A DNA stretch of 60,635 bases from Candidatus Woesearchaeota archaeon (GCA_018664115.1 JABJOX010000050.1:1-60635); one strand, 5' to 3'; counted from the stretch's first letter, positions 1 to 60,635 are shown. Made by a program: numbers and translations. Notes: a model not told the origin generated them from the sequence alone.

Positions 1-550
1 AGTTATCAAAGAACGTTTTAGTAAGAAATATCGTTTACCGCAAATAGATGAATCTCTGCGTCAGTTCAGAACAAGAAGAGAAGCTAAAGTTCTTCGTAAA
101 TTAGAAGAGATGCAATTTCCTGCTCCAGCTTTATTAGATTTCTGTGATAAAAGAATGCAAATAACTATGGATTTTGTTCCGGGAGAAAAGTTAAGAGATG
201 TTCTAATGCGAGGAGATGAATATCAACAATTCGCTGAAGAGGTTGGGCAAAAGATTGGGAAGTTACATGCGCACGACATTATCCATGGAGATTTAACAAC
301 TTCTAACATGATTATGAGTAAAGAGATTAAATTCATCGACTTTGGGTTAAGTTCATTCTCCGACAAAGTTGAAGATAAAGCAGTAGATTTGTTTCTTTTG
401 GATCGAGCTTTAGAAAGCAAACACTATCAACATTACCCAGGGATCTTTGACAATGTTATTGCTGGATATAAAGAAGTTTATCCTGATGCAAGATTTGTTT
501 TAGAAAGGTTTCAGGGAGTAAAGAGACGTGGAAGAAACAAAAATAAATAA
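1..550 (+). CDS. bud32: Bud32/PRPK-type protein kinase (KEOPS subunit), 5' end cut by window edge
   Basis: Frame is open from nt 2 (..IKERFSKKYRLPQIDESLRQFRTRREAKVLRKL..). Motifs HAHDIIHGDLTTSNMI, IDFGLS and EDKAVDL are typical of archaeal Bud32. Confidence 0.85.
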   Translation, partial: VIKERFSKKYRLPQIDESLRQFRTRREAKVLRKLEEMQFPAPALLDFCDKRMQITMDFVPGEKLRDVLMRGDEYQQFAEEVGQKIGKLHAHDIIHGDLTTSNMIMSKEIKFIDFGLSSFSDKVEDKAVDLFLLDRALESKHYQHYPGIFDNVIAGYKEVYPDARFVLERFQGVKRRGRNKNK

Positions 551-555
551 AAAGT

Positions 556-1476
556 TTAAACTTTTGAATTATGTTTAACAACGTAACCAGTAATTATTTT
601 TTTAAGGTGGTCTCTTGTTTCTTGAAACTCTGTCAATACTAATTCTTGACGTTTTTGTAATTTCTTAAGATCATAATTTCCACTTTGCATTGCTAATGAG
701 ATCATATTAAACTCATAATTTAAATTATAACTTTTACCAAGTGCTTCAGATAAAGAACTAAACTTTTTGTTATTCCATATTTTTTTTTCAAAATTTAAGT
801 GTTCAGAAGAATCAACATATTCTTTACTAGGCGCCCGTAAATTAACTCTGGGATCAAATAATGAAGCATTTCCTTCTGGTAAAATAAACCCATATTGAAA
901 TTCATCATTAACACCAGCACTTTTTTTTGCAACATGACCAAAATCAAATAGGGTTGATGTGAAATCTGCAATATTCATATATCTCATATCTCTATAAAGT
1001 AAACCTCTTTGTTCATCACGTTCCATTGCTTTACTGACAAAGAAAGATCCAGAGCCATCCGGCATGAAAGTATTAAATTTTATTGGTTTATTGTACCTAT
1101 CCATAATAAGACGATAACCTTCAATCTGAGATTCATTCTTTCCAACAACAATAAAGTTTAAAACTTCATATGGATTAACAAAAAGTTCTTTTGAAAGATC
1201 TAAAATTTTATCAGCAAGTTCTTTTGGTTTTAAATCTTTATCTGAACTTAATTCTTCTGCAACCATAAATATTTTATCACCGGGACCAGTACCTAATAAA
1301 AAATTATTTCCAATTGGAAATATTTTTTGATAACCAGAAGTAGACTCTCTACCATCAGAACCTAAACCATCCGCCATTACAACACCAATACTTTGATTTG
1401 ATTTAGTTTCATTTGGAAATAAAGGTAACTTATCAAAAGGTGTACCATTAGTAAAGTAAGCCATTATGTTTGTCAT
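556..1476 (-). CDS. hypothetical protein with a weak proteasome-beta/Ntn-hydrolase-like segment
   Basis: 306-aa ORF. The segment IGVVMADGLGSDGRESTSGYQKIFPIGNNFLLGTGPGD resembles the proteasome beta / HslV strand pattern. Similarity is judged by eye only. Confidence 0.4.
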   Translation of the reverse strand: MTNIMAYFTNGTPFDKLPLFPNETKSNQSIGVVMADGLGSDGRESTSGYQKIFPIGNNFLLGTGPGDKIFMVAEELSSDKDLKPKELADKILDLSKELFVNPYEVLNFIVVGKNESQIEGYRLIMDRYNKPIKFNTFMPDGSGSFFVSKAMERDEQRGLLYRDMRYMNIADFTSTLFDFGHVAKKSAGVNDEFQYGFILPEGNASLFDPRVNLRAPSKEYVDSSEHLNFEKKIWNNKKFSSLSEALGKSYNLNYEFNMISLAMQSGNYDLKKLQKRQELVLTEFQETRDHLKKIITGYVVKHNSKV

Positions 1477-1614
1477 AAATTACAATGAAGAACATTCTTT
1501 TATAAATTTTTCCTGAAAAGTAACAACAAATAATTTGTTCTTTGTAAATAAGTTATTTTGAATATATTCTCAAACTTCTAAGTATTTAAATAATTCAACG
1601 TATTTCTACTATTT

Positions 1615-1926
1615 ATGACCAGTGATTCTTCAATTGACGAAATTGTAACTTTAGTCGGTAAAGTAGTAATGGTTTTAAACGAATCAGAACTTTATGTCGG
1701 AAAACTAGAAAACATGAACCCTTTGACATTACAAGCACCATATTTATTGATCAAAAAAGAAACAGATAAAATGGCTATAGTTCCGCATACAAAAAATTCT
1801 GTTACTTTAGAAGGAAGAATGGATTTATATAATGAAGGTGCTCTTGGAAAAAAAATGAGGTTTTTATGTTATTCTCCAAGAGATGAAAGTGTTCTAAAAA
1901 AGATGATTGATGCGGTTTATGATTAA
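1615..1926 (+). CDS. small hypothetical protein, possible Sm-like fold
   Basis: 103-aa ORF. GKVVMVLNESELYVGKLENMNPLTLQ loosely resembles the Sm1 motif. TATA-like tatttaaata lies about 30 nt upstream. Confidence 0.4.
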   Translation: MTSDSSIDEIVTLVGKVVMVLNESELYVGKLENMNPLTLQAPYLLIKKETDKMAIVPHTKNSVTLEGRMDLYNEGALGKKMRFLCYSPRDESVLKKMIDAVYD

Positions 1927-2606
1927 ACCCATTTAGTGGCAATTGTTCCCGGGCCTCTTCTCCCAACAATCGGACCATCATCATAAACCAGATTTGCTGC
2001 GGCCATGTTCTCTCTGATGATTCTTGCGCAGGAATAAGTAGCGATGATAGCTGAATCTTTCATTACTCTAAACATTTCTTTAAATAATTCTATTTCCCAC
2101 ATTTCCGGTTGAGCTTTTGGAGAAAAAGGATCATAAAAAACAGCATCGAAATACTTTTCAGGTAAGTTTTTTGCAGCTTTCTTAGCATCCTCAACAAATA
2201 AAGTGATTTTGATATTATTATTCTCATAAACATATTTCTTATTTTCTTTAATCTCATTACTTTCAACCAATTCTCTGTACAAAGTATAAGATTTTATTGG
2301 CGGTTTAACTTCTTTAATTTTGTTAATTATCTCTGGATCATTTTCTACAGCAACAATTTCAATTTTACAATCAGGATTTTCTTCTAAAGCAACATCAATC
2401 GCCATTGCAGAATTATAGCCAATGCCGAAAAACATATCCAAGATTCTTACTGTTCCCGTTTTAGCAAGTTCTTTAATTTTACAAGGGATAGAATATTTCT
2501 TCAACGCTTCTTCAACGGCTCCAGTTTGCGAATGGTACGTTTGTTGTACTTCTGCGTTTAGAAACGTTTCTGTATTGTCCAATGTGAGGAATTTGCTGAG
2601 TTTCAT
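1923..2606 (-). CDS. MnmC-like SAM-dependent (tRNA) methyltransferase domain protein
   Basis: VRILDMFFGIGYN (SAM-binding loop) and DAVFYDPFSPKAQPEMWEIELFKEM match the MnmC methyltransferase-domain / DUF752 signature. Confidence 0.7.
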   Translation of the reverse strand: MKLSKFLTLDNTETFLNAEVQQTYHSQTGAVEEALKKYSIPCKIKELAKTGTVRILDMFFGIGYNSAMAIDVALEENPDCKIEIVAVENDPEIINKIKEVKPPIKSYTLYRELVESNEIKENKKYVYENNNIKITLFVEDAKKAAKNLPEKYFDAVFYDPFSPKAQPEMWEIELFKEMFRVMKDSAIIATYSCARIIRENMAAANLVYDDGPIVGRRGPGTIATKWV

Positions 2607-2624
2607 TAATTAGTTGATAATAGT

Positions 2625-2642
2625 GTTGCTATAAATAGTTTT
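2625..2642 (-). promoter_or_regulatory. TATA-box promoter element for 1923-2606; 18-mer identical to 12345-12362
   Basis: The minus strand reads AAAACTATTTATAGCAAC, centred about 27 nt upstream of the ATG at 2606. This implies a leaderless or very short-leader mRNA. Confidence 0.5.
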
Positions 2643-2835
2643 TGTCTCAACTAAGAACAATTAGTTATTCACTACATAATAATAGTAAATAAGCGAAACA
2701 TTTATAAATAGATTATGATAAAAATATAATGAATAGTGGGGTAATTAAAAATGAACAAGTTCCACCTAAAAGTGTAGGTTTTTTTTATATTAAGTAAGTC
2801 GGTTTCGAGGTGTTTAAAATTGACTTATCAAAAAT

Positions 2836-5800
2836 ATGAAATCCACAATAGAGAAAGCATTAGCAGATCGTCTAAATTCAGGTAGAATAGATAGAGAAAC
2901 CTACGATAATCTGCTTGGTTATTTTAGACACCAAAATAAAAATAATCTTGCTAAGGGCGCTGCAAAGGTTTATGAGTTAAGGTATGGTGAAGACAAAAAC
3001 CTTTCTAATTATGTTAGTTTAGCAATAGAACATGGAGATTGGGCTAATGAAAAAGATATTAAAAAAGCTAGTGAAAGCTTAGATAAAATTCTAGAAGCTG
3101 CAAGTAAAAAAGGAAACAAAGATTATTTTGCTTTAGCTGAAGATTTAAATAATCCTGAACATGCAGATTTATATGCCACATTTATTCTTAACATTCCGGA
3201 AGTAAGAAATCAAGTAAAAGCTGAAGTTGGTACCTACGAAAATCTTTATCGGGTAACAAGCGGTATTCTTAGGAATAGAAATGGAGATGATGATGAAGAA
3301 GAAGAAAAGAAAAAGCCTAAATATCGAAGAGAAAGAAAGGAGAGCGAGAAACCTACTGAGGATTTAGAACCAAATAAACTTTATCTAGACATTCTAAAAT
3401 TATTGCCAGATGACCATTTCTCAGATTTAAAAGAAACACCAGACAAATTATCATCTCAACAAAAAGAAGAACACGAAGATAAGGTAAGATTATATTCTGT
3501 CCTTAAAGAAAAAGCAAAGCGGGATAGTTTTAAACTTTTCAAAAATGATGAACCGCATGAAGCAATCAGTAATTTAGAAAATTTTGTAAACAAACAAACA
3601 AATAGTAACATTCATTATTTATACGAGGATCAATTAGAAATTTTTAGAGGTTACATTGATTTTCAAGAGAAATTATTAAATGAAGAATATATTAATCCAG
3701 ATTTTGAAAATCCAGCTACTGGAGAAAAAAATGTTTTACCATCATTTCACCAGTTGGTTGCTATTTATCACAACTTAGAAGAAAAACGGTTTGGTATTTT
3801 TGATGATTGTGGTACTGGAAAAACTGCAATTGCTGCTCTTCTTAAGCCTTTAATTATTGATAAAAGAGAGAAAGAAGGAAAGACAGTTCACGGTAGAACT
3901 TTAGTCATCGGCCCTAAAGCTAGTTCTAAAGCTTGGAATGATGGATTAGAAGGAGAATTAAAGAAAAGATATTTTTCTCAAAAGCAAAAAGTTGCTTGGA
4001 TAAATGGTAAGAAAGATAATGAATTTTTGGAAGAACTTAAAGAATCAGATTTCATGTTTGTTAATTATGAACAATTATTAACTGACTTTTGTCTTGATGG
4101 AGAAAAAAAGAAAGTTTATGAAGTCTTAATGGAATTAGGTTATGACCATTTAATTATTGACGAAGTTCAAGAAGCTAAGAACCATCAGACGAGTACTAAA
4201 AATGGAAAAATAACAGAAAGTCTTGCAGTCCGTATATTAGCTACAGATTCAAAATGCGAACATTTAAGTTTATTATCTGGAACTCCAATGCCTGATAACT
4301 TGAATGATTATGCCAACATTTTCTTCATGCTCAAACCAGATTATTTTATTGAAAAAACTGTCATTGATGGTAAACAAATAAAACAATTAAAATTTGATGA
4401 CATTAAAGATAGATTTAAAGAAATCTATGAAGGCGATCCACGAGCATTATATACATTTGTTAGACAGAACACAATCAGAAGAACTAGTGAAGAAGTAAGT
4501 GATTTGCCTGGACACAAAATAATTGAAGATGATATTGAATTAACGCCAGTACAGGAAAAGATTATTAAACATATTTTTAAACAAGGTAAACCTGATTGGA
4601 TTAGTCAAGTCAGGTATGCCCTTTTAGATCCGCGTTTAGTTTCTCCAGAAATTCTTCAAGAGATGGATTTAATAGGAAAAGTTACTAGAGAAGATTCAGC
4701 AAAATATAATAGATTGGAAGAACTTTTATCTGCTAGTGATGGGCCTCTTGCTAATAACGAAAAAGTAGTTATTTTCTCTAGCATGTATAAGAATGGAGTA
4801 ACAAGAAATGCAAAGAATCTAAAAGAAGAATATGCACGGTTAGGATTATCTGAAGAATTTAAAAAATTAGATATTAAAGATATTAAAGAAGAATTAGAAA
4901 CCAATTTACAACAAAAGTTTAAACGTCAAGTTAAGTTCACTACGATTGATGGCGATACAAGTTGTTATGAACGTGAACAAGCCGTTGATCAATTGAATAA
5001 TGGATTAGATGGCATTATTTGTACCACAAAGTCTGGAGGAGTCTCAATGAATTTCTCCGCTGCCACCACTGCTATCTTCTTAGATCAGGATTATAGTCCA
5101 GCAACTACAGAACAAGCAATTGCAAGGATAGTTCGAAGAGGACAAAAAAGTGAAACAAAAATATATTTTTTATATGGAAAAGATTCAATTGATCATGATA
5201 TAAAAAAATTAGTTGAAAACAAACAAACAAATATCCAGATTGCTTTAGATGGAATTGATTTGCTTGATAAAGAGAAGGACATTATTTGGGGTAATAATAC
5301 AGACCGAATTAAAGATTTATATTTAAAAAGAAAGGGAGGATTGTCCATTGATTTATCAGATCATTTGATTGATGACATTAATTCGTTCCAAACTAAATTG
5401 GTCAGAAAGAAGAAAGGCACTTCACAACCTATAATTCAACAAGACATTTACGAAGAAACTGTTGCTCAAGAAATAAGGAAAAAAATAGCTAGCGACCCAA
5501 ATTGTTGGCATGATCAAGAATTCGTGCAAAAATATTTTGACCATTTCAAAAATTTAGGTCCTTACTTATTAGCTCGAGCAAAAGTAACTGATATAATTAG
5601 AAGAAGTTTAAATGAACAAATTGAATTTCCTAAATTATTATTAGCTGACGCTGCAGGTCATGGAGTTTTATATTCCGCTTTCCAAGAATTAGATGAATTA
5701 GTTGGAAATAATGGTTTTGAAATGCCCCTAATTGTTGACCGAGATTTTTCTCAACCAATGTATGACTTGAGTTTAAACCCCCACAAGTATTTAGCAGACA

Positions 5801-6447
5801 TGTGTGGCCAACCAGGAATTTTTGATCAAACTTTCTTTGAAGAGTTTGGTAAATTTGATTTTATTGATAACTCATCTATCTCTTTATTGCCTAACAAAAA
5901 CAGAATAAGAGATTACGTTTTAGAAAGCAACAGAATTTTAGAACTTGGAGGTCATTTTCAATTAGGCGTTCGTAGTTTACGGTTTGATGAAAACTTTTTT
6001 GAAGGGATGAAAAGATCTGGATTTGAACCGATTGTAAAATCTGTTCGACACAACATCTCAAATGAATTATTTAAATTCCTAAAAAAACAATTTGGTCAAC
6101 ATTATGCAGGAGCATATCAGTCTAAATTGAACAATACTAATTTTTCACTTTTCCAGAAAGTTGATGAAGTTCATGCAGTTGAAGATAAGTATTTTAGATT
6201 GATGAATCCCGATCATATTGAAGAAGAAGAAGTTTCTAAAGAACCTGTTAAAGTAGAAAAAACTATGAGTAAAGGGGGCAATTTTTATGTTTACAGTAAA
6301 CCTATGAAAGGAAAGAAAGTATGGTACGTTAAAGGTACAATAGATCAACAGGATGTAATTAGGGCTTTGGTCGAAGAACATGGAGTAATGGCAATTCCTG
6401 AAAATATTTTAAAAGAAAATAATTTGTCTAGGAGCCGAAAAAGATGA
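2836..6447 (+). CDS. SNF2-family helicase fused to a C-terminal Rossmann/SAM-methyltransferase-like domain
   Basis: 1203 aa. Helicase motifs: DDCGTGKTAIA (motif I), LIIDEVQEAKN (DExQ), LLSGTPMPDN (III), GGVSMNFSAATTAIFLDQDYSPATTEQAIARIVRRGQ (V-VI). C-terminal strand pattern: LLLADAAGHGVL, LIVDRD, FDFIDNSS, ILELGGHF. ATGA overlap with the next gene. Confidence 0.85.
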   Translation: MKSTIEKALADRLNSGRIDRETYDNLLGYFRHQNKNNLAKGAAKVYELRYGEDKNLSNYVSLAIEHGDWANEKDIKKASESLDKILEAASKKGNKDYFALAEDLNNPEHADLYATFILNIPEVRNQVKAEVGTYENLYRVTSGILRNRNGDDDEEEEKKKPKYRRERKESEKPTEDLEPNKLYLDILKLLPDDHFSDLKETPDKLSSQQKEEHEDKVRLYSVLKEKAKRDSFKLFKNDEPHEAISNLENFVNKQTNSNIHYLYEDQLEIFRGYIDFQEKLLNEEYINPDFENPATGEKNVLPSFHQLVAIYHNLEEKRFGIFDDCGTGKTAIAALLKPLIIDKREKEGKTVHGRTLVIGPKASSKAWNDGLEGELKKRYFSQKQKVAWINGKKDNEFLEELKESDFMFVNYEQLLTDFCLDGEKKKVYEVLMELGYDHLIIDEVQEAKNHQTSTKNGKITESLAVRILATDSKCEHLSLLSGTPMPDNLNDYANIFFMLKPDYFIEKTVIDGKQIKQLKFDDIKDRFKEIYEGDPRALYTFVRQNTIRRTSEEVSDLPGHKIIEDDIELTPVQEKIIKHIFKQGKPDWISQVRYALLDPRLVSPEILQEMDLIGKVTREDSAKYNRLEELLSASDGPLANNEKVVIFSSMYKNGVTRNAKNLKEEYARLGLSEEFKKLDIKDIKEELETNLQQKFKRQVKFTTIDGDTSCYEREQAVDQLNNGLDGIICTTKSGGVSMNFSAATTAIFLDQDYSPATTEQAIARIVRRGQKSETKIYFLYGKDSIDHDIKKLVENKQTNIQIALDGIDLLDKEKDIIWGNNTDRIKDLYLKRKGGLSIDLSDHLIDDINSFQTKLVRKKKGTSQPIIQQDIYEETVAQEIRKKIASDPNCWHDQEFVQKYFDHFKNLGPYLLARAKVTDIIRRSLNEQIEFPKLLLADAAGHGVLYSAFQELDELVGNNGFEMPLIVDRDFSQPMYDLSLNPHKYLADMCGQPGIFDQTFFEEFGKFDFIDNSSISLLPNKNRIRDYVLESNRILELGGHFQLGVRSLRFDENFFEGMKRSGFEPIVKSVRHNISNELFKFLKKQFGQHYAGAYQSKLNNTNFSLFQKVDEVHAVEDKYFRLMNPDHIEEEEVSKEPVKVEKTMSKGGNFYVYSKPMKGKKVWYVKGTIDQQDVIRALVEEHGVMAIPENILKENNLSRSRKR

Positions 6448-7337
6448 GTGAAAAGAAATCTAAAAGAGATTGGAAGAACATGTCAAATGATAAACTAAAA
6501 GAATATTGTAATGATAATTATGCTGGAATGAGTAGAAATGAAGTTCAAAAAATAGATGGTAGCTTTTATCAGGTAATAGGAAATAGAGGATTGTTAAATG
6601 AATTAATAGAAAGTAAAATCAAACCTCGAAGAGAGTGGAAGAGTATGTCAAATGATGAACTAAAAGAATATTATCATGAAAATTATGCTGGAATGAGTAG
6701 AAGTGAAGTTGCAAAAGCCGACAGTAGTTTTTATATGATTGTGATAGAAAAAAAATTATTTGATGAAGGATTAACTGAAAGTAAACATAGAGATTGGCAA
6801 AGCAAATCTGATGAAGAACTTAAACAACATTATCATGATAATTATTCTGGAATGAATAGAAGTGAAGTTCAAAAAATAGATGGTAGTTTTTATCAAGTAA
6901 TAGGAAATAGAGGGTTATTAGATGAATTAATAGAAAGAAAATTAATAGACTGGGAAGGTATGTCAGATGAAAAACTTGAAGAGCATTGTCAAGAAAACTA
7001 TTCTGGGATGAGTAGAAGTGAAGTTCAAAGAGAATGCAAAGGCTTCTATAATATAATTCTTAAGAGAGAGATAGCAGATAAATTAATCCCACCAACAAGG
7101 AAACCGAATGGTTATTATCAAGATATTGATAATATTCAAATTGAATTGGAAATAATTATTAAACAGTTAGATGGAAAATTTCCAAGAGTAAAAGATATTA
7201 AGAAAATAAGTACAGGGTTGCTAACGGGGATATATGATTATCATGGTTCCCTTACCACAGTAAAAATCCAGCTAGGTTACGCTGATAAAGAAATGGAAGT
7301 TCTTAAAGAAATTCTAGAGGAGCTGGGAGATGAGTAA
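6444..7337 (+). CDS. modular repeat protein 1 (4 A-modules + 1 B-module + common tail)
   Basis: Four copies of W..MS..LKEY...NY(A/S)GM(S/N)R(S/N)EV.K.D.SFY, then KPNGYYQDIDNIQ..., then the tail VKIQLGYADKEMEVLKEILEELGDE. Start overlaps the helicase stop (ATGA). Confidence 0.8.
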   Translation: MSEKKSKRDWKNMSNDKLKEYCNDNYAGMSRNEVQKIDGSFYQVIGNRGLLNELIESKIKPRREWKSMSNDELKEYYHENYAGMSRSEVAKADSSFYMIVIEKKLFDEGLTESKHRDWQSKSDEELKQHYHDNYSGMNRSEVQKIDGSFYQVIGNRGLLDELIERKLIDWEGMSDEKLEEHCQENYSGMSRSEVQRECKGFYNIILKREIADKLIPPTRKPNGYYQDIDNIQIELEIIIKQLDGKFPRVKDIKKISTGLLTGIYDYHGSLTTVKIQLGYADKEMEVLKEILEELGDE

Positions 7338-7413
7338 GAGAAGAAGTTTCAAAGGCTGGGAATTACAAGATTTCCAAAAGTATTGTAATGATAATTATGC
7401 TGGGATGAGTAGA
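7299..7413 (+). repeat. gene-junction cassette, 115 nt identical to 9900-10014
   Basis: Letter-by-letter comparison. Spans the tail of gene n, the ATGAGTAA overlap and the first 28 codons of gene n+1. Confidence 0.95.
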
Positions 7414-8493
7414 GATGAAATTCAAAAAGCAGACTATGGTTTTTTTATGATCATCTATAAAAGAGGATTACAAGACAAAATATTACCAGAGAAAAAAAGA
7501 AAACCAAATGATCACTGGAAAGATATTAACAATGTTCAAAGAGGATTAAATATAATTATTGAAGAATTAGGAAGATTCCCAATAACAACAACAGAAATAG
7601 AAACAAGAAATCCCGGATTATATGGTGGAATACATAAATATCATGGTGGAATAAGAAAAATAAGAGAATTATATGGTGAAAAGGAACTTAGAAAACCAGA
7701 CGGTTACTGGAAAGATATTGAGAATGTTCAAAAAGAACTAGAACCAATAATTGAAGAATTAGGAAGATTTCCAACAACAACAGAAATAGAAACAAGAGAT
7801 TCTAGGTTATATCGTGGAATACATAGATATCATGGGGGAATAAGAGAAGTAAGAAAATTTTATGGGGAAGTTGACCCCACAAAACCAAAGGATCATTGGA
7901 AAGATATTAACAATGTTCAAAAAGGATTAGAACCAATCATTGAAGAATTAGGGAGATTCCCAACAACAACAGAAATAGAAACAAGAAATTCTGGATTATG
8001 TGCTGGAATCCAAATATGTCATGGTGGAATAAGAGAAGTGAGAAAATTATATGGTGAAATTAATCATAATAAACCAGATGGTCATTGGAAAGACATTAAC
8101 AATGTTCAAAAAGAACTAGAACCAATCATTGAAGAATTAGGAAGATTTCCAACAACAACAGAAATACGAAAAAGAGATTCTGGGTTATGTTATGGAATAG
8201 AAGAATATCATGGTGGAATAAGAGAAGTGAGAAAATTATATGGGGAAGTTGATCCTCAAAAACCTAGTGGTTACTGGAAAAATACTGAGAATGTTCAGAA
8301 AGGACTAGAACCAATTATTGAAGAATTAGGAAGATTTCCAAAAGCAACAGAAATTAGAAAAAGAGATTCTGGGTTATATGCTGGAATACAAAAATATCAT
8401 GGCAATCTTACTCAAGTAAAAATTCAGCTAGGTTACGCAGATAAAGAAATGGAAGTTCTTAAAGAGGTCTTAGAGGAGTTGGGAGATGCGTAA
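7330..8493 (+). CDS. modular repeat protein 2 (1 A-module + 5 B-modules)
   Basis: Five tandem ~63-aa units of KP.G(Y/H)WKDI.NVQK.LEPIIEELGRFPTTTEI..R.S.L..GI..YHGGIREVRKLYGE. 8-nt overlap ATGAGTAA with the upstream gene. Confidence 0.8.
   Translation: MSKRRSFKGWELQDFQKYCNDNYAGMSRDEIQKADYGFFMIIYKRGLQDKILPEKKRKPNDHWKDINNVQRGLNIIIEELGRFPITTTEIETRNPGLYGGIHKYHGGIRKIRELYGEKELRKPDGYWKDIENVQKELEPIIEELGRFPTTTEIETRDSRLYRGIHRYHGGIREVRKFYGEVDPTKPKDHWKDINNVQKGLEPIIEELGRFPTTTEIETRNSGLCAGIQICHGGIREVRKLYGEINHNKPDGHWKDINNVQKELEPIIEELGRFPTTTEIRKRDSGLCYGIEEYHGGIREVRKLYGEVDPQKPSGYWKNTENVQKGLEPIIEELGRFPKATEIRKRDSGLYAGIQKYHGNLTQVKIQLGYADKEMEVLKEVLEELGDA
7501..8449 (+). repeat. tandem coding repeat, 5 units of about 189-192 nt (B-modules)
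   Basis: Unit starts (AAACCA/AAACCT..) read at 7501, 7693, 7882, 8071 and 8260. Confidence 0.9.
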
Positions 8494-9223
8494 GAGAAGA
8501 AGTTTCAAAGGCTGGGAATTACAAGATTTCCAAAAGTATTGTAATGATAATTATGCTGGGATGAGTAGAAGTGAAGTTGCAGACATAGATCCTGGTTTTT
8601 ATAAAAAAGTTCTAAAAGAAGGATTTACTGATGAAGTGTTACTAAAAAGTAAACAAAGAAGTTTTAAAGGCTGGGAGTTACAGGATTTTAAAGATTTATA
8701 TGAGAATAATTATGCTGGAATGAGTAGAAATGAAATTGCAGACATAGATCCTGGTTTCTATGGTAAAATTGGAAAAGAAGGGTTTATTAATGAAGTATTA
8801 CCAGAAAGTATAAAGAAACCTAATGGTTACTGGAAAAATATTAGTAATGTTCAAAGTGGATTAGAACCAATTATTGAAGAATTAGGAAGATTCCCAACAA
8901 CAGATGAAATTAATAAAAGAAATAGTGGATTAATGAATGCAATAAAAAGACATCATGGTAATCTCACTAAAGTAAGAGTTAAATTAGGTTATGAAAAAAC
9001 AAACTATGAAGACATTAACAATGTTCAAAATGGATTAGAACCAATTATTGAAGAATTGGGAAGATTTCCAACACGTAGTGAAATTAGAAAAAGAAATAAA
9101 AGACTATTTAGTGGAATAAGCAATTACCAAGGTGGCTTAATTAAAGTAAAAATCCAATTAGGTTACGCAGATAAAGAAATGGAAGTTCTTAAAGAAATTC
9201 TAGAGGAATTGAGAGATGAGTAA
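8486..9223 (+). CDS. modular repeat protein 3 (2 A-modules + 2 B-modules)
   Basis: Same module vocabulary and the same C-terminal tail. 8-nt overlap ATGCGTAA. Confidence 0.8.
   Translation: MRKRRSFKGWELQDFQKYCNDNYAGMSRSEVADIDPGFYKKVLKEGFTDEVLLKSKQRSFKGWELQDFKDLYENNYAGMSRNEIADIDPGFYGKIGKEGFINEVLPESIKKPNGYWKNISNVQSGLEPIIEELGRFPTTDEINKRNSGLMNAIKRHHGNLTKVRVKLGYEKTNYEDINNVQNGLEPIIEELGRFPTRSEIRKRNKRLFSGISNYQGGLIKVKIQLGYADKEMEVLKEILEELRDE
8491..8578 (+). repeat. gene-junction cassette, 88 nt identical to 9936-10023
   Basis: Letter-by-letter comparison. Confidence 0.95.
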
Positions 9224-9938
9224 AAGAAGAAGTTGGAAAGACTTGACTGTAGAAGATTTTCAGAAGTTTTACAATGATAATTATTCTGGAATGAGTAGAA
9301 GTGAAGTTGCAGAAGTGGATTCTAGTTTTTATAGTACAATTAAAAAAAAAAGATTATTAAATGAAGTATTTCCACCAAATAAGGGACATAAATTCACAAG
9401 TTGGCAAATTGAAGACTTTCAAAAATTTTATCAAGAAAATCATTTGGGAATGAGTAGAACCGAAGTTGCAAAAACAAATAGAAGTTTTTATAGGGCAATT
9501 GAAACCAGAAGATTACAAGATAAAGTATTTCCACCAAACCAACAACATAAATTTGTAAGTTGGCAAGTTGAAGACTTCCAAGAATATTACCAACAAAACC
9601 ATTCTAATAGGAGTAGAAGTGAAGTTCAAAAAGTGGATAAAAATTTCTATAAAGCAATGATAAGGAGACAAATACTGAATAAAGTCTTTCCAAAAAGTAA
9701 AAGAAAACCAAAAAGTCATTGGGGAAAAATTGATAATGTCCAATTAGAATTAGACACAATTATTGAAGAATTAGGGAGATTCCCAAAAGCAGGAGAGATT
9801 AAAGAAATAAATAATTCACTATGTACTGTGATATATAAATACCACGGTTCCCTTACTCAAGTAAAAATCCAGCTTGGTTACGCAGATAAAGAAATGGCTG
9901 TTCTTAAAGAAATTCTAGAGGAGCTGGGAGATGAGTAA
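9216..9938 (+). CDS. modular repeat protein 4 (3 A-modules + 1 B-module)
   Basis: Same module vocabulary and tail. 8-nt overlap ATGAGTAA. Confidence 0.8.
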   Translation: MSKRRSWKDLTVEDFQKFYNDNYSGMSRSEVAEVDSSFYSTIKKKRLLNEVFPPNKGHKFTSWQIEDFQKFYQENHLGMSRTEVAKTNRSFYRAIETRRLQDKVFPPNQQHKFVSWQVEDFQEYYQQNHSNRSRSEVQKVDKNFYKAMIRRQILNKVFPKSKRKPKSHWGKIDNVQLELDTIIEELGRFPKAGEIKEINNSLCTVIYKYHGSLTQVKIQLGYADKEMAVLKEILEELGDE

Positions 9939-10023
9939 GAGAAGAAGTTTCAAAGGCTGGGAATTACAAGATTTCCAAAAGTATTGTAATGATAATTATG
10001 CTGGGATGAGTAGAAGTGAAGTT
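9900..10023 (+). repeat. gene-junction cassette, partner of 7299-7413 and 8491-8578
   Basis: Letter-by-letter comparison. Confidence 0.95.
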
Positions 10024-10971
10024 CAAAGAGCAGATCCTGGTTTCTATCAAATAGTTAGAAATAAAGGGTTTACTGATGAAGTATTGCCAAAAAGTAAACT
10101 AAGGGATTTTACTGGTTGGGAATTACAAGATTATAAGGATCACACGAATGATAATTATGCTGGAATGAGTAGAAGTGAAATAAGATATATAGATAGAATT
10201 TTCTATGGAAAAATTAGAAGAGAAGGATTTATTGATGAAGTATTACCAGAAAGTAAAAAAATGAATTATACTGATTGGAGATTACAGGATTATAAAGATT
10301 ACGTAAATAATAATTATGCTGGAATGAGTAGAACCGAAATTGAAAAAGCAAACTCTGGTCTCTATAAGAAAATTGGAAGAGAAGGATTTACTGATGAAGT
10401 ATTGCCAAAAAGTAAACTAAGGGATTTTACTGGTTGGGGATTACAGGATTATAAAGATTACATGAATGATAATTATGCTGGGATGAGTAGAACCGAAATT
10501 GCAGATATAGATAGAATTTTCTATGGAAAAATTAGAAGAGAAGGATTTATTGATGAAGTATTACCAGAAAGTAAAAAAAGGAATTTTACTGGTTGGGAAT
10601 TACAAGATTATAAAGATCACATGAATGATAATTATGCTGGAATGAGTAGAAGTGAAATTGGAAAAGCAGATCCTGGTTTTTATAGAAAAGTTAGAAAAAA
10701 AGGATTTACTGATGAAGTATTACCAGGGAGTAAAAAAAAACCAAATGATTACTGGAAAGACACTGAGAATGTTCAGAAAGGACTAGAACCAATAATTGAA
10801 GAACTTGGAAGATTCCCAACATGGAGTGAAATCGATAAAAGAAATAGTACATTAAATGTTAGTATAAATAAATACCACGGCAGTCTCACTCAAGTAAGAA
10901 TTAAACTAGGTTACGCAGAGAAAGAGATGGAAGTTCTTAAAGAAATCTTAGAGGAATTGGGAAATGCGTAA
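9931..10971 (+). CDS. modular repeat protein 5 (5 A-modules + 1 B-module)
   Basis: Five ~53-aa units of F(K/T)GW.LQDYKD..N(D/N)NYAGMSR(S/T)EI...D..FY.KIRREGF.DEVLP.SK. 8-nt overlap ATGAGTAA. Confidence 0.8.
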   Translation: MSKRRSFKGWELQDFQKYCNDNYAGMSRSEVQRADPGFYQIVRNKGFTDEVLPKSKLRDFTGWELQDYKDHTNDNYAGMSRSEIRYIDRIFYGKIRREGFIDEVLPESKKMNYTDWRLQDYKDYVNNNYAGMSRTEIEKANSGLYKKIGREGFTDEVLPKSKLRDFTGWGLQDYKDYMNDNYAGMSRTEIADIDRIFYGKIRREGFIDEVLPESKKRNFTGWELQDYKDHMNDNYAGMSRSEIGKADPGFYRKVRKKGFTDEVLPGSKKKPNDYWKDTENVQKGLEPIIEELGRFPTWSEIDKRNSTLNVSINKYHGSLTQVRIKLGYAEKEMEVLKEILEELGNA

Positions 10972-11998
10972 GAGAAGAAGTTTCAAAGGTTGGAGATTAC
11001 AGGACTATGTTGATTTCTATGAAAGTAATTATGCTGGAATGAGTAGAAGTGAAGTTAAAAAAGTAGATTCTGGTTTCTATACTAAAGTTAGAAAAGAAGG
11101 ATTTGTTGATGAAGTATTGCCAGAAAGAAAACTAAAAGATTTTACTGGTTGGAAATTACAGGATTATAAAGATTACATGAATGATAATTATGCTGAGATG
11201 AGTAGAAGTGAAGTTCAAGAAGCAGATAAAAGTTTCTATGGGAAAATTAGAAGAGAAGGATTTGCTGATGAAGTATTGCCAGAAAGTAAGCGAAGAAGTT
11301 TCAAAGGCTGGACAGTAGAAGATTTTCAAAAGTTTTGTAATGATAATTATTCTGGGATGAGTAAAAGTGAAGTTGAAAAAGCAGATGGAGGGTTCTATAA
11401 TATAATTAGAAAAGAAGGGTTTATTGACGAAGTATTACCAGAAAGTAAACGAAGGGATTTTACTGGTTGGGAATTAAAAGACTATGTTGATTTCTATGAA
11501 AGCAATTATGCTGGAATGAGTAGAAGTGAAGTTAATAAAGCAGATGGGGGTTTCTATAATAAAATTAGAAAAGAAGGGTTTATTGATGAGGTGTTACCCA
11601 AAAATAAAAAAAGAAGTTTCAAAGGCTGGGAATTACAAGATTTTAAGGATTACATGAATAATAATTATTCTGGAATGAGTAGGAAGGAAGTTCAAAAAGC
11701 AGATTCTGGTTTCTATGAAAAAGTTAGAAAAGAAGGGTTTATTGATGAAGTATTTCCAAAAAGTAAATTTGGTTATTACAGAGATATTAACAATGTCCAA
11801 AAAGAGTTAGAATTGATAATTGAAAAATTAGATGGAAAATTTCCAAGAGTAAAAGATATTAAAGAAATAAGTACCGGATTGCTAACTGGGATATATGATT
11901 ACCACGGCTCTCTTACTCAAGTAAAAATCCAGCTTGGTTACGCTGATAAAGAAATGGCAGTTCTGAAAGAAATCTTAGAGGAGTTGGGAGAAAGTTAG
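10964..11998 (+). CDS. modular repeat protein 6 (5 A-modules + 1 B-module)
   Basis: Same module vocabulary and tail (..LGYADKEMAVLKEILEELGES). 8-nt overlap ATGCGTAA. Confidence 0.8.
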   Translation: MRKRRSFKGWRLQDYVDFYESNYAGMSRSEVKKVDSGFYTKVRKEGFVDEVLPERKLKDFTGWKLQDYKDYMNDNYAEMSRSEVQEADKSFYGKIRREGFADEVLPESKRRSFKGWTVEDFQKFCNDNYSGMSKSEVEKADGGFYNIIRKEGFIDEVLPESKRRDFTGWELKDYVDFYESNYAGMSRSEVNKADGGFYNKIRKEGFIDEVLPKNKKRSFKGWELQDFKDYMNNNYSGMSRKEVQKADSGFYEKVRKEGFIDEVFPKSKFGYYRDINNVQKELELIIEKLDGKFPRVKDIKEISTGLLTGIYDYHGSLTQVKIQLGYADKEMAVLKEILEELGES

Positions 11999-12003
11999 TT
12001 TCA

Positions 12004-12327
12004 TTATTCTTTAAACCGTTCATCAACTTTCTTAATTTTCTTTTGCAAAGCTTCTTCAATATCAACGCCCATATTTTCAGCTAAATTGCAAGTAGTTAAA
12101 ATGACATCAGCAAATTCTTCCTGCAAATTATCCATATCTTTTTTTTCTAACTTTTCTTTTCTCTGTAATCCTGAATGAGCAAGTACATCGTCACATAATT
12201 CTCCCAGTTCTTCCATGATCTTTATAGTGATTGGCATGTTTAACTTTCTAGGATCGTCGAATTTATAATAGCTTTCTAACTTCTTATGCATTCGTTTCGA
12301 AAAATCTTTTAGTTCTTGTATTTCCAT
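12004..12327 (-). CDS. MazG-like nucleoside triphosphate pyrophosphohydrolase
   Basis: EELGELCDDV ... EEFADVILT ... VDIEEALQKKIKKVDERF matches the all-alpha MazG/NTP-PPase pattern. Confidence 0.7.
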   Translation of the reverse strand: MEIQELKDFSKRMHKKLESYYKFDDPRKLNMPITIKIMEELGELCDDVLAHSGLQRKEKLEKKDMDNLQEEFADVILTTCNLAENMGVDIEEALQKKIKKVDERFKE

Positions 12328-12344
12328 AGTTACTTAGAAAAGGA

Positions 12345-12362
12345 GTTGCTATAAATAGTTTT
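12345..12362 (-). promoter_or_regulatory. TATA-box promoter element for 12004-12327; 18-mer identical to 2625-2642
   Basis: Same GTTGCTATAAATAGTTTT (plus strand), centred about 26 nt upstream of the ATG at 12327. Confidence 0.5.
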
Positions 12363-12403
12363 CCTAGAAAATTTTATATAAATTAAAAACTCTGAACTTA
12401 AAT

Positions 12404-12745
12404 ATGGGGGATTTATTCAAAAAAACACGAAGAGCTATCTATTCTCTAATGTTTATGGCATCAGTAACTTTAGCAGCACAAGAGATTCCAGAATACTTTA
12501 AAGAACCACAACCACCAATTCCACCAGCGCCAGTTGAGTTTATTGGACCTAATTATTGTACTCCTGGATTAGAAGCTGATGAATATGATATTGGAATGGA
12601 AGATACAACTTATCGTTTAATTGTAACCTATAATTTAGAAATGGAAGACATTGAAAAATATAATTCTAATTTAAAAGATATAAATTCTATTACTGCGGGA
12701 GGAACAATTTGTCTGCCTCCAGGTACTTTAGAAAGTAAATTGTAA
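12404..12745 (+). CDS. small secreted protein with a degenerate LysM-like C-terminus
   Basis: N-terminal hydrophobic segment. ..DIEKYNSNLKDINSITAGGTICLPPG resembles the end of a LysM domain. Confidence 0.4.
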   Translation: MGDLFKKTRRAIYSLMFMASVTLAAQEIPEYFKEPQPPIPPAPVEFIGPNYCTPGLEADEYDIGMEDTTYRLIVTYNLEMEDIEKYNSNLKDINSITAGGTICLPPGTLESKL

Positions 12746-12790
12746 TTTTTCTAAGTAATCTTTATAAAAAATAGTTTATCTGAAGTAAAT

Positions 12791-13093
12791 ATGATTGAAA
12801 AAATACTATCTGGGATTGGAATTGCTTACATGGGATTATCATTAACAGCTTGTACTCCGGAAAGACATCACCAACAGATTTATGGTAATGAAAGAGCAGC
12901 ATTAAACACACCGATAAAGATGTACGAAATCCAAGAGGGAGATACGTTTAATGAACTTGCTAAAATTAATGGAGTAACAGCAGCAGAATTACATCGAGTT
13001 AATCCTAACTTGGAAGATAGAAGCCATATTGAAGTTGGTGCAATTATTTATATTCCTTTTAAAGAAAGAGTGGTTAAAACTTCTTCCAGGTAA
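12791..13093 (+). CDS. LysM-domain lipoprotein
   Basis: Lipobox-like LSLTAC. YEIQEGDTFNELAKINGVTAAELHRVNPNLEDRSHIEVGAIIYIP matches the LysM consensus. Confidence 0.7.
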   Translation: MIEKILSGIGIAYMGLSLTACTPERHHQQIYGNERAALNTPIKMYEIQEGDTFNELAKINGVTAAELHRVNPNLEDRSHIEVGAIIYIPFKERVVKTSSR

Positions 13094-13094
13094 A

Positions 13095-13446
13095 CAGGAT
13101 ACTCATCCTCAGCCTACTTAGATCATTCCATAAAGGAATTACTCCAGGATTCGTCATTGGATCTTGAGTCTGTTCATCTAAAAAGATGCGGACCTGGGAG
13201 GACTTTCAACCGTTCTTTCACTGGTTTTTGCGTGGGGGTAAGCAACGTTAGTTGCGCATCCCGCACCTCGCTCCCAGTTGGTTCTTAGAAAATCAAAGAT
13301 TTTCTGGAACCCCCAGAAACGTTTCACGTTTCTAGTGGGCGAAAGAACTGTGTTTGAACCCCCGATCTATTCCTTACTACTAAATTTCAATAGGAGGGAA
13401 TCGCCTTTTCTGGTCAATCATGATATCCAGCTAGGCCACAGGTCCG
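13095..13446 (-). ncRNA. GC-rich structured RNA of unassigned family (RNA-A); SRP RNA is one possible identity
   Basis: G+C is much higher than the flanks and there is no credible ORF. An 8-bp terminal helix pairs CGGACCUG (13446-13439) with CAGGUCCG (13196-13189). Several internal hairpins are present (13287-13305, 13315-13333, 13232-13266). A minus-strand TATA-like box lies about 25 nt upstream. A homologous shorter copy is at 48305-48402. The strand call rests on the TATA box and on the orientation of that copy. Confidence 0.5.
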
Positions 13447-13469
13447 TATTAGAAGAAAATACGTGGATT

Positions 13470-13479
13470 CTTTTTATAG
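13470..13479 (-). promoter_or_regulatory. TATA-like box upstream of RNA-A
   Basis: The minus strand reads CTATAAAAAG, preceded by purine-rich GAAAA (BRE-like). The helix-forming 5' end lies about 25-30 nt downstream. Confidence 0.4.
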
Positions 13480-13484
13480 TTTTC

Positions 13485-13898
13485 TTAATTAATCAAGAAT
13501 TCATAATTTTGAGAGGAACTATTATTTCGATAATTTAATCCTCTCTGAAGCGTATTCTCAAAAGATTCAAGTCTAGAAACCAAGTTTTGTCTTTCTTGCC
13601 ATCTTTTAATTAAATCTCTAGGAATAGTAACACTAAGTCCTTGACTTAAAGCATGGTAAGTGACTTCAGCAACACAATGATCTTCCCAAACCCCATAAAT
13701 CTGAATTTTTTTATGACCTTGAGCAGTTAAGTTAGAAATGTAATCACCAACCCCACCTTGATAAAAAACATCTCCAAAACAAGTAGCATTATCTTTTTCA
13801 ATTGCAGAATTTATTTTAGCTATAAATTCTCTATCTAAATAATGAGACGGAGTTATTAATAATTTTTCTTTCATCCCCATAACTATTGATTCTATCAT
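13485..13898 (-). CDS. isochorismatase/cysteine-hydrolase-like protein
   Basis: IYGVWEDHCVAEVTYHALSQGLSVTIPRD fits the G...CV..T...A...G..V....D pattern of the family. Confidence 0.4.
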   Translation of the reverse strand: MIESIVMGMKEKLLITPSHYLDREFIAKINSAIEKDNATCFGDVFYQGGVGDYISNLTAQGHKKIQIYGVWEDHCVAEVTYHALSQGLSVTIPRDLIKRWQERQNLVSRLESFENTLQRGLNYRNNSSSQNYEFLIN

Positions 13899-13985
13899 TT
13901 TAAGTTCAGAATTAGAGTTTGTTTTTATAGTTTTCTTAAAGAAAGTTTATTCTAACGTAAATGTTATATTTAAAAATAAAAAAAA

Positions 13986-15275
13986 TTATAATTTATAGCA
14001 AGGTAAAACTGTTGCCATCAAGCCGACTTTAAAAGAAGTAAGATTATCTTCTGAAGCCCTAACGTAAAACCCAGCAAATTTTCCATCAAACATATAAGGA
14101 TTAACATTGTAAATCAATTTTTTCCGATGAAATTTTTCTGTCCGAGGATCAAAAATCTCTATCTCTTTAGCAGGAAGATCAATTTTTTCTTGGACAATAT
14201 AATCTTTTCCTAAAGCATTCTGAGCAATTTTCTTCCATTTGTCTTTAGTTATATCTGCACCAATATAAACCCCAACACTAGAATAAGAGTTTGATGCTTT
14301 AATAACTAATTCGTTCTGATTTTCCAACAATTCATTTAATAAAATAACAGAATTTTCTGGAGAAGAAAGACTTCTTGCTGCAGGGATATACTTTCTTACT
14401 AATTCCAAATCATCAACTAAATTTTCAGGAAACATATGTTGATATTGTGGATCTGAAAATACTACCAACGTTTTTTTAGAACTTGCTTTTTTTGAACTAA
14501 ATGGATTAATGATTGCAGTCTTACTATCATTTAATCTTCTGGCAAAGTCAAACCCCTGTTCCATTTTTGTGAGTAAACTATCAGACACAATTCTTCGATA
14601 AATCAAATCAATACTTTTTCCATTCAGAGTAGCATAACCATCTTTGAAACTTATTGCTTGTGGCGGCACAATTTCACAATTTAAACCAGCTTGGCGAGCG
14701 TAATTAATAAAGACGTCAAATTCGCCTTTAATTCTAGTGATATCATCAGCCCATTCCATAAGAACGATGTTCGGCTTTTCTTTAGGATCATGATGACCTT
14801 TAGCTTTCACCTGTTCTTGATAACTGTTAAGGAGAGTTTCTAAAATATTATCCAATCTATTTTCTGCTTGTCCTGTTCCAACAATGTTTGAAAAACATTT
14901 TTTAAAAATAGTTTCTAAATGATAACTTTCTTCACTTCCGCCAGGAGATTCACAATTCGCTTCCACTATCTTTAATCCATTATTTGCTAGAAAAATGTCC
15001 AACCTAGCCAAAACAACATTTGTGAGGTAATCTGGACACTCTTTAAGGAAAGAATCAGTTTGAGGATTATGACCAATTAAGTCTACAAATGACAAATAAT
15101 CTTTTGTAACATGTTCCATCAATCGATGATAAGATTGAGCAATAACATTAACTTCATCAATTAACTCTTGATTATAAAAGAAAGGAGTTAATGGCACTTT
15201 AGCAACTCTTTTACCTAAAGGGTCAAGGACTGAATCGTGCGCTTTCAAATACTCATTAAATAGGTTTTCATTCAT
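13986..15275 (-). CDS. ATP-grasp superfamily enzyme (glutathionylspermidine-synthase-like / circularly permuted ATP-grasp)
   Basis: VLARLDIFLANNGLKIVEANCESPGGSEES matches the R.D......K..E.N...PgG signature. Confidence 0.5.
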   Translation of the reverse strand: MNENLFNEYLKAHDSVLDPLGKRVAKVPLTPFFYNQELIDEVNVIAQSYHRLMEHVTKDYLSFVDLIGHNPQTDSFLKECPDYLTNVVLARLDIFLANNGLKIVEANCESPGGSEESYHLETIFKKCFSNIVGTGQAENRLDNILETLLNSYQEQVKAKGHHDPKEKPNIVLMEWADDITRIKGEFDVFINYARQAGLNCEIVPPQAISFKDGYATLNGKSIDLIYRRIVSDSLLTKMEQGFDFARRLNDSKTAIINPFSSKKASSKKTLVVFSDPQYQHMFPENLVDDLELVRKYIPAARSLSSPENSVILLNELLENQNELVIKASNSYSSVGVYIGADITKDKWKKIAQNALGKDYIVQEKIDLPAKEIEIFDPRTEKFHRKKLIYNVNPYMFDGKFAGFYVRASEDNLTSFKVGLMATVLPCYKL

Positions 15276-15526
15276 TATAAAACCTGTTTTTGGGATATTT
15301 CTAAATTTTTATTCAAATCGTATTCTACCGGGTTTGCAATTAAGCCTATTTTCATTTTGTATTATCTCCACTATCAGAATCTCTTTCTATGTTTACTTCC
15401 GAATAACGTTTATTTATAAAGTTTATGTTAAGAAAATATAGAAATGAATATAAACATTAACGGTTCATACAAATAAATAAACATTATTAAAGATTTAAAA
15501 AAAGTATTTACAACGGAAAAAGAAAA

Positions 15527-16264
15527 ATGGAACATAAAAAACAGAAAATAATAACTCTTGGAGGCATAAAATTTCTTGCAATTAATCTTTCTGAGCCGCT
15601 TAGAGAAGATGTCGAAGTTTTTCCTGGTGACCCTAAACCCGTAAAAAAAGTTTTTTCGGATATTGATAAAACAGGTTATGAACATTATGTTTATAGCGTT
15701 AGTGATCATAATTTTCACCCACATGGTGACGCACCCAGCCATCAAAACAGAGGAATGAAATCATACGAAGGTTTTGACATGAATTACTTTTTTAATCCGG
15801 CATGTATAATAGATATCTCGGATTCTTCTGAAGCTGAAGAACATGAAGGAATAAAATATTTAGTTCAGGTTACAAAAAAACATTTAAGCACATATTCTGA
15901 GATCATTTCAAAAAAAAATGCAGTGATCATCAGAACTGGATATGATAGATGGTTAGAAGCCAATAAAAAACATAATATTAATAAGACACCATATCTTTCA
16001 AAAGAAGCGGGTGAGTTTTTGGCAGGATTTAAAAATATTAAAGTTATTGGAATAGATTCTCTTACTGTTGATGCACCAGAATGCCATGATGTTCACCAAC
16101 TGTTTAAAGAAAAATTGATTGTTGAATCATTAGTCAATCTTTATAATATCCCTGAAGAATCAAAAAATAATTTTGATTTACAAACAAGTACTATTGCTAT
16201 TGTCGGTGCAAGTGGTGGACCAGTTACAGCATTTGCATTTATTAGGGCTGAAAAAGAGGATTAA
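15527..16264 (+). CDS. putative cyclase / arylformamidase-family hydrolase
   Basis: FPGDPKP and HPHGDAPSH resemble the H.GTH.DAP.H metal-binding motif of the cyclase family. Confidence 0.55.
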   Translation: MEHKKQKIITLGGIKFLAINLSEPLREDVEVFPGDPKPVKKVFSDIDKTGYEHYVYSVSDHNFHPHGDAPSHQNRGMKSYEGFDMNYFFNPACIIDISDSSEAEEHEGIKYLVQVTKKHLSTYSEIISKKNAVIIRTGYDRWLEANKKHNINKTPYLSKEAGEFLAGFKNIKVIGIDSLTVDAPECHDVHQLFKEKLIVESLVNLYNIPEESKNNFDLQTSTIAIVGASGGPVTAFAFIRAEKED

Positions 16265-16265
16265 A

Positions 16266-17195
16266 ATGGAAAGGAAAAAAACAATTGCTATTATAGGACT
16301 TGGGAAAATGGGTTTTCGGATTTCAGAAAACTTACTTGATAAAGAATGGAAACTTATTGCTTATGATTTAGATAAAGAGATAAGGGATAGAATTAGTGAA
16401 AAAGGTGCTTTTACTGTTGATTCTTTAATTGAAGTTATCTCACATCTTCAATCTCCAAGAATTATTATTCTTTCAGTTCCTGCTGGAAAAGTTATTGATG
16501 AAATTATTGAAACGTTATTACCTAGTTTATCAAAAGGTGATATAATTATTGATTCTGGCAATACATTCTTTCGGGACTCTCAAAAGCGAGCAGATGATCT
16601 TAAAAATAAAGGCCTCCATTTCATGGATGTTGGAATGAGTGGTGGAGTGAGTGGTGCAAGACACGGTGCCTGCCTTATGATTGGCGGAGAATTTGAAGTG
16701 TTTAAGAAAAATGAAGAACTATTTGAAAATTTATCCAAAAATGGTTCATATAAATATTTGGGAAAATCTGGATCAGGACATCTTGTAAAAGGTTATCATA
16801 ATCTTGTGGAGTATGGGTTTCTCCAAGCACTTGCAGAAGGTTTAGAGTGTATAAATGGAATATCTGAAAAAAACGAATTAAATATTAATCTTGCAGATGT
16901 ATGCAAAATATGGGATAAAGGTAGCATTGTAGAATCCAGAATTATTTCTGACGCTGTTCAAGCATTTAATATTAATCCGGGACTTGAAAAAATAAGTGGT
17001 TCTATTTATGGTCAAACACAGATTGAAATGGAAAATCTTGTAAAAACAGGTATAGAACTTAATATCAAAGTGCCTTCCTGTGATGCTGCTTTACAAGCAA
17101 GACTCAGTTCACAATTAAATCCAACATTTACGGGTAAAATAATTAATGCTATCAGAAATGTTTTTGGTGGCCATCAAGAATGGAAAAAGCAGTAA
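16266..17195 (+). CDS. gnd: 6-phosphogluconate dehydrogenase-like (short, decarboxylating type)
   Basis: IAIIGLGKMGFRISENL (Rossmann fold), MDVGMSGGVSGARHGACLMIGG, GSGHLVKGYHNLVEYG. Start is taken at the in-frame ATG 16266, directly after the upstream stop. Confidence 0.75.
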   Translation: MERKKTIAIIGLGKMGFRISENLLDKEWKLIAYDLDKEIRDRISEKGAFTVDSLIEVISHLQSPRIIILSVPAGKVIDEIIETLLPSLSKGDIIIDSGNTFFRDSQKRADDLKNKGLHFMDVGMSGGVSGARHGACLMIGGEFEVFKKNEELFENLSKNGSYKYLGKSGSGHLVKGYHNLVEYGFLQALAEGLECINGISEKNELNINLADVCKIWDKGSIVESRIISDAVQAFNINPGLEKISGSIYGQTQIEMENLVKTGIELNIKVPSCDAALQARLSSQLNPTFTGKIINAIRNVFGGHQEWKKQ

Positions 17196-18625
17196 TCGGA
17201 TTAGATATAGGGACTTCATCAATAAAAGCTGTTTTATTTAACAAAGAAAAAAGAATTATTTCATTAAAGAAAATTAAATTTAATTTGATTGATAATAATT
17301 CTAGATTGGATATGTTGTTTGATAAAGTTAAAAATATTTTAATAGAACTCAAAAATGATAATCCAAATATTGAAATAAATGCAATCGGTATTAGTACAAT
17401 TTTTCCTAGTTTGATTCCAGTTGATATTAATGGAAATGCTTTAACAAGTCTACTTGGTTGGAATAATAATCTTGCGCATTCTATTATAACTGAATTTAAA
17501 AGAAATAATAAAGAGGTTCTTGAATTATGTTATAAAACTGGTTGCCCAATACATGAATCATATTCAATATGGAAAATGTTATGGCTTAAAAAAAACAATC
17601 CAATTATTTTTAATAAAACATACAAGTTTATCTCGTTATCAGAATATATAATCTATAAATTAACAGGCAAATTTATAGTTTCTTATCCGATTGCTTCTAC
17701 AACAGGTTTGTTTAATATCCATAACTTTGATTGGGACCATTCTATTTTGGGGATGATTGGAATTTCAAGTGAACAATTATCAAGTTGTAAAGATATCTTT
17801 CATTCTGAAAAAATAAAAGATGAAATTGCAATTGAGATTGGACTGAATAATCAATTAAAGATAATCATTGGAGCTGGTGATGGAATGTTGTGTCATGTTG
17901 GGTGTGGGGGTACAAAAAAATCCATGATGAGTTCAACACTTGGCACTAGTGGAGCATTGAGATTTTTGTCTGATAAAAAAACGAATAATCCACTAATATG
18001 GTGCCATCCGTTATTTGACAATAAGTTCATTTGTGGAGTTGCAATAAATGCTGGTGGAATTACAACCAATTGGTTCATTAATAATTTTACTAAAAAAAAT
18101 GAAAAAGAACTTCTTGAAGAATTAGGTGATATGGAAATAAATAGTGACATTGATGGACCTATCTTTTTACCATTTTTAAACGGAGAACGAGGACCAAACT
18201 ATAACCAAAATATGAATGCTTCAATGGTTGGTTTAAAATCGTCTGATGATGAAGTTTCAATATACAGGTCTATTATTGAGGGGATATTTTTTAATTTATA
18301 TCAAGGTTATGAAAAGATTGTTGAAGAAAATGGAAAACCATTACAAATCATAGCTAGTGGGGGATATACTAAGTCAGATTACAAACTTCAGATGCAAGCT
18401 GATATTTTTAATGAGAAGATAATTGTTCCCGAGATAGTTGAATCAACTGCTGTTGGAACCGCAATAATTGCATTAAAATCAATTGAAGAATTGTCAAACA
18501 TTTCAGAGGTTAATCCTAAAATAAAAAAAGTATTTTATCCAAATAAAGAGAGACATAATAAATTTAAAGTAAGATATGAGATCTTCAAGAAATTTTATGA
18601 AAAGTCATCTGGAAAGATAAATTAA
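17180..18625 (+). CDS. FGGY-family carbohydrate kinase (gluconokinase/xylulokinase-like)
   Basis: AVIGLDIGTSSIKAVLF N-terminal motif, GAGDGM and ASGGYTKS. 16-nt overlap with gnd. Confidence 0.75.
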   Translation: MEKAVIGLDIGTSSIKAVLFNKEKRIISLKKIKFNLIDNNSRLDMLFDKVKNILIELKNDNPNIEINAIGISTIFPSLIPVDINGNALTSLLGWNNNLAHSIITEFKRNNKEVLELCYKTGCPIHESYSIWKMLWLKKNNPIIFNKTYKFISLSEYIIYKLTGKFIVSYPIASTTGLFNIHNFDWDHSILGMIGISSEQLSSCKDIFHSEKIKDEIAIEIGLNNQLKIIIGAGDGMLCHVGCGGTKKSMMSSTLGTSGALRFLSDKKTNNPLIWCHPLFDNKFICGVAINAGGITTNWFINNFTKKNEKELLEELGDMEINSDIDGPIFLPFLNGERGPNYNQNMNASMVGLKSSDDEVSIYRSIIEGIFFNLYQGYEKIVEENGKPLQIIASGGYTKSDYKLQMQADIFNEKIIVPEIVESTAVGTAIIALKSIEELSNISEVNPKIKKVFYPNKERHNKFKVRYEIFKKFYEKSSGKIN

Positions 18626-18650
18626 TAAAAACAATTAGAAAAGTTTGGTC

Positions 18651-19637
18651 TTAAGAAACAGTTTCTTCTCTTACTTTATGATACTCTTCCATAAATTCTT
18701 TGGCAATATCTTTATCAGTAATAATCAAAATATTCTCATCGTTTCTCGTATCGCCGCCGCCAGTAGGGTTCATGCTACCAGTTACAACCGTTTCTTTGTC
18801 GATGATGAAAGTCTTGTGATGCATGTTTTGTTTGTTGCCATCTTTGACAACATCGATGTCTTGATATTTTAAGAGGTCATAGACAGAATACTTAGTAACT
18901 TGTCTCGCTTCCATTACTCCTTCAATGGTAATATCTTCCAGGCTCTTTAACAAAATTATATTTCCTATGCCCTCATTCGTAAACGAGAAGGTCATAAAAT
19001 GAATAGATTCTTTGGCTTTCTTCAATTCATCTTTAACTTTCTCTGCACATTGATCTTCCGGGCAGAAATAATTCTTAATAGTAATTCCATCGAGATTAAT
19101 CATTGGATTCAAAACGGGATCGCCTTTCTTGAAAACGCCATTCCACATCTCTTGAAATTCTGCTTCATAATTTGTTGCAAGAACTTTCGATTCGATGAAT
19201 AATAAATTGTTATTGTTTTTAGTTGCTCCGTTATTGGTTGGGTTCATACTTCCTGATGAAATCTTCTTGCCATCGATAATACAAAATTTATTATGCATCA
19301 AGCCCCAAGCATCAACCTTAACAAAATCATGATCAAACTCATACAAATAATCTTTATCAGTAATCACTTTTACCTCAATCTCTTTTTCTTTCTCCAGAAG
19401 TTTATCTCTAACTTTATCTAAATCTACTTCAAAGAAAGCGCAATGAACAAACTCTTCTGCAGAATCAATAAAATCAACTAAAGCAGTTTCACAATCTTCT
19501 TGTGGACAGAAATAAACTTCAATGTTGCCAGAATCTTGAATTTGAGTTTCTGTAACAGAAGCAACTGTTAATGAATCTGTGAATGAACAAGAAGTTAAGA
19601 ATATTGTTATTAGAATTAAAAGGATTATTCTTTTCAT
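18651..19637 (-). CDS. secreted phospholipase D / Nuc-family protein with two HKD motifs (lipoprotein)
   Basis: Signal/lipobox LTSCS. HNKFCIIDGKKISSGSMNPT and HHKTFIIDKETVVTGSMNPT are two HxK(x4)D(x6)GS.N motifs. Confidence 0.8.
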   Translation of the reverse strand: MKRIILLILITIFLTSCSFTDSLTVASVTETQIQDSGNIEVYFCPQEDCETALVDFIDSAEEFVHCAFFEVDLDKVRDKLLEKEKEIEVKVITDKDYLYEFDHDFVKVDAWGLMHNKFCIIDGKKISSGSMNPTNNGATKNNNNLLFIESKVLATNYEAEFQEMWNGVFKKGDPVLNPMINLDGITIKNYFCPEDQCAEKVKDELKKAKESIHFMTFSFTNEGIGNIILLKSLEDITIEGVMEARQVTKYSVYDLLKYQDIDVVKDGNKQNMHHKTFIIDKETVVTGSMNPTGGGDTRNDENILIITDKDIAKEFMEEYHKVREETVS

Positions 19638-19867
19638 TTTTGATAATAACCCATTCCTGCTGGAGGAAGAATTCCTGCTTGCATATAACCTTCCATTGAG
19701 GTTGGCTGATGTTCCAATGCTGCCTTAAAAATCAAATAAGATCTTAAACTTAAATGGTCAGAAGCGCCCAACATTTCTTTAGGTGCAAGAGGTTCTTTTC
19801 TAAAATTTTGTCTCTCTTGTGCTGGTGTCAAATGAAACTCTTCAACTTTTTTTGTTAGGTCTGCCAT
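19634..19867 (-). CDS. small protein, paralogue 3 of a tandem trio
   Basis: Shares ..EMLG....L.....L.......(E/D)(G/F)..AGI.PP with 19874-20101 and 20125-20412. ATGA overlap with the PLD gene start. Confidence 0.6.
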   Translation of the reverse strand: MADLTKKVEEFHLTPAQERQNFRKEPLAPKEMLGASDHLSLRSYLIFKAALEHQPTSMEGYMQAGILPPAGMGYYQK

Positions 19868-19873
19868 TTTTCA

Positions 19874-20101
19874 TTATACATAAAATTCTTTCATATCAAC
19901 TTCTGGCACAGGAATGCCCGCAGCATAAAAATCATTTGGATGGCTTGCACCTTTTAAAGTTGCTTCCATTAATCTTTTACTTAAAAGACTCTTTGGATCT
20001 CTAAACGGACCAAGAATCTCTGTTAGAGTTAGTTCTTTAGGAATATCTCTATACAAATCATCTCTTTCTACATAAGTTAATTTAAAATCTTTAGTTGTCA
20101 T
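19874..20101 (-). CDS. small protein, paralogue 2 of a tandem trio
   Basis: LTEILGPFRDPKSLLSKRLMEATLKGASHPNDFYAAGIPVP aligns with the other two. Confidence 0.6.
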   Translation of the reverse strand: MTTKDFKLTYVERDDLYRDIPKELTLTEILGPFRDPKSLLSKRLMEATLKGASHPNDFYAAGIPVPEVDMKEFYV

Positions 20102-20124
20102 TTTATTTATTAATATTAATTAGA

Positions 20125-20412
20125 TCATCTTGATTTTGTAGTATAAACAGATTGGTGATGATAAGATGGACCTGATGGAGTGGGGTCAGGAATACCTTCA
20201 GCACGAAAATCTTCTGCTGTTACAAAACCCTGCAACATTCCCCTAATTAACCAATAAGCCCTTACATCACGTGGATTCTCACAACCAGCAAACATTTCTC
20301 TTAAAGGAGGTCCTTCTTCGATTTCTTTCATATATATTAGATGTGCCATCTGATCTCTGATAACATAATTAAGTTCTTCATTCACTTTATCATCAATAGC
20401 TGCATTTCCCAT
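20125..20412 (-). CDS. small protein, paralogue 1 of a tandem trio
   Basis: LREMFAGCENPRDVRAYWLIRGMLQGFVTAEDFRAEGIPDP aligns with the other two. Confidence 0.6.
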   Translation of the reverse strand: MGNAAIDDKVNEELNYVIRDQMAHLIYMKEIEEGPPLREMFAGCENPRDVRAYWLIRGMLQGFVTAEDFRAEGIPDPTPSGPSYHHQSVYTTKSR

Positions 20413-20506
20413 ATTTAATAAAGTAATAAGAACAATTACTTAAACATTTCTAGAGTATAGCCTCTAAAGCATAAAATTTAAATAATAATTCTAAATAAAT
20501 AAGAAT

Positions 20507-20842
20507 ATGGCAACAACTAGAGCAATTGGAAAAGGGTTAGAAGGAATGTTAAAGAAAGACGGAGAGGGCATTAGAATTGGAACTCTTGTTAGAAGTCATC
20601 ATTTAGATGTACAGACGCACAGATATGAAGAGAACATAGTTTACAAAGCTTCTTGGGACGGTGCAGAGTTAGCATTAACGTTATCTAAAAAAGGTGGACA
20701 TTGGAACATTCAGAATTATCCAAACCAAACGCCACATAAAGAGAAATTATTATTGAATCGCTTTCTTAACGCATCTTACCAAACTCTTTTAGAAATGCAT
20801 AAAGAATCGTATCCGATTTATTTAGAAAAAGGGTTGGTTTAA
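20507..20842 (+). CDS. hypothetical protein
   Basis: 111-aa ORF with no recognisable motif. Confidence 0.5.
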   Translation: MATTRAIGKGLEGMLKKDGEGIRIGTLVRSHHLDVQTHRYEENIVYKASWDGAELALTLSKKGGHWNIQNYPNQTPHKEKLLLNRFLNASYQTLLEMHKESYPIYLEKGLV

Positions 20843-20900
20843 TCAATTATTACCAAATATTTATATATTAAAAAGTTCTTCTTAACTTAAATTAAAAAAG

Positions 20901-20938
20901 AGGTAAGCAAAGGGACAAGTACCTTTTTACCTTTTTTT
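20901..20938 (+). terminator. hairpin plus T6 tract downstream of 20507-20842
   Basis: AGGTAAGCAAAGG / CCTTTTTACCT stem (11 bp with a 2-nt bulge) followed by TTTTTT. Confidence 0.45.
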
Positions 20939-20968
20939 AAATCTACGTTCAAAAAAGAGGTATATAAA

Positions 20969-21994
20969 ATGAAAAAATCAATTATAATTAGTTTAGTATT
21001 AATCTTCTGTTTAAGTTTTTTAGCTATTGCAGAAGCAGATTTAGTAATAACGGATTTCCACGTTAGACAAGATAATCCAGAAGCAAGGGAATCTTACCAT
21101 TATGTTTTGGATGTAAAAAACGTGGGAGATGAAGCTGTTAGCACTTGTCTACCAGTAGACATTCATTTAGAAGAACAAACTTCTCTAAATTTTCCAAACT
21201 GTTTATTACAAACACTAACTAATTCCAGAGGAGATGGTTCTAATGTGGCTGCAGTAACAATCATTTCTGAAGATGGTTCTAAAATTCAAGTTACTCCAAG
21301 TAAAGGAGAATTAAATTACATGACTGGCCCTTTAAGTGCAGAAGAAATTCAAAAACAAAAAGATAATGCCAATAGCGGTCTGCGAGAATATACTGAAGAA
21401 GAATTAGCCAAAACTTTAGCTGGGATTGAAAAAGCAGGATTAGAAGGATACGAAAGTTATTTTGACACTTTCTTTGTTGAACTTCAACCTGGAGAAACGG
21501 TAAGATACGAATCAGAGAATTCTTTTAATGAGTTTGAACAAGTATTTATTCCCCCAACAGAATTAAGTTTAGATAAATGGGAACTAACTGCTAATTTAGT
21601 TTTAGATCAATTCAATACAGCTAACGAGAATCAAGACAACAACGATTATTCAGAGATCATCATAGTTGAACCGACAGTGATGCAAGGTCCAAAAGAATCT
21701 AGCAGTAAAAATGTTAAGTTAAGTGATGAAGATGATTATTTTGCTATCGCTCCTGGTTGTGCGTTAATACAGGGAAAAGAAATTTGTGTTAGCCCAGATG
21801 ACCCAAATAGTCCGGATGATGATGAAAACCTAATCATCTCTGTTGATGGCTCAGAAGAAGTTTATAGTTATTCTGGACTCTTCATGGCTTGGTTCTACAA
21901 ATGGTTTGGAGACGGAAGATTAGCGCCAGCAGAAGTTAATAACGGTGTAAAAATAATCATTTACGAAACTGGATTTAAGTTTAGTTTTGTATGA
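20969..21994 (+). CDS. secreted protein with an N-terminal CARDB-like domain
   Basis: Signal peptide. ADLVITDFHVRQDNPEARESYHYVLDVKNVGDEAV fits CARDB. GAGGT Shine-Dalgarno-like sequence 8 nt upstream. Confidence 0.55.
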   Translation: MKKSIIISLVLIFCLSFLAIAEADLVITDFHVRQDNPEARESYHYVLDVKNVGDEAVSTCLPVDIHLEEQTSLNFPNCLLQTLTNSRGDGSNVAAVTIISEDGSKIQVTPSKGELNYMTGPLSAEEIQKQKDNANSGLREYTEEELAKTLAGIEKAGLEGYESYFDTFFVELQPGETVRYESENSFNEFEQVFIPPTELSLDKWELTANLVLDQFNTANENQDNNDYSEIIIVEPTVMQGPKESSSKNVKLSDEDDYFAIAPGCALIQGKEICVSPDDPNSPDDDENLIISVDGSEEVYSYSGLFMAWFYKWFGDGRLAPAEVNNGVKIIIYETGFKFSFV

Positions 21995-22014
21995 TTTTTT
22001 ATTTTTATTTTATT

Positions 22015-22539
22015 TTAATATGATGGCTCTGGTTCTGGAAACAATGAACTAATTTTATCAACCAAAGAACTTTTTTCTGTTTTAGGAGTGGAAAATTTAT
22101 TTTTTTTGAAACCAATTACAAAAGAAACCTCAAATTCATAAATCAATCTAACATCTAATCTATAAACCCAATCTTGTGGCTTTAATTCGCCACTATCTAA
22201 CATCTGAAAATAAGAATCTTTACAAGGATAAACGTGTCCAGGTCCTGTCCAACAAATAGTTGCTGAACCACTTTCATCGTGAATATTAACTAAATCCTCG
22301 TTCATTTCACCATTTTCAGAAGTTGCATCTATCCCCACATTATAAAAAGAAATAAAAGCATAATCATTTGCAGTAGAAAATGGATTCCTCTTAAACCAGG
22401 GAGGAACAAGAATTGAACGATTCTCTTTATAATCTGCTACGTTTTCAGCCAGATAAAGTTCTGGTTCTACAAAATCTAATAATCTATCAGTTAGCGGATG
22501 CTGTTTTGATTTTCTTACTAATTGACTAATATTAATCAT
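22015..22539 (-). CDS. hypothetical protein
   Basis: 174-aa ORF, 3 nt downstream of 22543-22995 (probable operon). Confidence 0.5.
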   Translation of the reverse strand: MINISQLVRKSKQHPLTDRLLDFVEPELYLAENVADYKENRSILVPPWFKRNPFSTANDYAFISFYNVGIDATSENGEMNEDLVNIHDESGSATICWTGPGHVYPCKDSYFQMLDSGELKPQDWVYRLDVRLIYEFEVSFVIGFKKNKFSTPKTEKSSLVDKISSLFPEPEPSY

Positions 22540-22542
22540 TTT

Positions 22543-22995
22543 TTATTCTGGTTTATCAAAGGAAACGTATCTAGGTAAACCAGGAGAACTTTTACCAAAA
22601 TAATGTCTTCCAAAAACATGTTTGGGATTAATTTTTGTAATTACTTCATCAGCAACAGTTGCAATAGAATCTCTTACTTCTTGCTCCAACAAAGAACCTT
22701 TGTAAATTGCATGATCTACTTTATGTAATCCGTCTATACGCAAACGGAAATAATTACGGTTTATCCTTCTTGGATGTTCATCATAGAATTTTTCAACATC
22801 TCCATTTTTACGCATATGAAAAATAAGGTAATGAGGGTTAGTACGCCCAAGCTCAAGGGTTTTTCTTAACTTAAGTAAAGAATTAGCAATCTCATCTTCT
22901 GTAATTAAGTTATCAGTTAAACTAGCTAATTGTGAAACTACAACTAAACTTTTCTCATAATTTGTTGCTAAAGTATCTCTGATTGAAGGAAACAT
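22543..22995 (-). CDS. hypothetical protein
   Basis: 150-aa ORF. Confidence 0.5.
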   Translation of the reverse strand: MFPSIRDTLATNYEKSLVVVSQLASLTDNLITEDEIANSLLKLRKTLELGRTNPHYLIFHMRKNGDVEKFYDEHPRRINRNYFRLRIDGLHKVDHAIYKGSLLEQEVRDSIATVADEVITKINPKHVFGRHYFGKSSPGLPRYVSFDKPE

Positions 22996-23079
22996 AATAA
23001 TTATTTTTTTGAAGCTATTTATATAATTTTTGGTTATTTTAAAATAAAAGAAATAAAAAGAAAATTAAAAAAAAGAAAA

Positions 23080-23667
23080 CTATTGTTTTCTCGAGTTAGC
23101 TCTTCTACTTGGACGTGCTTTCTCATAGCCTAAACCTTTTCCACGTAATCCTCGAGATTTTCTTGCAGTGGAAGTTTTTCCTCTAAATACTCTGCTATGA
23201 TGTTTCTTGTCCTGTAACCAAGCTAAATTCTTATCAGATTTAATTACTGGATGATTTGGATCTACAAGAATAACTTCGTACCAATAATGTTTACCATCTT
23301 CAATTACCCAATAAGAGTTTAGAATTGTAAGATTCTTGAATTTTCTCTGACAACGCTCTTCAGCAATTTGCTTATAGTTCTTGCTCAAATCTAATCTAGT
23401 TCCGTATCTTTTTGGTCTTCGTCCTTTCTTAATTTGTGGCCTAGTATGTCCACCACGAGGAACTCTTTGCCTAGCAATAACAAAACCTTGTTTAGCTTTA
23501 TAGCCTAATGAACGAGCACGATCAATTCTTGTTGGTCGTTCTATTTTTGTAGTAGAATTCTCTTTTCTCCACTTAATTAGTCTTTCACGCCATAATTCTG
23601 GCATATTTGCCTTTGGTTTCTTCCAAAGGTTCCTTACATGTTTGTATAATCCCATTTTTAATTTCAT
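23080..23667 (-). CDS. rpl15e: 50S ribosomal protein L15e
   Basis: MGLYKHVRNLWKKPK, IERPTRIDRARSLGYKAKQGFVIARQRV, NSYWVIEDGKHYWYEVILVDPNHP, RGLRGKG. The start may be the internal ATG at 23655. Confidence 0.92.
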   Translation of the reverse strand: MKLKMGLYKHVRNLWKKPKANMPELWRERLIKWRKENSTTKIERPTRIDRARSLGYKAKQGFVIARQRVPRGGHTRPQIKKGRRPKRYGTRLDLSKNYKQIAEERCQRKFKNLTILNSYWVIEDGKHYWYEVILVDPNHPVIKSDKNLAWLQDKKHHSRVFRGKTSTARKSRGLRGKGLGYEKARPSRRANSRKQ

Positions 23668-23948
23668 TACAAATGGGGCTCAAAAATCTTTGATTTTTTT
23701 TGTCCCATTTTTTATTTAGCCTCCTAATTTGCTTCAATTTTATACCAGTTCAGGCAAGCTACTGCCCACATTCGGGTATTTTAGTTAAATTGTTAGGCTT
23801 ATTTAAAAAGGTTATGTTAAAAATCGTTTTGTTTGTTAGTTACATAACGATGTTAAGTTCCAAAATGTTTATCCCACTGCAAGCATAGAACCTGCGCAGA
23901 GTAATTATAATTGAAAACATTTATTAATTATTAAGTATTTATTTTTTT

Positions 23949-24149
23949 ATGGCAAATAAAACTATTAAAATGGTTGTTTCTGAGCGAGCTCATAAAAAAT
24001 ATAAAAGAGTAATGAAATTGATGGGTTTTAAGAATGAGTCTCAATTTTTGATGTATTGTGTTATGAAAGCAGTTCGTCCAAAAGTAACTGATACACAAAA
24101 GAAACAAATGTCTCAAGAGATGAAGGGATTAAAAGAAGCTCAAAGATAA
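23949..24149 (+). CDS. small protein, possible ribbon-helix-helix fold
   Basis: KTIKMVVSERAHKKYKRVMKLMGFKNESQFL resembles a CopG/RHH N-terminus. Confidence 0.35.
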   Translation: MANKTIKMVVSERAHKKYKRVMKLMGFKNESQFLMYCVMKAVRPKVTDTQKKQMSQEMKGLKEAQR

Positions 24150-24223
24150 ATACATCTCAATTACAATTATTAAACATAACAATGTTATGTTCCGGTAAAA
24201 GCTTTAAGTGATGGTAAGGAGAA

Positions 24224-24898
24224 TCATACCAATTGATCTTCAGAATTTCTAACCCCTAAATAATTTATATGAGTTCTCTTATCTTCAATTTTAAATTTTT
24301 TCCCATCATTATTATTCTCGCTAAACTGGTCAATGACTAATATTTGTGAACTATCTTTTCTTACAGCTACAATTATTGGTGCGACTTCTTTATTTATCCA
24401 ATTAAAGTTTACCTTTTTTGGATTAGTATTCAAATATTTAATCAATGAGCCCCATTGGTTTTCTTTATCAAACCAAAGTAGTGAAGAGAAATCTGCTAAT
24501 CTATAATCTCCAGCTGTTATTAAATACCATTGTTTAGCTTCCCAAGGAAATTTGTAAAGACGTTGGAGGTCATTATCTTCTCCTCTGTCTTGTTCGCACT
24601 GAATCACTCCAAAAATAGCTTTAATAGTTTTTCCTGCAGGCATTTGATATTCAGATTCAAAGATTTCTTTAATTATATCTTTTTTTGTTATGCCCCCATA
24701 TCCCCTATAAATTGAAATGGGTATGGATTCATCAGAAAACACAACAATAAAACCTAAACCAAATGAAACCCAATTTCTTTTTAATATTGCACTTAATCCA
24801 TTTTGCATATTTAAAAAAAAATCATCAATTAGTTGTTTAATTAATTCTTCAGACAATTCTTTTCTTATCTCAAATCCAAAAACGCGAGTCATAAACAA
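24224..24898 (-). CDS. hypothetical protein
   Basis: 224-aa ORF. Confidence 0.5.
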   Translation of the reverse strand: MFMTRVFGFEIRKELSEELIKQLIDDFFLNMQNGLSAILKRNWVSFGLGFIVVFSDESIPISIYRGYGGITKKDIIKEIFESEYQMPAGKTIKAIFGVIQCEQDRGEDNDLQRLYKFPWEAKQWYLITAGDYRLADFSSLLWFDKENQWGSLIKYLNTNPKKVNFNWINKEVAPIIVAVRKDSSQILVIDQFSENNNDGKKFKIEDKRTHINYLGVRNSEDQLV

Positions 24899-24936
24899 TA
24901 AGAATTGTTTTAATTTATAAATCTTTTAGTTAATTA

Positions 24937-25329
24937 TTACCAGAAGAACTTCCAACGCTTATCTTCTTTCTTTTCTTTGACTAAATCAGTTAAGCCATGT
25001 TTCTTAGCGTTTCTTAAGAATTGGTTAGCGATTGCTTTCAATCTCAAGCCGTTAATATCAGCATCGTTCTGAAAGAATTCATATTTCTCTAACAATTTAT
25101 CTAAAATTGAAGCTTGTGTTTCCAAATTAATATGAGTTACGCTAGAATCAGCAACTTTACGTTCTTTTTCCAACTCCATCAATTTTTTAAGTTCAGGAAG
25201 AATACTTTTAACATCATAATTGATTTCTTCTAAATATTCAACAATTGCATCTAAGTCTTTAACAACATCGATTTTCTCTTGCTGTTCTTCCCGAGCAAAA
25301 TGTTTTTGCCACCAACTCTTTTTTGTCAT
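24937..25329 (-). CDS. hypothetical coiled-coil protein
   Basis: 130-aa ORF, charged and helical. Confidence 0.5.
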   Translation of the reverse strand: MTKKSWWQKHFAREEQQEKIDVVKDLDAIVEYLEEINYDVKSILPELKKLMELEKERKVADSSVTHINLETQASILDKLLEKYEFFQNDADINGLRLKAIANQFLRNAKKHGLTDLVKEKKEDKRWKFFW

Positions 25330-25392
25330 AATATAAGATAAATCTTTTTCAATTATAAATGTTTTGATAATAACTTGAGAGCAGAACTAGAA

Positions 25393-26034
25393 CTATCGAA
25401 CAATATTAATTCCTAATGGTCTAACTGCATCCACAAATAATATTTTCATCCAGCCAAGATATGGAACTCTAATAAGACCTTTTCCATACAATCTATCTTC
25501 AGAAATATTCTCTTCACCTAAACTGCCAGAGATACTACCACTATTATGGTCACCTTTAGTTTGATAATATGTTTGCGAATCTTCTTCCCAAACTTTAACA
25601 ACTCGGTGAATTAATGGTTGTGGTTTACTTCCCTGGAAAATAAGCACATCGCCAACGTCAAGATTATTCTTATTTGCTCGCCAGAGAATAATCACATCAC
25701 CCTTTCTAAAACCATCCCGGAAAGGAAATTTATTAAATTGTTCTTTAGTAATGCCATTAGATTCATACCATTGACCACAAACACTCCAATAACTGTCAAA
25801 AGATTCTGGGAATTCTGTGAACTTTTCTCCACAAATTAAATCTGCATGAGTACCATGTTCCATTGATTCAGAGATAACTGCTACAATCGGAAACGAAGTT
25901 CCTAGAATCAATCCTAGAAAGGGATAAACAAGAAAACGAATAACTAGGAAGGCAACAACGATGTTGGCTAGCCAACTCCAAATACTTTCATCATTCCAGA
26001 AAAAGTCCCATGTTTTCTTAAGATGTTCTTTCAT
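25393..26034 (-). CDS. signal peptidase I, archaeal/Sec11 type (S26B)
   Basis: N-terminal TM segment. VISESMEHG (Ser box), GDVIILW, LIHRVV, TKGDHNSGS (His box). Confidence 0.75.
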   Translation of the reverse strand: MKEHLKKTWDFFWNDESIWSWLANIVVAFLVIRFLVYPFLGLILGTSFPIVAVISESMEHGTHADLICGEKFTEFPESFDSYWSVCGQWYESNGITKEQFNKFPFRDGFRKGDVIILWRANKNNLDVGDVLIFQGSKPQPLIHRVVKVWEEDSQTYYQTKGDHNSGSISGSLGEENISEDRLYGKGLIRVPYLGWMKILFVDAVRPLGINIVR

Positions 26035-26106
26035 TAGAGATTATTAATATTTCTTTCTTTAAAAATGTAGCGAAAATTTATATACATCAAATAATTAATA
26101 ATCTTA

Positions 26107-26913
26107 ATGCTAAAGCAACTAATCAAAGATATTAAACAGAAGAAAGAACTATTACAATTAGATGATCAGTTTGTAAAAGAAGAATTAAACAGATATTTCA
26201 AAAAAGAACCGAAGATTCTAAAGAAACTAGGTGAGGAACTGAATCCTAAATCAAAAGAATACAAAAAAGTCATCAAAGAAGTTCGTGCAAAGTTAAGAAG
26301 AAGTTACGGATTGTTTCGAGTCGAAAAAGAAAGTAAAGATTTAAAAGAATTATTTAAGAAAAAAGATTATCAAAAAATTTTAGAAACACATTCTTCTACC
26401 AAAGAGAGATTATCTTTTTATGATCAATTATATCAGAAAATTTTCAAGATTACAGGAATTCCAAAAACCATTCTAGATTTAGGAAGTGGAATTAATCCTT
26501 TATCGTTTTCTCACATGAATTTAAAGAATGTAAATTATTTTGCTTACGATTTAAGCAAAGAAGAAGTGAAAATATTAAACCAGTTTTTCAAAGATAAAAA
26601 AATTAAAGGAAAAGCAGGAATTCTAGATTTATTACAGATAGAAAAAGTAAAGAAATTGCCCAAAGCAGAAGTTGCTTTCTTATTCAAGATGACTGATGTT
26701 TTAGATAAAGGTAAAGGTCACAAAACTTCTGAGAATGTTATCAAAGCTATCCCTGCAAAGTTTATTGTGGTCAGTTTTCCCACATTAACGATTTCTGGTA
26801 AGAAGATGAATTATCCTAGGAAGGGATGGATTGAATTAATGTGTAAGCGATTAGAATACAAATTAAATATTCTAGAATTTAGTAACGAACTGTTCTATGT
26901 AATGGAAAAATAG
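26107..26913 (+). CDS. ArmA/Rmt (FmrO)-family 16S rRNA methyltransferase homologue
   Basis: THSSTKERLSFYDQLYQKIF, ILDLGSGINPLS, FAYDL, AFLFKMTDVL, FIVVSFPTLTISGKK and NELFYV line up with conserved blocks of ArmA as I recall it (HSSTNER, ILDFGCGFNPL, AYDI, FLLKMLPVL, FVISFPIKSLSGK, NELVYI). Confidence 0.7.
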   Translation: MLKQLIKDIKQKKELLQLDDQFVKEELNRYFKKEPKILKKLGEELNPKSKEYKKVIKEVRAKLRRSYGLFRVEKESKDLKELFKKKDYQKILETHSSTKERLSFYDQLYQKIFKITGIPKTILDLGSGINPLSFSHMNLKNVNYFAYDLSKEEVKILNQFFKDKKIKGKAGILDLLQIEKVKKLPKAEVAFLFKMTDVLDKGKGHKTSENVIKAIPAKFIVVSFPTLTISGKKMNYPRKGWIELMCKRLEYKLNILEFSNELFYVMEK

Positions 26914-26948
26914 AAATTATTTTAAACTAAACCATAATCTAAATAAAA

Positions 26949-27167
26949 ATGGCAGAATATATTTGCGGTTATTGTAGAGAACCAATAGAAAAACTTGAAG
27001 ATGGAGTTATAGACTTAATTCGTGGAGATTATTTCCATAATGCCCAAGGTTGTCCAGTAAAAAAATTATCTGAAAACCAAGCTTGTTACGATTTATATGC
27101 CATCACCAACTTTGAGACACCATCATTTAGAGTGATTCCATTAACAGAATTAGATGAATTAAAATGA
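26949..27167 (+). CDS. small hypothetical Cys-containing protein
   Basis: 72-aa ORF with a CGYC motif. 3' end overlaps the convergent ATPase gene by 9 nt. Confidence 0.35.
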   Translation: MAEYICGYCREPIEKLEDGVIDLIRGDYFHNAQGCPVKKLSENQACYDLYAITNFETPSFRVIPLTELDELK

Positions 27168-29462
27168 TTCTTCTTTAACTCTACTTCTGACTTCCTTCCG
27201 TAACCATTCTTTGAAATCAAACAAGATTCGAGATGAATCTAATGTCCCATGCTTATCTTTAACTCGATCAGAAATTAATTTAAACATATCGTTAGCACCA
27301 ACTACAAATTCTGCTTCCAAAATTTGATCATCTTTAAACTCTTCAGCAATATCAACGATTGCTTGTTTATAATCTGCTCTTAACTGAATATTATTCCAGA
27401 CAGCATCCCAATCACCAGCAAACTCTTTAATTTTACCGGCCATTCTTTTCAAGATTTCAGAATTACCATTAATCAAATCGTCAGTAATTTCTAACTGATC
27501 TGTTTTAGGATTATAAACCATCAAATCTACAAAAGCATGTTCTTTTAGCGGATCTTCATCCCACTGTTTTCTAACTTCAGTAATTCGTAAAACTCTTTTA
27601 TATTTTTTCAAACCAGAAATTACGGGATTAGTTGTTACAATAATATCAATCGCTTTAAATGAAGTTTTTGGCACGCCAATATCATTTACAACTCTATCAT
27701 AAACACCATAAGGACTATCAGCGTGAATTGTTCCCGCAACAACGTTTGCAGCTGCACCAACACGCATAGCTTCAAACAGAGCAATTGCTTCTTTAGATCT
27801 AACTTCTCCCACAAAGATTGCGGAATCGCCTAAACGTAACGTTGAACGAATACCAATACTTGGATCAACTTCTGAACCGGGAGCAGACAAAGCACCAGCA
27901 ACTTTCATATTTTCAACATTATAACCAAGAGCTCGCATTGCTTCTTGCGGAAGTTCAAAAGTATCTTCAATAGTAATTATTCTGGAACGTCTACTCATTT
28001 CTACTAAGAAACTTCCTAACAAACTACTCTTTCCAGAAGATCGTGTTCCGGCAACAAGAATAGTTGCGTTATTATCAATAATAAAACTTAACAAACCAGC
28101 GGCAAGAGTATCCATATATCTAATCTTTGGTTGCATATACAACGGAAAAGTCCACGGGTAATCTCTGTGTCTTCTAAATGAAAAAGCCAATCCCAAGGGA
28201 CTTAAAGGGGCAGTAATCGCAGAAACTCTTGATGTGAAACCTTCAACTTTTAATTCTGTATCTAAAATGGGATTTGCTTCATCTAAAGGTCTACCAGAAA
28301 TTAATCTCAACTTAGTTGCCCAAGAATCAACTTCTTGTCGAGTAGGGTAAATGTTGGTATAACAATCACCATAATCCTGATGAACAATGAAAATTGGTAA
28401 TTCTCCGTTAGGGGCGTTAATGTTAACGTCCTGAACTTTTGGATCTGACAACAATAATTCTATTAAACCGAATCCGACTGTATAACGTAATAAAGCTTGA
28501 GCTAACTGATTAACTTTATCATCAGAAAGTTTCAACTTCTTATGTTCAATTAAATCATTAAGTAAATCTTTACCAATATTAAAAAATACTTCTCTCATTC
28601 GTTGTGGATCAACAAATTCTTCCCTGGTTGGTTTATGTTCGGACATGATTCTTTTTGCATCATCCAACAATTCGTAAACTTCTTCCGTGAAACGAAATTC
28701 AGGAGGAGTTAAATGGAACATAGTTTTAATATTGTTATCAAAAGAAAAGATGTTTACGTCACACTTATCCTCACCATCACCAAACTGATAACTTTCTTCT
28801 AGATTTCCTTCTGGAAATTCTAAAATTAGCTTTGTATACATAAAATCCGGCCGAGTAGTAGGATGAAAAATATTACCATAAATATCTCTAGAACCTAGCT
28901 TGTATTCTTCTTTAGTATGAGGCATTAATTGTTGAATGATTTTTAACTTTTCCATCTCTTGAATTACTGCCAATAAAACCTCAATAAACTTATGTTGTGA
29001 AACTAAATGTCTTTCATCGATTAAATTGTTTAATTTAGTTTTTTCTCTAACTTCTAAACGTTTTAATGTGATGTAGGCAGCTAAAGGATCTTCTTTCAAC
29101 AATTTGGAAATGATTCTCTGAAATTCTGCATAACTTCCACGAATATAGCGTTCATGTAGCGGATCAATAACAAGATGTGAATAAGCAAGCCTTTCATCTT
29201 TGTTTAATCTTTTGTAAAGTAAAGATAATTCTATTAATAAATGAGTTTGTGAGTAATCATATTCGTATTCTCTTAATTGTGATAGGTTAATTATTGTTAC
29301 TCCAGAAACTTCTAACAAAGCGTCAACAACTTTAGCCATACACAAATCACTATATTCAATTGAAGGGGGAAATGTACATCGTTCTAAAGGAATCTTTAGA
29401 ATCTTGTTTTCTCCTTCATGGATAGTTTCGTACTCAAAACACTTTTTTTCTGTTAGCACCAT
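27159..29462 (-). CDS. type II/IV secretion-family ATPase (archaeal FlaI/PilB/VirB11-like) with a long N-terminal extension
   Basis: Walker A GTRSSGKSSLLGS, RIITIEDTFEL, FVGEVRSKEAIALFEAMRVGAAANVVAGTIHADS. Confidence 0.85.
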   Translation of the reverse strand: MVLTEKKCFEYETIHEGENKILKIPLERCTFPPSIEYSDLCMAKVVDALLEVSGVTIINLSQLREYEYDYSQTHLLIELSLLYKRLNKDERLAYSHLVIDPLHERYIRGSYAEFQRIISKLLKEDPLAAYITLKRLEVREKTKLNNLIDERHLVSQHKFIEVLLAVIQEMEKLKIIQQLMPHTKEEYKLGSRDIYGNIFHPTTRPDFMYTKLILEFPEGNLEESYQFGDGEDKCDVNIFSFDNNIKTMFHLTPPEFRFTEEVYELLDDAKRIMSEHKPTREEFVDPQRMREVFFNIGKDLLNDLIEHKKLKLSDDKVNQLAQALLRYTVGFGLIELLLSDPKVQDVNINAPNGELPIFIVHQDYGDCYTNIYPTRQEVDSWATKLRLISGRPLDEANPILDTELKVEGFTSRVSAITAPLSPLGLAFSFRRHRDYPWTFPLYMQPKIRYMDTLAAGLLSFIIDNNATILVAGTRSSGKSSLLGSFLVEMSRRSRIITIEDTFELPQEAMRALGYNVENMKVAGALSAPGSEVDPSIGIRSTLRLGDSAIFVGEVRSKEAIALFEAMRVGAAANVVAGTIHADSPYGVYDRVVNDIGVPKTSFKAIDIIVTTNPVISGLKKYKRVLRITEVRKQWDEDPLKEHAFVDLMVYNPKTDQLEITDDLINGNSEILKRMAGKIKEFAGDWDAVWNNIQLRADYKQAIVDIAEEFKDDQILEAEFVVGANDMFKLISDRVKDKHGTLDSSRILFDFKEWLRKEVRSRVKEESF

Positions 29463-29507
29463 CTTTTTATATATAAAGTTATTAAGAGTTTAAATAATTT
29501 GCTCTGA

Positions 29508-29798
29508 TTATGTCTCTCTTAAAGTTTTTCTTAAAACCTCTTGTAGAATTCCGTCTCTTAATCCATAATTACCTGTATCACAACTAGCTACAATTCTATC
29601 ATTACTAGGATACCATTGAAGAGATATTTGATAAGTGTCTTTATAATCTGGTTTACGAATGTCTGAACCAGCCCCAATTTGCGTTCTAAGAAAAGAATCA
29701 ATAATTTCTGCCTGTCCTTCCTTATTAACATCTCCTGTAATTTCAAACGGACCATTTACCGTATAATTTATAATCATAGTTAAGCATTCTTTGGTCAT
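29508..29798 (-). CDS. hypothetical protein
   Basis: 96-aa ORF. Confidence 0.45.
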   Translation of the reverse strand: MTKECLTMIINYTVNGPFEITGDVNKEGQAEIIDSFLRTQIGAGSDIRKPDYKDTYQISLQWYPSNDRIVASCDTGNYGLRDGILQEVLRKTLRET

Positions 29799-29921
29799 TT
29801 TATAAACCTCCTAAAAGCAATTTGTCCATTTTATTAATAAACATTTATATTCTTAAATAGCCTATACTACTTTATAATACTCACATAAGTTTATTATATT
29901 CATTTCTTTATTTAAGCAAAT

Positions 29922-30356
29922 ATGGACTTCGGAACTAAAAAACCAGTAGCTAAACAAGAACAGCAAGGAAGCTTTGATCAAGCTAAATTATATCTCTGGG
30001 TTAAAGCGTTAGAGGGAAAAGTTAACAATCTTTTAAGAGAAGTTGATATGATCAAAAATGATTTTATTAAAAGGACCAATGATTTGAAAAAAGATATGAA
30101 GAATACAAGTGCAGATTTGTTAGAATTTAGACATGACCACGAGAAAACCATTCAAAAAATGGACTTAATAGTTAAAGAACTTAAACAAACTGCAGGTGTT
30201 GAAGAAGTAAAAACGTTAAAGAAATATCTGGAATTATGGAGTCCAATGAACTTTGTAACACAAAAAGATTTAGAAAGAATGGTTGAGAATAAATTAAAAA
30301 AACCTGAAAAAATAAAATTAGTTGCAAAAGATGAAACACATAGCCCGTTCAATTAA
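29922..30356 (+). CDS. hypothetical coiled-coil protein
   Basis: 144-aa ORF. Confidence 0.5.
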   Translation: MDFGTKKPVAKQEQQGSFDQAKLYLWVKALEGKVNNLLREVDMIKNDFIKRTNDLKKDMKNTSADLLEFRHDHEKTIQKMDLIVKELKQTAGVEEVKTLKKYLELWSPMNFVTQKDLERMVENKLKKPEKIKLVAKDETHSPFN

Positions 30357-30396
30357 TAATTAAATAAATAAATAAATAAATAAAGGTGATGAAAAA

Positions 30397-30978
30397 ATGG
30401 ATCCAGTTCAACAAATATTACAATTAAGACAACAAGGTCTTACCGACGAAGTTATTGAAGAAGAACTCAAAAAGAATGGAATGAACCCGCAACAAATTAA
30501 TGCGGCAATGGAAAGTTCTAATACCCCAGCAATGCCTGGTGGTATGCCTGCAATGCCTAGTGGTATGCCTCAAGAACCGGCTATGCCTCCTATGGGAGCA
30601 ATGCCTGGCGGTCCTTCAATGGGTGCCCAACCAAGTGGCGATGAGGGTAACATCTATGAAAGAATTGAAGCAATCACAGAAAGTATGATTGACGAGAAAT
30701 GGGATGCTTTAATTGGTGAAGTGAAAAAGATTGTCGAATGGAAAGAGAAAATTGAAGAAAGACAAACCAAAATGACAAGTGATTTAGCGAAACTTAAAGA
30801 GGATTTTAAAGTTCTACATCAAGGAGTTCTGGGAAAATTAGAGGATTATGATGGTAGAATGAGTGATGTAGGTACAGAATTGAAAGCGGTAGGTAAAGTT
30901 TTCAAAGATGTTGTTCCTGTGTTTGTAGAGAATGTTAAAGAGTTGAAGAGTATCACACAAAGTGTTAAGAAAGAGTAA
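30397..30978 (+). CDS. hypothetical protein with a Pro/Met/Gly-rich linker and a C-terminal coiled coil
   Basis: PAMPGGMPAMPSGMPQEPAMPPMGAMPGGPSMG linker. AGGTGAT Shine-Dalgarno-like sequence upstream. Confidence 0.55.
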   Translation: MDPVQQILQLRQQGLTDEVIEEELKKNGMNPQQINAAMESSNTPAMPGGMPAMPSGMPQEPAMPPMGAMPGGPSMGAQPSGDEGNIYERIEAITESMIDEKWDALIGEVKKIVEWKEKIEERQTKMTSDLAKLKEDFKVLHQGVLGKLEDYDGRMSDVGTELKAVGKVFKDVVPVFVENVKELKSITQSVKKE

Positions 30979-31015
30979 GAATTAAAAAAATATTTCTTTT
31001 TTATTTATTTGTTTT

Positions 31016-31573
31016 CTATCCGCCGCTTAGAAGTGCTACAGCGAATACTGCGATTGCAAACATGATCATCATTCCCAATACTTTTGGATGAAATAGAGTT
31101 GCAGTTACACTACCTTCAAAACTTGAAGAAGCTACTCCTGAACTACCAGTAACAGTAACATTTTGTCCTGCTTCAAATGCTTTCTCTGTAAATGATTGAC
31201 CTAAAACATTTCCAAGAGCTGCTAAGAGAATTACAAGAGCAATTCCTAAGATTGCCCAATAAACACTTTTATCTTTTACAGCCGTTGCTAAATCTGCATC
31301 GGTTGCTCCAAACATCTGGAAAATTAAAATTAAAAGTATAAAAAAGATAATAACAACAGCGAACCAAGGCACCATAAAATTGATGATTTGAGTTAGGGTA
31401 TCTGAAATCAAGACCATAAATGCTACAGAGACAGCAATGATTGAATTTATCCCTACAGAATCACCAACAACTTTAGTTTTCTGAAAAATAGCAAACACTA
31501 AAGCGAAAACTAGCAAAACTGGAAAGATCACGTCAAACGCTTGTATTAATCCTAAATCAAGTACGGTTACCAT
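31016..31573 (-). CDS. polytopic membrane protein, paralogue 3 of a tandem trio
   Basis: DVIFPVLLVFALVFAIFQKTKVVG is shared with the two upstream genes. Confidence 0.6.
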   Translation of the reverse strand: MVTVLDLGLIQAFDVIFPVLLVFALVFAIFQKTKVVGDSVGINSIIAVSVAFMVLISDTLTQIINFMVPWFAVVIIFFILLILIFQMFGATDADLATAVKDKSVYWAILGIALVILLAALGNVLGQSFTEKAFEAGQNVTVTGSSGVASSSFEGSVTATLFHPKVLGMMIMFAIAVFAVALLSGG

Positions 31574-31588
31574 TGTTTTTTTTAATGT

Positions 31589-32164
31589 TTATTTTTTCTC
31601 GAATAATTTTCCAACACTCTTCATCATTTCAGAGCCTTTAGATTTATCGCTTGGTTCTTTAACTATAAAGAAGACGACCAATCCAAACATAAGCAGGATA
31701 ATTAGTAATTCTGTAACTTCCGAACCCCACCAATAAAATAAGTCTGAAGGGCCAGTCCAAACACTTAATGCTGAACCAAAAATATAAACTACAAAAGCAA
31801 TTGCCCCAATAGCAATGATTGGAGCTGCTGACTTAGAGAAGTCGGTACCAAAAACGCCCATTAATATTAGAAGCATAACAGCTGCAACAGCAACTAAAGC
31901 AACACTAGGTAAAGATTCGTTCATTACCTGCACTGGATCATAACCAAGAGGATAATATCCAATAACGTGAGGAACAACGAAAATTAAAGCTATTACTAAA
32001 GCAATGATAACGTTAAAGTTTTTCTTGTCACCAAGAACTTTTGTTTTTTGCATTACAGCGTATATAATTGTAAAAACCAGTAGGAACGGTAACAAGAAAT
32101 CCATGATGCCGTACGTTTGAAAATAATACGCTAATTGTGAAAACCCCAAATTTGAAAATGCCAT
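31589..32164 (-). CDS. polytopic membrane protein, paralogue 2 of a tandem trio
   Basis: DFLLPFLLVFTIIYAVMQKTKVLG. Confidence 0.6.
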   Translation of the reverse strand: MAFSNLGFSQLAYYFQTYGIMDFLLPFLLVFTIIYAVMQKTKVLGDKKNFNVIIALVIALIFVVPHVIGYYPLGYDPVQVMNESLPSVALVAVAAVMLLILMGVFGTDFSKSAAPIIAIGAIAFVVYIFGSALSVWTGPSDLFYWWGSEVTELLIILLMFGLVVFFIVKEPSDKSKGSEMMKSVGKLFEKK

Positions 32165-32206
32165 TTTTATAATCCTCCTTTTTTGTTATAATTATTTTAA
32201 GTTTTA

Positions 32207-32767
32207 TTAATCTTTCTTTTCATTTGTTTTTTTTGGACTTGGATCTTTAATGATGTATACAATGAAACCAAGGATGATAATGAAAAATATAAGAGTAGAT
32301 GCCCATTCTGCATCCCAATAAACAAAAAGTACTAAAACATATTTTAACCAGTCTAAAGCATTAAGAAAAATAAGTACAATGCCAATAAACATTAAAACCA
32401 TGAAAAACTTTTGCCAACCACCAAATTTAGCGAGTGTAAATTCTTGATCTCCAAAAAATACGCCCACTAGCATTAAAAAACTAACTGCTAAAATTAATAG
32501 TAAAACAACATTAGCCATTACTTCATTAATTACGGACACTAATTGAGTAGAAGCAATAACCAAAAAAGAGATTACAAAAGCAACCATAGAGTTAAGATTC
32601 TTTTTAGTTATTTCTTTACCATCAATCTTATCAAGTCCTAAGACTTTAGTTTTTTCTAAGATAGCAAAAACAATTGTAAATACAAGTAAGAAAGGTAGAA
32701 TTACATCATAAACTCCAATCTTATCGAAAAAACCGATTATGCCTCGGAAAGCGCTTTCTTGTACCAT
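32207..32767 (-). CDS. polytopic membrane protein, paralogue 1 of a tandem trio
   Basis: DVILPFLLVFTIVFAILEKTKVLG. Confidence 0.6.
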   Translation of the reverse strand: MVQESAFRGIIGFFDKIGVYDVILPFLLVFTIVFAILEKTKVLGLDKIDGKEITKKNLNSMVAFVISFLVIASTQLVSVINEVMANVVLLLILAVSFLMLVGVFFGDQEFTLAKFGGWQKFFMVLMFIGIVLIFLNALDWLKYVLVLFVYWDAEWASTLIFFIIILGFIVYIIKDPSPKKTNEKKD

Positions 32768-32913
32768 CTCGTTTTATACCTCTTTTAACAATCAATAATT
32801 AATAAAGAATAGTATATAAATCTTTCTAAAGGTATGGTTACTTAAATAAATAACCTGTATAGTTTTAAAACGAAGTCTTTAAATATAAGTATCTTTTTAT
32901 TATTCTTATTATT

Positions 32914-34371
32914 TTGAGGTGGGAAAAAGTGAGGGTGAATAAAGTTATCTTATTATCAGTTTTTTTACTAGTTATTTTTTCAATATTAGCAACATCTTCT
33001 TTAGCGGAATCAGATGTTGAAATAACAGTTAAAGATAATTACATCGCTTTTAGTGAAAAAGCAAAATTTAATTTAAAAATTACTAATAATGCTGATGAAA
33101 AACAACGTTATAGTATTTATTCTCTTCAATCAGGACAAGGATGGAATGTGGATCCTTTTCCGTTAAAAGATAAAATTATTGAATTATATCCCGGAAAAAG
33201 TTATACAACAATAATTCAAGCTCAAGCTTTTGATGAGGGTTTACAACCAGGAATTTATTATGTCCAAATATCTATTGCTAGCGATCTCGGAGAAACTTAT
33301 ACTGAATCATTAAAGGTTTATTTAAGTCCAGAAAAACCAATAGATTACTTACCAGCAATAAAAGCTACAATTGACATGAATGAAAAAATTAATCCAAATG
33401 AACCAGTTTCAATCAAGTTATTCTTAGAAAATAGAAACCCATTAGATTTAACAGGATTAGTAGTAAAAATTCAAAGTGATATGCCTGAATTTATTAAAGA
33501 AGCAACAGTAGATTTACCTCCATTAGAAAAGAAAACCATAGAGTTTTCAGTTAATCCTAACTCATTTCAACAACCAAAAGATTATCTTATTTTCTTTATC
33601 TTTGAACATAATGGTGAAGTTGCCAAAATTATAGATCAAAAAGTTGAAATCCTATCATTACAGCCTGAATTCAAGAAAGATATTAATGAAAATAGTAAGT
33701 TATTTAGGTATTATAGTGAACTGATTGTTACTAATGAGGGTAATGTTAAGAATACACAAAAAGTTCTTTACCCCGTTTCTTTATGGAAAATGCTTTTCAC
33801 GACAAGTGAAGGGAAATCAGAAAAAATTGAGGGAGAAAGATATTTGGTTTGGGAACAGTCTATCAGCCCTAACGAATCAGTTACACTCAATTTTACAACT
33901 AATTATAGAATCGTGATTTATATCTTAGCAATTTTACTTGTTTTTGCTGGATTTTATTTTTATGTTCAGTCGCCTTTATCAATTAGTAAAAGTGCGATGA
34001 CTACCAAAACTGAACATAATGAAGATGCTTTATCAGAGATCAAAGTAACTTTAGAAGTGAAAAATAGAACTAAGAAAAATATCAAAAATATCGATATTAT
34101 TGATTGGGTTCCAGGGATTGCAAATGTTGAAAAAAGTTTAGAATTGGGAACATTAAGACCAAAAGAGATTAAACATTCAAAGAAAGGAACAAAAGTCATT
34201 TGGTCATTAGTAGAACTTGATGCTCACGAACATCGGATCATTACTTATAAAGTCAGAGCAAAATTAAATATTGTAGGGACTTTTAGTTTACCTAGGGCAA
34301 CCATTGAATATGCTCGGAAAAGGGGTAAGAAAGGGAAAGCTTATTCAAACGTTTTTAGTTTAAGTACCTGA
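32914..34371 (+). CDS. secreted/membrane-anchored surface protein (beta-rich, CARDB/DUF11-like)
   Basis: Signal peptide plus an internal TM segment (IVIYILAILLVFAGFYFYV). Start is uncertain (TTG 32914 or GTG 32929, which follows GAGGTGGG). Confidence 0.55.
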   Translation: MRWEKVRVNKVILLSVFLLVIFSILATSSLAESDVEITVKDNYIAFSEKAKFNLKITNNADEKQRYSIYSLQSGQGWNVDPFPLKDKIIELYPGKSYTTIIQAQAFDEGLQPGIYYVQISIASDLGETYTESLKVYLSPEKPIDYLPAIKATIDMNEKINPNEPVSIKLFLENRNPLDLTGLVVKIQSDMPEFIKEATVDLPPLEKKTIEFSVNPNSFQQPKDYLIFFIFEHNGEVAKIIDQKVEILSLQPEFKKDINENSKLFRYYSELIVTNEGNVKNTQKVLYPVSLWKMLFTTSEGKSEKIEGERYLVWEQSISPNESVTLNFTTNYRIVIYILAILLVFAGFYFYVQSPLSISKSAMTTKTEHNEDALSEIKVTLEVKNRTKKNIKNIDIIDWVPGIANVEKSLELGTLRPKEIKHSKKGTKVIWSLVELDAHEHRIITYKVRAKLNIVGTFSLPRATIEYARKRGKKGKAYSNVFSLST

Positions 34372-34472
34372 TTACATTGATGATTAAATGTGGTTGTTAG
34401 AACACAAAAACATTTATATATAAGGGGATTTATTACAATTAAATAATAAAAAAATAAATTATTTAAGAGAGG

Positions 34473-34874
34473 GTGCGAAAAATGAAAGACTTTTTTTTAC
34501 AATTAAAGGACAAATTTGCTAAACCAATAGAAGACGAAGAAGAGTTAGAACAGAGTGACCATTATGTAGAATTGGGTGCAAGTTCTGATAAAGAAGAACA
34601 ATCTAAAGTTCTTGTTAGACCATTTATACTTGAAGAATTTGAAGATATTAAAGAAATTCTTGATGTACTTAGAGAAGGATCAACAATTGCTTTGGTAAAC
34701 ATTAAACCATTGAAAGATAAAGATTTAGTAGAACTTAAAAGAGCAGTTTCTAAATTAAGGAAGACTTGTGAAGCAATCGATGGTGATATCGCTGGTTTCG
34801 GCGAAGATTATGTTGTAGCAGTACCATACTTTGCTAGAATTCATCGGAACAAAGTTGGAAGTTTACCTGAATAG
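34473..34874 (+). CDS. sepF: cell division protein SepF homologue
   Basis: VLVRPFILEEFEDIKEILDVLREGSTIALVNIKPLKDKDLVELKRAVSKLRKTCEAIDGDIAGFGEDYVVAVP matches the SepF/DUF552 pattern. The likely start is ATG 34482. Confidence 0.75.
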   Translation: MRKMKDFFLQLKDKFAKPIEDEEELEQSDHYVELGASSDKEEQSKVLVRPFILEEFEDIKEILDVLREGSTIALVNIKPLKDKDLVELKRAVSKLRKTCEAIDGDIAGFGEDYVVAVPYFARIHRNKVGSLPE

Positions 34875-34895
34875 GTTTTTTATTTTATTTCTTTT

Positions 34896-37800
34896 TTAAT
34901 ATTTTCTTCTGTCCCAAACAAATAAATAGATTACAGATAGAACAACAATACTAGCAATTATGGTTAATAAGACCAGCCATTGGCTATTCAAATTAGAAAT
35001 AGTATCTACACCAAAAGCACCAGTTAAACCGTTGAACCAGCTGCTTTCAGGTTCTTGTTCATTTGATTCAATAATAGTATTAGTTTCTGAAGTTTCAGAA
35101 AGTTCTTGAGTTTCTATAACTTTTTCTGTAGTTTCTTCTACTTCTTCTACAACGGGTTCTTCAGCAACAGGTTCTTCTACTGCCGTCGCGGAAGTTATGA
35201 CTGTTTTGGTAGTTGTTTTACTGCTGGAACTACTGCTGGAACCGCCTCCACCACCGCCTCCTCCGCCACCAGAGGAACCAGAAGAACTAGAACCGCTACT
35301 GGTAGAAGGACAAGCGGTACAAGAGCCACCACAATCCGTACCTGTTTCATCACCATTTTTGCTGCTATCAGAACAAGATGTAAAACTAACTGAATATGAA
35401 GAAGAGGTAGTTTGTTTTGTTAAAGAATCATCCGTAGCATCAATAGTAAAATCATGGCTGCCAATATCTTCGTTTTCAAAAGTGATTGTCCAAGTACAGG
35501 TTCTAGCGGTAGTATTCAAATCCGCACAATATGAATCTCCTGAAGGAAGAGCTAATGTTTCAAAAATGCCGCCTAAATTAGAGATGCCTGAATAATCATT
35601 TGCAATAACTTCTAAACTCATGGTTCCATCTCTTTCCAGATGAACTTCAGAATTATAATTAATAGTAATGATTGGTGCAAGAGTATCACTAACAATTACT
35701 GTTCTGCTGTTAGTGACAGAACTAAATGGATCAGAAACATTAAGGGTTATAACAAAAGTTCCCACTGAAACATATTTGTGATTTAGATTATCTCCTAATC
35801 CCAAACCAGAATCTCCAAAGTCCCAGGAGTAAGTTAATGAATCTCCATCAAGATCTGTAGCTACAGAAGTAACTGTAAGGGGATCACCAAATTCAATTGA
35901 AGTTTCATTATCTGGAGATAGAGAATTGATGACAGGAATTCTATTTTGAACAACAAAACTAAAAAGATTAGAAACATTAATGTTTCCTGCTAAATCAGTA
36001 GCATAAAATCGATAAAAAACATTCTGTTGATTAATTAAATTGTTAAAAGTGTAATTATATAAGTCCCCTATTTCTTGTTGCATAGAATAATTTGTTAAAT
36101 TGCCAGAGTAATCAGATTCAAAATAAATTGTTGAAGTGTTGAGATATTTATCCGTAACGTTGATTTTGAAAGTGATTGTATCATTGTTATAAATTGTTTC
36201 TGGACTAACACTAACTGCAAATAATGAAGGAGGGGTTCTATCAATAACAAAAGTAATCTCACTAATATTAAAAATGTTTGAAGAACCATTAGCAGAAACT
36301 GTTAATGTATAAGTATCATCTGGAATTAAATTAGAAAGGTTAATTAAATCACTCCAAGAGAAACTAGTCCCAGAAATATTATTATTAAAACTAGAAAGTA
36401 TAATTGCCCCATCACTATTCTTCAAAGTGTAATTAGTAGAAGAGATGATTGAATTTACAATGGTAATATTTAAATTAAAATTATTTCTTAAAAATGAATT
36501 ATTTCTTGGTGAGACAAATATAATTGAGGGAGTACTATTGGTGGGCGTTGAAGTAGAGTTTGATGATGAATTAGAATCTGAAATATCAACAGTTAATTTT
36601 CTATCAACACTTATTCCAGCAGTATCAATAGGATCATAACCATAAACACGATAAGTGTGGTTGCCATGTTCTAACGTTGTAATTGTAAATTGATAATGAG
36701 TATTATTTAATTCTGTCATCGAATAATTATTAACCGAACCATTACTAGATTGCCATTCAAGTAGAGCTGAATTTAGATTTACGTCAGAGGTGATGTTAAT
36801 TGTTGTAGTTGTTGTTGAGGTGGTAAGATTATCTATTGGATTATCATTAGTAAAATTTATAGAAGGTTGAATTGCTTTCAAAACATCTATTCTTGGAAAA
36901 TAAATATTGTTTCGAGTGTCAAGAATTAATTTTCCAGAATTTTTTAAACGATTTTTTACTTCCAAAGGCGTAAGAGTAACATCATGGACACGTTTCCAAT
37001 ATTCCATGACAAGAGCAGCAGCACCAGCAACATGAGGGGCGGCCATTGAAGTTCCACCTTTTGTACCAAAATTAGAATTTGTTACTGTTGATGTAATTGA
37101 ACTACCTGGTGCAAGCACACTAAGAATAGGGGCGGTATTATAATTAGAGATAGAATCGCCATCATTTACTGAACCAACAGAAGTAACACTCTCACCACAA
37201 GCAGGAGCTGTAATTCCTGCAGCACTTTTACTATTCCCTGCGGAAGCGTCAACAAAAATTCCCTGAGAAACTGCCCAACTAGATTTTGCTGCTAAAAGAT
37301 CATTATCATCACAAGCGCTAAGATAAGGTATTTCTGCACCTTGATTATTAGTAACACCAATACTCATTGTGATTATCGAAATATTGAAAATAGTAGCATT
37401 ATTAACACACCAATCAATTGCAGAAATGGCATCAGCAGTATTTCCATATCCAGCATTGGAAAAAACTTTCATTGCAACAATTTTTGCACCAGGAGCTACA
37501 CCACGATAAGTAGAATCTTCTGAAGCAACAATTCCTGAAACGTGTGAACCATGACCATGCACATCTTTTGGATCATCATCATCGTTACCAAAATCGTAAC
37601 CAGCAATAACTTTATTACAATCTCCAGCTAAGAATTCTTCAGTAGTACATCCACCCAAAGCAGGATGAGTATAATCTGCGCCAGTATCAATCACACAAAT
37701 AGTTTCTCCAGTTCCATCTAGTGATACGCCGTTAACAGATAAGTCCCAAACATCATCTGCGTTGATTAAAGATGTAGAAGTGTCAAGTGAAAGTTTAAGA

Positions 37801-38273
37801 GGATAATTAAAATCAACTCTTTCAACATTAGGATCATCTTTAAGTATTTCTAAACCCTCTTCGGTAATTTCTCCTGCTAAAGCATTAATAGTTGAATAAA
37901 GATGTTCTACTTCAATATCTTCTACTTGAATAGTTTCTTTGATTTCTTCATCAGTACTAATAATTATTCCTTCTTCAGTATCAACACCTAAATTTTCTAA
38001 AACTTCAACTTGTTTATCTTTGATTGCTTCTTTTCTTTCTTCAAGATTGTCTGATAAAGTTTCATCATCATCTTTTAAAGTAATGATTACTGAGATAGTT
38101 TCATCTTCACTTAAACCAACTGCGGCTCCTGAAAGAAGATTGTTAGAAAAAGCATTTTTTACAGTAGGATCAATCATAACTGAGGAATCTGAAGCAAAGA
38201 AATTGTTACTAGTTACAACTAGAATAGTTAAAGACAATAAAAATAGTCCCAAGACCCATGTTCTTTGTTTCAT
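34896..38273 (-). CDS. subtilisin-like serine protease (S8) with PKD/Ig-like repeats, a Cys-rich motif, a Gly/Ser tract and a C-terminal TM anchor
   Basis: Catalytic triad contexts VIDTGADYTHPALGG, HGHGSHVSGIVAS, GGTSMAAPHVAGAAAL. PKD-like SLTYSWDFGD. DCGGSCTACP, then G10/S tract, then TM helix at the C-terminus. Confidence 0.9.
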   Translation of the reverse strand: MKQRTWVLGLFLLSLTILVVTSNNFFASDSSVMIDPTVKNAFSNNLLSGAAVGLSEDETISVIITLKDDDETLSDNLEERKEAIKDKQVEVLENLGVDTEEGIIISTDEEIKETIQVEDIEVEHLYSTINALAGEITEEGLEILKDDPNVERVDFNYPLKLSLDTSTSLINADDVWDLSVNGVSLDGTGETICVIDTGADYTHPALGGCTTEEFLAGDCNKVIAGYDFGNDDDDPKDVHGHGSHVSGIVASEDSTYRGVAPGAKIVAMKVFSNAGYGNTADAISAIDWCVNNATIFNISIITMSIGVTNNQGAEIPYLSACDDNDLLAAKSSWAVSQGIFVDASAGNSKSAAGITAPACGESVTSVGSVNDGDSISNYNTAPILSVLAPGSSITSTVTNSNFGTKGGTSMAAPHVAGAAALVMEYWKRVHDVTLTPLEVKNRLKNSGKLILDTRNNIYFPRIDVLKAIQPSINFTNDNPIDNLTTSTTTTTINITSDVNLNSALLEWQSSNGSVNNYSMTELNNTHYQFTITTLEHGNHTYRVYGYDPIDTAGISVDRKLTVDISDSNSSSNSTSTPTNSTPSIIFVSPRNNSFLRNNFNLNITIVNSIISSTNYTLKNSDGAIILSSFNNNISGTSFSWSDLINLSNLIPDDTYTLTVSANGSSNIFNISEITFVIDRTPPSLFAVSVSPETIYNNDTITFKINVTDKYLNTSTIYFESDYSGNLTNYSMQQEIGDLYNYTFNNLINQQNVFYRFYATDLAGNINVSNLFSFVVQNRIPVINSLSPDNETSIEFGDPLTVTSVATDLDGDSLTYSWDFGDSGLGLGDNLNHKYVSVGTFVITLNVSDPFSSVTNSRTVIVSDTLAPIITINYNSEVHLERDGTMSLEVIANDYSGISNLGGIFETLALPSGDSYCADLNTTARTCTWTITFENEDIGSHDFTIDATDDSLTKQTTSSSYSVSFTSCSDSSKNGDETGTDCGGSCTACPSTSSGSSSSGSSGGGGGGGGGGSSSSSSSKTTTKTVITSATAVEEPVAEEPVVEEVEETTEKVIETQELSETSETNTIIESNEQEPESSWFNGLTGAFGVDTISNLNSQWLVLLTIIASIVVLSVIYLFVWDRRKY

Positions 38274-38275
38274 TT

Positions 38276-39196
38276 TTAAATTAACATCAGTTTATTACTT
38301 TTTTCTAAGAGAATAGAACCTAAACCTTTTCCAATGTTGAAAGAGGCTTCTGAAAATACTCCTGTCAATAAATCAAAGAAACTAAGTTCTGTTTGATAAG
38401 ATACAAAGTCAACTTCTTCAAGATTATAATTATCTTTAATGTATTGTTCGGCGGTATCTCTATTTCCTAACTGGTCAATCAAGTTAAATTCTAAAGCTTC
38501 TATCCCTAAATAAAATTCTCCAGTGGCCAATTCAGTAATTTTACTTTTTTCTAGGTTTCTATTGTTTGCTATTTCTTCAATAAAATAATCATGAATCCTG
38601 TTAATCTTCTTTTGAAGAATGATTTTTTCTTCACCAGTAAGTTTTCGATAAGGCGTGCCAGCATCTTTATATTCGCCAGCAGTTAATTGTTCATAACCAA
38701 TACCATACTCTTCCATCAAACCGCTAAATTCTAAAAATGAAGAGATCACACCAATACTTCCCGTAATAGACATTCTGTTAGCAATAACATGGTTGGTTGC
38801 AGAAGCGATCCAATAACCGCCAGAAGCACCAACTTCTCTAATTACAGAAATGGTTGGTTTAGTTGATTTCTTAATTGCAGAAGCAATTTCATCACTGGCT
38901 ACAGCTGAACCACCGGGAGAATTAATTTCAAAAAGAATTACTTTAATTTGAGAATCTTTTTCTGCCTCTTTAATAAAATTGACAACTGTCTTTGCAGAAG
39001 TTGTAGATTGTCCTAAGTAACTTCCACCATTACCAGTAATTGGACCATCGATAGGAATTATCGCAACGTTACCAATTTTAGAACCATCGAAAAGAGATAA
39101 TGAAATTGGTAACAAAATGAAGAGGACGAAAAGAACTGCTAAAACGGTCAATAGAATAGGGAAAAATCTACTTTTTTCTTTCACCGTCTTTTTCAT
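38276..39196 (-). CDS. sppA: signal peptide peptidase SppA (S49, 36K type)
   Basis: INSPGGSAVASDEI, GASGGYWIA, SITGSIGV. Confidence 0.85.
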   Translation of the reverse strand: MKKTVKEKSRFFPILLTVLAVLFVLFILLPISLSLFDGSKIGNVAIIPIDGPITGNGGSYLGQSTTSAKTVVNFIKEAEKDSQIKVILFEINSPGGSAVASDEIASAIKKSTKPTISVIREVGASGGYWIASATNHVIANRMSITGSIGVISSFLEFSGLMEEYGIGYEQLTAGEYKDAGTPYRKLTGEEKIILQKKINRIHDYFIEEIANNRNLEKSKITELATGEFYLGIEALEFNLIDQLGNRDTAEQYIKDNYNLEEVDFVSYQTELSFFDLLTGVFSEASFNIGKGLGSILLEKSNKLMLI

Positions 39197-39248
39197 AGTA
39201 TATTGTTATATGTAAAAGGTATATAAATGTTTTCTAAAAAGAAAAAAG

Positions 39249-39378
39249 TAGCCCCACGCGGACTTTCAAATCTTCAGGAAGATTTGTAGTCTCCCTGAGG
39301 GATATTTGAACCGCGGTCAATGCCTATCTTCTTTGGAGATCCAAAGGGCACTATGATAGTCCACTACACCATGGGGCT
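39249..39378 (-). tRNA. tRNA-Gln(UUG) with two introns (about 15 nt at 37/38 and about 42 nt in the T-arm)
   Basis: Acceptor AGCCCCA/UGGGGCU plus discriminator A. Anticodon stem GUGCC/GGCAU with loop CUUUGG[intron]A. T-stem CGCGG/CCGCG is separated by UUCAAAU plus a 42-nt insert. The insert contains AUUUGAA, complementary to the T-loop. No encoded CCA. Confidence 0.8.
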
Positions 39379-39430
39379 GTCAAGACTATCTTTATCTAAC
39401 TTCTTTATAAAATTTTTGGATAATCCTTCT

Positions 39431-39523
39431 TCAATTCTCTTCAAAATCTAAAGCTAAAGAATTAATACAAAAACGTTTACCTGTAGGTTTAGGACCATCA
39501 TAGAAACTTGGCCACCCACAACC
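39431..39523 (-). pseudogene. msrB: relic of peptide-methionine (R)-S-oxide reductase MsrB (C-terminal fragment with an internal deletion)
   Basis: The minus strand translates to [30 protein letters not shown]. There is no start codon and only a T-rich tract upstream. Confidence 0.6.
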
Positions 39524-39550
39524 AAAAAAAAGAAAAAAAATTAAAAAAAG

Positions 39551-39970
39551 TTAAATCCCTAATGTTTCCATTAAAACGCACTTTTCTTTCTTGCTAATTT
39601 CTTGGCCCGTAAGAACTCTACCGTAAATGTTCTTTTCTTCTGGTGTCAAAGCATCTAATATGCCTGGACAATCAGATTCCAGTTCACTGACTTTAGCAAT
39701 AACCGTGCTCGGATCTAAACTTCCCATCAAAGTTGTAACTCTTCTCCCTATCCGCTCAATATCTCTATCACTTGCACGTCTTTGCAAAATATCACTGATA
39801 TCATCGGCAGGAAGCATTTCCCTGATTTCTCGGTCGCGAGATATAACTCTACCAATCGCGGTCAGGTTGTATGTTCTTACTTCTTCATCAATCATTCCTC
39901 TGTATCCGTACAAATGAGCCACCAAAGCAGCACAAGTTCCAATTCCAATCAACATTGTTATTCCAATCAT
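39551..39970 (-). CDS. hypothetical protein with an N-terminal TM segment
   Basis: 139-aa ORF. Confidence 0.5.
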   Translation of the reverse strand: MIGITMLIGIGTCAALVAHLYGYRGMIDEEVRTYNLTAIGRVISRDREIREMLPADDISDILQRRASDRDIERIGRRVTTLMGSLDPSTVIAKVSELESDCPGILDALTPEEKNIYGRVLTGQEISKKEKCVLMETLGI

Positions 39971-40305
39971 TTTATTTTACCTCCTAAGTATTTTTATTTT
40001 TATTTTTTTGTAACATCTAAATCAACATCTTTATTTGCCAAGAACTAATTTTCAAACCCCATCCATTCCAGAATTTAATTTCCAGAAGCTGTAAGAATTT
40101 ATATCAGTTCTAATTAATCTTAATAGAAATAGTGCCAACTAGTAATAACAGAAATTTCTTTTCCAATACTAGTTGTAGTTTTCATAGCTTTATAGAATCA
40201 ATAATGGTATAAATTACTTTTCTTTGAGAAATGAGTCATAATAAGAATTAAAAGATAAAAAGAATTATATTTTCCACAAAAGAGCATCTAATTTAAATAA
40301 AAATA

Positions 40306-40429
40306 TGTGGACGGCAGGACTCGAACCTGCGTAAGCACTAAGCTACTGGGTGTCTTCGAGAGAAGACCTCAGAAACTAGAGGTTTCTCGCGCCTAAGCCC
40401 AGCCCGTTTGACCACTCCGGCACGTCCAC
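40306..40429 (-). tRNA. tRNA-Leu(UAG), class II, with a 40-nt intron at 37/38
   Basis: Acceptor GUGGACG/CGUCCAC plus A. Anticodon stem CUGGG/CCCAG with loop CUUAGG[40 nt]A. Long variable arm UAGCUUAGUGCUUAC. T-arm GCAGG-UUCGAGU-CCUGC. Confidence 0.85.
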
Positions 40430-40517
40430 GTATTAGTAAATCTATTGGTTTTCTTTTTATACTTTTCTATTAATTTGTGATAATAACCTTTATATATTCA
40501 ACCAAAATACTATCTTT

Positions 40518-41987
40518 ATGGCAAAGAAAGAGCAAAAAAAATCTAGAGGCACAAAAGGTATTAGTGTCAGCAAAGAGAACGATTTTAGTGAATGGTACAC
40601 ACAAGTTATCCAGAAAGCAGATTTGGCTGATTATTCAGCAGTGTCTGGATGTATGGTAATTAAACCAGCAGCATGGGCAATTTGGGAAAAGATTAGAGAC
40701 CAAGTTGATGAGAGAATTAAAAAATTGGGCGTTCAAAATGTGGCTTTTCCAATATTCATTCCAGAATCTTTACTTACTAAAGAAGCAGCACATATTGAAG
40801 GGTTTGCTCCAGAAGTTGCGTGGGTAACGCATGCAGGAAATTCTAAGTTAAGTGAACGTCTTGCAATCAGACCAACTTCAGAAGCAATCATGTACGATTC
40901 ATATTCAAAATGGATTAGATCCCATAATGATTTACCATTAAAATACAATCAATGGAGTAATGTAGTTAGATGGGAATTTAAACACCCAACTCCTTTCTTT
41001 AGAACAAGAGAATTTTATTTTAATGAGGGGCATACTTGTTTTGCAACTCAAAAAGAAGCAGAAAATGAGGGAGAAGAAATTATTGCAATGTACACTGATG
41101 TTTGTGAAAAATTTTTAGCTCTTCCATCTTTTGTAGGTAAGAAATCTGAAAAAGAAAAGTTTGCTGGTGCAGTATATTCTACTTCAATGGAATTTATGAT
41201 GGATAATGGGAAAGCAATCCAAGGACCAGTTTTTCACCATGACGGACAAAATTTTTCTAAAGCTTATGATATTAAATTTCAAGATGTAAATGGTAAGGAA
41301 AGTTATGTTTGGCAAAATACTTGGGCTATAAGTACGAGAATGATTGGAGTAATGTTTGCAATTCACAGCGATGATAAAGGATTAGTTTTACCACCAAAAT
41401 TAGCAGCAACACAAGTAGTAATTGTCCCAATCTTATTTGAAGATTCTAAAGCAGAAGTGTTAAAGAAAGCTAGAGAGATTCAAAAAAATCTAGAGAAGAA
41501 AGGAATTTCTGTTTACTTAGATGATCGTGATAATTATAATCCTGGTTGGAAATTCAATGAATGGGAGATGAAAGGTATTCCTGTGCGAATAGAGTTAGGA
41601 CCAAGAGACTTAGAGAAACATCAAGTAATGGTTGCCAGAAGAGACACTTCTGAGAAACAAGCTTTAGAAATAACTGCAATTGCTGATGAGGTTAGAATTT
41701 TATTAGATGACATTCAAAAAAGTTTATTTGATAAAGCACAAAAAATTCTAGATAAAAGTATTCTTAAAGTTGACAATTTGAAAGATGCTAAAGCAGCATT
41801 TAAAGATAAGAGGATTGTTATTGCTCCTTGGTGTAGTGCTGTTGAATGTGAAGATATCTTTAAAGAGAAAACTGGAGCTAAGTCATTAAATAGTCCATTA
41901 GAACAGCCTAAGCTTAAGAAAGGACAGACTTGTTCATTCTGTAAAGAAGAAGCTAAGTTATGGATGCATTTCGGGAAGAGTTATTAG
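40518..41987 (+). CDS. proS: prolyl-tRNA synthetase, archaeal/eukaryal type
   Basis: FSEWYTQVIQKADL, RPTSEA, FRTREF, the GKAIQ..TWAISTR region, and a C-terminal zinc-type CSFCKEEAKLWMHFGKSY ending in Tyr. Confidence 0.92.
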   Translation: MAKKEQKKSRGTKGISVSKENDFSEWYTQVIQKADLADYSAVSGCMVIKPAAWAIWEKIRDQVDERIKKLGVQNVAFPIFIPESLLTKEAAHIEGFAPEVAWVTHAGNSKLSERLAIRPTSEAIMYDSYSKWIRSHNDLPLKYNQWSNVVRWEFKHPTPFFRTREFYFNEGHTCFATQKEAENEGEEIIAMYTDVCEKFLALPSFVGKKSEKEKFAGAVYSTSMEFMMDNGKAIQGPVFHHDGQNFSKAYDIKFQDVNGKESYVWQNTWAISTRMIGVMFAIHSDDKGLVLPPKLAATQVVIVPILFEDSKAEVLKKAREIQKNLEKKGISVYLDDRDNYNPGWKFNEWEMKGIPVRIELGPRDLEKHQVMVARRDTSEKQALEITAIADEVRILLDDIQKSLFDKAQKILDKSILKVDNLKDAKAAFKDKRIVIAPWCSAVECEDIFKEKTGAKSLNSPLEQPKLKKGQTCSFCKEEAKLWMHFGKSY

Positions 41988-42022
41988 ATTGACTCTTTTC
42001 ATATAAATTTCTTAGATATAGT

Positions 42023-42049
42023 AATATTTAAATAGGGTTTTGATTTACT
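42023..42049 (+). promoter_or_regulatory. 27-nt promoter/leader cassette identical to 48438-48464
   Basis: AATATTTAAATAGGGTTTTGATTTACT ends 7 nt before the ATG at 42057. It contains a TTTAAATA TATA box. Confidence 0.55.
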
Positions 42050-42056
42050 AAGTGGT

Positions 42057-42989
42057 ATGACTATCATGAATAATATGGCTAGTACTTTACCAACACATAT
42101 CGAAATTGATAAGATCTATAATGATTTAAAAAAAAGAATCTCAAAAGAACCATATAAAAAAACTAAAACGAATGTAAAATTTCAAGAAGTCAGTCAAGAT
42201 TTGTTTGATTCTTTTGAAAGATTACTTGCAATTCATAAAAAAATATTCTCGTTAGAAAATTTGCAAATGCAAGATCAATCAAGAAGCTTAAAAGAATCAT
42301 TTAAACAAGTTGTTGACAGCAGATTCTTAAGACTCAATCCTTTAGTAAGTAATAATGCTTTTGTTACATTAACTAATAATCAAAAAGGAACAATTAATTC
42401 TATCATTTCAGAAAATAATCTTAATAAGAAATTAATTGCATTAAGAAATTTAAAAGAAATCATTTCTTCAATAACCAATATTGAAAGTAAAGATATTAAG
42501 TTAAGTGAATCAGTTCAACATTTAGTATTTAAGAGGAACGGATGGAGAATAGATGAACATTGTCTCATTGGCATCTTAAATCACATTATAAAATTGTCTA
42601 AATGGATGGCACGTACATCATTATCAAATCCAATGTATCGTTACTACAAAACAGGCAAAGGGGACTTCAGAAGAAATAAAGGATTTCGGGTTGAAGATTC
42701 AAAACATGGCTATAATAGAGGGAAATTAGATGAGAGTCTAATTAAAAGATTAAAAGAAGTAGTAAAGAAAATTAAAACAAATAAAAATTATGAAATATTA
42801 TTTGAAGAACACCTACTACTTTTTCAAAAAAAGTTAAAAACAATTGTTAAAAACCTCAACTCATTTGAAAAAACGCTACTAACATTTGTTGACTCAAATC
42901 GAAAAGTAAAAGTAAAATCTACAATTGGAGACATCCTTGCGACCGATAAGAAGATTAAACAAGAGATTATTTGGTTTAAAAATAAATAG
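42057..42989 (+). CDS. hypothetical protein
   Basis: 310-aa Lys/Asn-rich ORF. Confidence 0.5.
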   Translation: MTIMNNMASTLPTHIEIDKIYNDLKKRISKEPYKKTKTNVKFQEVSQDLFDSFERLLAIHKKIFSLENLQMQDQSRSLKESFKQVVDSRFLRLNPLVSNNAFVTLTNNQKGTINSIISENNLNKKLIALRNLKEIISSITNIESKDIKLSESVQHLVFKRNGWRIDEHCLIGILNHIIKLSKWMARTSLSNPMYRYYKTGKGDFRRNKGFRVEDSKHGYNRGKLDESLIKRLKEVVKKIKTNKNYEILFEEHLLLFQKKLKTIVKNLNSFEKTLLTFVDSNRKVKVKSTIGDILATDKKIKQEIIWFKNK

Positions 42990-43104
42990 TTTACATTCAA
43001 TATTTATTCCTTTTTAATAATTGGTGTTTTAAAATATTTTCTTAAATGTGATTTTCACTTACTTATTCTTACACATAACCATTAAATTTATATTCTAGAA
43101 AGTA

Positions 43105-44262
43105 ATGATTCTACTAATGGCCTTAGAAAAAGAAATAATTGTCCTAGGAGACATTGAAATGGGCGCAGGTAATCTTACAGATGATTTCATTAGTGATAAC
43201 GCTTTAACAGAATTAATTGAAGAATTATGTAAACGGCCTCATGCCGTAGATTTAGTTCTTAATGGAGACACTTTTGACTTTCTTAAATGCCCCTACTTTA
43301 GTGCCAACCAATTGTCTTATCCACGGCATATCACTAGTGAAATTTCTATAAACAAACTTAATTTGATTTATCATGCTCATAATAAAGTATTCAGGGCTTT
43401 GAAAAAGTTTTGTAAAGATAAAAATAATAGATTATATTTCAATATTGGAAATCATGATACGGATTTAGTTTATCATGCGGTACAAAAGAGGATAAAAGAA
43501 TTGTTAAGTAATTCTAATAATATTTATTTCAAACAAGTTTATCGTTATAAAAATGTTCATGTTGAACACGGACAACAATACGATTTCTTAACAAAGATTA
43601 ATTTTGACAAGTTATTTCTTAATTATCGCGGCAAAGAGATTCTTAACCAATCATTTATTTCATTCGGTTTAATTAGTAGATTTATGCATATGAAAGAAAA
43701 ACATCCTTTTTTGGAAAGAATTTTTCCAAGAAAAGAGTTATTAAAAATACAGCGAAGATTGATTAAGAAACTTACCAGAAGAACGGTGGGATATTTCATA
43801 AAAAGTATGTTATATTATCCTTTGAGATATTTTTACGATCCAACCTATACTTATCCTCGAGAATTGTTTAGAGAATTATATATCAGATTAAAAAATGTTC
43901 ATTGGGACGTTGACAAGGTGATACCCACATTTAAAAGAAAGAAAAAACATTCGTTTAAAAAAGATAGGATTTTTGTTTTAGGTCACATTCACGAAAAGTT
44001 TGTTGAAGATAAAGATAATATTGCTTTAATTCATCCGGGTTCTTGGAGAGATGAATATGATTTAGATGTAGATACAAGAAAACTTATTCCTCGCCCAAAA
44101 AGATATGTACAAATTTTAATTACAGATGTGGGAACAGATTATCAAATAATTGAGATACCTACAAACAGAACTAATCTTAACTTTGACAAAGTGATTAATA
44201 ATGAACTTAAACATGTTAAGTTAGTGGCTAAGGAAGAAAAGTTTCATCCGGCATTGATCTGA
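43105..44262 (+). CDS. calcineurin-like metallophosphoesterase
   Basis: LGDIEMGAGN, NGDTFDF, GNHD, HGQQYD, GHIH. Confidence 0.7.
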   Translation: MILLMALEKEIIVLGDIEMGAGNLTDDFISDNALTELIEELCKRPHAVDLVLNGDTFDFLKCPYFSANQLSYPRHITSEISINKLNLIYHAHNKVFRALKKFCKDKNNRLYFNIGNHDTDLVYHAVQKRIKELLSNSNNIYFKQVYRYKNVHVEHGQQYDFLTKINFDKLFLNYRGKEILNQSFISFGLISRFMHMKEKHPFLERIFPRKELLKIQRRLIKKLTRRTVGYFIKSMLYYPLRYFYDPTYTYPRELFRELYIRLKNVHWDVDKVIPTFKRKKKHSFKKDRIFVLGHIHEKFVEDKDNIALIHPGSWRDEYDLDVDTRKLIPRPKRYVQILITDVGTDYQIIEIPTNRTNLNFDKVINNELKHVKLVAKEEKFHPALI

Positions 44263-44264
44263 TA

Positions 44265-44322
44265 AAAATGCGTTTTAACCTCGCATTTTTAGCATACAAA
44301 ATTTCATTTTAGGTGAAATTTT
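44265..44322 (+). terminator. two consecutive AT-rich hairpins after 43105-44262
   Basis: AAAATGCG(9 nt)CGCATTTT and AAAATTTCA(7 nt)TGAAATTTT. Confidence 0.4.
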
Positions 44323-44556
44323 TGCATGAGATTTACTACTAACTCACAATCAACAACATTTAAATAAAAAAGCGTTTCTTCCAATACTTTACGATTAGGG
44401 TGGTGTAATATTTTAGAAAAAGCAATAGAGGAAGTTATTGAAAAGTACTCAAGTTTTAACGAAATAGCTATTGCAATACACCAATTTATTATTGAAAAAG
44501 AAGGGAAAGATGATGGAAAAGATAAAGAAGGAGAATTAGAACAAAAAGTTGAACTC

Positions 44557-45045
44557 TTGAAAGTTGATGAAGAAAAATCTGGAACTGATGAAAAGAAGAA
44601 ACCTATTAAAGAAAGATCATTAAAAGATAAAAAGAAAAAATTAGAAGAAAAAACTGTTAAAAAAGATAATATTAAGAATCATGATGCTATTACTTATGCT
44701 TCTCAACATGAACAATTATTAGCAGAGAATTTCTATAAATCAAATGTGGATTATGATAATTTATTTTCTTATACATTTTCTGGAATTAAAGTAAATAGTT
44801 TTGATGTATATGAAAATGACTCTTTAGCAAATTCAGGAGATGGTTACGAAAACATGGATATAGAAGAAGCTAAAGAAACACTTGTTTCTATTCAGTACGC
44901 CACGGTTTTAGGATCAATGACTGAAATGAGTCTGGAGAAAAGAAGACAATTTGCTACCTGGGTTTCTTTCAACAAAGGTTTGATGAACTTATTTGAGAAT
45001 TTATATGGCGTTACCGGTGACGTTGATTATAGTAAGACTTTCTGA
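44557..45045 (+). CDS. hypothetical acidic/Lys-rich protein, start uncertain
   Basis: The ORF track starts at TTG. The same frame is open and protein-like from 44368 but contains no ATG/GTG/TTG. Confidence 0.45.
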   Translation: MKVDEEKSGTDEKKKPIKERSLKDKKKKLEEKTVKKDNIKNHDAITYASQHEQLLAENFYKSNVDYDNLFSYTFSGIKVNSFDVYENDSLANSGDGYENMDIEEAKETLVSIQYATVLGSMTEMSLEKRRQFATWVSFNKGLMNLFENLYGVTGDVDYSKTF

Positions 45046-45127
45046 GAAAAAGTTTATAAAAAAGTGATATACCTAAACTATATTACTGATTTATTTGAAA
45101 ACTTGGATATAGAATTAATCATAAAAA

Positions 45128-46189
45128 ATGACAGATAAAAACACATTCAAACTTAAAGGAATAGTAGACAAAGGTAGGAAATTTGAATTAGAGCACAGAA
45201 AAGACCTTGTGAAAAGAATAGGTGAAAGTGGAAATAATCTTTATGTGTGGTCAAAATTAAGATGGGGTACTGCTAACGGCCCCTTATCAGAAGAACACAA
45301 AAAAGAGTTTAAAATTTTAGAACAATTAGCTAAAAGCCATGATGTAAATATCTGGGCAGGAATGCACCCGGGTGATTCTAGATATTGTTCTCATCCTAAA
45401 GATCGTTGGAGAATTATCGATAATGCAAAACATTTTCTAGCAAATGGTGCAGATGGAATTTATCTTTTTATGGATGACACCCATCCTCTATTTTGGGAAG
45501 CTGCTAATCCTTCTAGTTCAAGACATAATGTCATCATAAAAGATGGTAAAGCACATGCAAGACTTATAAAACAAATGTATGAAGAAACCGAGGGAAAGTT
45601 AAAAGCAATATGTGGGGAAGAGTATGTTGGACCAAGGATGAGCGTTATGGATTATTGGGAACCAATTTTAGATGTTTTGCCTAAGGATGTTGCAATAACC
45701 TGGGTCGGACCTGGAAAAAGCATGTGGTATAGAACATTAAGTGCTGAAGATATTCCAGATTTGGGATGGCCAGTGATGCTTTTTGATAATTATTTTGCAT
45801 CAGACAGTAAAAAACCAGAAAGAGCACCAGTATATCCTTACAAAGGTAGAGATTCTTCTCTTACAGATAAAGTTGAAGGCATCATAATTAACCCAAACCT
45901 ATTTAATTATGAATCACAATTTTGCGGATTAAATACTGCATTGGATTTTTTACAAGATCCTGATAATTATGTTCCTGCTGAATCAATTAAAGATGCAGTT
46001 ACAAAACTATTTGTCCTATATCGTAATGAAAAGATTTGTAATCATAATGTAGGAACCAATAATCCATTCAAAAATGAAGCTTATGTTGATGCAATGGACC
46101 ATATTGGAAACCCAAAAAGCAAAGGATTTAGAAATGCTGTGATTAAATTAGGAGATTTATATTGGAAAGAAAAATTATTTACTTCTTAA
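45128..46189 (+). CDS. GH84 (O-GlcNAcase / beta-N-acetylglucosaminidase)-like glycoside hydrolase domain protein
   Basis: GADGIYLFMDDTHP (DD catalytic pair context), ITWVGPGKSMW, VMLFDNYFASD resemble GH84 blocks (..DDI.., WTG, WDN..aNDy). Confidence 0.5.
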   Translation: MTDKNTFKLKGIVDKGRKFELEHRKDLVKRIGESGNNLYVWSKLRWGTANGPLSEEHKKEFKILEQLAKSHDVNIWAGMHPGDSRYCSHPKDRWRIIDNAKHFLANGADGIYLFMDDTHPLFWEAANPSSSRHNVIIKDGKAHARLIKQMYEETEGKLKAICGEEYVGPRMSVMDYWEPILDVLPKDVAITWVGPGKSMWYRTLSAEDIPDLGWPVMLFDNYFASDSKKPERAPVYPYKGRDSSLTDKVEGIIINPNLFNYESQFCGLNTALDFLQDPDNYVPAESIKDAVTKLFVLYRNEKICNHNVGTNNPFKNEAYVDAMDHIGNPKSKGFRNAVIKLGDLYWKEKLFTS

Positions 46190-46322
46190 TTAAGAAATAT
46201 ATAAATTAATTTAAAAAATTCTGAACCTGCTATCTCAAATTTAAAAGAGATAAATGAAAGAATAGACAAAGAATAGAAAGAGTAAATAAAAAATATAAAA
46301 TAAAAAAAATTAATAGTTTAAA

Positions 46323-46342
46323 AAAATGCAAAAAAGCATTTT
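46323..46342. terminator. AT-rich hairpin between convergent genes
   Basis: AAAATGC(6 nt)GCATTTT lies between the 3' ends of 45128-46189 and 46354-48240. Confidence 0.35.
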
Positions 46343-46353
46343 AAAAATTACTT

Positions 46354-48240
46354 TCAGTAATTAACCAAAACTTGCACGTCTCTACCAAAGATATTCTTCA
46401 AGTCTTCGAAAACCGGTTCCTTAATGAAAGCACGTTTTGGCATTTTCAGATCTGCTAACGCTTTTTCAAATTCCCCAAGAGAAGAATCAGTTAACGTCCC
46501 CAAACTGCCATCTTCATTAATTTTAGCTTTCTCAATTCTTTTATCTTTAGCATCAATGTCATGGATAACAAAAGCTACTTTGTCAAGCAAAATAACCTCA
46601 CCATACTTATCGCCGTGTTTAACTTTGATTTTTGTTCTTTCTAATTCTCGGCCACGTTTCCTTTGCATGTACTCAATCAAGAATTTAATCAAACCAGTAC
46701 TACCTTTACGAGCTTTTTCAACAGCAGCTTTACTTAACTTTTTCTGATCATGTTTTGTTTTCGCTTCCACAACCTCATTCAAGTCTCTTAAATATCTAGC
46801 AGGCACTTTTCCAGTAGAGATTAATTCATCTTCAAACAACTTGATGATTTCTTCATCTTGTGCTTTTTCAATACCTTCCATTTTCAGAACATCTCTGATA
46901 ATGGTCATGATTTCATCATAAAGAGTTATAACACTTTTCTGGTTATGCATCTCTTCAATTGTTTTAAACAACTCTTTAATTCTCTTAAGATATTTTTCAG
47001 CATTCTTAATCAATTCGTCAAGTTCAATCCCAGACAATTCTTTTCTTGTACCATGTTCAATATCTTTTCTAACTTGAACATTTTTCTTTAGAATTTCGAT
47101 ATATTCCGGTTCCAACATTTTCTCTTTCTTAACAAAGATCTCTTCCAAAACTTCAGGAGTTTCTTTTGGTGTTGGTGGAGGAATTCCATAAAGCATTAAA
47201 GCGGCCTGGCTTGGAGTTAAGATAGCATAAAATGTATCTTCCATGCCCATATCTTTCAGTTTTAATTTTACCCGGTTAATACTCTGCTCACCAGTACTCA
47301 TAAACAAATCGATCGCTTCTCTGCTCGGCTTGATTCTGCCCATTCTAAGCAACTGTTTCCAAGGCATAAAGATTCCCCGGTCATAGAATGGAACTCCGTC
47401 TCTAAGCAAAGTAAAGATGATAGGGTTAGCATCTTTTAGAGATTCCCAGAAATCAGTTAAGATATAAACTTGAATGTTTAATTTATTCTTAATTCCAGTC
47501 ATCTCGCCTGCTTCTGCACCCATCCCAATAATGATTGCTCTCAACTTATCTTTCAATTCAGCACGAGTCATTTTCTTAACATCAGTATCGTCAATGACAA
47601 TCCAAACATCAATATCTGAAGTGGCAGTAGCTCTACCCTGAACTAAACTTCCAGCAAGAACGTAACTTAAAATATATTTATCAAATTTCTTGATAACCAT
47701 AGATTTATGAATTTCTGCAATCTTGATTGCTGCTAACATTCCAGTATCAAAAATTGGTGCACCAACAGAAATCAATTTATTCATATCACTTTTTCCATCA
47801 TAACAATTCTGCCAAATGTCAGTTAACAAGATACTTTGAGTTTTAATGTTTTTATCAATCTCTTCAGCAAATTTGCCAATAATACTAGAGAACTTTTGAT
47901 GTAATTCATCTTTAGACATTTTCTTAGAAGTGGTATCATCAACAACAACCATAATATTAATTTGATCAGGATTAGGTTTTTCTTTCTTATCATCAGCTTT
48001 TTCATCTTTAGGAGCTGTTTTTTCCGGTGGCAATAAAGTAATACCAACAATATAATCTCCAAATTTATCCAGAACTTTATCTTTAAGTTTATCTAATTTT
48101 GTTTTCAAAGCTTTTAATTTCTTTTCCAATTCAGGAGGCAATTTAGGTGCCCCTGCAGGTGCAACTTCATTACTTTTAGCTGGTTTCATTGATTTTGGTT
48201 TAACAGATTTATTCGATTTTTTTGCCATATTTATTTTCAT
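46354..48240 (-). CDS. Pol-beta-type nucleotidyltransferase domain protein with a possible C-terminal HEPN-like region
   Basis: LAGSLVQGRATATSDIDVWIVIDD (GS...D.D NTase motif), a second degenerate INIMVVVDD, and an Rx4H-type motif VRKDIEH in the helical C-terminal half. Confidence 0.5.
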   Translation of the reverse strand: MKINMAKKSNKSVKPKSMKPAKSNEVAPAGAPKLPPELEKKLKALKTKLDKLKDKVLDKFGDYIVGITLLPPEKTAPKDEKADDKKEKPNPDQINIMVVVDDTTSKKMSKDELHQKFSSIIGKFAEEIDKNIKTQSILLTDIWQNCYDGKSDMNKLISVGAPIFDTGMLAAIKIAEIHKSMVIKKFDKYILSYVLAGSLVQGRATATSDIDVWIVIDDTDVKKMTRAELKDKLRAIIIGMGAEAGEMTGIKNKLNIQVYILTDFWESLKDANPIIFTLLRDGVPFYDRGIFMPWKQLLRMGRIKPSREAIDLFMSTGEQSINRVKLKLKDMGMEDTFYAILTPSQAALMLYGIPPPTPKETPEVLEEIFVKKEKMLEPEYIEILKKNVQVRKDIEHGTRKELSGIELDELIKNAEKYLKRIKELFKTIEEMHNQKSVITLYDEIMTIIRDVLKMEGIEKAQDEEIIKLFEDELISTGKVPARYLRDLNEVVEAKTKHDQKKLSKAAVEKARKGSTGLIKFLIEYMQRKRGRELERTKIKVKHGDKYGEVILLDKVAFVIHDIDAKDKRIEKAKINEDGSLGTLTDSSLGEFEKALADLKMPKRAFIKEPVFEDLKNIFGRDVQVLVNY

Positions 48241-48304
48241 CTCCTTATTTGTGGTGTGACTTTTTAATGTTGTAATAGAGTATATGTTTTACGTGGTTAT
48301 AATT

Positions 48305-48402
48305 GTTTGGGAGGGGGGTGAGACCTTTTGATTACAGTTCTTTCGCGAACTGGGAGCGAGAGGCGACATGCGTTCGTTACGCTCACTTAGTCCCCTAAAA
48401 AA
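48305..48402 (+). ncRNA. GC-rich small structured RNA (RNA-B), homologous to the core of RNA-A
   Basis: GUUUGGGAGGGG (5') pairs with CCCCUAAAAAAC (3'). Exact 13-mers ACAGTTCTTTCGC and AACTGGGAGCGAG are shared with the minus strand of 13267-13351. Followed by CTTTTATT. A TATA-like GTATATG lies about 22 nt upstream. Confidence 0.45.
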
Positions 48403-48437
48403 CTTTTATTGCAGTTCTTTCGCTTATCCAGAAAAGA

Positions 48438-48464
48438 AATATTTAAATAGGGTTTTGATTTACT
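48438..48464 (+). promoter_or_regulatory. 27-nt promoter/leader cassette identical to 42023-42049
   Basis: AATATTTAAATAGGGTTTTGATTTACT ends 7 nt before the ATG at 48472. Confidence 0.55.
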
Positions 48465-48471
48465 GGGTAAT

Positions 48472-49128
48472 ATGGCAGAAGCGAAAGATGATTATTTAGC
48501 GAAACATAAGAAGATGCACGATGCTGCAGAAGTTTCTTTTAACACATTTAAACACCACCACCATAAAGCGTATGCAAAAAGTGTTGATGAACATTTAACA
48601 GATGAAAAAGGAGAAGTCCACTATGAATGGTTAGATGAGGGTAAAAAAGATGGTGATAAAAAGATTTCAGCAAGAGATGTAAGAAAAAGTTTCAAAAAAG
48701 AAATGCGTGATTTTTATGTTAAAAAAATTGAAAAAAAATTAAATACTGAAATCAAAGATGAGTTTGCTAGAGATAGTATCGCTAAAGTCTGGTACGGCGT
48801 AGATATGAGTATTATTGATGATCATTTAAATCAATATGGCAGTGGTTTTAATTGGGATTTCTATAAAAGAAACGTGGTCCCGAGATTTGAAAACGAATTA
48901 GAACCACAAGTTTATGCACCAACAACAGAACATATTGATGAAGAACATACAAAGAGAATTGCTAAAGATCTTGGAATTGAAAATAGGTTAACCAGTCAAC
49001 TTTCAGTTGATGAATCCAAAGCATTACTTAAAGGGTGGAGATCTGAAGGTGAGAGTATATCAGAAGACCTTTTGAAGAGAATCGTTGGAAAAAAGTTAAA
49101 ACCGAAAGATAAGAAAAAGAAGAAATAA
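48472..49128 (+). CDS. hypothetical charged protein
   Basis: 218-aa ORF. Confidence 0.5.
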   Translation: MAEAKDDYLAKHKKMHDAAEVSFNTFKHHHHKAYAKSVDEHLTDEKGEVHYEWLDEGKKDGDKKISARDVRKSFKKEMRDFYVKKIEKKLNTEIKDEFARDSIAKVWYGVDMSIIDDHLNQYGSGFNWDFYKRNVVPRFENELEPQVYAPTTEHIDEEHTKRIAKDLGIENRLTSQLSVDESKALLKGWRSEGESISEDLLKRIVGKKLKPKDKKKKK

Positions 49129-49194
49129 TGTGTCACTGGCCAGGGATAAATAAACCGAAAGATTTATAAACTAAATTCTATTATATATGTAAAA

Positions 49195-51372
49195 ATGAGT
49201 AGAAAAGTAGGTATATTTTCAGATTTGCACTCCGATAAGAGAAGCTTATATTGCTATGCTCAACTCTTAAAAAATTTAGGTGTAGATTCATCTGTATTCC
49301 TAGGAGATTTTCTATATAAAACGAGTTCAGAAGTGACTTCAGCTGAAGAAAATCGTGCTCATTCATTAGTAGAACAACTAAAAATAGATTCCACATTTCG
49401 ACAAGATTACCAAAAAGGGTTATTTAGTGAAACTCAAATTAATCGTTTACTTCATTCTTTAGAATATAATAAAACCGTAAGTAAGAAAATTGCTAAAGCA
49501 GAATATCAAGAAATGAAAGAAATTCTTTCTGGATTAGAATTAGCTGTAGTTGGCGGTAATTGGGATTATAAAGAAGAAATTGAAGAAGTATTTGAAGGAG
49601 ATTATCTTAATGCTAGTACAAAAAACATTGCGGGATTAAATGTATTAGGTTTTTCAGGTGGAGGTAGTCCTACTGCTCTTACTTGTAGAACAGAAACTTT
49701 AGCCGACAATGAAGATCACCAAGGGTTACAATATCAAACTTGGACTGAAAAATTAAGATCTGGTCAATCATTTGACGCAGATTTATTAATATCACATATG
49801 CCGACTACTGATGGCGAGAATGTTAAAAAAGAAAATGCAGTTGAACATTTAAAAAATTCAATTTTAGCAAGAAAACAACAAGGGTTTGATGTTCCAGAAG
49901 TACATCTTCATGGTCATAGACACGCAACAAGTGTAAAATATGATGAAGAGATGGGTGCATTTTTAGTGAATCCTGGCCCGGCTGGATCTACTCACGGAGC
50001 CGATATACCTGCGTTCTTAATTGGGGAATTCAATGATGAAAACAAGCTAACTAAAATAAATAAGTACGAAATTATTTCCTCATTAAAAGGTTTAACTGAA
50101 ATTAAACAAACAGGACATTGGGATTTAGATTATGAAAATAAAAAAGCTGATTTTACTGAACAGAACACAGTTATTTTACAAGAAAGGAATATTCCTGAGT
50201 TTTGTAATAACTTATCATTAGATGATAATTTGGAATTAACTAGAAAGATAGATGTTAATTATTCATCTTTATCTAATGCAGCTGAGAAAGATTCGTTGTT
50301 AAGAAGAAACATTATGGTGATGGGAAGTGAACTAGAAGCAACAGCAAAAAAAATTAAAGATATTTCAATTGCCATTACCCACAATCATTTGATTGATAGT
50401 TATGGGAAATTAGATTTAACAAATTTAGAACAAACTATTGATGAAATCCATCAAGAGATTACAAAAGAATCTTGTTCTGCTCTCGGTGTTAACTGGGATT
50501 ATATTAAAGATAGTTTTGATTTAGATGGTTTTGAAGGCAAATATTTAACAGCTAGCATTAACAAATTAATTTTTGGAATAAATCATGGATCATTAGCGCC
50601 ATCTTTACGTGAAGGAGTAAGTAATGCTAAATCCGCTGATGATTTGAAAAATATTTCTGGTTCGGTGATTAAAGAAAGTCAAGAAAATCTAAGCAACGCT
50701 TACCAAGAACATATTCTAGGCGATATAAAAGATAGTGATTATCAAGAAATGGCAGAATTATATATGCCCCAAAACTTTGAACGGAAGTATGATGTTGTAA
50801 ATAAAGAAGCTTTCCAATTATGGTATAAAACTTTTAAAGAAGGAATTATCACTTCAGACCATATGGACACATTAAAGTCTTATCAAAAGAAAGAAGATTA
50901 CGTTGGTAGAGAGAGAACTAAAGAAGAGATTGCTGAAACATTTAATTTTAATGTTGGTGATATCTCGGAAGATGTTGTTCCTCAACAAAGAGGAGAAGGA
51001 AGAGAAATTTCAGAAGAGGATATAAATAAGTTTAGACAAGCAGTCAGGTCCGGAAGAATTCCAGTTTTAAGAGAAGGAGAGGATGAATATTTAATAAATC
51101 AACAGAATGGACAAAGAATACCTTTCGACCCAAGTCAGTTTGGTTTAGGGGCAGGAGATTATCAAGCACTTAATCGTGAAGAATATCAGAGTCAGATGAG
51201 AAATAATCAAATCAGGCATCATGAAAATCAGGCTAATGATTTAAGAATGCAAGAAAATCAAGCTAATGGTAATAATGTTACTGATTTAAATGCTCAAAGA
51301 GCAAACAGAGATAATAATCTAAATGCGCCTTCACCAGCAAGAGATTATAGGAACTTAGATCAAGCGGTTTAG
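49195..51372 (+). CDS. metallophosphoesterase-like N-terminal domain protein with a long C-terminal extension and Q/N-rich tail
   Basis: VGIFSDLHSD, LGDF, GGNWDY, HLHGHRH. Confidence 0.5.
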   Translation: MSRKVGIFSDLHSDKRSLYCYAQLLKNLGVDSSVFLGDFLYKTSSEVTSAEENRAHSLVEQLKIDSTFRQDYQKGLFSETQINRLLHSLEYNKTVSKKIAKAEYQEMKEILSGLELAVVGGNWDYKEEIEEVFEGDYLNASTKNIAGLNVLGFSGGGSPTALTCRTETLADNEDHQGLQYQTWTEKLRSGQSFDADLLISHMPTTDGENVKKENAVEHLKNSILARKQQGFDVPEVHLHGHRHATSVKYDEEMGAFLVNPGPAGSTHGADIPAFLIGEFNDENKLTKINKYEIISSLKGLTEIKQTGHWDLDYENKKADFTEQNTVILQERNIPEFCNNLSLDDNLELTRKIDVNYSSLSNAAEKDSLLRRNIMVMGSELEATAKKIKDISIAITHNHLIDSYGKLDLTNLEQTIDEIHQEITKESCSALGVNWDYIKDSFDLDGFEGKYLTASINKLIFGINHGSLAPSLREGVSNAKSADDLKNISGSVIKESQENLSNAYQEHILGDIKDSDYQEMAELYMPQNFERKYDVVNKEAFQLWYKTFKEGIITSDHMDTLKSYQKKEDYVGRERTKEEIAETFNFNVGDISEDVVPQQRGEGREISEEDINKFRQAVRSGRIPVLREGEDEYLINQQNGQRIPFDPSQFGLGAGDYQALNREEYQSQMRNNQIRHHENQANDLRMQENQANGNNVTDLNAQRANRDNNLNAPSPARDYRNLDQAV

Positions 51373-51453
51373 AATTTTAATTTATTTTTTAATTATAATC
51401 CAAATTTTTATAAACATAAAAATCTTTCTGAGAATATAAAAGAGGTAGATAAT

Positions 51454-53163
51454 TTGAGAAATCTAGAAATAGCTAAAATCCTGAACAATATTGCTGACAT
51501 TCTTGAACTACAGGAAATACAATTTAAACCTAGAGCATATCGTAACGCAGCCAGAGGAGTAGAAGGGTTAACTGAAGATATAGCAGATGTTTACAAAAGA
51601 GGCGAATTGGAGAATATTCCAGGAGTAGGTAAACACATTGCGGAAAAGATTGCAGAATATTTAGAGAAAGGTAAATCAAAGTATTATAATCAGTTAAAAA
51701 AGAAAGTTAAGATTGACATTGAATCACTTCATCAGATTCCTACTTTAGGACCGAAGAAGATTAAGTTTCTGTACGAGAAATTAAAGATCAAAAATATCAA
51801 AGATTTAGAGAAAGCGATCAAGAAAGGGAAATTAAAAAAATTGAAAGGGTTTGGAGAAGAAACTGAGAAAAATTTATCAGAAGGGATTAAGTTAGTTAAA
51901 AGCCGTCCAAAAAGATTTCTTTACTATCAAGCCCTTCCTATTGTTAACGAAATAAAAAATTACTTTAACAAATCTGGATTTGTTAAAAAGATAGAAGTTG
52001 CGGGTTCGTTTAGAAGGGGAAAAGAAACAATTGGCGATTTAGATTTCTTAGTGATATCTAATAAAGCAAATGAAGTAATGAAATTATTTATGCAATTACC
52101 AGACGTAAAAAAAATAATCTCAAAAGGAACAACCAGAAGTTCGGTCCGATTAAGTAACGGATTACAAGTAGATCTTAGGGTGGTTAAAGAAAAAGAATTG
52201 GGTTCGGCGCTAATGTATTTTATTGGTAACAAACAACATAATATTGAATTAAGAAAAATCGCTTTATCTAAAGGTTATACGTTAAGCGAGTATGGATTGT
52301 TTAGACTCAAAAGAAAGAAATGGGTTGCTGGAAGAACTGAAGAAGAAATTTATCAGAAATTGGGAATGGATTATATTGAACCGGAACTAAGAGAGAACAG
52401 TGGAGAAATTAAAGCTGCTCAAGAGAAGAAACTACCTAAATTAATTACAAACAGAAATATTAAAGGTGTTTTTCACAATCATACTAAATGGAGTGATGGT
52501 AATAATTCCATGCTAGAAATGGCTCAAAAAGCAGAACAGTTAGGAATGAAATTCATTTCTTTCAATGATCATTATGGAGATATAGCAATTACTAATCCAC
52601 TTAACGAAAAAAGGCTTGTTGGATATCTAAAAGCAATAGAAAAAGTTAGAAAAAAAGTAAAAATTAAAGTTTTTTCAGGGGTTGAGATTGATATTCTTAA
52701 AGATGGAAAACTTCCTTTATCCGCAGAGAAATTGAAAAAGATAGATGTGGTAATTGCAGCAATTCATTTAGCTACAAGAATGCCTGAAGAGAAGATGACA
52801 AAACGAGTCTGTGATGCTTTAGAAAATTATCCAGTTAATATTCTTGCTCATCCCACCGACAGATTAATTAATTCCCGAGAAGCAATTAAACTTAATTTAG
52901 AAAAAGTTTTTTTAACTGCTAAAAAAAATAATGTTTATTTAGAAATTAATTCATCTTTTGAAAGATTAGATCTTAATGGTGAGAACATCAAAGCTGCAAA
53001 GAAAATGGGATGCAAATTTGTATTAAGTACAGACGGCCACAATTTACAACATTTAGAAAATTATGTTTTAGGAGTTACTCAAGCAAGAAGAGGTTGGTTA
53101 GAGAAAAAAGATATTTTAAATTGTTATAACTTAAATAAAATTGAAAAAGTGTTAAAAAAATAA
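51454..53163 (+). CDS. polX: family X DNA polymerase with a C-terminal PHP domain (PolX)
   Basis: HhH motifs IPGVGKHIAEKI and IPTLGPKKIKFL. GSFRRGKETIGDLDFLV. PHP motifs FHNHTKWSDG and STDGH. Confidence 0.9.
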   Translation: MRNLEIAKILNNIADILELQEIQFKPRAYRNAARGVEGLTEDIADVYKRGELENIPGVGKHIAEKIAEYLEKGKSKYYNQLKKKVKIDIESLHQIPTLGPKKIKFLYEKLKIKNIKDLEKAIKKGKLKKLKGFGEETEKNLSEGIKLVKSRPKRFLYYQALPIVNEIKNYFNKSGFVKKIEVAGSFRRGKETIGDLDFLVISNKANEVMKLFMQLPDVKKIISKGTTRSSVRLSNGLQVDLRVVKEKELGSALMYFIGNKQHNIELRKIALSKGYTLSEYGLFRLKRKKWVAGRTEEEIYQKLGMDYIEPELRENSGEIKAAQEKKLPKLITNRNIKGVFHNHTKWSDGNNSMLEMAQKAEQLGMKFISFNDHYGDIAITNPLNEKRLVGYLKAIEKVRKKVKIKVFSGVEIDILKDGKLPLSAEKLKKIDVVIAAIHLATRMPEEKMTKRVCDALENYPVNILAHPTDRLINSREAIKLNLEKVFLTAKKNNVYLEINSSFERLDLNGENIKAAKKMGCKFVLSTDGHNLQHLENYVLGVTQARRGWLEKKDILNCYNLNKIEKVLKK

Positions 53164-53172
53164 GTAAATAAA

Positions 53173-53418
53173 TTAGTCACCAATACTTTCTTTGAATTCG
53201 TTCAAACAGACATCAGAACAGAAAACATATTCTTCGCCTTCAATTTCCTGTGATACTTTCTTTTCATCATTAACTGCTGAACCACACTCTGCACATTCGT
53301 CCATTTTTTCATCATCAGCATAACCTTTCATGAAACTTGCGTCTAGATCGTCTTCCTCAATAAATTGTTCTTTCTTTACTGGCTCTGCATCATCAACATA
53401 ATCTTCCATTTTATTCAA
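53173..53418 (-). CDS. small acidic protein with a TRASH/YHS-type zinc-ribbon motif
   Basis: CAEC(x21)CSDVC spacing, C-x2-C-x21-C-x3-C. Confidence 0.5.
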   Translation of the reverse strand: MNKMEDYVDDAEPVKKEQFIEEDDLDASFMKGYADDEKMDECAECGSAVNDEKKVSQEIEGEEYVFCSDVCLNEFKESIGD

Positions 53419-53514
53419 CCTCCATATGCCTAAGTTATATTTTTTCGGGTTTGCTTTTAAATCTTTCGCCTATAGTATATATGCGCATATGTTTTTTAGC
53501 TTAGATATAAGTGA

Positions 53515-54651
53515 TTATTCCAATAATATCCTTTTGATCTTGTTAATTGATCTTTCCCATGAAAATGAATAAGCCACAGTTTTTCGGGCATTATTACTCA
53601 ACTTTTCTCTTAATGATTCATTATTTAATAATTTCTCAATTTTTATAGCTAACATTGTTGAACTATTTCTAGGGAAAAAAACACCATTATGACTTTTAAC
53701 AATATAATTTTTAATAAAACCAACTTTTGTAGCAATAACTGACAAGCCGGAAGACATCGCTTCTAAAGTAGCAAGTGAAGTAGTTTCAGTTAAGCTAGGC
53801 ATGACAAAGATATCCATCGCTTTAAGATAATCTTCAACATTATTTACAAAACCAGTAACTTTACAATTCTTAATTTCTTTAAATTTATTGACTAGACCTT
53901 TGTGGCCATCTCCAACTATTAATAGGACCACATTATTTTGATTATTTAATTTCTGAAATGCTTCCAATAAAATTTCAGTATTCTTTTCTTTTGAGATTCT
54001 ACCAACGTAACCAATAACTAGTTTATTCTCTTCAATGCCAATTTTCTTTTTACTAGCAGCTTTATCTTTTGTTGGAGAAAACTTATCAATATCAATTCCT
54101 AACCGAGCAACAGCAATATTAGTTTTAACACCATTCTTCTTCATCTGTTCGCCAAGTTCATGATAAGGAACAATCAATTTATCACATTTATTATAATAAT
54201 GCATACTGATCTTTTTTACTAAGTAAGCGAGGGTTTTACTCCAAAAAGTACGTTTAGATTTTTCTAAAAGTTCCCAGGGTAAAACATGAGTATAAAAAAA
54301 AGCTTTCTTCTTATATTTACGAGCATAACGAATAGCAAGAAAACTCGCTAGAGCAGGACCCTGAGCAAAAACTAAATCGGTTTCTTTGACAGCTTTTTTT
54401 GTTTCCATGAAATTTTTTAATGATAATCTAATTGCTGGATATGTTGGAAGTGGGGAAATAAATTTTGAAGTTGTTAAATAATATGTGTTAATACTTTTGT
54501 TAGATTTATGGGGGCCAAAGTTGGGAACAAGTAAACTTAAATTAAAAAATGCTGCTGCTCTTCTTAAAAATTCGTCAATGAACATCACCGTACCGTCTAC
54601 TTTTGGATGATAAGTGTCGGATACAAGTAATAATTTTTTCTTTTCTGTCAT
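53515..54651 (-). CDS. glycosyltransferase, GT4 family
   Basis: GRISKEKN and PSLTETTSLATLEAMSSGLSVIATKVG (E-x7-E region). Confidence 0.8.
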   Translation of the reverse strand: MTEKKKLLLVSDTYHPKVDGTVMFIDEFLRRAAAFFNLSLLVPNFGPHKSNKSINTYYLTTSKFISPLPTYPAIRLSLKNFMETKKAVKETDLVFAQGPALASFLAIRYARKYKKKAFFYTHVLPWELLEKSKRTFWSKTLAYLVKKISMHYYNKCDKLIVPYHELGEQMKKNGVKTNIAVARLGIDIDKFSPTKDKAASKKKIGIEENKLVIGYVGRISKEKNTEILLEAFQKLNNQNNVVLLIVGDGHKGLVNKFKEIKNCKVTGFVNNVEDYLKAMDIFVMPSLTETTSLATLEAMSSGLSVIATKVGFIKNYIVKSHNGVFFPRNSSTMLAIKIEKLLNNESLREKLSNNARKTVAYSFSWERSINKIKRILLE

Positions 54652-54667
54652 TTTATTTACTTTGGGG

Positions 54668-55318
54668 TTATTTTATTCTGAAGAACTTCTCTGCAAAGAG
54701 AGTTCTAATTTTAAATCCATTCTTAATTGCTCTAAATAATAAAAGTAAAAAAGGATAAGCAACATGAACTTTCTGACTACGGAATGATTTTAACGCTTTC
54801 AATTTCAATGAAAAAGTTTTTGTAATATTAACATACAATGAAGGCCAATTAGTTTTAAATGAAACTGGATTCCAAACAGAATAAACATACAGTTCTGGTT
54901 TAAAATCGAGTTTTTCGTAAAGGTCCAAAGTGATTTGATACACGGCTTTATGATCAGGATGAGGGTCTTCAATACTATGCGTGAATATTTTTGTAGGTTT
55001 CTCTTTATTTATTTTTTTTAATAACTCTTTTTCTAATCCTCTCTCTTGATAATGTTCTAAGAATTTCATTTCTCCCAAGTCATAGATGTCAGTTTTACAA
55101 CCTAAAAGGTCGCTGGCTTCCAAAGCTTCTTTTGAACGCATATCTTGAACAACTTTCTCTTTCAACCAAGGATGAGACTTCTCACCATGAGAAAATACTA
55201 TAGAAGTTACTTTTTTACCATCTTGAGCATAATTAGCGATAGCACCACCTGCACCAATAACAAAATCGTCTGAATGCGAACCGAAGACAATGATAGATTC
55301 CCTCTTTTTTTGTGGCAT
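54668..55318 (-). CDS. PIG-L/LmbE-family N-acetylglucosaminyl deacetylase
   Basis: VFGSHSDDFVIGAGGAIA and EDPHPDH. Confidence 0.8.
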   Translation of the reverse strand: MPQKKRESIIVFGSHSDDFVIGAGGAIANYAQDGKKVTSIVFSHGEKSHPWLKEKVVQDMRSKEALEASDLLGCKTDIYDLGEMKFLEHYQERGLEKELLKKINKEKPTKIFTHSIEDPHPDHKAVYQITLDLYEKLDFKPELYVYSVWNPVSFKTNWPSLYVNITKTFSLKLKALKSFRSQKVHVAYPFLLLLFRAIKNGFKIRTLFAEKFFRIK

Positions 55319-55402
55319 TTTAGGAAGAAAGTTATTTTATTTTATAATATTATTGTTTTCGTAAGTAACTTTTATAAATAACTAGCAAATTAAACCTATT
55401 AC

Positions 55403-55510
55403 GCGCCTGTAGTTTAATGGCTAGAATCCGGGCCTTCCATAAGGTCTGTAGTCAACTACTCACTTTGATGTGAGCCTGTGATCTGGGTTCGAATCCCAGC
55501 AGGCGCACCA
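55403..55510 (+). tRNA. tRNA-Gly(UCC) with a 33-nt intron at 37/38 and an encoded CCA
   Basis: Acceptor GCGCCUG/CAGGCGC plus A plus CCA. Anticodon stem CGGGC/GCCUG with loop CUUCCA[33 nt]A. T-arm CUGGG-UUCGAAU-CCCAG. Confidence 0.88.
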
Positions 55511-55519
55511 TTTTCCTAT

Positions 55520-55876
55520 TTATGGTTTTAATGTTACAATTAAATTTCCAGGTAGAAGAGTGACTTTTCTTTTAAACTTTTTATTTTCATACAAAGAAGT
55601 TGCTTCTTTCGCAGTTAAATTAGTTTGAATAAGACCATACATTTCAGCAAAATCATAATTTTGTTCATGGCCATTTTGAAAAGAATTCAAATAGGTCTTC
55701 AATTGTCCCATCAAATTTTTATGATTACCAAGAGGGATTACAACTCTTGTTTTTCCATTATCAGAACAAACAGAATAAGTTTCAGGGATTTTATTAATTA
55801 AAATTAGCAAATCAACTGATTTTTTAGATTTACTTTTTTTAAGTTTTTCTTTAAACTTATCTGCAATGTCTGTCAT
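55520..55876 (-). CDS. hypothetical protein
   Basis: 118-aa ORF. Confidence 0.5.
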   Translation of the reverse strand: MTDIADKFKEKLKKSKSKKSVDLLILINKIPETYSVCSDNGKTRVVIPLGNHKNLMGQLKTYLNSFQNGHEQNYDFAEMYGLIQTNLTAKEATSLYENKKFKRKVTLLPGNLIVTLKP

Positions 55877-55993
55877 TTTATTGATTGCTCTGAAATTCTT
55901 TTCAAAAATTAGAAATTACTATTTAAATACTTAGGTAACAGAGTAGTAAATATTATATACTAATAATATTTTCTTGGGTATAGGTGATAGACA

Positions 55994-56293
55994 ATGAAGC
56001 TTACTATTGATACAAAACATGACACTCATGATGATATTCGTAAAGTATTACACATTCTAACGCACATCCTGGAAAAGAAAGAAGGAAGTGTTGATTTAGA
56101 TTCTGAAAGATTAAATTCTGCTAGTTCTAATTCTGAACCATCTGACACGGGAAACTTAATGAGCATGTTTGCCAATCCCGGCGAGAAGAAAGAACCGGAA
56201 ACAGATACGGCCCCAGACTTTTCTGGTTTCATGAATCTAGTTAACAAGAAAGAAGAAGATGAAAACGAAGAACCGAAGTTACAGTTTTTCTAG
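55994..56293 (+). CDS. hypothetical acidic protein
   Basis: 99-aa ORF ending ..NEEPKLQFF*. Confidence 0.5.
   Translation: MKLTIDTKHDTHDDIRKVLHILTHILEKKEGSVDLDSERLNSASSNSEPSDTGNLMSMFANPGEKKEPETDTAPDFSGFMNLVNKKEEDENEEPKLQFF
56261..56293 (+). repeat. 33-nt direct repeat, copy 1 (3' end of 55994-56293)
   Basis: GA-N-AACGAAGAACCGAAGTTACAGTTTTT-N-TAG. The 26-nt core (56264-56289) is identical to 56952-56977. Confidence 0.9.
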
Positions 56294-56378
56294 GTTGTTA
56301 GCTTTTGTTAAGTTTAATTTGGTTTTAGGCATTTTTATGATTATTAACTGGCAAAAAATAATCTAAAAAGAAGTAATC

Positions 56379-56849
56379 TCATCTATTTGATAATTCATGT
56401 AATTTTATTCCAAGCCTCTTTTCTTCGGCTATTAATCCTAACAAAAAAATTTTAATAGACTCTAATTCAGATTTCAATTCTTTCCAATCCTGAAATCTTT
56501 TACCCTGTTCTCTTAATATTTCTAAAATGTTTTGTTTACCAGGATGCGCTCCTAACTTCCATCTTTTCGCTTCAGGAACTCTGTCCCACCCAGTAAACTC
56601 TTCACTAATTTCTAAAATTTTTGAATACTTTTTCTCTCCAGAATCTACTTTTTCTAAAACTACCTGAATGGTTTCTGCCATATCTCTATCAAAAATCTGA
56701 TACTCACCACTATTAATTATTTTCAAGATAGAACGTATGTCCTTTGCTTCCGTTCCTTTCATTAATTTCTCAAGAAGAAGATAGCCATTCTCCACCCAAT
56801 TACTAGACACTACTTTCTTCTTTCTTGAAAATATATTCAATAATCTCAT
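56379..56849 (-). CDS. hypothetical protein (lies between the 33-nt direct repeats)
   Basis: 156-aa ORF. Confidence 0.5.
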   Translation of the reverse strand: MRLLNIFSRKKKVVSSNWVENGYLLLEKLMKGTEAKDIRSILKIINSGEYQIFDRDMAETIQVVLEKVDSGEKKYSKILEISEEFTGWDRVPEAKRWKLGAHPGKQNILEILREQGKRFQDWKELKSELESIKIFLLGLIAEEKRLGIKLHELSNR

Positions 56850-56915
56850 TATTTTTGTAATTCCATACTAATTATTAAACTTTTCGCATAATAATTTTCC
56901 TTGTTAAACAAATAT

Positions 56916-56954
56916 CTAAAACACCCATAGCAATCCTAATAAAATCAAGATAAC
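56916..56954 (-). pseudogene. relic copy of the 3' end of the MgtC-family gene
   Basis: 34 of 39 aligned nt match 57416-57460, with one 6-nt gap. Encodes VILILLGLLWVF* versus VVLILLGLGLLWVF* in the intact gene. An in-frame TAA lies a few codons upstream. Confidence 0.6.
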
Positions 56955-56981
56955 GAAGAACCGAAGTTACAGTTTTTTTAG
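56949..56981 (+). repeat. 33-nt direct repeat, copy 2 (orphan copy of a gene 3' end)
   Basis: Encodes DNEEPKLQFF* in the same frame as copy 1 but is attached to no ORF. Confidence 0.9.
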
Positions 56982-56987
56982 AACTGA

Positions 56988-57392
56988 TTACTTCATAATC
57001 CAATCTTTTGCTTTCTTTGGCCACCCTTGTAAAGCTAACAAAGCAAGTGGTGCCGCCCAATTTGCAGATCTTTCAACAAAATCCCAAATTGGTTCTCCAG
57101 CTATTGGTCTCATCAAAGCAGTCCAAAATCCCCATGCCGCTGCCCAAACCAACACTATCCGCAAAGGATACAAAAGTGCAATCAATGCAACAACAATATC
57201 CATTATTCCAATCAAGGGCAACAAAACAGTTCCAACTGACTCTGATAAACCTACAGCTGTAAAGTATGGCAACCAACTTTGTTTAACTTGTAACGCAAAA
57301 ATTCCATGTCCGAAAAAACTTCCAAATACTCCAAGACGAAGTAAACCTTCCCCGGTTGTAAAAAATTCTTTAATTTTCATTATCGTCACCAT
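56988..57392 (-). CDS. small integral membrane protein (DoxX-like?)
   Basis: 134 aa, about 4 TM segments. The family call is weak. Confidence 0.45.
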   Translation of the reverse strand: MVTIMKIKEFFTTGEGLLRLGVFGSFFGHGIFALQVKQSWLPYFTAVGLSESVGTVLLPLIGIMDIVVALIALLYPLRIVLVWAAAWGFWTALMRPIAGEPIWDFVERSANWAAPLALLALQGWPKKAKDWIMK

Positions 57393-57415
57393 TTAATATA
57401 TGTAAAGCACTATTT

Positions 57416-58660
57416 TTAAAACACCCATAACAACCCTAATCCCAACAAAATCAGGACAACATAAAACGCTAAAATAATTTTACCAAACTTCTTTCTATCT
57501 CCGAAGATATAAGCAATTCCGCCTTTCACGCCCACATTGGTTAAAGCCGCTAAAACGATTCCGTTACGAGCAGTTTCTAAGGACAAAGTAGTTTTCGCTA
57601 GCTGTGATAAAGAAACAGTAATCGCATCCACATCAGCGAATCCGGAGATGAAACTTACCAAATAAACTCCTCTTGAAGATAAGTAAACATCAGCTAGTTT
57701 TACTAAAGCTAAAATTACGGCAAAGAAAGCACCGAACTTTAATGCTGGTCCTAACGTGAAAGGAGAAGATAATTCAACTTTACCTTTAGCATCTTTAGCT
57801 TTTCTCCATAACAAGTATGAAAAGATTGAACAAACAACTATTAAAATTGAAATGGGGCCAATAACTTTTGGTAATAAGGCTCGATTAATAACAAACACTT
57901 CAATAAGAATTCTGATAAACATAATTGTATTAGCTAAAATGACTCCCAAGACAAGAGCAAGATAAATTTTCTTTTCTTTTTTACTTCTGGCTGCGAAACT
58001 TGAAGTAACTGCGGTGCTACTTACTAAACCACCAAGAATTCCTGCCAACTCAATTCCTTTCTCGCCAAACCATTTCATCAACACATAACCAGCAAAACCA
58101 ATTCCGGAAATGAAAACTACCATCAGCCAAATAACGTAAGGGTTAAACATTTCATGAGGACCATAGCCATGATTTGGTAATAAAGGAAGAATAACAAAAG
58201 CAATCACGGCAAACTTTAAGGTATCAGCCATTTCCTGTTTCTTAATCTTTTCAGCAAAATGATGTAATATTGATCTGGCATAAAGAATAATCGTAATCGC
58301 AACTGCTAAAACAATAGCAAGTGTAATTTCGTTATAATAAGCTAAAACTCCTAAAAAGAAAGTAAGAAAACCAGCCATTTCTGAAGTAGCACCAAAATGT
58401 GCTTTTGAACTTTTAACAATTACATAATAAGCAACAATAACTAAAATTCCTGCCAATAAAATTCCGACAATTAAAATCCATGGCGAGATTAAATCTCCAA
58501 GATAGGCAGAAAGTGCTCCGAAAAGAGCGATCAAAGGAAAAGTTCTAATCCCTGCATAATCATGACCACGTTTTCTAAAACGTGCATATTCACGTTCTAA
58601 ACCAATTAATGCACCTAAACCTAAAGCAATAAGAAAATTTTGTAAGATATTTAATTCCAT
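57416..58660 (-). CDS. MgtC/SapB-family membrane protein with a DUF4010-like C-terminal half
   Basis: N-terminus LIALGLGALIGLEREY. Polytopic throughout. Confidence 0.7.
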   Translation of the reverse strand: MELNILQNFLIALGLGALIGLEREYARFRKRGHDYAGIRTFPLIALFGALSAYLGDLISPWILIVGILLAGILVIVAYYVIVKSSKAHFGATSEMAGFLTFFLGVLAYYNEITLAIVLAVAITIILYARSILHHFAEKIKKQEMADTLKFAVIAFVILPLLPNHGYGPHEMFNPYVIWLMVVFISGIGFAGYVLMKWFGEKGIELAGILGGLVSSTAVTSSFAARSKKEKKIYLALVLGVILANTIMFIRILIEVFVINRALLPKVIGPISILIVVCSIFSYLLWRKAKDAKGKVELSSPFTLGPALKFGAFFAVILALVKLADVYLSSRGVYLVSFISGFADVDAITVSLSQLAKTTLSLETARNGIVLAALTNVGVKGGIAYIFGDRKKFGKIILAFYVVLILLGLGLLWVF

Positions 58661-58713
58661 CTGACCTCTTTTTAATTAAGGATATTATTTCGCTTTATAT
58701 TTGTTACTATTTT

Positions 58714-59382
58714 TTATGATCCAGTACATTCTTCTTTGACACTCTTCACAGTAAACGTAAACTGTATTGATTTCATATTTGGATGAGTTATCACTTCACT
58801 TTTCTCACCAACTTTAACAGTTACGTATTGTTCATTGACTATTTTTCCTGAATACTTTTTCTTAATACTTACAGGAACAATAATATCATCTCCGGGACAA
58901 TAATTTGGACCGGTTACAAGTTTCCATTCAATAGCACCAGCAGCAGTATAATCCCCTTTTCCACGGTTAAGAGTAAAGGTTTGTTTATCGCTTGTTTCTA
59001 AGACAACGGAATTAAAATTACATTTTTTTGTACAACCTTCCGTCACATATAGATTAGCAACAGTGCCACATTCACCATCAATACAAGATTCATCCCAAGC
59101 ACAATCAGAATTTTGAATACATTCAGGTTCATCTTTTGTTGAAGTTTTTGTTCCGGTTGCTGTATCTGAATCTGAAATTGAAGTTTTCTTTCCTGCTGAA
59201 ACAGTTGTTCCTGAATCTTGCGCATCTGGGTTATTGGGATCATCTTTGTCTACAGTGGCAGGAGGAGTAGAATCAGAATCGTCTGTTGCATCTAAAAGAT
59301 AATCTAAAACTGTACCACAACCAACTAAGAAAATACTTAAAACAATTAAACTAATAATTAATACTTTTCGCATTATGTTCAC
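58714..59382 (-). CDS. secreted lipoprotein with Thr/Ser/Asp-rich linker and a Cys-rich domain
   Basis: Lipobox FLVGCG. CIQNSDCAWDESCIDGECG. Confidence 0.5.
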   Translation of the reverse strand: MNIMRKVLIISLIVLSIFLVGCGTVLDYLLDATDDSDSTPPATVDKDDPNNPDAQDSGTTVSAGKKTSISDSDTATGTKTSTKDEPECIQNSDCAWDESCIDGECGTVANLYVTEGCTKKCNFNSVVLETSDKQTFTLNRGKGDYTAAGAIEWKLVTGPNYCPGDDIIVPVSIKKKYSGKIVNEQYVTVKVGEKSEVITHPNMKSIQFTFTVKSVKEECTGS

Positions 59383-59535
59383 CTCTAATGTAAAGAAGAA
59401 AATTTATATACTTAAAAAGATTTCCTTTAACAGATGAAGAAAGCAAATAGTGGATCGTCATTTATAATATTAGTAATTCTAATCATAATCATGGTAGCTA
59501 TTTATCTGTGGTTGACAGGATATCAACCGTAAGAA

Positions 59536-60635
59536 TTAAACTTTACTGAACCAAACCTGGAACTTTTCCCATTTAACTTTAAATTCAGCTTGTTGTTCGT
59601 GTTTCTTTACAGAATTAACAATAGAGATTTCCATTTTGTCAGCGCCAACTTTTTCTTCAATCTCTTCTTTATAGTTTTCTAAGGCTTCTCTCATTTCTTT
59701 ACTTGTTTTGATAAACAATACAATTTGATCTAACTTCTCAAAACCGGCCTTCTTTCTTAGTTGTTGAACATTTCTGGTAACTTCTCGGGAATAACCTTCT
59801 GCTTCTAATTCTTCAGTTCTTTCAGTATTTAAATATACTTGGCCAAACTTAAATTCACCCTCTTTATAAATTTCTGGAACATCTCTCTCAACATTAACCA
59901 TATCTCTAGTAACTTTTATTTTTTCACCATTAACTTCAAAATTGTAAACATTATCTTTTTCCAAATGGCCAATAACAGTTTCAGGACTATCGATAGTTAA
60001 TTTTGTAATAATTGCTGGTGCTAATGCCCCGTATGCTTTACCAATTTTCCCACCATCAGCTTTAATGATTGATTTTACTCCTGGTAAAGATTCCATTACA
60101 CTAACTTCTTTAGTATTAGTTTGTTTCTTAATAATATCTTTTAATTCTGCTACTGCTTGTTGTACTTCTTTCTTCTTACTAACAACAACAATTTCTTTTA
60201 CTGGCCATCTTAAACCAAGTTTAGCTTTCTCTCTAGCGTTTAATGCTGATTGAATAATTTGTTTAGCAGATTCTATTTGCTCTTCTAACTCTAAGTTTAT
60301 TTTTTCTTCATCAACTTTTGGAAATTGATAATGGATAATACTTTCCGTTTTCAAACCAAATTCTTCTTTCAAGTTTTGATAAATAGCTTCACTAATAAAA
60401 GGGGAGATAATATTGAAAGCTTTTAATAATTTTAGTAAAACGTTATAGATGGTATAAATTACAACTTCCTTATCTTGATCTTCACCTAACGAAGCTTTAT
60501 CTCTAACCATTTGGATATAAGTTCTACTTAACTCTAAGAACAGTTCTTCTAAAGGAGCGATAGTTTCATCGAAACGATATTCTTCAAATAGTTCTGTAAC
60601 GTTTTTTATTGTTGAGTTTAATTTAGAGAAAATAT
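59536..60635 (-). CDS. ileS: isoleucyl-tRNA synthetase, C-terminal part (5' end outside the window)
   Basis: Frame is open to the window edge (..EEYRFDETIAPLEELFLELSRTYIQMVRDK..). The anticodon-binding-domain pattern is typical of class Ia IleRS. ValRS/LeuRS are not fully excluded. Confidence 0.75.
   Translation of the reverse strand, partial: IFSKLNSTIKNVTELFEEYRFDETIAPLEELFLELSRTYIQMVRDKASLGEDQDKEVVIYTIYNVLLKLLKAFNIISPFISEAIYQNLKEEFGLKTESIIHYQFPKVDEEKINLELEEQIESAKQIIQSALNAREKAKLGLRWPVKEIVVVSKKKEVQQAVAELKDIIKKQTNTKEVSVMESLPGVKSIIKADGGKIGKAYGALAPAIITKLTIDSPETVIGHLEKDNVYNFEVNGEKIKVTRDMVNVERDVPEIYKEGEFKFGQVYLNTERTEELEAEGYSREVTRNVQQLRKKAGFEKLDQIVLFIKTSKEMREALENYKEEIEEKVGADKMEISIVNSVKKHEQQAEFKVKWEKFQVWFSKV

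What the first reader, a model, noticed from the sequence alone, without database searches (positions are those of the whole stretch)
2836..11998. SNF2 helicase / methyltransferase-like fusion coupled to six genes built only from two short repeat modules
A 1203-aa protein carries a full SNF2 motif set (DDCGTGKT, DEVQ, SGTP, QAIARIVRRGQ) plus a C-terminal Rossmann/SAM-MTase-like domain. It is followed with no intergenic space by six genes spanning 5.5 kb. Those six genes contain nothing but two modules. Module A is about 50-53 aa, with consensus W.LQD(F/Y)..Y.NDNYAGMSRSEV.KAD.GFY.K(I/V)RKEGF.DEVLP.SK, and I count 20 copies. Module B is about 63 aa, with consensus KP.GYWKDI.NVQK.LEPIIEELGRFPT..EI..R.SGLY.GI.KYHGGIREVRKLYG, and I count 11 copies. 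Module counts per gene are 4A+1B, 1A+5B, 2A+2B, 3A+1B, 5A+1B and 5A+1B. Every protein ends in the same tail, ..VKIQLGYADKEMEVLKEILEELGDE. The helicase stop overlaps the first start as ATGA. All five internal junctions use the same 8-nt overlap ATG(A/C)GTAA, preceded by GGAG/GGGA, so the frame advances by one at each gene (start coordinates mod 3 are 0,1,2,0,1,2). Both modules resemble the short helical repeats attached to HNH/GIY-YIG homing endonucleases (the homing endonuclease associated repeat type). That suggests nucleic-acid-binding units, but no nuclease domain is present. I know of no described system that pairs an SNF2 motor with an array of such proteins. A MazG-like NTP pyrophosphohydrolase gene sits immediately downstream on the opposite strand. 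This could be a chromatin/DNA-remodelling or defence-like module, or a variable DNA-binding protein family.
Basis: partly seen in the sequence, partly recalled or inferred. Interest (0 to 1): 0.8.

Follow-up and report, generated by a model that had tools for sequence, protein, structure and literature searches.

The report
Snf2–methyltransferase motor with repeat-protein battery
A small symbiotic (DPANN) archaeon carries a conserved, undescribed operon: a DNA-translocating Snf2 motor fused to a methyltransferase, followed by a variable set of proteins made only of short helix-turn-helix-like repeats with one shared tail, which probably act as interchangeable DNA-recognition subunits.

Summary
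There are seven overlapping + strand genes (2836-11998): a 1203-aa Snf2 protein, then six proteins built from 20 A modules, 11 B modules and one common tail. It is not an assembly artefact, because at least six independent assemblies reproduce the array at 99.96-99.99% identity. The helicase C-terminus is a class I SAM methyltransferase fold. Module B is Pfam PF18780 (HNH_repeat). Module A is probably a diverged sister of B, with the same four-helix layout.

The main new result is conservation. About 20 diverged Woese-/Pace-/Nanoarchaeota loci pair the motor-methyltransferase with 1-11 tightly overlapping partner genes. Two Micrarchaeota loci, reached from the repeat proteins, show the same pairing. 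Partner modules vary, and one lineage has canonical HTH domains, but the C-terminal helix tail is always present. Most Nanoarchaeota-type loci also encode an AAG-fold protein that lacks the catalytic glutamate. In the window only a relic of about 20 codons remains.

My best reading is that the partners are alternative DNA-recognition or loading subunits that dock by the tail onto a dsDNA translocase-methyltransferase. The biological role (defence, epigenetic marking or nucleoid remodelling) is open. No known system matches and no description was found in the literature. I rate it a new variant of motor-plus-methyltransferase systems, with interest about 0.68.

The parts
2717..2797 (+). Relic of the last ~20 codons of the AAG-like (PF02245) partner gene ('..NEQVPPKSVGFFYIK*'). 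The rest of that gene is absent.
   Evidence: tblastn with the AAG-like proteins of L001, L002 and L003 all hit here weakly. The frame-2 translation ends like the intact genes ('N.VGFYYIR*').
2836..3729 (+). Helicase N-terminal region (aa 1-298). It is family-specific and conserved in all homologues, and its function is unknown.
   Evidence: Conserved columns in alignments A1 and A8. No Pfam or PDB match.
3733..5280 (+). Snf2-family ATPase core (aa ~300-815) with an intact Walker A (GTGKT), DEVQ, SGTP and QxxxRxxRxGQ.
   Evidence: Pfam SNF2-rel_dom aa 320-583 and Helicase_C aa 685-769. Motif residues are invariant in 15 homologues. Best PDB relatives are SSO1653 (1z63), ISW1, CHD1L, Rad54 and INO80.
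5461..6165 (+). Class I SAM-dependent methyltransferase domain (aa ~876-1110).
   Evidence: AF2 model m6927a68fea86, pLDDT 80, alternating beta/alpha core. The top 50 Foldseek PDB hits are all class I methyltransferase-fold proteins (one a methyltransferase-like cyclase); nucleomethylin 2zfu gives the best TM. The profile hits 2zfu at E = 1.5e-4 and Methyltransf_11 in 5 of 15 homologues. The motif II/III/IV-equivalent residues D970, M975, N981 and D1011 are invariant.
6166..6447 (+). Helicase C-terminal extension. It is basic and differs from the 'K.YTG..L.vD..tGlV' end found in homologues. Its stop overlaps the g1 start (ATGA).
   Evidence: Alignment A4; AF2 shows a low-confidence small beta/alpha unit; junction.
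6444..7337 (+). Partner gene g1 (297 aa): 4 A modules + 1 B module + tail.
7330..8493 (+). Partner gene g2 (387 aa): 1 A + 5 B + tail. PF18780 scores 40.6 bits.
8486..9223 (+). Partner gene g3 (245 aa): 2 A + 2 B + tail. In the AF2 model each module is four short helices and the tail is one long helix.
9216..9938 (+). Partner gene g4 (240 aa): 3 A + 1 B + tail.
9931..10971 (+). Partner gene g5 (346 aa): 5 A + 1 B + tail. One assembly (L034) lacks two A modules here (318-bp deletion).
10964..11998 (+). Partner gene g6 (344 aa): 5 A + 1 B + tail.

Best explanation
This is one member of a conserved DPANN-archaeal operon that encodes a multi-subunit DNA-transaction machine.

The large protein is a Snf2-type double-strand-DNA translocase. 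It carries a family-specific N-terminal domain and a C-terminal class I SAM-dependent methyltransferase. It is translationally coupled, through 1-, 4-, 8- or 11-nt stop/start overlaps, to a battery of partner proteins.

Each partner has a variable N-terminal string of small four-helix, helix-turn-helix-like modules. These are type A, type B (= PF18780), W-rich modules or canonical HTH domains, depending on lineage. Each then has a constant C-terminal unit, usually a last B-type module (absent in A-only partners), ending in an amphipathic, acidic helix tail.

I infer that the variable modules bind DNA. I also infer that the constant tail docks every partner to the same site on the motor-methyltransferase. 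On this reading the partners act as alternative DNA-recognition or loading subunits that decide where the translocase-methyltransferase engages the chromosome or foreign DNA.

New partners arise by unequal recombination between modules and between whole genes. In most Nanoarchaeota-type relatives a third component is encoded next to the motor: an AAG-fold base-flipping protein without the catalytic glutamate, probably a reader of a modified or damaged purine. This genome has lost it.

Shown: gene structure, domain identities, conservation of the gene pairing, tail conservation, reality of the array. Inferred: DNA binding by A/B modules, tail docking, methyltransferase activity and substrate, biological role.
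For: - Gene structure and modules.
- Snf2 core with intact, invariant ATPase motifs. The closest solved relatives are all dsDNA translocases (SSO1653, ISWI, CHD1L, Rad54, INO80).
- Methyltransferase fold with conserved residues at the cofactor-binding motif positions. Micrarchaeota counterparts carry strong Methyltransf_11/25 hits.
- Pairing of motor and arrays holds in about 19 diverged Nanoarchaeota-type loci (helicase identity 32-58%), with 1-11 partner genes.
- The reciprocal test, starting from repeat proteins of Micrarchaeota, again lands next to an SNF2-methyltransferase fusion with only 26% identity to the window's motor.
- Every partner, whatever its modules, ends in an amphipathic helix plus acidic end. 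Examples are EMEVLKEILEELGDE, LLEQYIGGEND, LESLLDKYVGGSE and AVNGVLDALDSFGDDE. AF2 predicts one long terminal helix.
- In L025 the tail-bearing partner contains canonical HTH_23, Sigma70_r4_2 and HTH_50 domains above the gathering score.
- B modules are PF18780, annotated as a probable DNA-binding repeat.
- In module A the most variable positions (36, 39, 40, 28, 32) lie on and before helix 3, next to the invariant F34-Y35 core. This is the pattern expected of an HTH recognition surface.
- Tight overlaps with an SD-like GGAGG/GAGGAG inside the tail codons occur at nearly every junction in 17 loci.
- Module gain and loss by recombination: a clean 2-module deletion in L034 and 318/378-nt super-repeats.
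Against: - No experiment or complex prediction links the tail to the motor. Tail conservation could serve partner-partner oligomerisation, and part of it (the GG/EE codons) may be conserved as a ribosome-binding site.
- The partners are not markedly basic (pI 5.4-9.4, net charge -9 to +9).
- No solved structure or DNA-binding assay exists for PF18780. The whole-chain model has no PDB match.
- The methyltransferase lacks the (D/N)PP(Y/F) and PCQ/ENV motifs of the DNA N6A/N4C and C5 methyltransferases (established motif knowledge, checked against the family alignment). It most resembles small-molecule, rRNA m1A and cap-N7 enzymes, so its substrate may not be DNA.
- The window's own C-terminal domain is below Pfam thresholds.
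- Distribution across DPANN appears patchy, and flanking genes give mixed signals: housekeeping in many loci, TA or mobile-element genes in others.
Confidence: 0.45

Rival explanations
1. Nucleoid or chromatin remodelling. The repeat proteins are abundant architectural DNA-coating proteins. The Snf2 motor slides or evicts them, and the methyltransferase modifies them (a protein methyltransferase, possibly acting on or docking to the acidic C-terminal tail, as CheR docks on receptor tails).
For: - The closest solved relatives of the motor are chromatin remodellers.
- The best single structural and sequence match of the methyltransferase is nucleomethylin/Rrp8, and none of the top hits is a DNA methyltransferase.
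- Many loci sit among informational or chromosome-organisation genes: gyrase in L001, L014 and L021; SMC in L014; ScpB in L001; FtsZ/Spt5 in L044; RNAP and ribosomal genes in L018.
- Translational coupling implies co-production of the partners with the motor.
Against: - Partner number and module content change drastically between species (1 to 11 genes). This is unusual for core architectural proteins.
- The system appears patchy in DPANN.
- The partners are not basic.
- The methyltransferase resemblance is at fold level only.
Confidence: 0.2
2. Anti-mobile-element defence or restriction-like system. The partners recognise foreign DNA and the motor translocates on it. The methyltransferase writes a base modification that the AAG-like protein reads, or excises without a general base, giving self/non-self discrimination or abasic-site damage.
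For: - Motor plus methyltransferase plus variable specificity proteins is the logic of Type I R-M, BREX and DISARM.
- PADLOC models of ZorD, DpdE, DrmD and BrxH are the nearest defence helicases.
- Partner repertoires turn over quickly between species.
- The AAG-fold partner is conserved and keeps an aromatic residue in most members at the position of the DNA-intercalating Tyr, but not Glu125.
- Some loci lie next to TA modules, an integrase, T4SS genes plus a C5 methylase, or Bro-N.
- A predicted archaeal SNF2-nuclease + methyltransferase + modified-base reader (EVE) system gives a conceptual precedent (PMC7641849).
Against: - No nuclease is present anywhere in the operon.
- PADLOC scores reflect generic Snf2 similarity (at most 81 bits), and NCBIfam scores are far below the cut-offs.
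- The AAG-like gene is dispensable: it is lost in the window and absent from the Micrarchaeota loci.
- Most neighbourhoods are housekeeping genes.
- There was no strain-level diversification: 1 SNP in 10 kb plus one indel.
- The system is not found on viral contigs.
Confidence: 0.17
3. Alkylation-damage or transcription-coupled repair module. An Snf2 translocase of the CSB/Rad26 or Mfd type works with an AAG-family protein, and the repeat proteins act as damage or DNA clamps.
For: The AAG-fold gene is adjacent in about 15 of 19 Nanoarchaeota-type loci. Rad26 and CSB are among the PDB relatives. Eukaryotic CSB is known to cooperate with base-excision repair (PMC1919475, listed).
Against: The catalytic Glu125 of AAG is replaced by S/A/R in all 13 members. 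This reading does not explain the fused methyltransferase or the large, fast-changing partner batteries. The AAG-like gene is lost here while the rest of the operon is intact.
Confidence: 0.08
4. No functional unit. The repeat genes are decayed remnants of homing-endonuclease DNA-binding arms that happen to lie beside a helicase, or the array is an assembly artefact of collapsed or expanded repeats.
For: PF18780 is typically found attached to HNH nucleases (Pfam description). The repeats are 51-92% identical at the DNA level, which could in principle confuse assemblers. One assembly has two modules fewer.
Against: - The gene pairing is conserved across loci whose helicases are only 26-58% identical, in at least two DPANN phyla.
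- All ORFs are intact.
- Median dN/dS among modules is 0.63, with an invariant core.
- Translational coupling is preserved everywhere.
- At least six independent assemblies agree at 99.96-99.99%.
Confidence: 0.03

Closest known systems
Type I / Type ISP restriction-modification (HsdR motor, HsdM methyltransferase, HsdS specificity subunit; phase-variable hsdS repertoires)
   Same: An ATP-driven dsDNA translocase is combined with a SAM methyltransferase and separate, exchangeable DNA-recognition subunits. The variable recognition parts are joined to conserved parts that hold the complex together. Repertoires change by recombination.
   Different: - The motor is Snf2-family, not HsdR.
- No PD-(D/E)xK or other nuclease is present.
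- The methyltransferase lacks the NPPY/DPPY motif and resembles Methyltransf_11/8 enzymes.
- The recognition subunits are strings of ~53-63-aa helical repeats, not TRD/coiled-coil HsdS.
- Up to 11 partners are co-expressed rather than switched.
Snf2-containing defence systems: DISARM (DrmD + DrmMI/II), Zorya (ZorD), Dpd (DpdE), BREX BrxH; and the predicted archaeal COG1743 MTase-DUF499-SNF2/nuclease-EVE operon (PMC7641849)
   Same: An Snf2 helicase is encoded with a methyltransferase. In the EVE case there is also a modified-base reader, which parallels the AAG-like protein here.
   Different: Only generic Snf2-core similarity is seen (PADLOC at most 81 bits; NCBIfam 30-72 bits against cut-offs of 610-1500). 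None of the signature partners is present (DrmA/B/C, ZorA/B/C, DpdA-K, PglZ/BrxC, DUF499, EVE). The methyltransferase is fused to the motor and is of a different family. Those systems have no repeat-protein batteries.
PF18780 'homing endonuclease associated repeat' proteins (HNH/GIY-YIG nucleases and haloarchaeal tyrosine recombinases with N-terminal repeats), and PF03457 'helicase-associated (HA) domain' repeats fused to bacterial helicases
   Same: The same kind of short helical repeat occurs (module B passes the PF18780 threshold). A weak BFVD structural hit to an HA-domain protein recalls helicase-fused repeats of this kind; the PF03457 description is from my own knowledge of Pfam.
   Different: There is no catalytic domain on the repeat proteins. 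The repeats are stand-alone genes in tandem, each with a family-specific docking-like tail. They are coupled to, rather than fused with, an Snf2-methyltransferase. Module A is not recognised by any Pfam model.
Eukaryotic ISWI/CHD remodellers with SANT-SLIDE/Myb-type three-helix DNA-binding modules and accessory DNA-binding subunits
   Same: An Snf2 dsDNA translocase is guided by small helical DNA-binding modules of about 50 aa, and accessory subunits set substrate choice. These are the closest solved relatives of the motor.
   Different: There is no sequence or detected structural similarity of modules A/B to SANT/Myb. The context has no established nucleosome link. The fused methyltransferase and the AAG-like partner have no counterpart.
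AAG/MPG 3-methyladenine DNA glycosylase family (PF02245)
   Same: The small partner gene in relatives aligns to human AAG at E ~1e-18 across the fold. Most members keep an aromatic residue or His at the position of the intercalating Tyr.
   Different: The general base Glu125 is S/A/R in 13 of 13 members. The His136 loop is deleted, and Asn169 is mostly Asp. The protein is about 160 aa long. It is encoded beside an Snf2-methyltransferase, and in the window it is reduced to a relic.

Membership tests
Snf2 family ATPases (PF00176 + PF00271) | Both RecA-like lobes with the Snf2-specific motifs (GxGKT, DExx, motif III, QxxxRxxRxGQ) and Pfam scores above the gathering score | tested here: met
   SNF2-rel_dom 54.5 bits (GA 24.9) and Helicase_C 49.5 bits (GA 23.5). 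The motif residues are invariant in 15 homologues. PDB profile hits to 1z63, ISW1, CHD1L and Rad54 at E = 1e-24 to 1e-25.
Snf2 family ATPases | ATP-dependent dsDNA translocation | not testable with these tools
   Inferred from family membership only.
Class I SAM-dependent methyltransferases (Methyltransf_11/25/8 type) | Seven-strand Rossmann-like fold | tested here: met
   AF2 model with pLDDT 80. Foldseek finds 632 PDB hits at E <= 1e-3; the top 50 are all class I methyltransferase-fold proteins (one a methyltransferase-like cyclase), at probability 1.0.
Class I SAM-dependent methyltransferases (Methyltransf_11/25/8 type) | Sequence-profile membership above the Pfam threshold | tested here: inconclusive
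   The window's own C-terminal domain gives only Methyltransf_8 at 13.4 bits (GA 27). Five of 15 homologues hit Methyltransf_11 (best E = 6e-6). The Micrarchaeota counterparts have unmarked (strong) Methyltransf_11/25 hits.
Class I SAM-dependent methyltransferases (Methyltransf_11/25/8 type) | Glycine-rich motif I and acidic residues of motifs II-IV that bind SAM | tested here: met
   The LLADAAGHG / xSEGSGPS loop is present. D970, M975, N981, D1011 and S1014 are invariant. Motif I is atypical in the window clade (A-A-G-x-G).
DNA N6A/N4C or C5 methyltransferases | (D/N/S)PP(Y/F/W) catalytic motif, or PCQ + ENV motifs | tested here: not met
   The motif IV position reads D-N-S-S-I-[ST]-L-L in the family alignment. 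No DNA methyltransferase appears among the top 50 structural hits.
PF18780 HNH_repeat (module B) | Whole-protein Pfam score above the gathering score of 26 | tested here: met
   g2 scores 40.6 bits. B-only partners of L001, L005 and L023 score 39.9, 50.2 and 57.3 bits.
PF18780 HNH_repeat (module A) | Whole-protein Pfam score above the gathering score, or significant profile-profile match | tested here: inconclusive
   No PF18780 hit for the A-rich g1, g4, g5 and g6. hhalign A versus B gives probability 12.5% with window modules only, and 69.5% (P = 4e-5), in register, with 304 A and 156 B modules. The helix order is the same in the AF2 model.
HNH / GIY-YIG homing endonucleases | A nuclease catalytic domain attached to the repeats | tested here: not met
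   Modules plus tail account for about 95% or more of each protein. No nuclease family appears in the Pfam, NCBIfam or PHROGs scans.
DISARM / Zorya / Dpd / BREX | Helicase reaches the family-specific model cut-off, and the signature partner genes are present | tested here: not met
   NCBIfam scores are DrmD 30.4 (cut-off 610), ZorD 31.4 (1500) and DpdE 11.1 (500). PADLOC hits cover only Snf2 core segments. Neighbours in the window and in about 20 loci lack the partner genes.
Type I restriction-modification | HsdR-type helicase-nuclease, HsdM gamma-class N6A methyltransferase and HsdS with two TRDs | tested here: not met
   No ResIII/HsdR-specific or nuclease domain beyond generic SF2 (ResIII 20.2 bits, below GA). 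The methyltransferase lacks NPPY. The partners are helical repeats. The resemblance is functional logic only.
AAG/MPG glycosylase family (partner gene in relatives; relic in the window) | PF02245 fold and sequence | tested here: met
   The profile of 13 members against human AAG chains gives E = 1.4e-18 to 6.5e-18. PF02245 is listed for L005, L006 and L008.
AAG/MPG glycosylase family | Catalytic general base Glu125 (the residue mutated in 1EWN E125Q) | tested here: not met
   The aligned column is S, A or R in 13 of 13 members ('EVSAW', 'EIAAY').

The most novel reading that the evidence does not exclude
DPANN archaea possess a previously unrecognised class of programmable DNA-targeting machine. 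A single Snf2 translocase-methyltransferase is directed by a genome-encoded, rapidly evolving library of modular helix-turn-helix-repeat adaptor proteins that share one docking helix. It is coupled to an AAG-derived reader of the methyl mark it writes. This would be a non-nucleolytic 'write-and-read' system for defence or epigenetic control, with no counterpart among known R-M, BREX, DISARM or chromatin-remodelling systems.
Probability: 0.2. Interest if true: 0.9.

Novelty: new variant of a known kind. Interest (0 to 1): 0.68.

Why it matters
DPANN archaea have tiny genomes of about 1 Mb, yet some devote 9-16 kb, up to about 1.5% of the genome, to this operon. That suggests strong selective value.

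If the partners are interchangeable DNA-recognition subunits, this would be a new way of giving one motor-methyltransferase many specificities. It would also supply a natural library of compact (~53-63 aa) modular DNA-binding repeats, which is of interest for protein engineering.

If the system remodels the nucleoid instead, it would be a rare prokaryotic case of an Snf2 remodeller with dedicated substrate proteins, relevant to the origin of chromatin remodelling.

Either way, it assigns a context and a testable partner to two uncharacterised repeat families: PF18780 and the roughly 550-cluster module A family. It also does so for an AAG-fold family that has lost its catalytic residue.

Tried and rejected
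- **Assembly artefact.** Rejected. At least six independent assemblies are 99.96-99.99% identical across the array. One assembly (L034) has a clean 2-module deletion in g5, which could be real polymorphism or a local collapse.
- **Strain-level hypervariability.** Not seen: 1 SNP in about 10 kb outside the indel.
- **Fold identification of the modules.** Whole-chain Foldseek of the g3 model against PDB gave nothing below E = 0.39. BFVD gave only weak hits to uncharacterised phage proteins. Coordinates of single modules could not be searched.
- **N-terminal 298 aa of the helicase.** No Pfam or PDB relative.
- **Membership in known defence systems.** PADLOC and NCBIfam show only generic Snf2 similarity.
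- **Viral origin.** The IMG/VR scan found only unrelated Snf2 proteins at 23-24% identity.
- **Metagenome scan with the module A pattern.** It returned just 2 loci, one of them the window's own population and one the same as L010. This was not useful for statistics.
- **Context look-ups for P0116 and P0046.** The contigs were too short.
- **Bacterial-type promoter/terminator scan.** Uninformative on archaeal DNA. No + strand terminator-like site lies inside the operon.
- **A versus B homology from window modules alone.** Not significant. It became suggestive only with broad profiles.
- **MazG as part of the system.** Rejected. It is present only in the window's own lineage.
- **The 0,1,2 frame walk as a signal (for example programmed frameshifting into a polyprotein).** It is an arithmetic consequence of the 8-nt overlap. 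Other lineages use 1-, 4- and 11-nt overlaps.
- **Literature.** No description of this operon was found.

Full report
**1. Observation**

The ORF list shows seven consecutive + strand ORFs at exactly the reported coordinates. They are a 1203-aa protein (2836-6447) and six proteins of 297, 387, 245, 240, 346 and 344 aa (6444-11998). The helicase stop overlaps the first partner start as ATGA. The five internal junctions are ATG(A/C)GTAA, each preceded by GAGGAG..GGGAG. The 0,1,2,0,1,2 progression of start frames follows arithmetically from an 8-nt overlap, so it carries no extra information.

Slicing the six proteins at the NY(A/S)GMSR and IIEELG anchors gives 20 copies of a 53-aa module A and 11 copies of a 63-aa module B. 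The arrangement is 4A1B, 1A5B, 2A2B, 3A1B, 5A1B and 5A1B. A modules always come first, then B modules, then the tail ..VKIQLGYADKEMEVLKEILEELGDE. Tandem Repeats Finder reports periods of 159 and 189 nt, plus two-module super-repeats of 318 and 378 nt.

The window is archaeal. It has two intron-containing tRNAs that Rfam finds and ARAGORN misses, and its G+C content is 31%.

**2. The array is real**

The exact g3 protein is on record in dozens of contigs. Seven fetched loci come from an NCBI MAG (GCA_018662135.1), several ENA assemblies and a JGI metagenome. Six of them match the window at 99.96-99.99% identity over 5-15 kb, with the same gene lengths.

One assembly (L034) differs by a clean 318-bp deletion that removes two A modules of g5. 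The breakpoints lie between the 92%-identical modules g5.2 and g5.4. Elsewhere L034 differs from the window by a single SNP. This deletion is either a real recombinational variant or a local collapse of that assembly. Another assembly (L036) has g2 interrupted.

A modules are 51-92% identical at the DNA level. Median dN/dS is about 0.63. The core is invariant (N18, Y19, G21, M22, S23, R24, E26, D31, F34, Y35). Variability is concentrated at positions 36, 44, 32, 39 and 28.

**3. The large protein**

- *Snf2 core.* Pfam places SNF2-rel_dom at aa 320-583 and Helicase_C at aa 685-769, both above threshold. A 15-sequence family alignment keeps all ATPase motif residues invariant. The nearest solved proteins are the Sulfolobus Snf2/Rad54 enzyme (1z63), ISW1, CHD1L, Rad54, CHD1, INO80 and DDM1 at E = 1e-22 to 1e-25. 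These are all double-strand-DNA translocases.
- *N-terminal region.* The N-terminal 298 aa are conserved in the family but match nothing in Pfam or PDB.
- *C-terminal methyltransferase.* The C-terminal 344 aa were modelled with AlphaFold2 on a 15-sequence alignment (pLDDT 80, pTM 0.70). Foldseek against PDB returns only class I SAM-dependent methyltransferase-fold proteins in the top 50, at probability 1.0 and E ~1e-6. Nucleomethylin/Rrp8 (2zfu) gives the best target-normalised TM-score (0.58), and cap guanine-N7 methyltransferases are also listed. No DNA N6A/N4C/C5 methyltransferase appears.
- *Sequence support.* The family profile hits 2zfu at E = 1.5e-4. Five of 15 homologues hit Methyltransf_11. 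The motif II-IV-equivalent residues D970, M975, N981 and D1011 are invariant. The motif IV position reads DNSSI(S/T)LL, not (D/N)PP(Y/F).

The substrate is unknown and need not be DNA.

**4. The modules**

Module B is PF18780 (HNH_repeat). g2 scores 40.6 bits against a gathering score of 26. B-only partners in other genomes score 40-57 bits.

Module A has no Pfam assignment. A-rich proteins hit only a PHROG of unknown function (phrog_20046, E = 6e-12).

The AF2 model of g3 (pLDDT 82) gives both A and B the same succession of four short helices. The tail forms one long helix at residues 227-244. With profiles built from 304 A and 156 B modules, hhalign aligns A to B in register at 69.5% probability, P = 4e-5. 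The alignment pairs W with W, NYAGMSRSEV with ELGRFPTTTEI, and FY with LY. I regard A as a probable diverged sister of PF18780.

A module A profile searched against 1.84 billion representative proteins finds 548 clusters at E <= 1e-3. Almost all are repeat-only proteins of 100-900 aa. Many show the same order of A modules, then B modules, then an amphipathic acidic tail.

The whole-chain model has no significant PDB fold match.

**5. Conservation of the gene pairing**

This is the decisive result. Helicase homologues of 32-58% identity occur in Woesearchaeota, Pacearchaeota and Nanoarchaeota MAGs. A scan of one genome per GTDB species gave 17 full-length loci. Together with the contig look-ups there are about 19 distinct loci besides the window.

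In essentially every locus with flanking sequence, the helicase is followed, and sometimes preceded, by same-strand overlapping genes made of such repeats. Counts are 2 genes in L001 and L002, 3 in L003 and L021, 5 in L016 and L023, 6 in L024, 9 or more in L014, 1 + 8 in L010/L043, and 3 + 8 in L005.

The reciprocal test started from A-module proteins annotated as Candidatus Micrarchaeota. Both long contigs carry an SNF2 + Methyltransf_11/25 fusion with only 26% identity to the window's core. It is immediately followed by five or six ATGA-overlapping A-module genes. The pairing therefore spans at least two DPANN phyla and deep sequence divergence.

No relatives occur on viral contigs.

**6. 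The constant tail and variable modules**

Module types differ between lineages: A, B, a W-rich 'W..EEW..hG...ERsWY' type, and others. In L025 the partner contains canonical HTH domains above the Pfam thresholds: HTH_23 at 44 bits, Sigma70_r4_2 at 41 bits and HTH_50 at 38 bits. L021 begins with a similar helical module (no Pfam HTH call).

Every partner still ends in an amphipathic helix with an acidic end, usually preceded by a last B-like module; the Micrarchaeota partners are A-only. Examples are EMEVLKEILEELGDE (window), LLEQYIGGEND (L021), LESLLDKYVGGSE (L005), ELAALEELVEVLG (L003) and AVNGVLDALDSFGDDE (Micrarchaeota). In L005 and L010 many partners also begin with this motif.

Variable recognition-type modules joined to a constant terminal unit is the anatomy expected of interchangeable adaptors for a common partner. 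That is the basis of my preferred mechanism.

One caution applies. The GG or EE codons at the very end of the tail spell GGAGG/GAGGAG 7-10 nt upstream of the next start codon. Part of the tail's conservation may therefore be a ribosome-binding-site constraint. The Micrarchaeota tails keep the helix and the G-D end with only a partial SD-like GGTGA. Part of the conservation therefore looks protein-level.

Junction overlaps of 1, 4, 8 or 11 nt occur at nearly every junction in 17 loci. This argues for translational coupling and coordinated production.

**7. A third component, lost here**

In about 15 of 19 Nanoarchaeota-type loci, a protein of about 160-200 aa sits next to the helicase, usually immediately upstream. 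It belongs to the AAG/MPG 3-methyladenine-DNA-glycosylase fold (profile against human AAG, E ~1e-18).

The general base Glu125 is the residue changed in the 1EWN E125Q structure, whose sequence appears in the alignment. In all 13 members this residue is S, A or R. The His136 loop is deleted and Asn169 is mostly Asp. An aromatic residue or His stands at the position of the intercalating Tyr in most members.

This looks like a base-flipping reader, or an enzyme restricted to labile cationic lesions, rather than a canonical glycosylase.

In the window, the 229-bp spacer upstream of the helicase retains only the last ~20 codons of this gene (2717-2797, '..PPKSVGFFYIK*'). The Micrarchaeota loci lack the gene. 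It is therefore an accessory component.

**8. Mechanism and alternatives**

*Shown:* a dsDNA-translocase-type motor fused to a SAM-methyltransferase fold; coupled batteries of HTH-like repeat proteins with a constant tail; conserved pairing of the two; module and gene turnover by recombination.

*Inferred (confidence about 0.45):* the partners bind DNA through their variable modules. They dock through the constant unit onto the motor-methyltransferase and so determine where it acts.

The biological role is open.
- A nucleoid-remodelling or protein-methylation reading is supported by three points: remodellers are the closest motor relatives, the methyltransferase is not of a DNA type, and many loci have informational-gene neighbourhoods. 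Gyrase lies within 10 kb in L001, L014 and L021, SMC in L014 and ScpB in L001.
- A defence or epigenetic 'write-and-read' reading is supported by the motor + methyltransferase + specificity logic, the AAG-like reader, fast partner turnover between species, and some TA or mobile-element neighbours.
- There is no nuclease. Matches to known defence helicases are generic.
- The partners are highly charged but near neutral (pI 5.4-9.4). This neither supports nor excludes DNA binding.

**9. Comparison with known systems, and novelty**

The system shares its operating logic with Type I R-M, BREX and DISARM, and with a predicted archaeal MTase-DUF499-SNF2/nuclease-EVE operon (PMC7641849). It fails every membership test for these systems (see the membership table).

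Its repeats belong to, or are sisters of, PF18780, but here they lack the nuclease that gives that family its name.

Full-text searches for PF18780, DPANN + SNF2, Snf2-methyltransferase fusions in archaea and related terms found no description of this operon.

I classify it as a new variant of motor-plus-methyltransferase multi-subunit systems. There is about a 20% chance that it is a categorically new programmable targeting machine.

Noticed in passing
window 2717-2797 (+): The spacer upstream of the helicase keeps only the last ~20 codons ('NEQVPPKSVGFFYIK*') of the AAG-like gene that precedes the helicase in most relatives. The rest of the frame is full of stops, so the partner gene has decayed or been lost.
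   Followed up: yes
window 12004-12327 (-): The MazG-like pyrophosphohydrolase is present downstream only in this organism's own assemblies. It is absent from all other loci, so it is not part of the conserved system.
   Followed up: yes
window 40306-40429 (-) and 55403-55507 (+): Two tRNA genes of 124 and 105 nt are found by Rfam but missed by ARAGORN. Their length implies introns, which fits an archaeal origin.
   Followed up: partly
window 6000-12000: Strong purine excess on the coding strand of the array (GC skew 0.33-0.47, AT skew 0.20-0.26, against roughly -0.2 to +0.2 in the rest of the window). This reflects the Lys/Glu/Arg/Gly-rich repeats.
   Followed up: no
window junctions 7316-7337, 8472-8493, 9202-9223, 9917-9938, 10950-10971; same in L005, L016, L021, L024: The last codons of each partner's tail (..EEL.. 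/ ..GG.E) spell GAGGAG/GGAGG 7-10 nt upstream of the next gene's ATG. The protein tail and the ribosome-binding site of the next gene are encoded by the same bases.
   Followed up: partly
L034 (ENA ERZ27237584), equivalent to window 10102-10578: One assembly of the same strain has g5 at 240 aa instead of 346 aa, through a clean deletion of two A modules between 92%-identical repeats. The same 240-aa product (P0026) is on record from 3 contigs. This could be real copy-number polymorphism or recurrent assembly collapse.
   Followed up: partly
L036 (ENA ERZ23491573) 1234-2397, equivalent to window g2: In one assembly g2 is split into 270-aa and 88-aa ORFs. There are only 2 mismatches to the window over 5.3 kb, so this is a premature stop or frameshift variant of one partner gene.
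   Followed up: no
L005 6698-20739 and L010/L043: In the Pacearchaeota locus and the L010 lineage, many partner proteins start as well as end with the tail motif (MTDAQLEGLLDTYVEG... and ...QLESLLDKYVGGSE). This hints at head-to-tail interactions, or at an origin by fission of a longer repeat protein.
   Followed up: no
L001 3766-8692, L014 75-9309, L021 17149-22542: Gyrase genes (some with inteins) lie within 10 kb of the system in three loci, with SMC in L014 and ScpB in L001. This may be chance or shared synteny, or it may hint at a chromosome-organisation role.
   Followed up: partly
L004 2-6794; L005 22464-23225; L001 16746-17325; L002 1-6017: Some loci sit beside mobile-element or defence-type genes: TrbC/T4SS pilin plus a C5 DNA methylase (L004), a tyrosine integrase (L005), and MazE/ParE, PIN/MazE and Fic (L001, L002).
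   Followed up: no
L044 8182-11886 and 17230-21032: The Micrarchaeota contig carries two separate arrays of A-module genes, four upstream and at least five downstream of the SNF2-methyltransferase. A TruD gene and a 190-aa ORF on the opposite strand lie between them.
   Followed up: no
window 1923-2606 (-): The gene that occupies the place of the AAG-like gene's neighbourhood is an MnmC2-type tRNA methyltransferase (NF033855, 112 bits; below the cut-off of 136). It is unrelated to the system.
   Followed up: no
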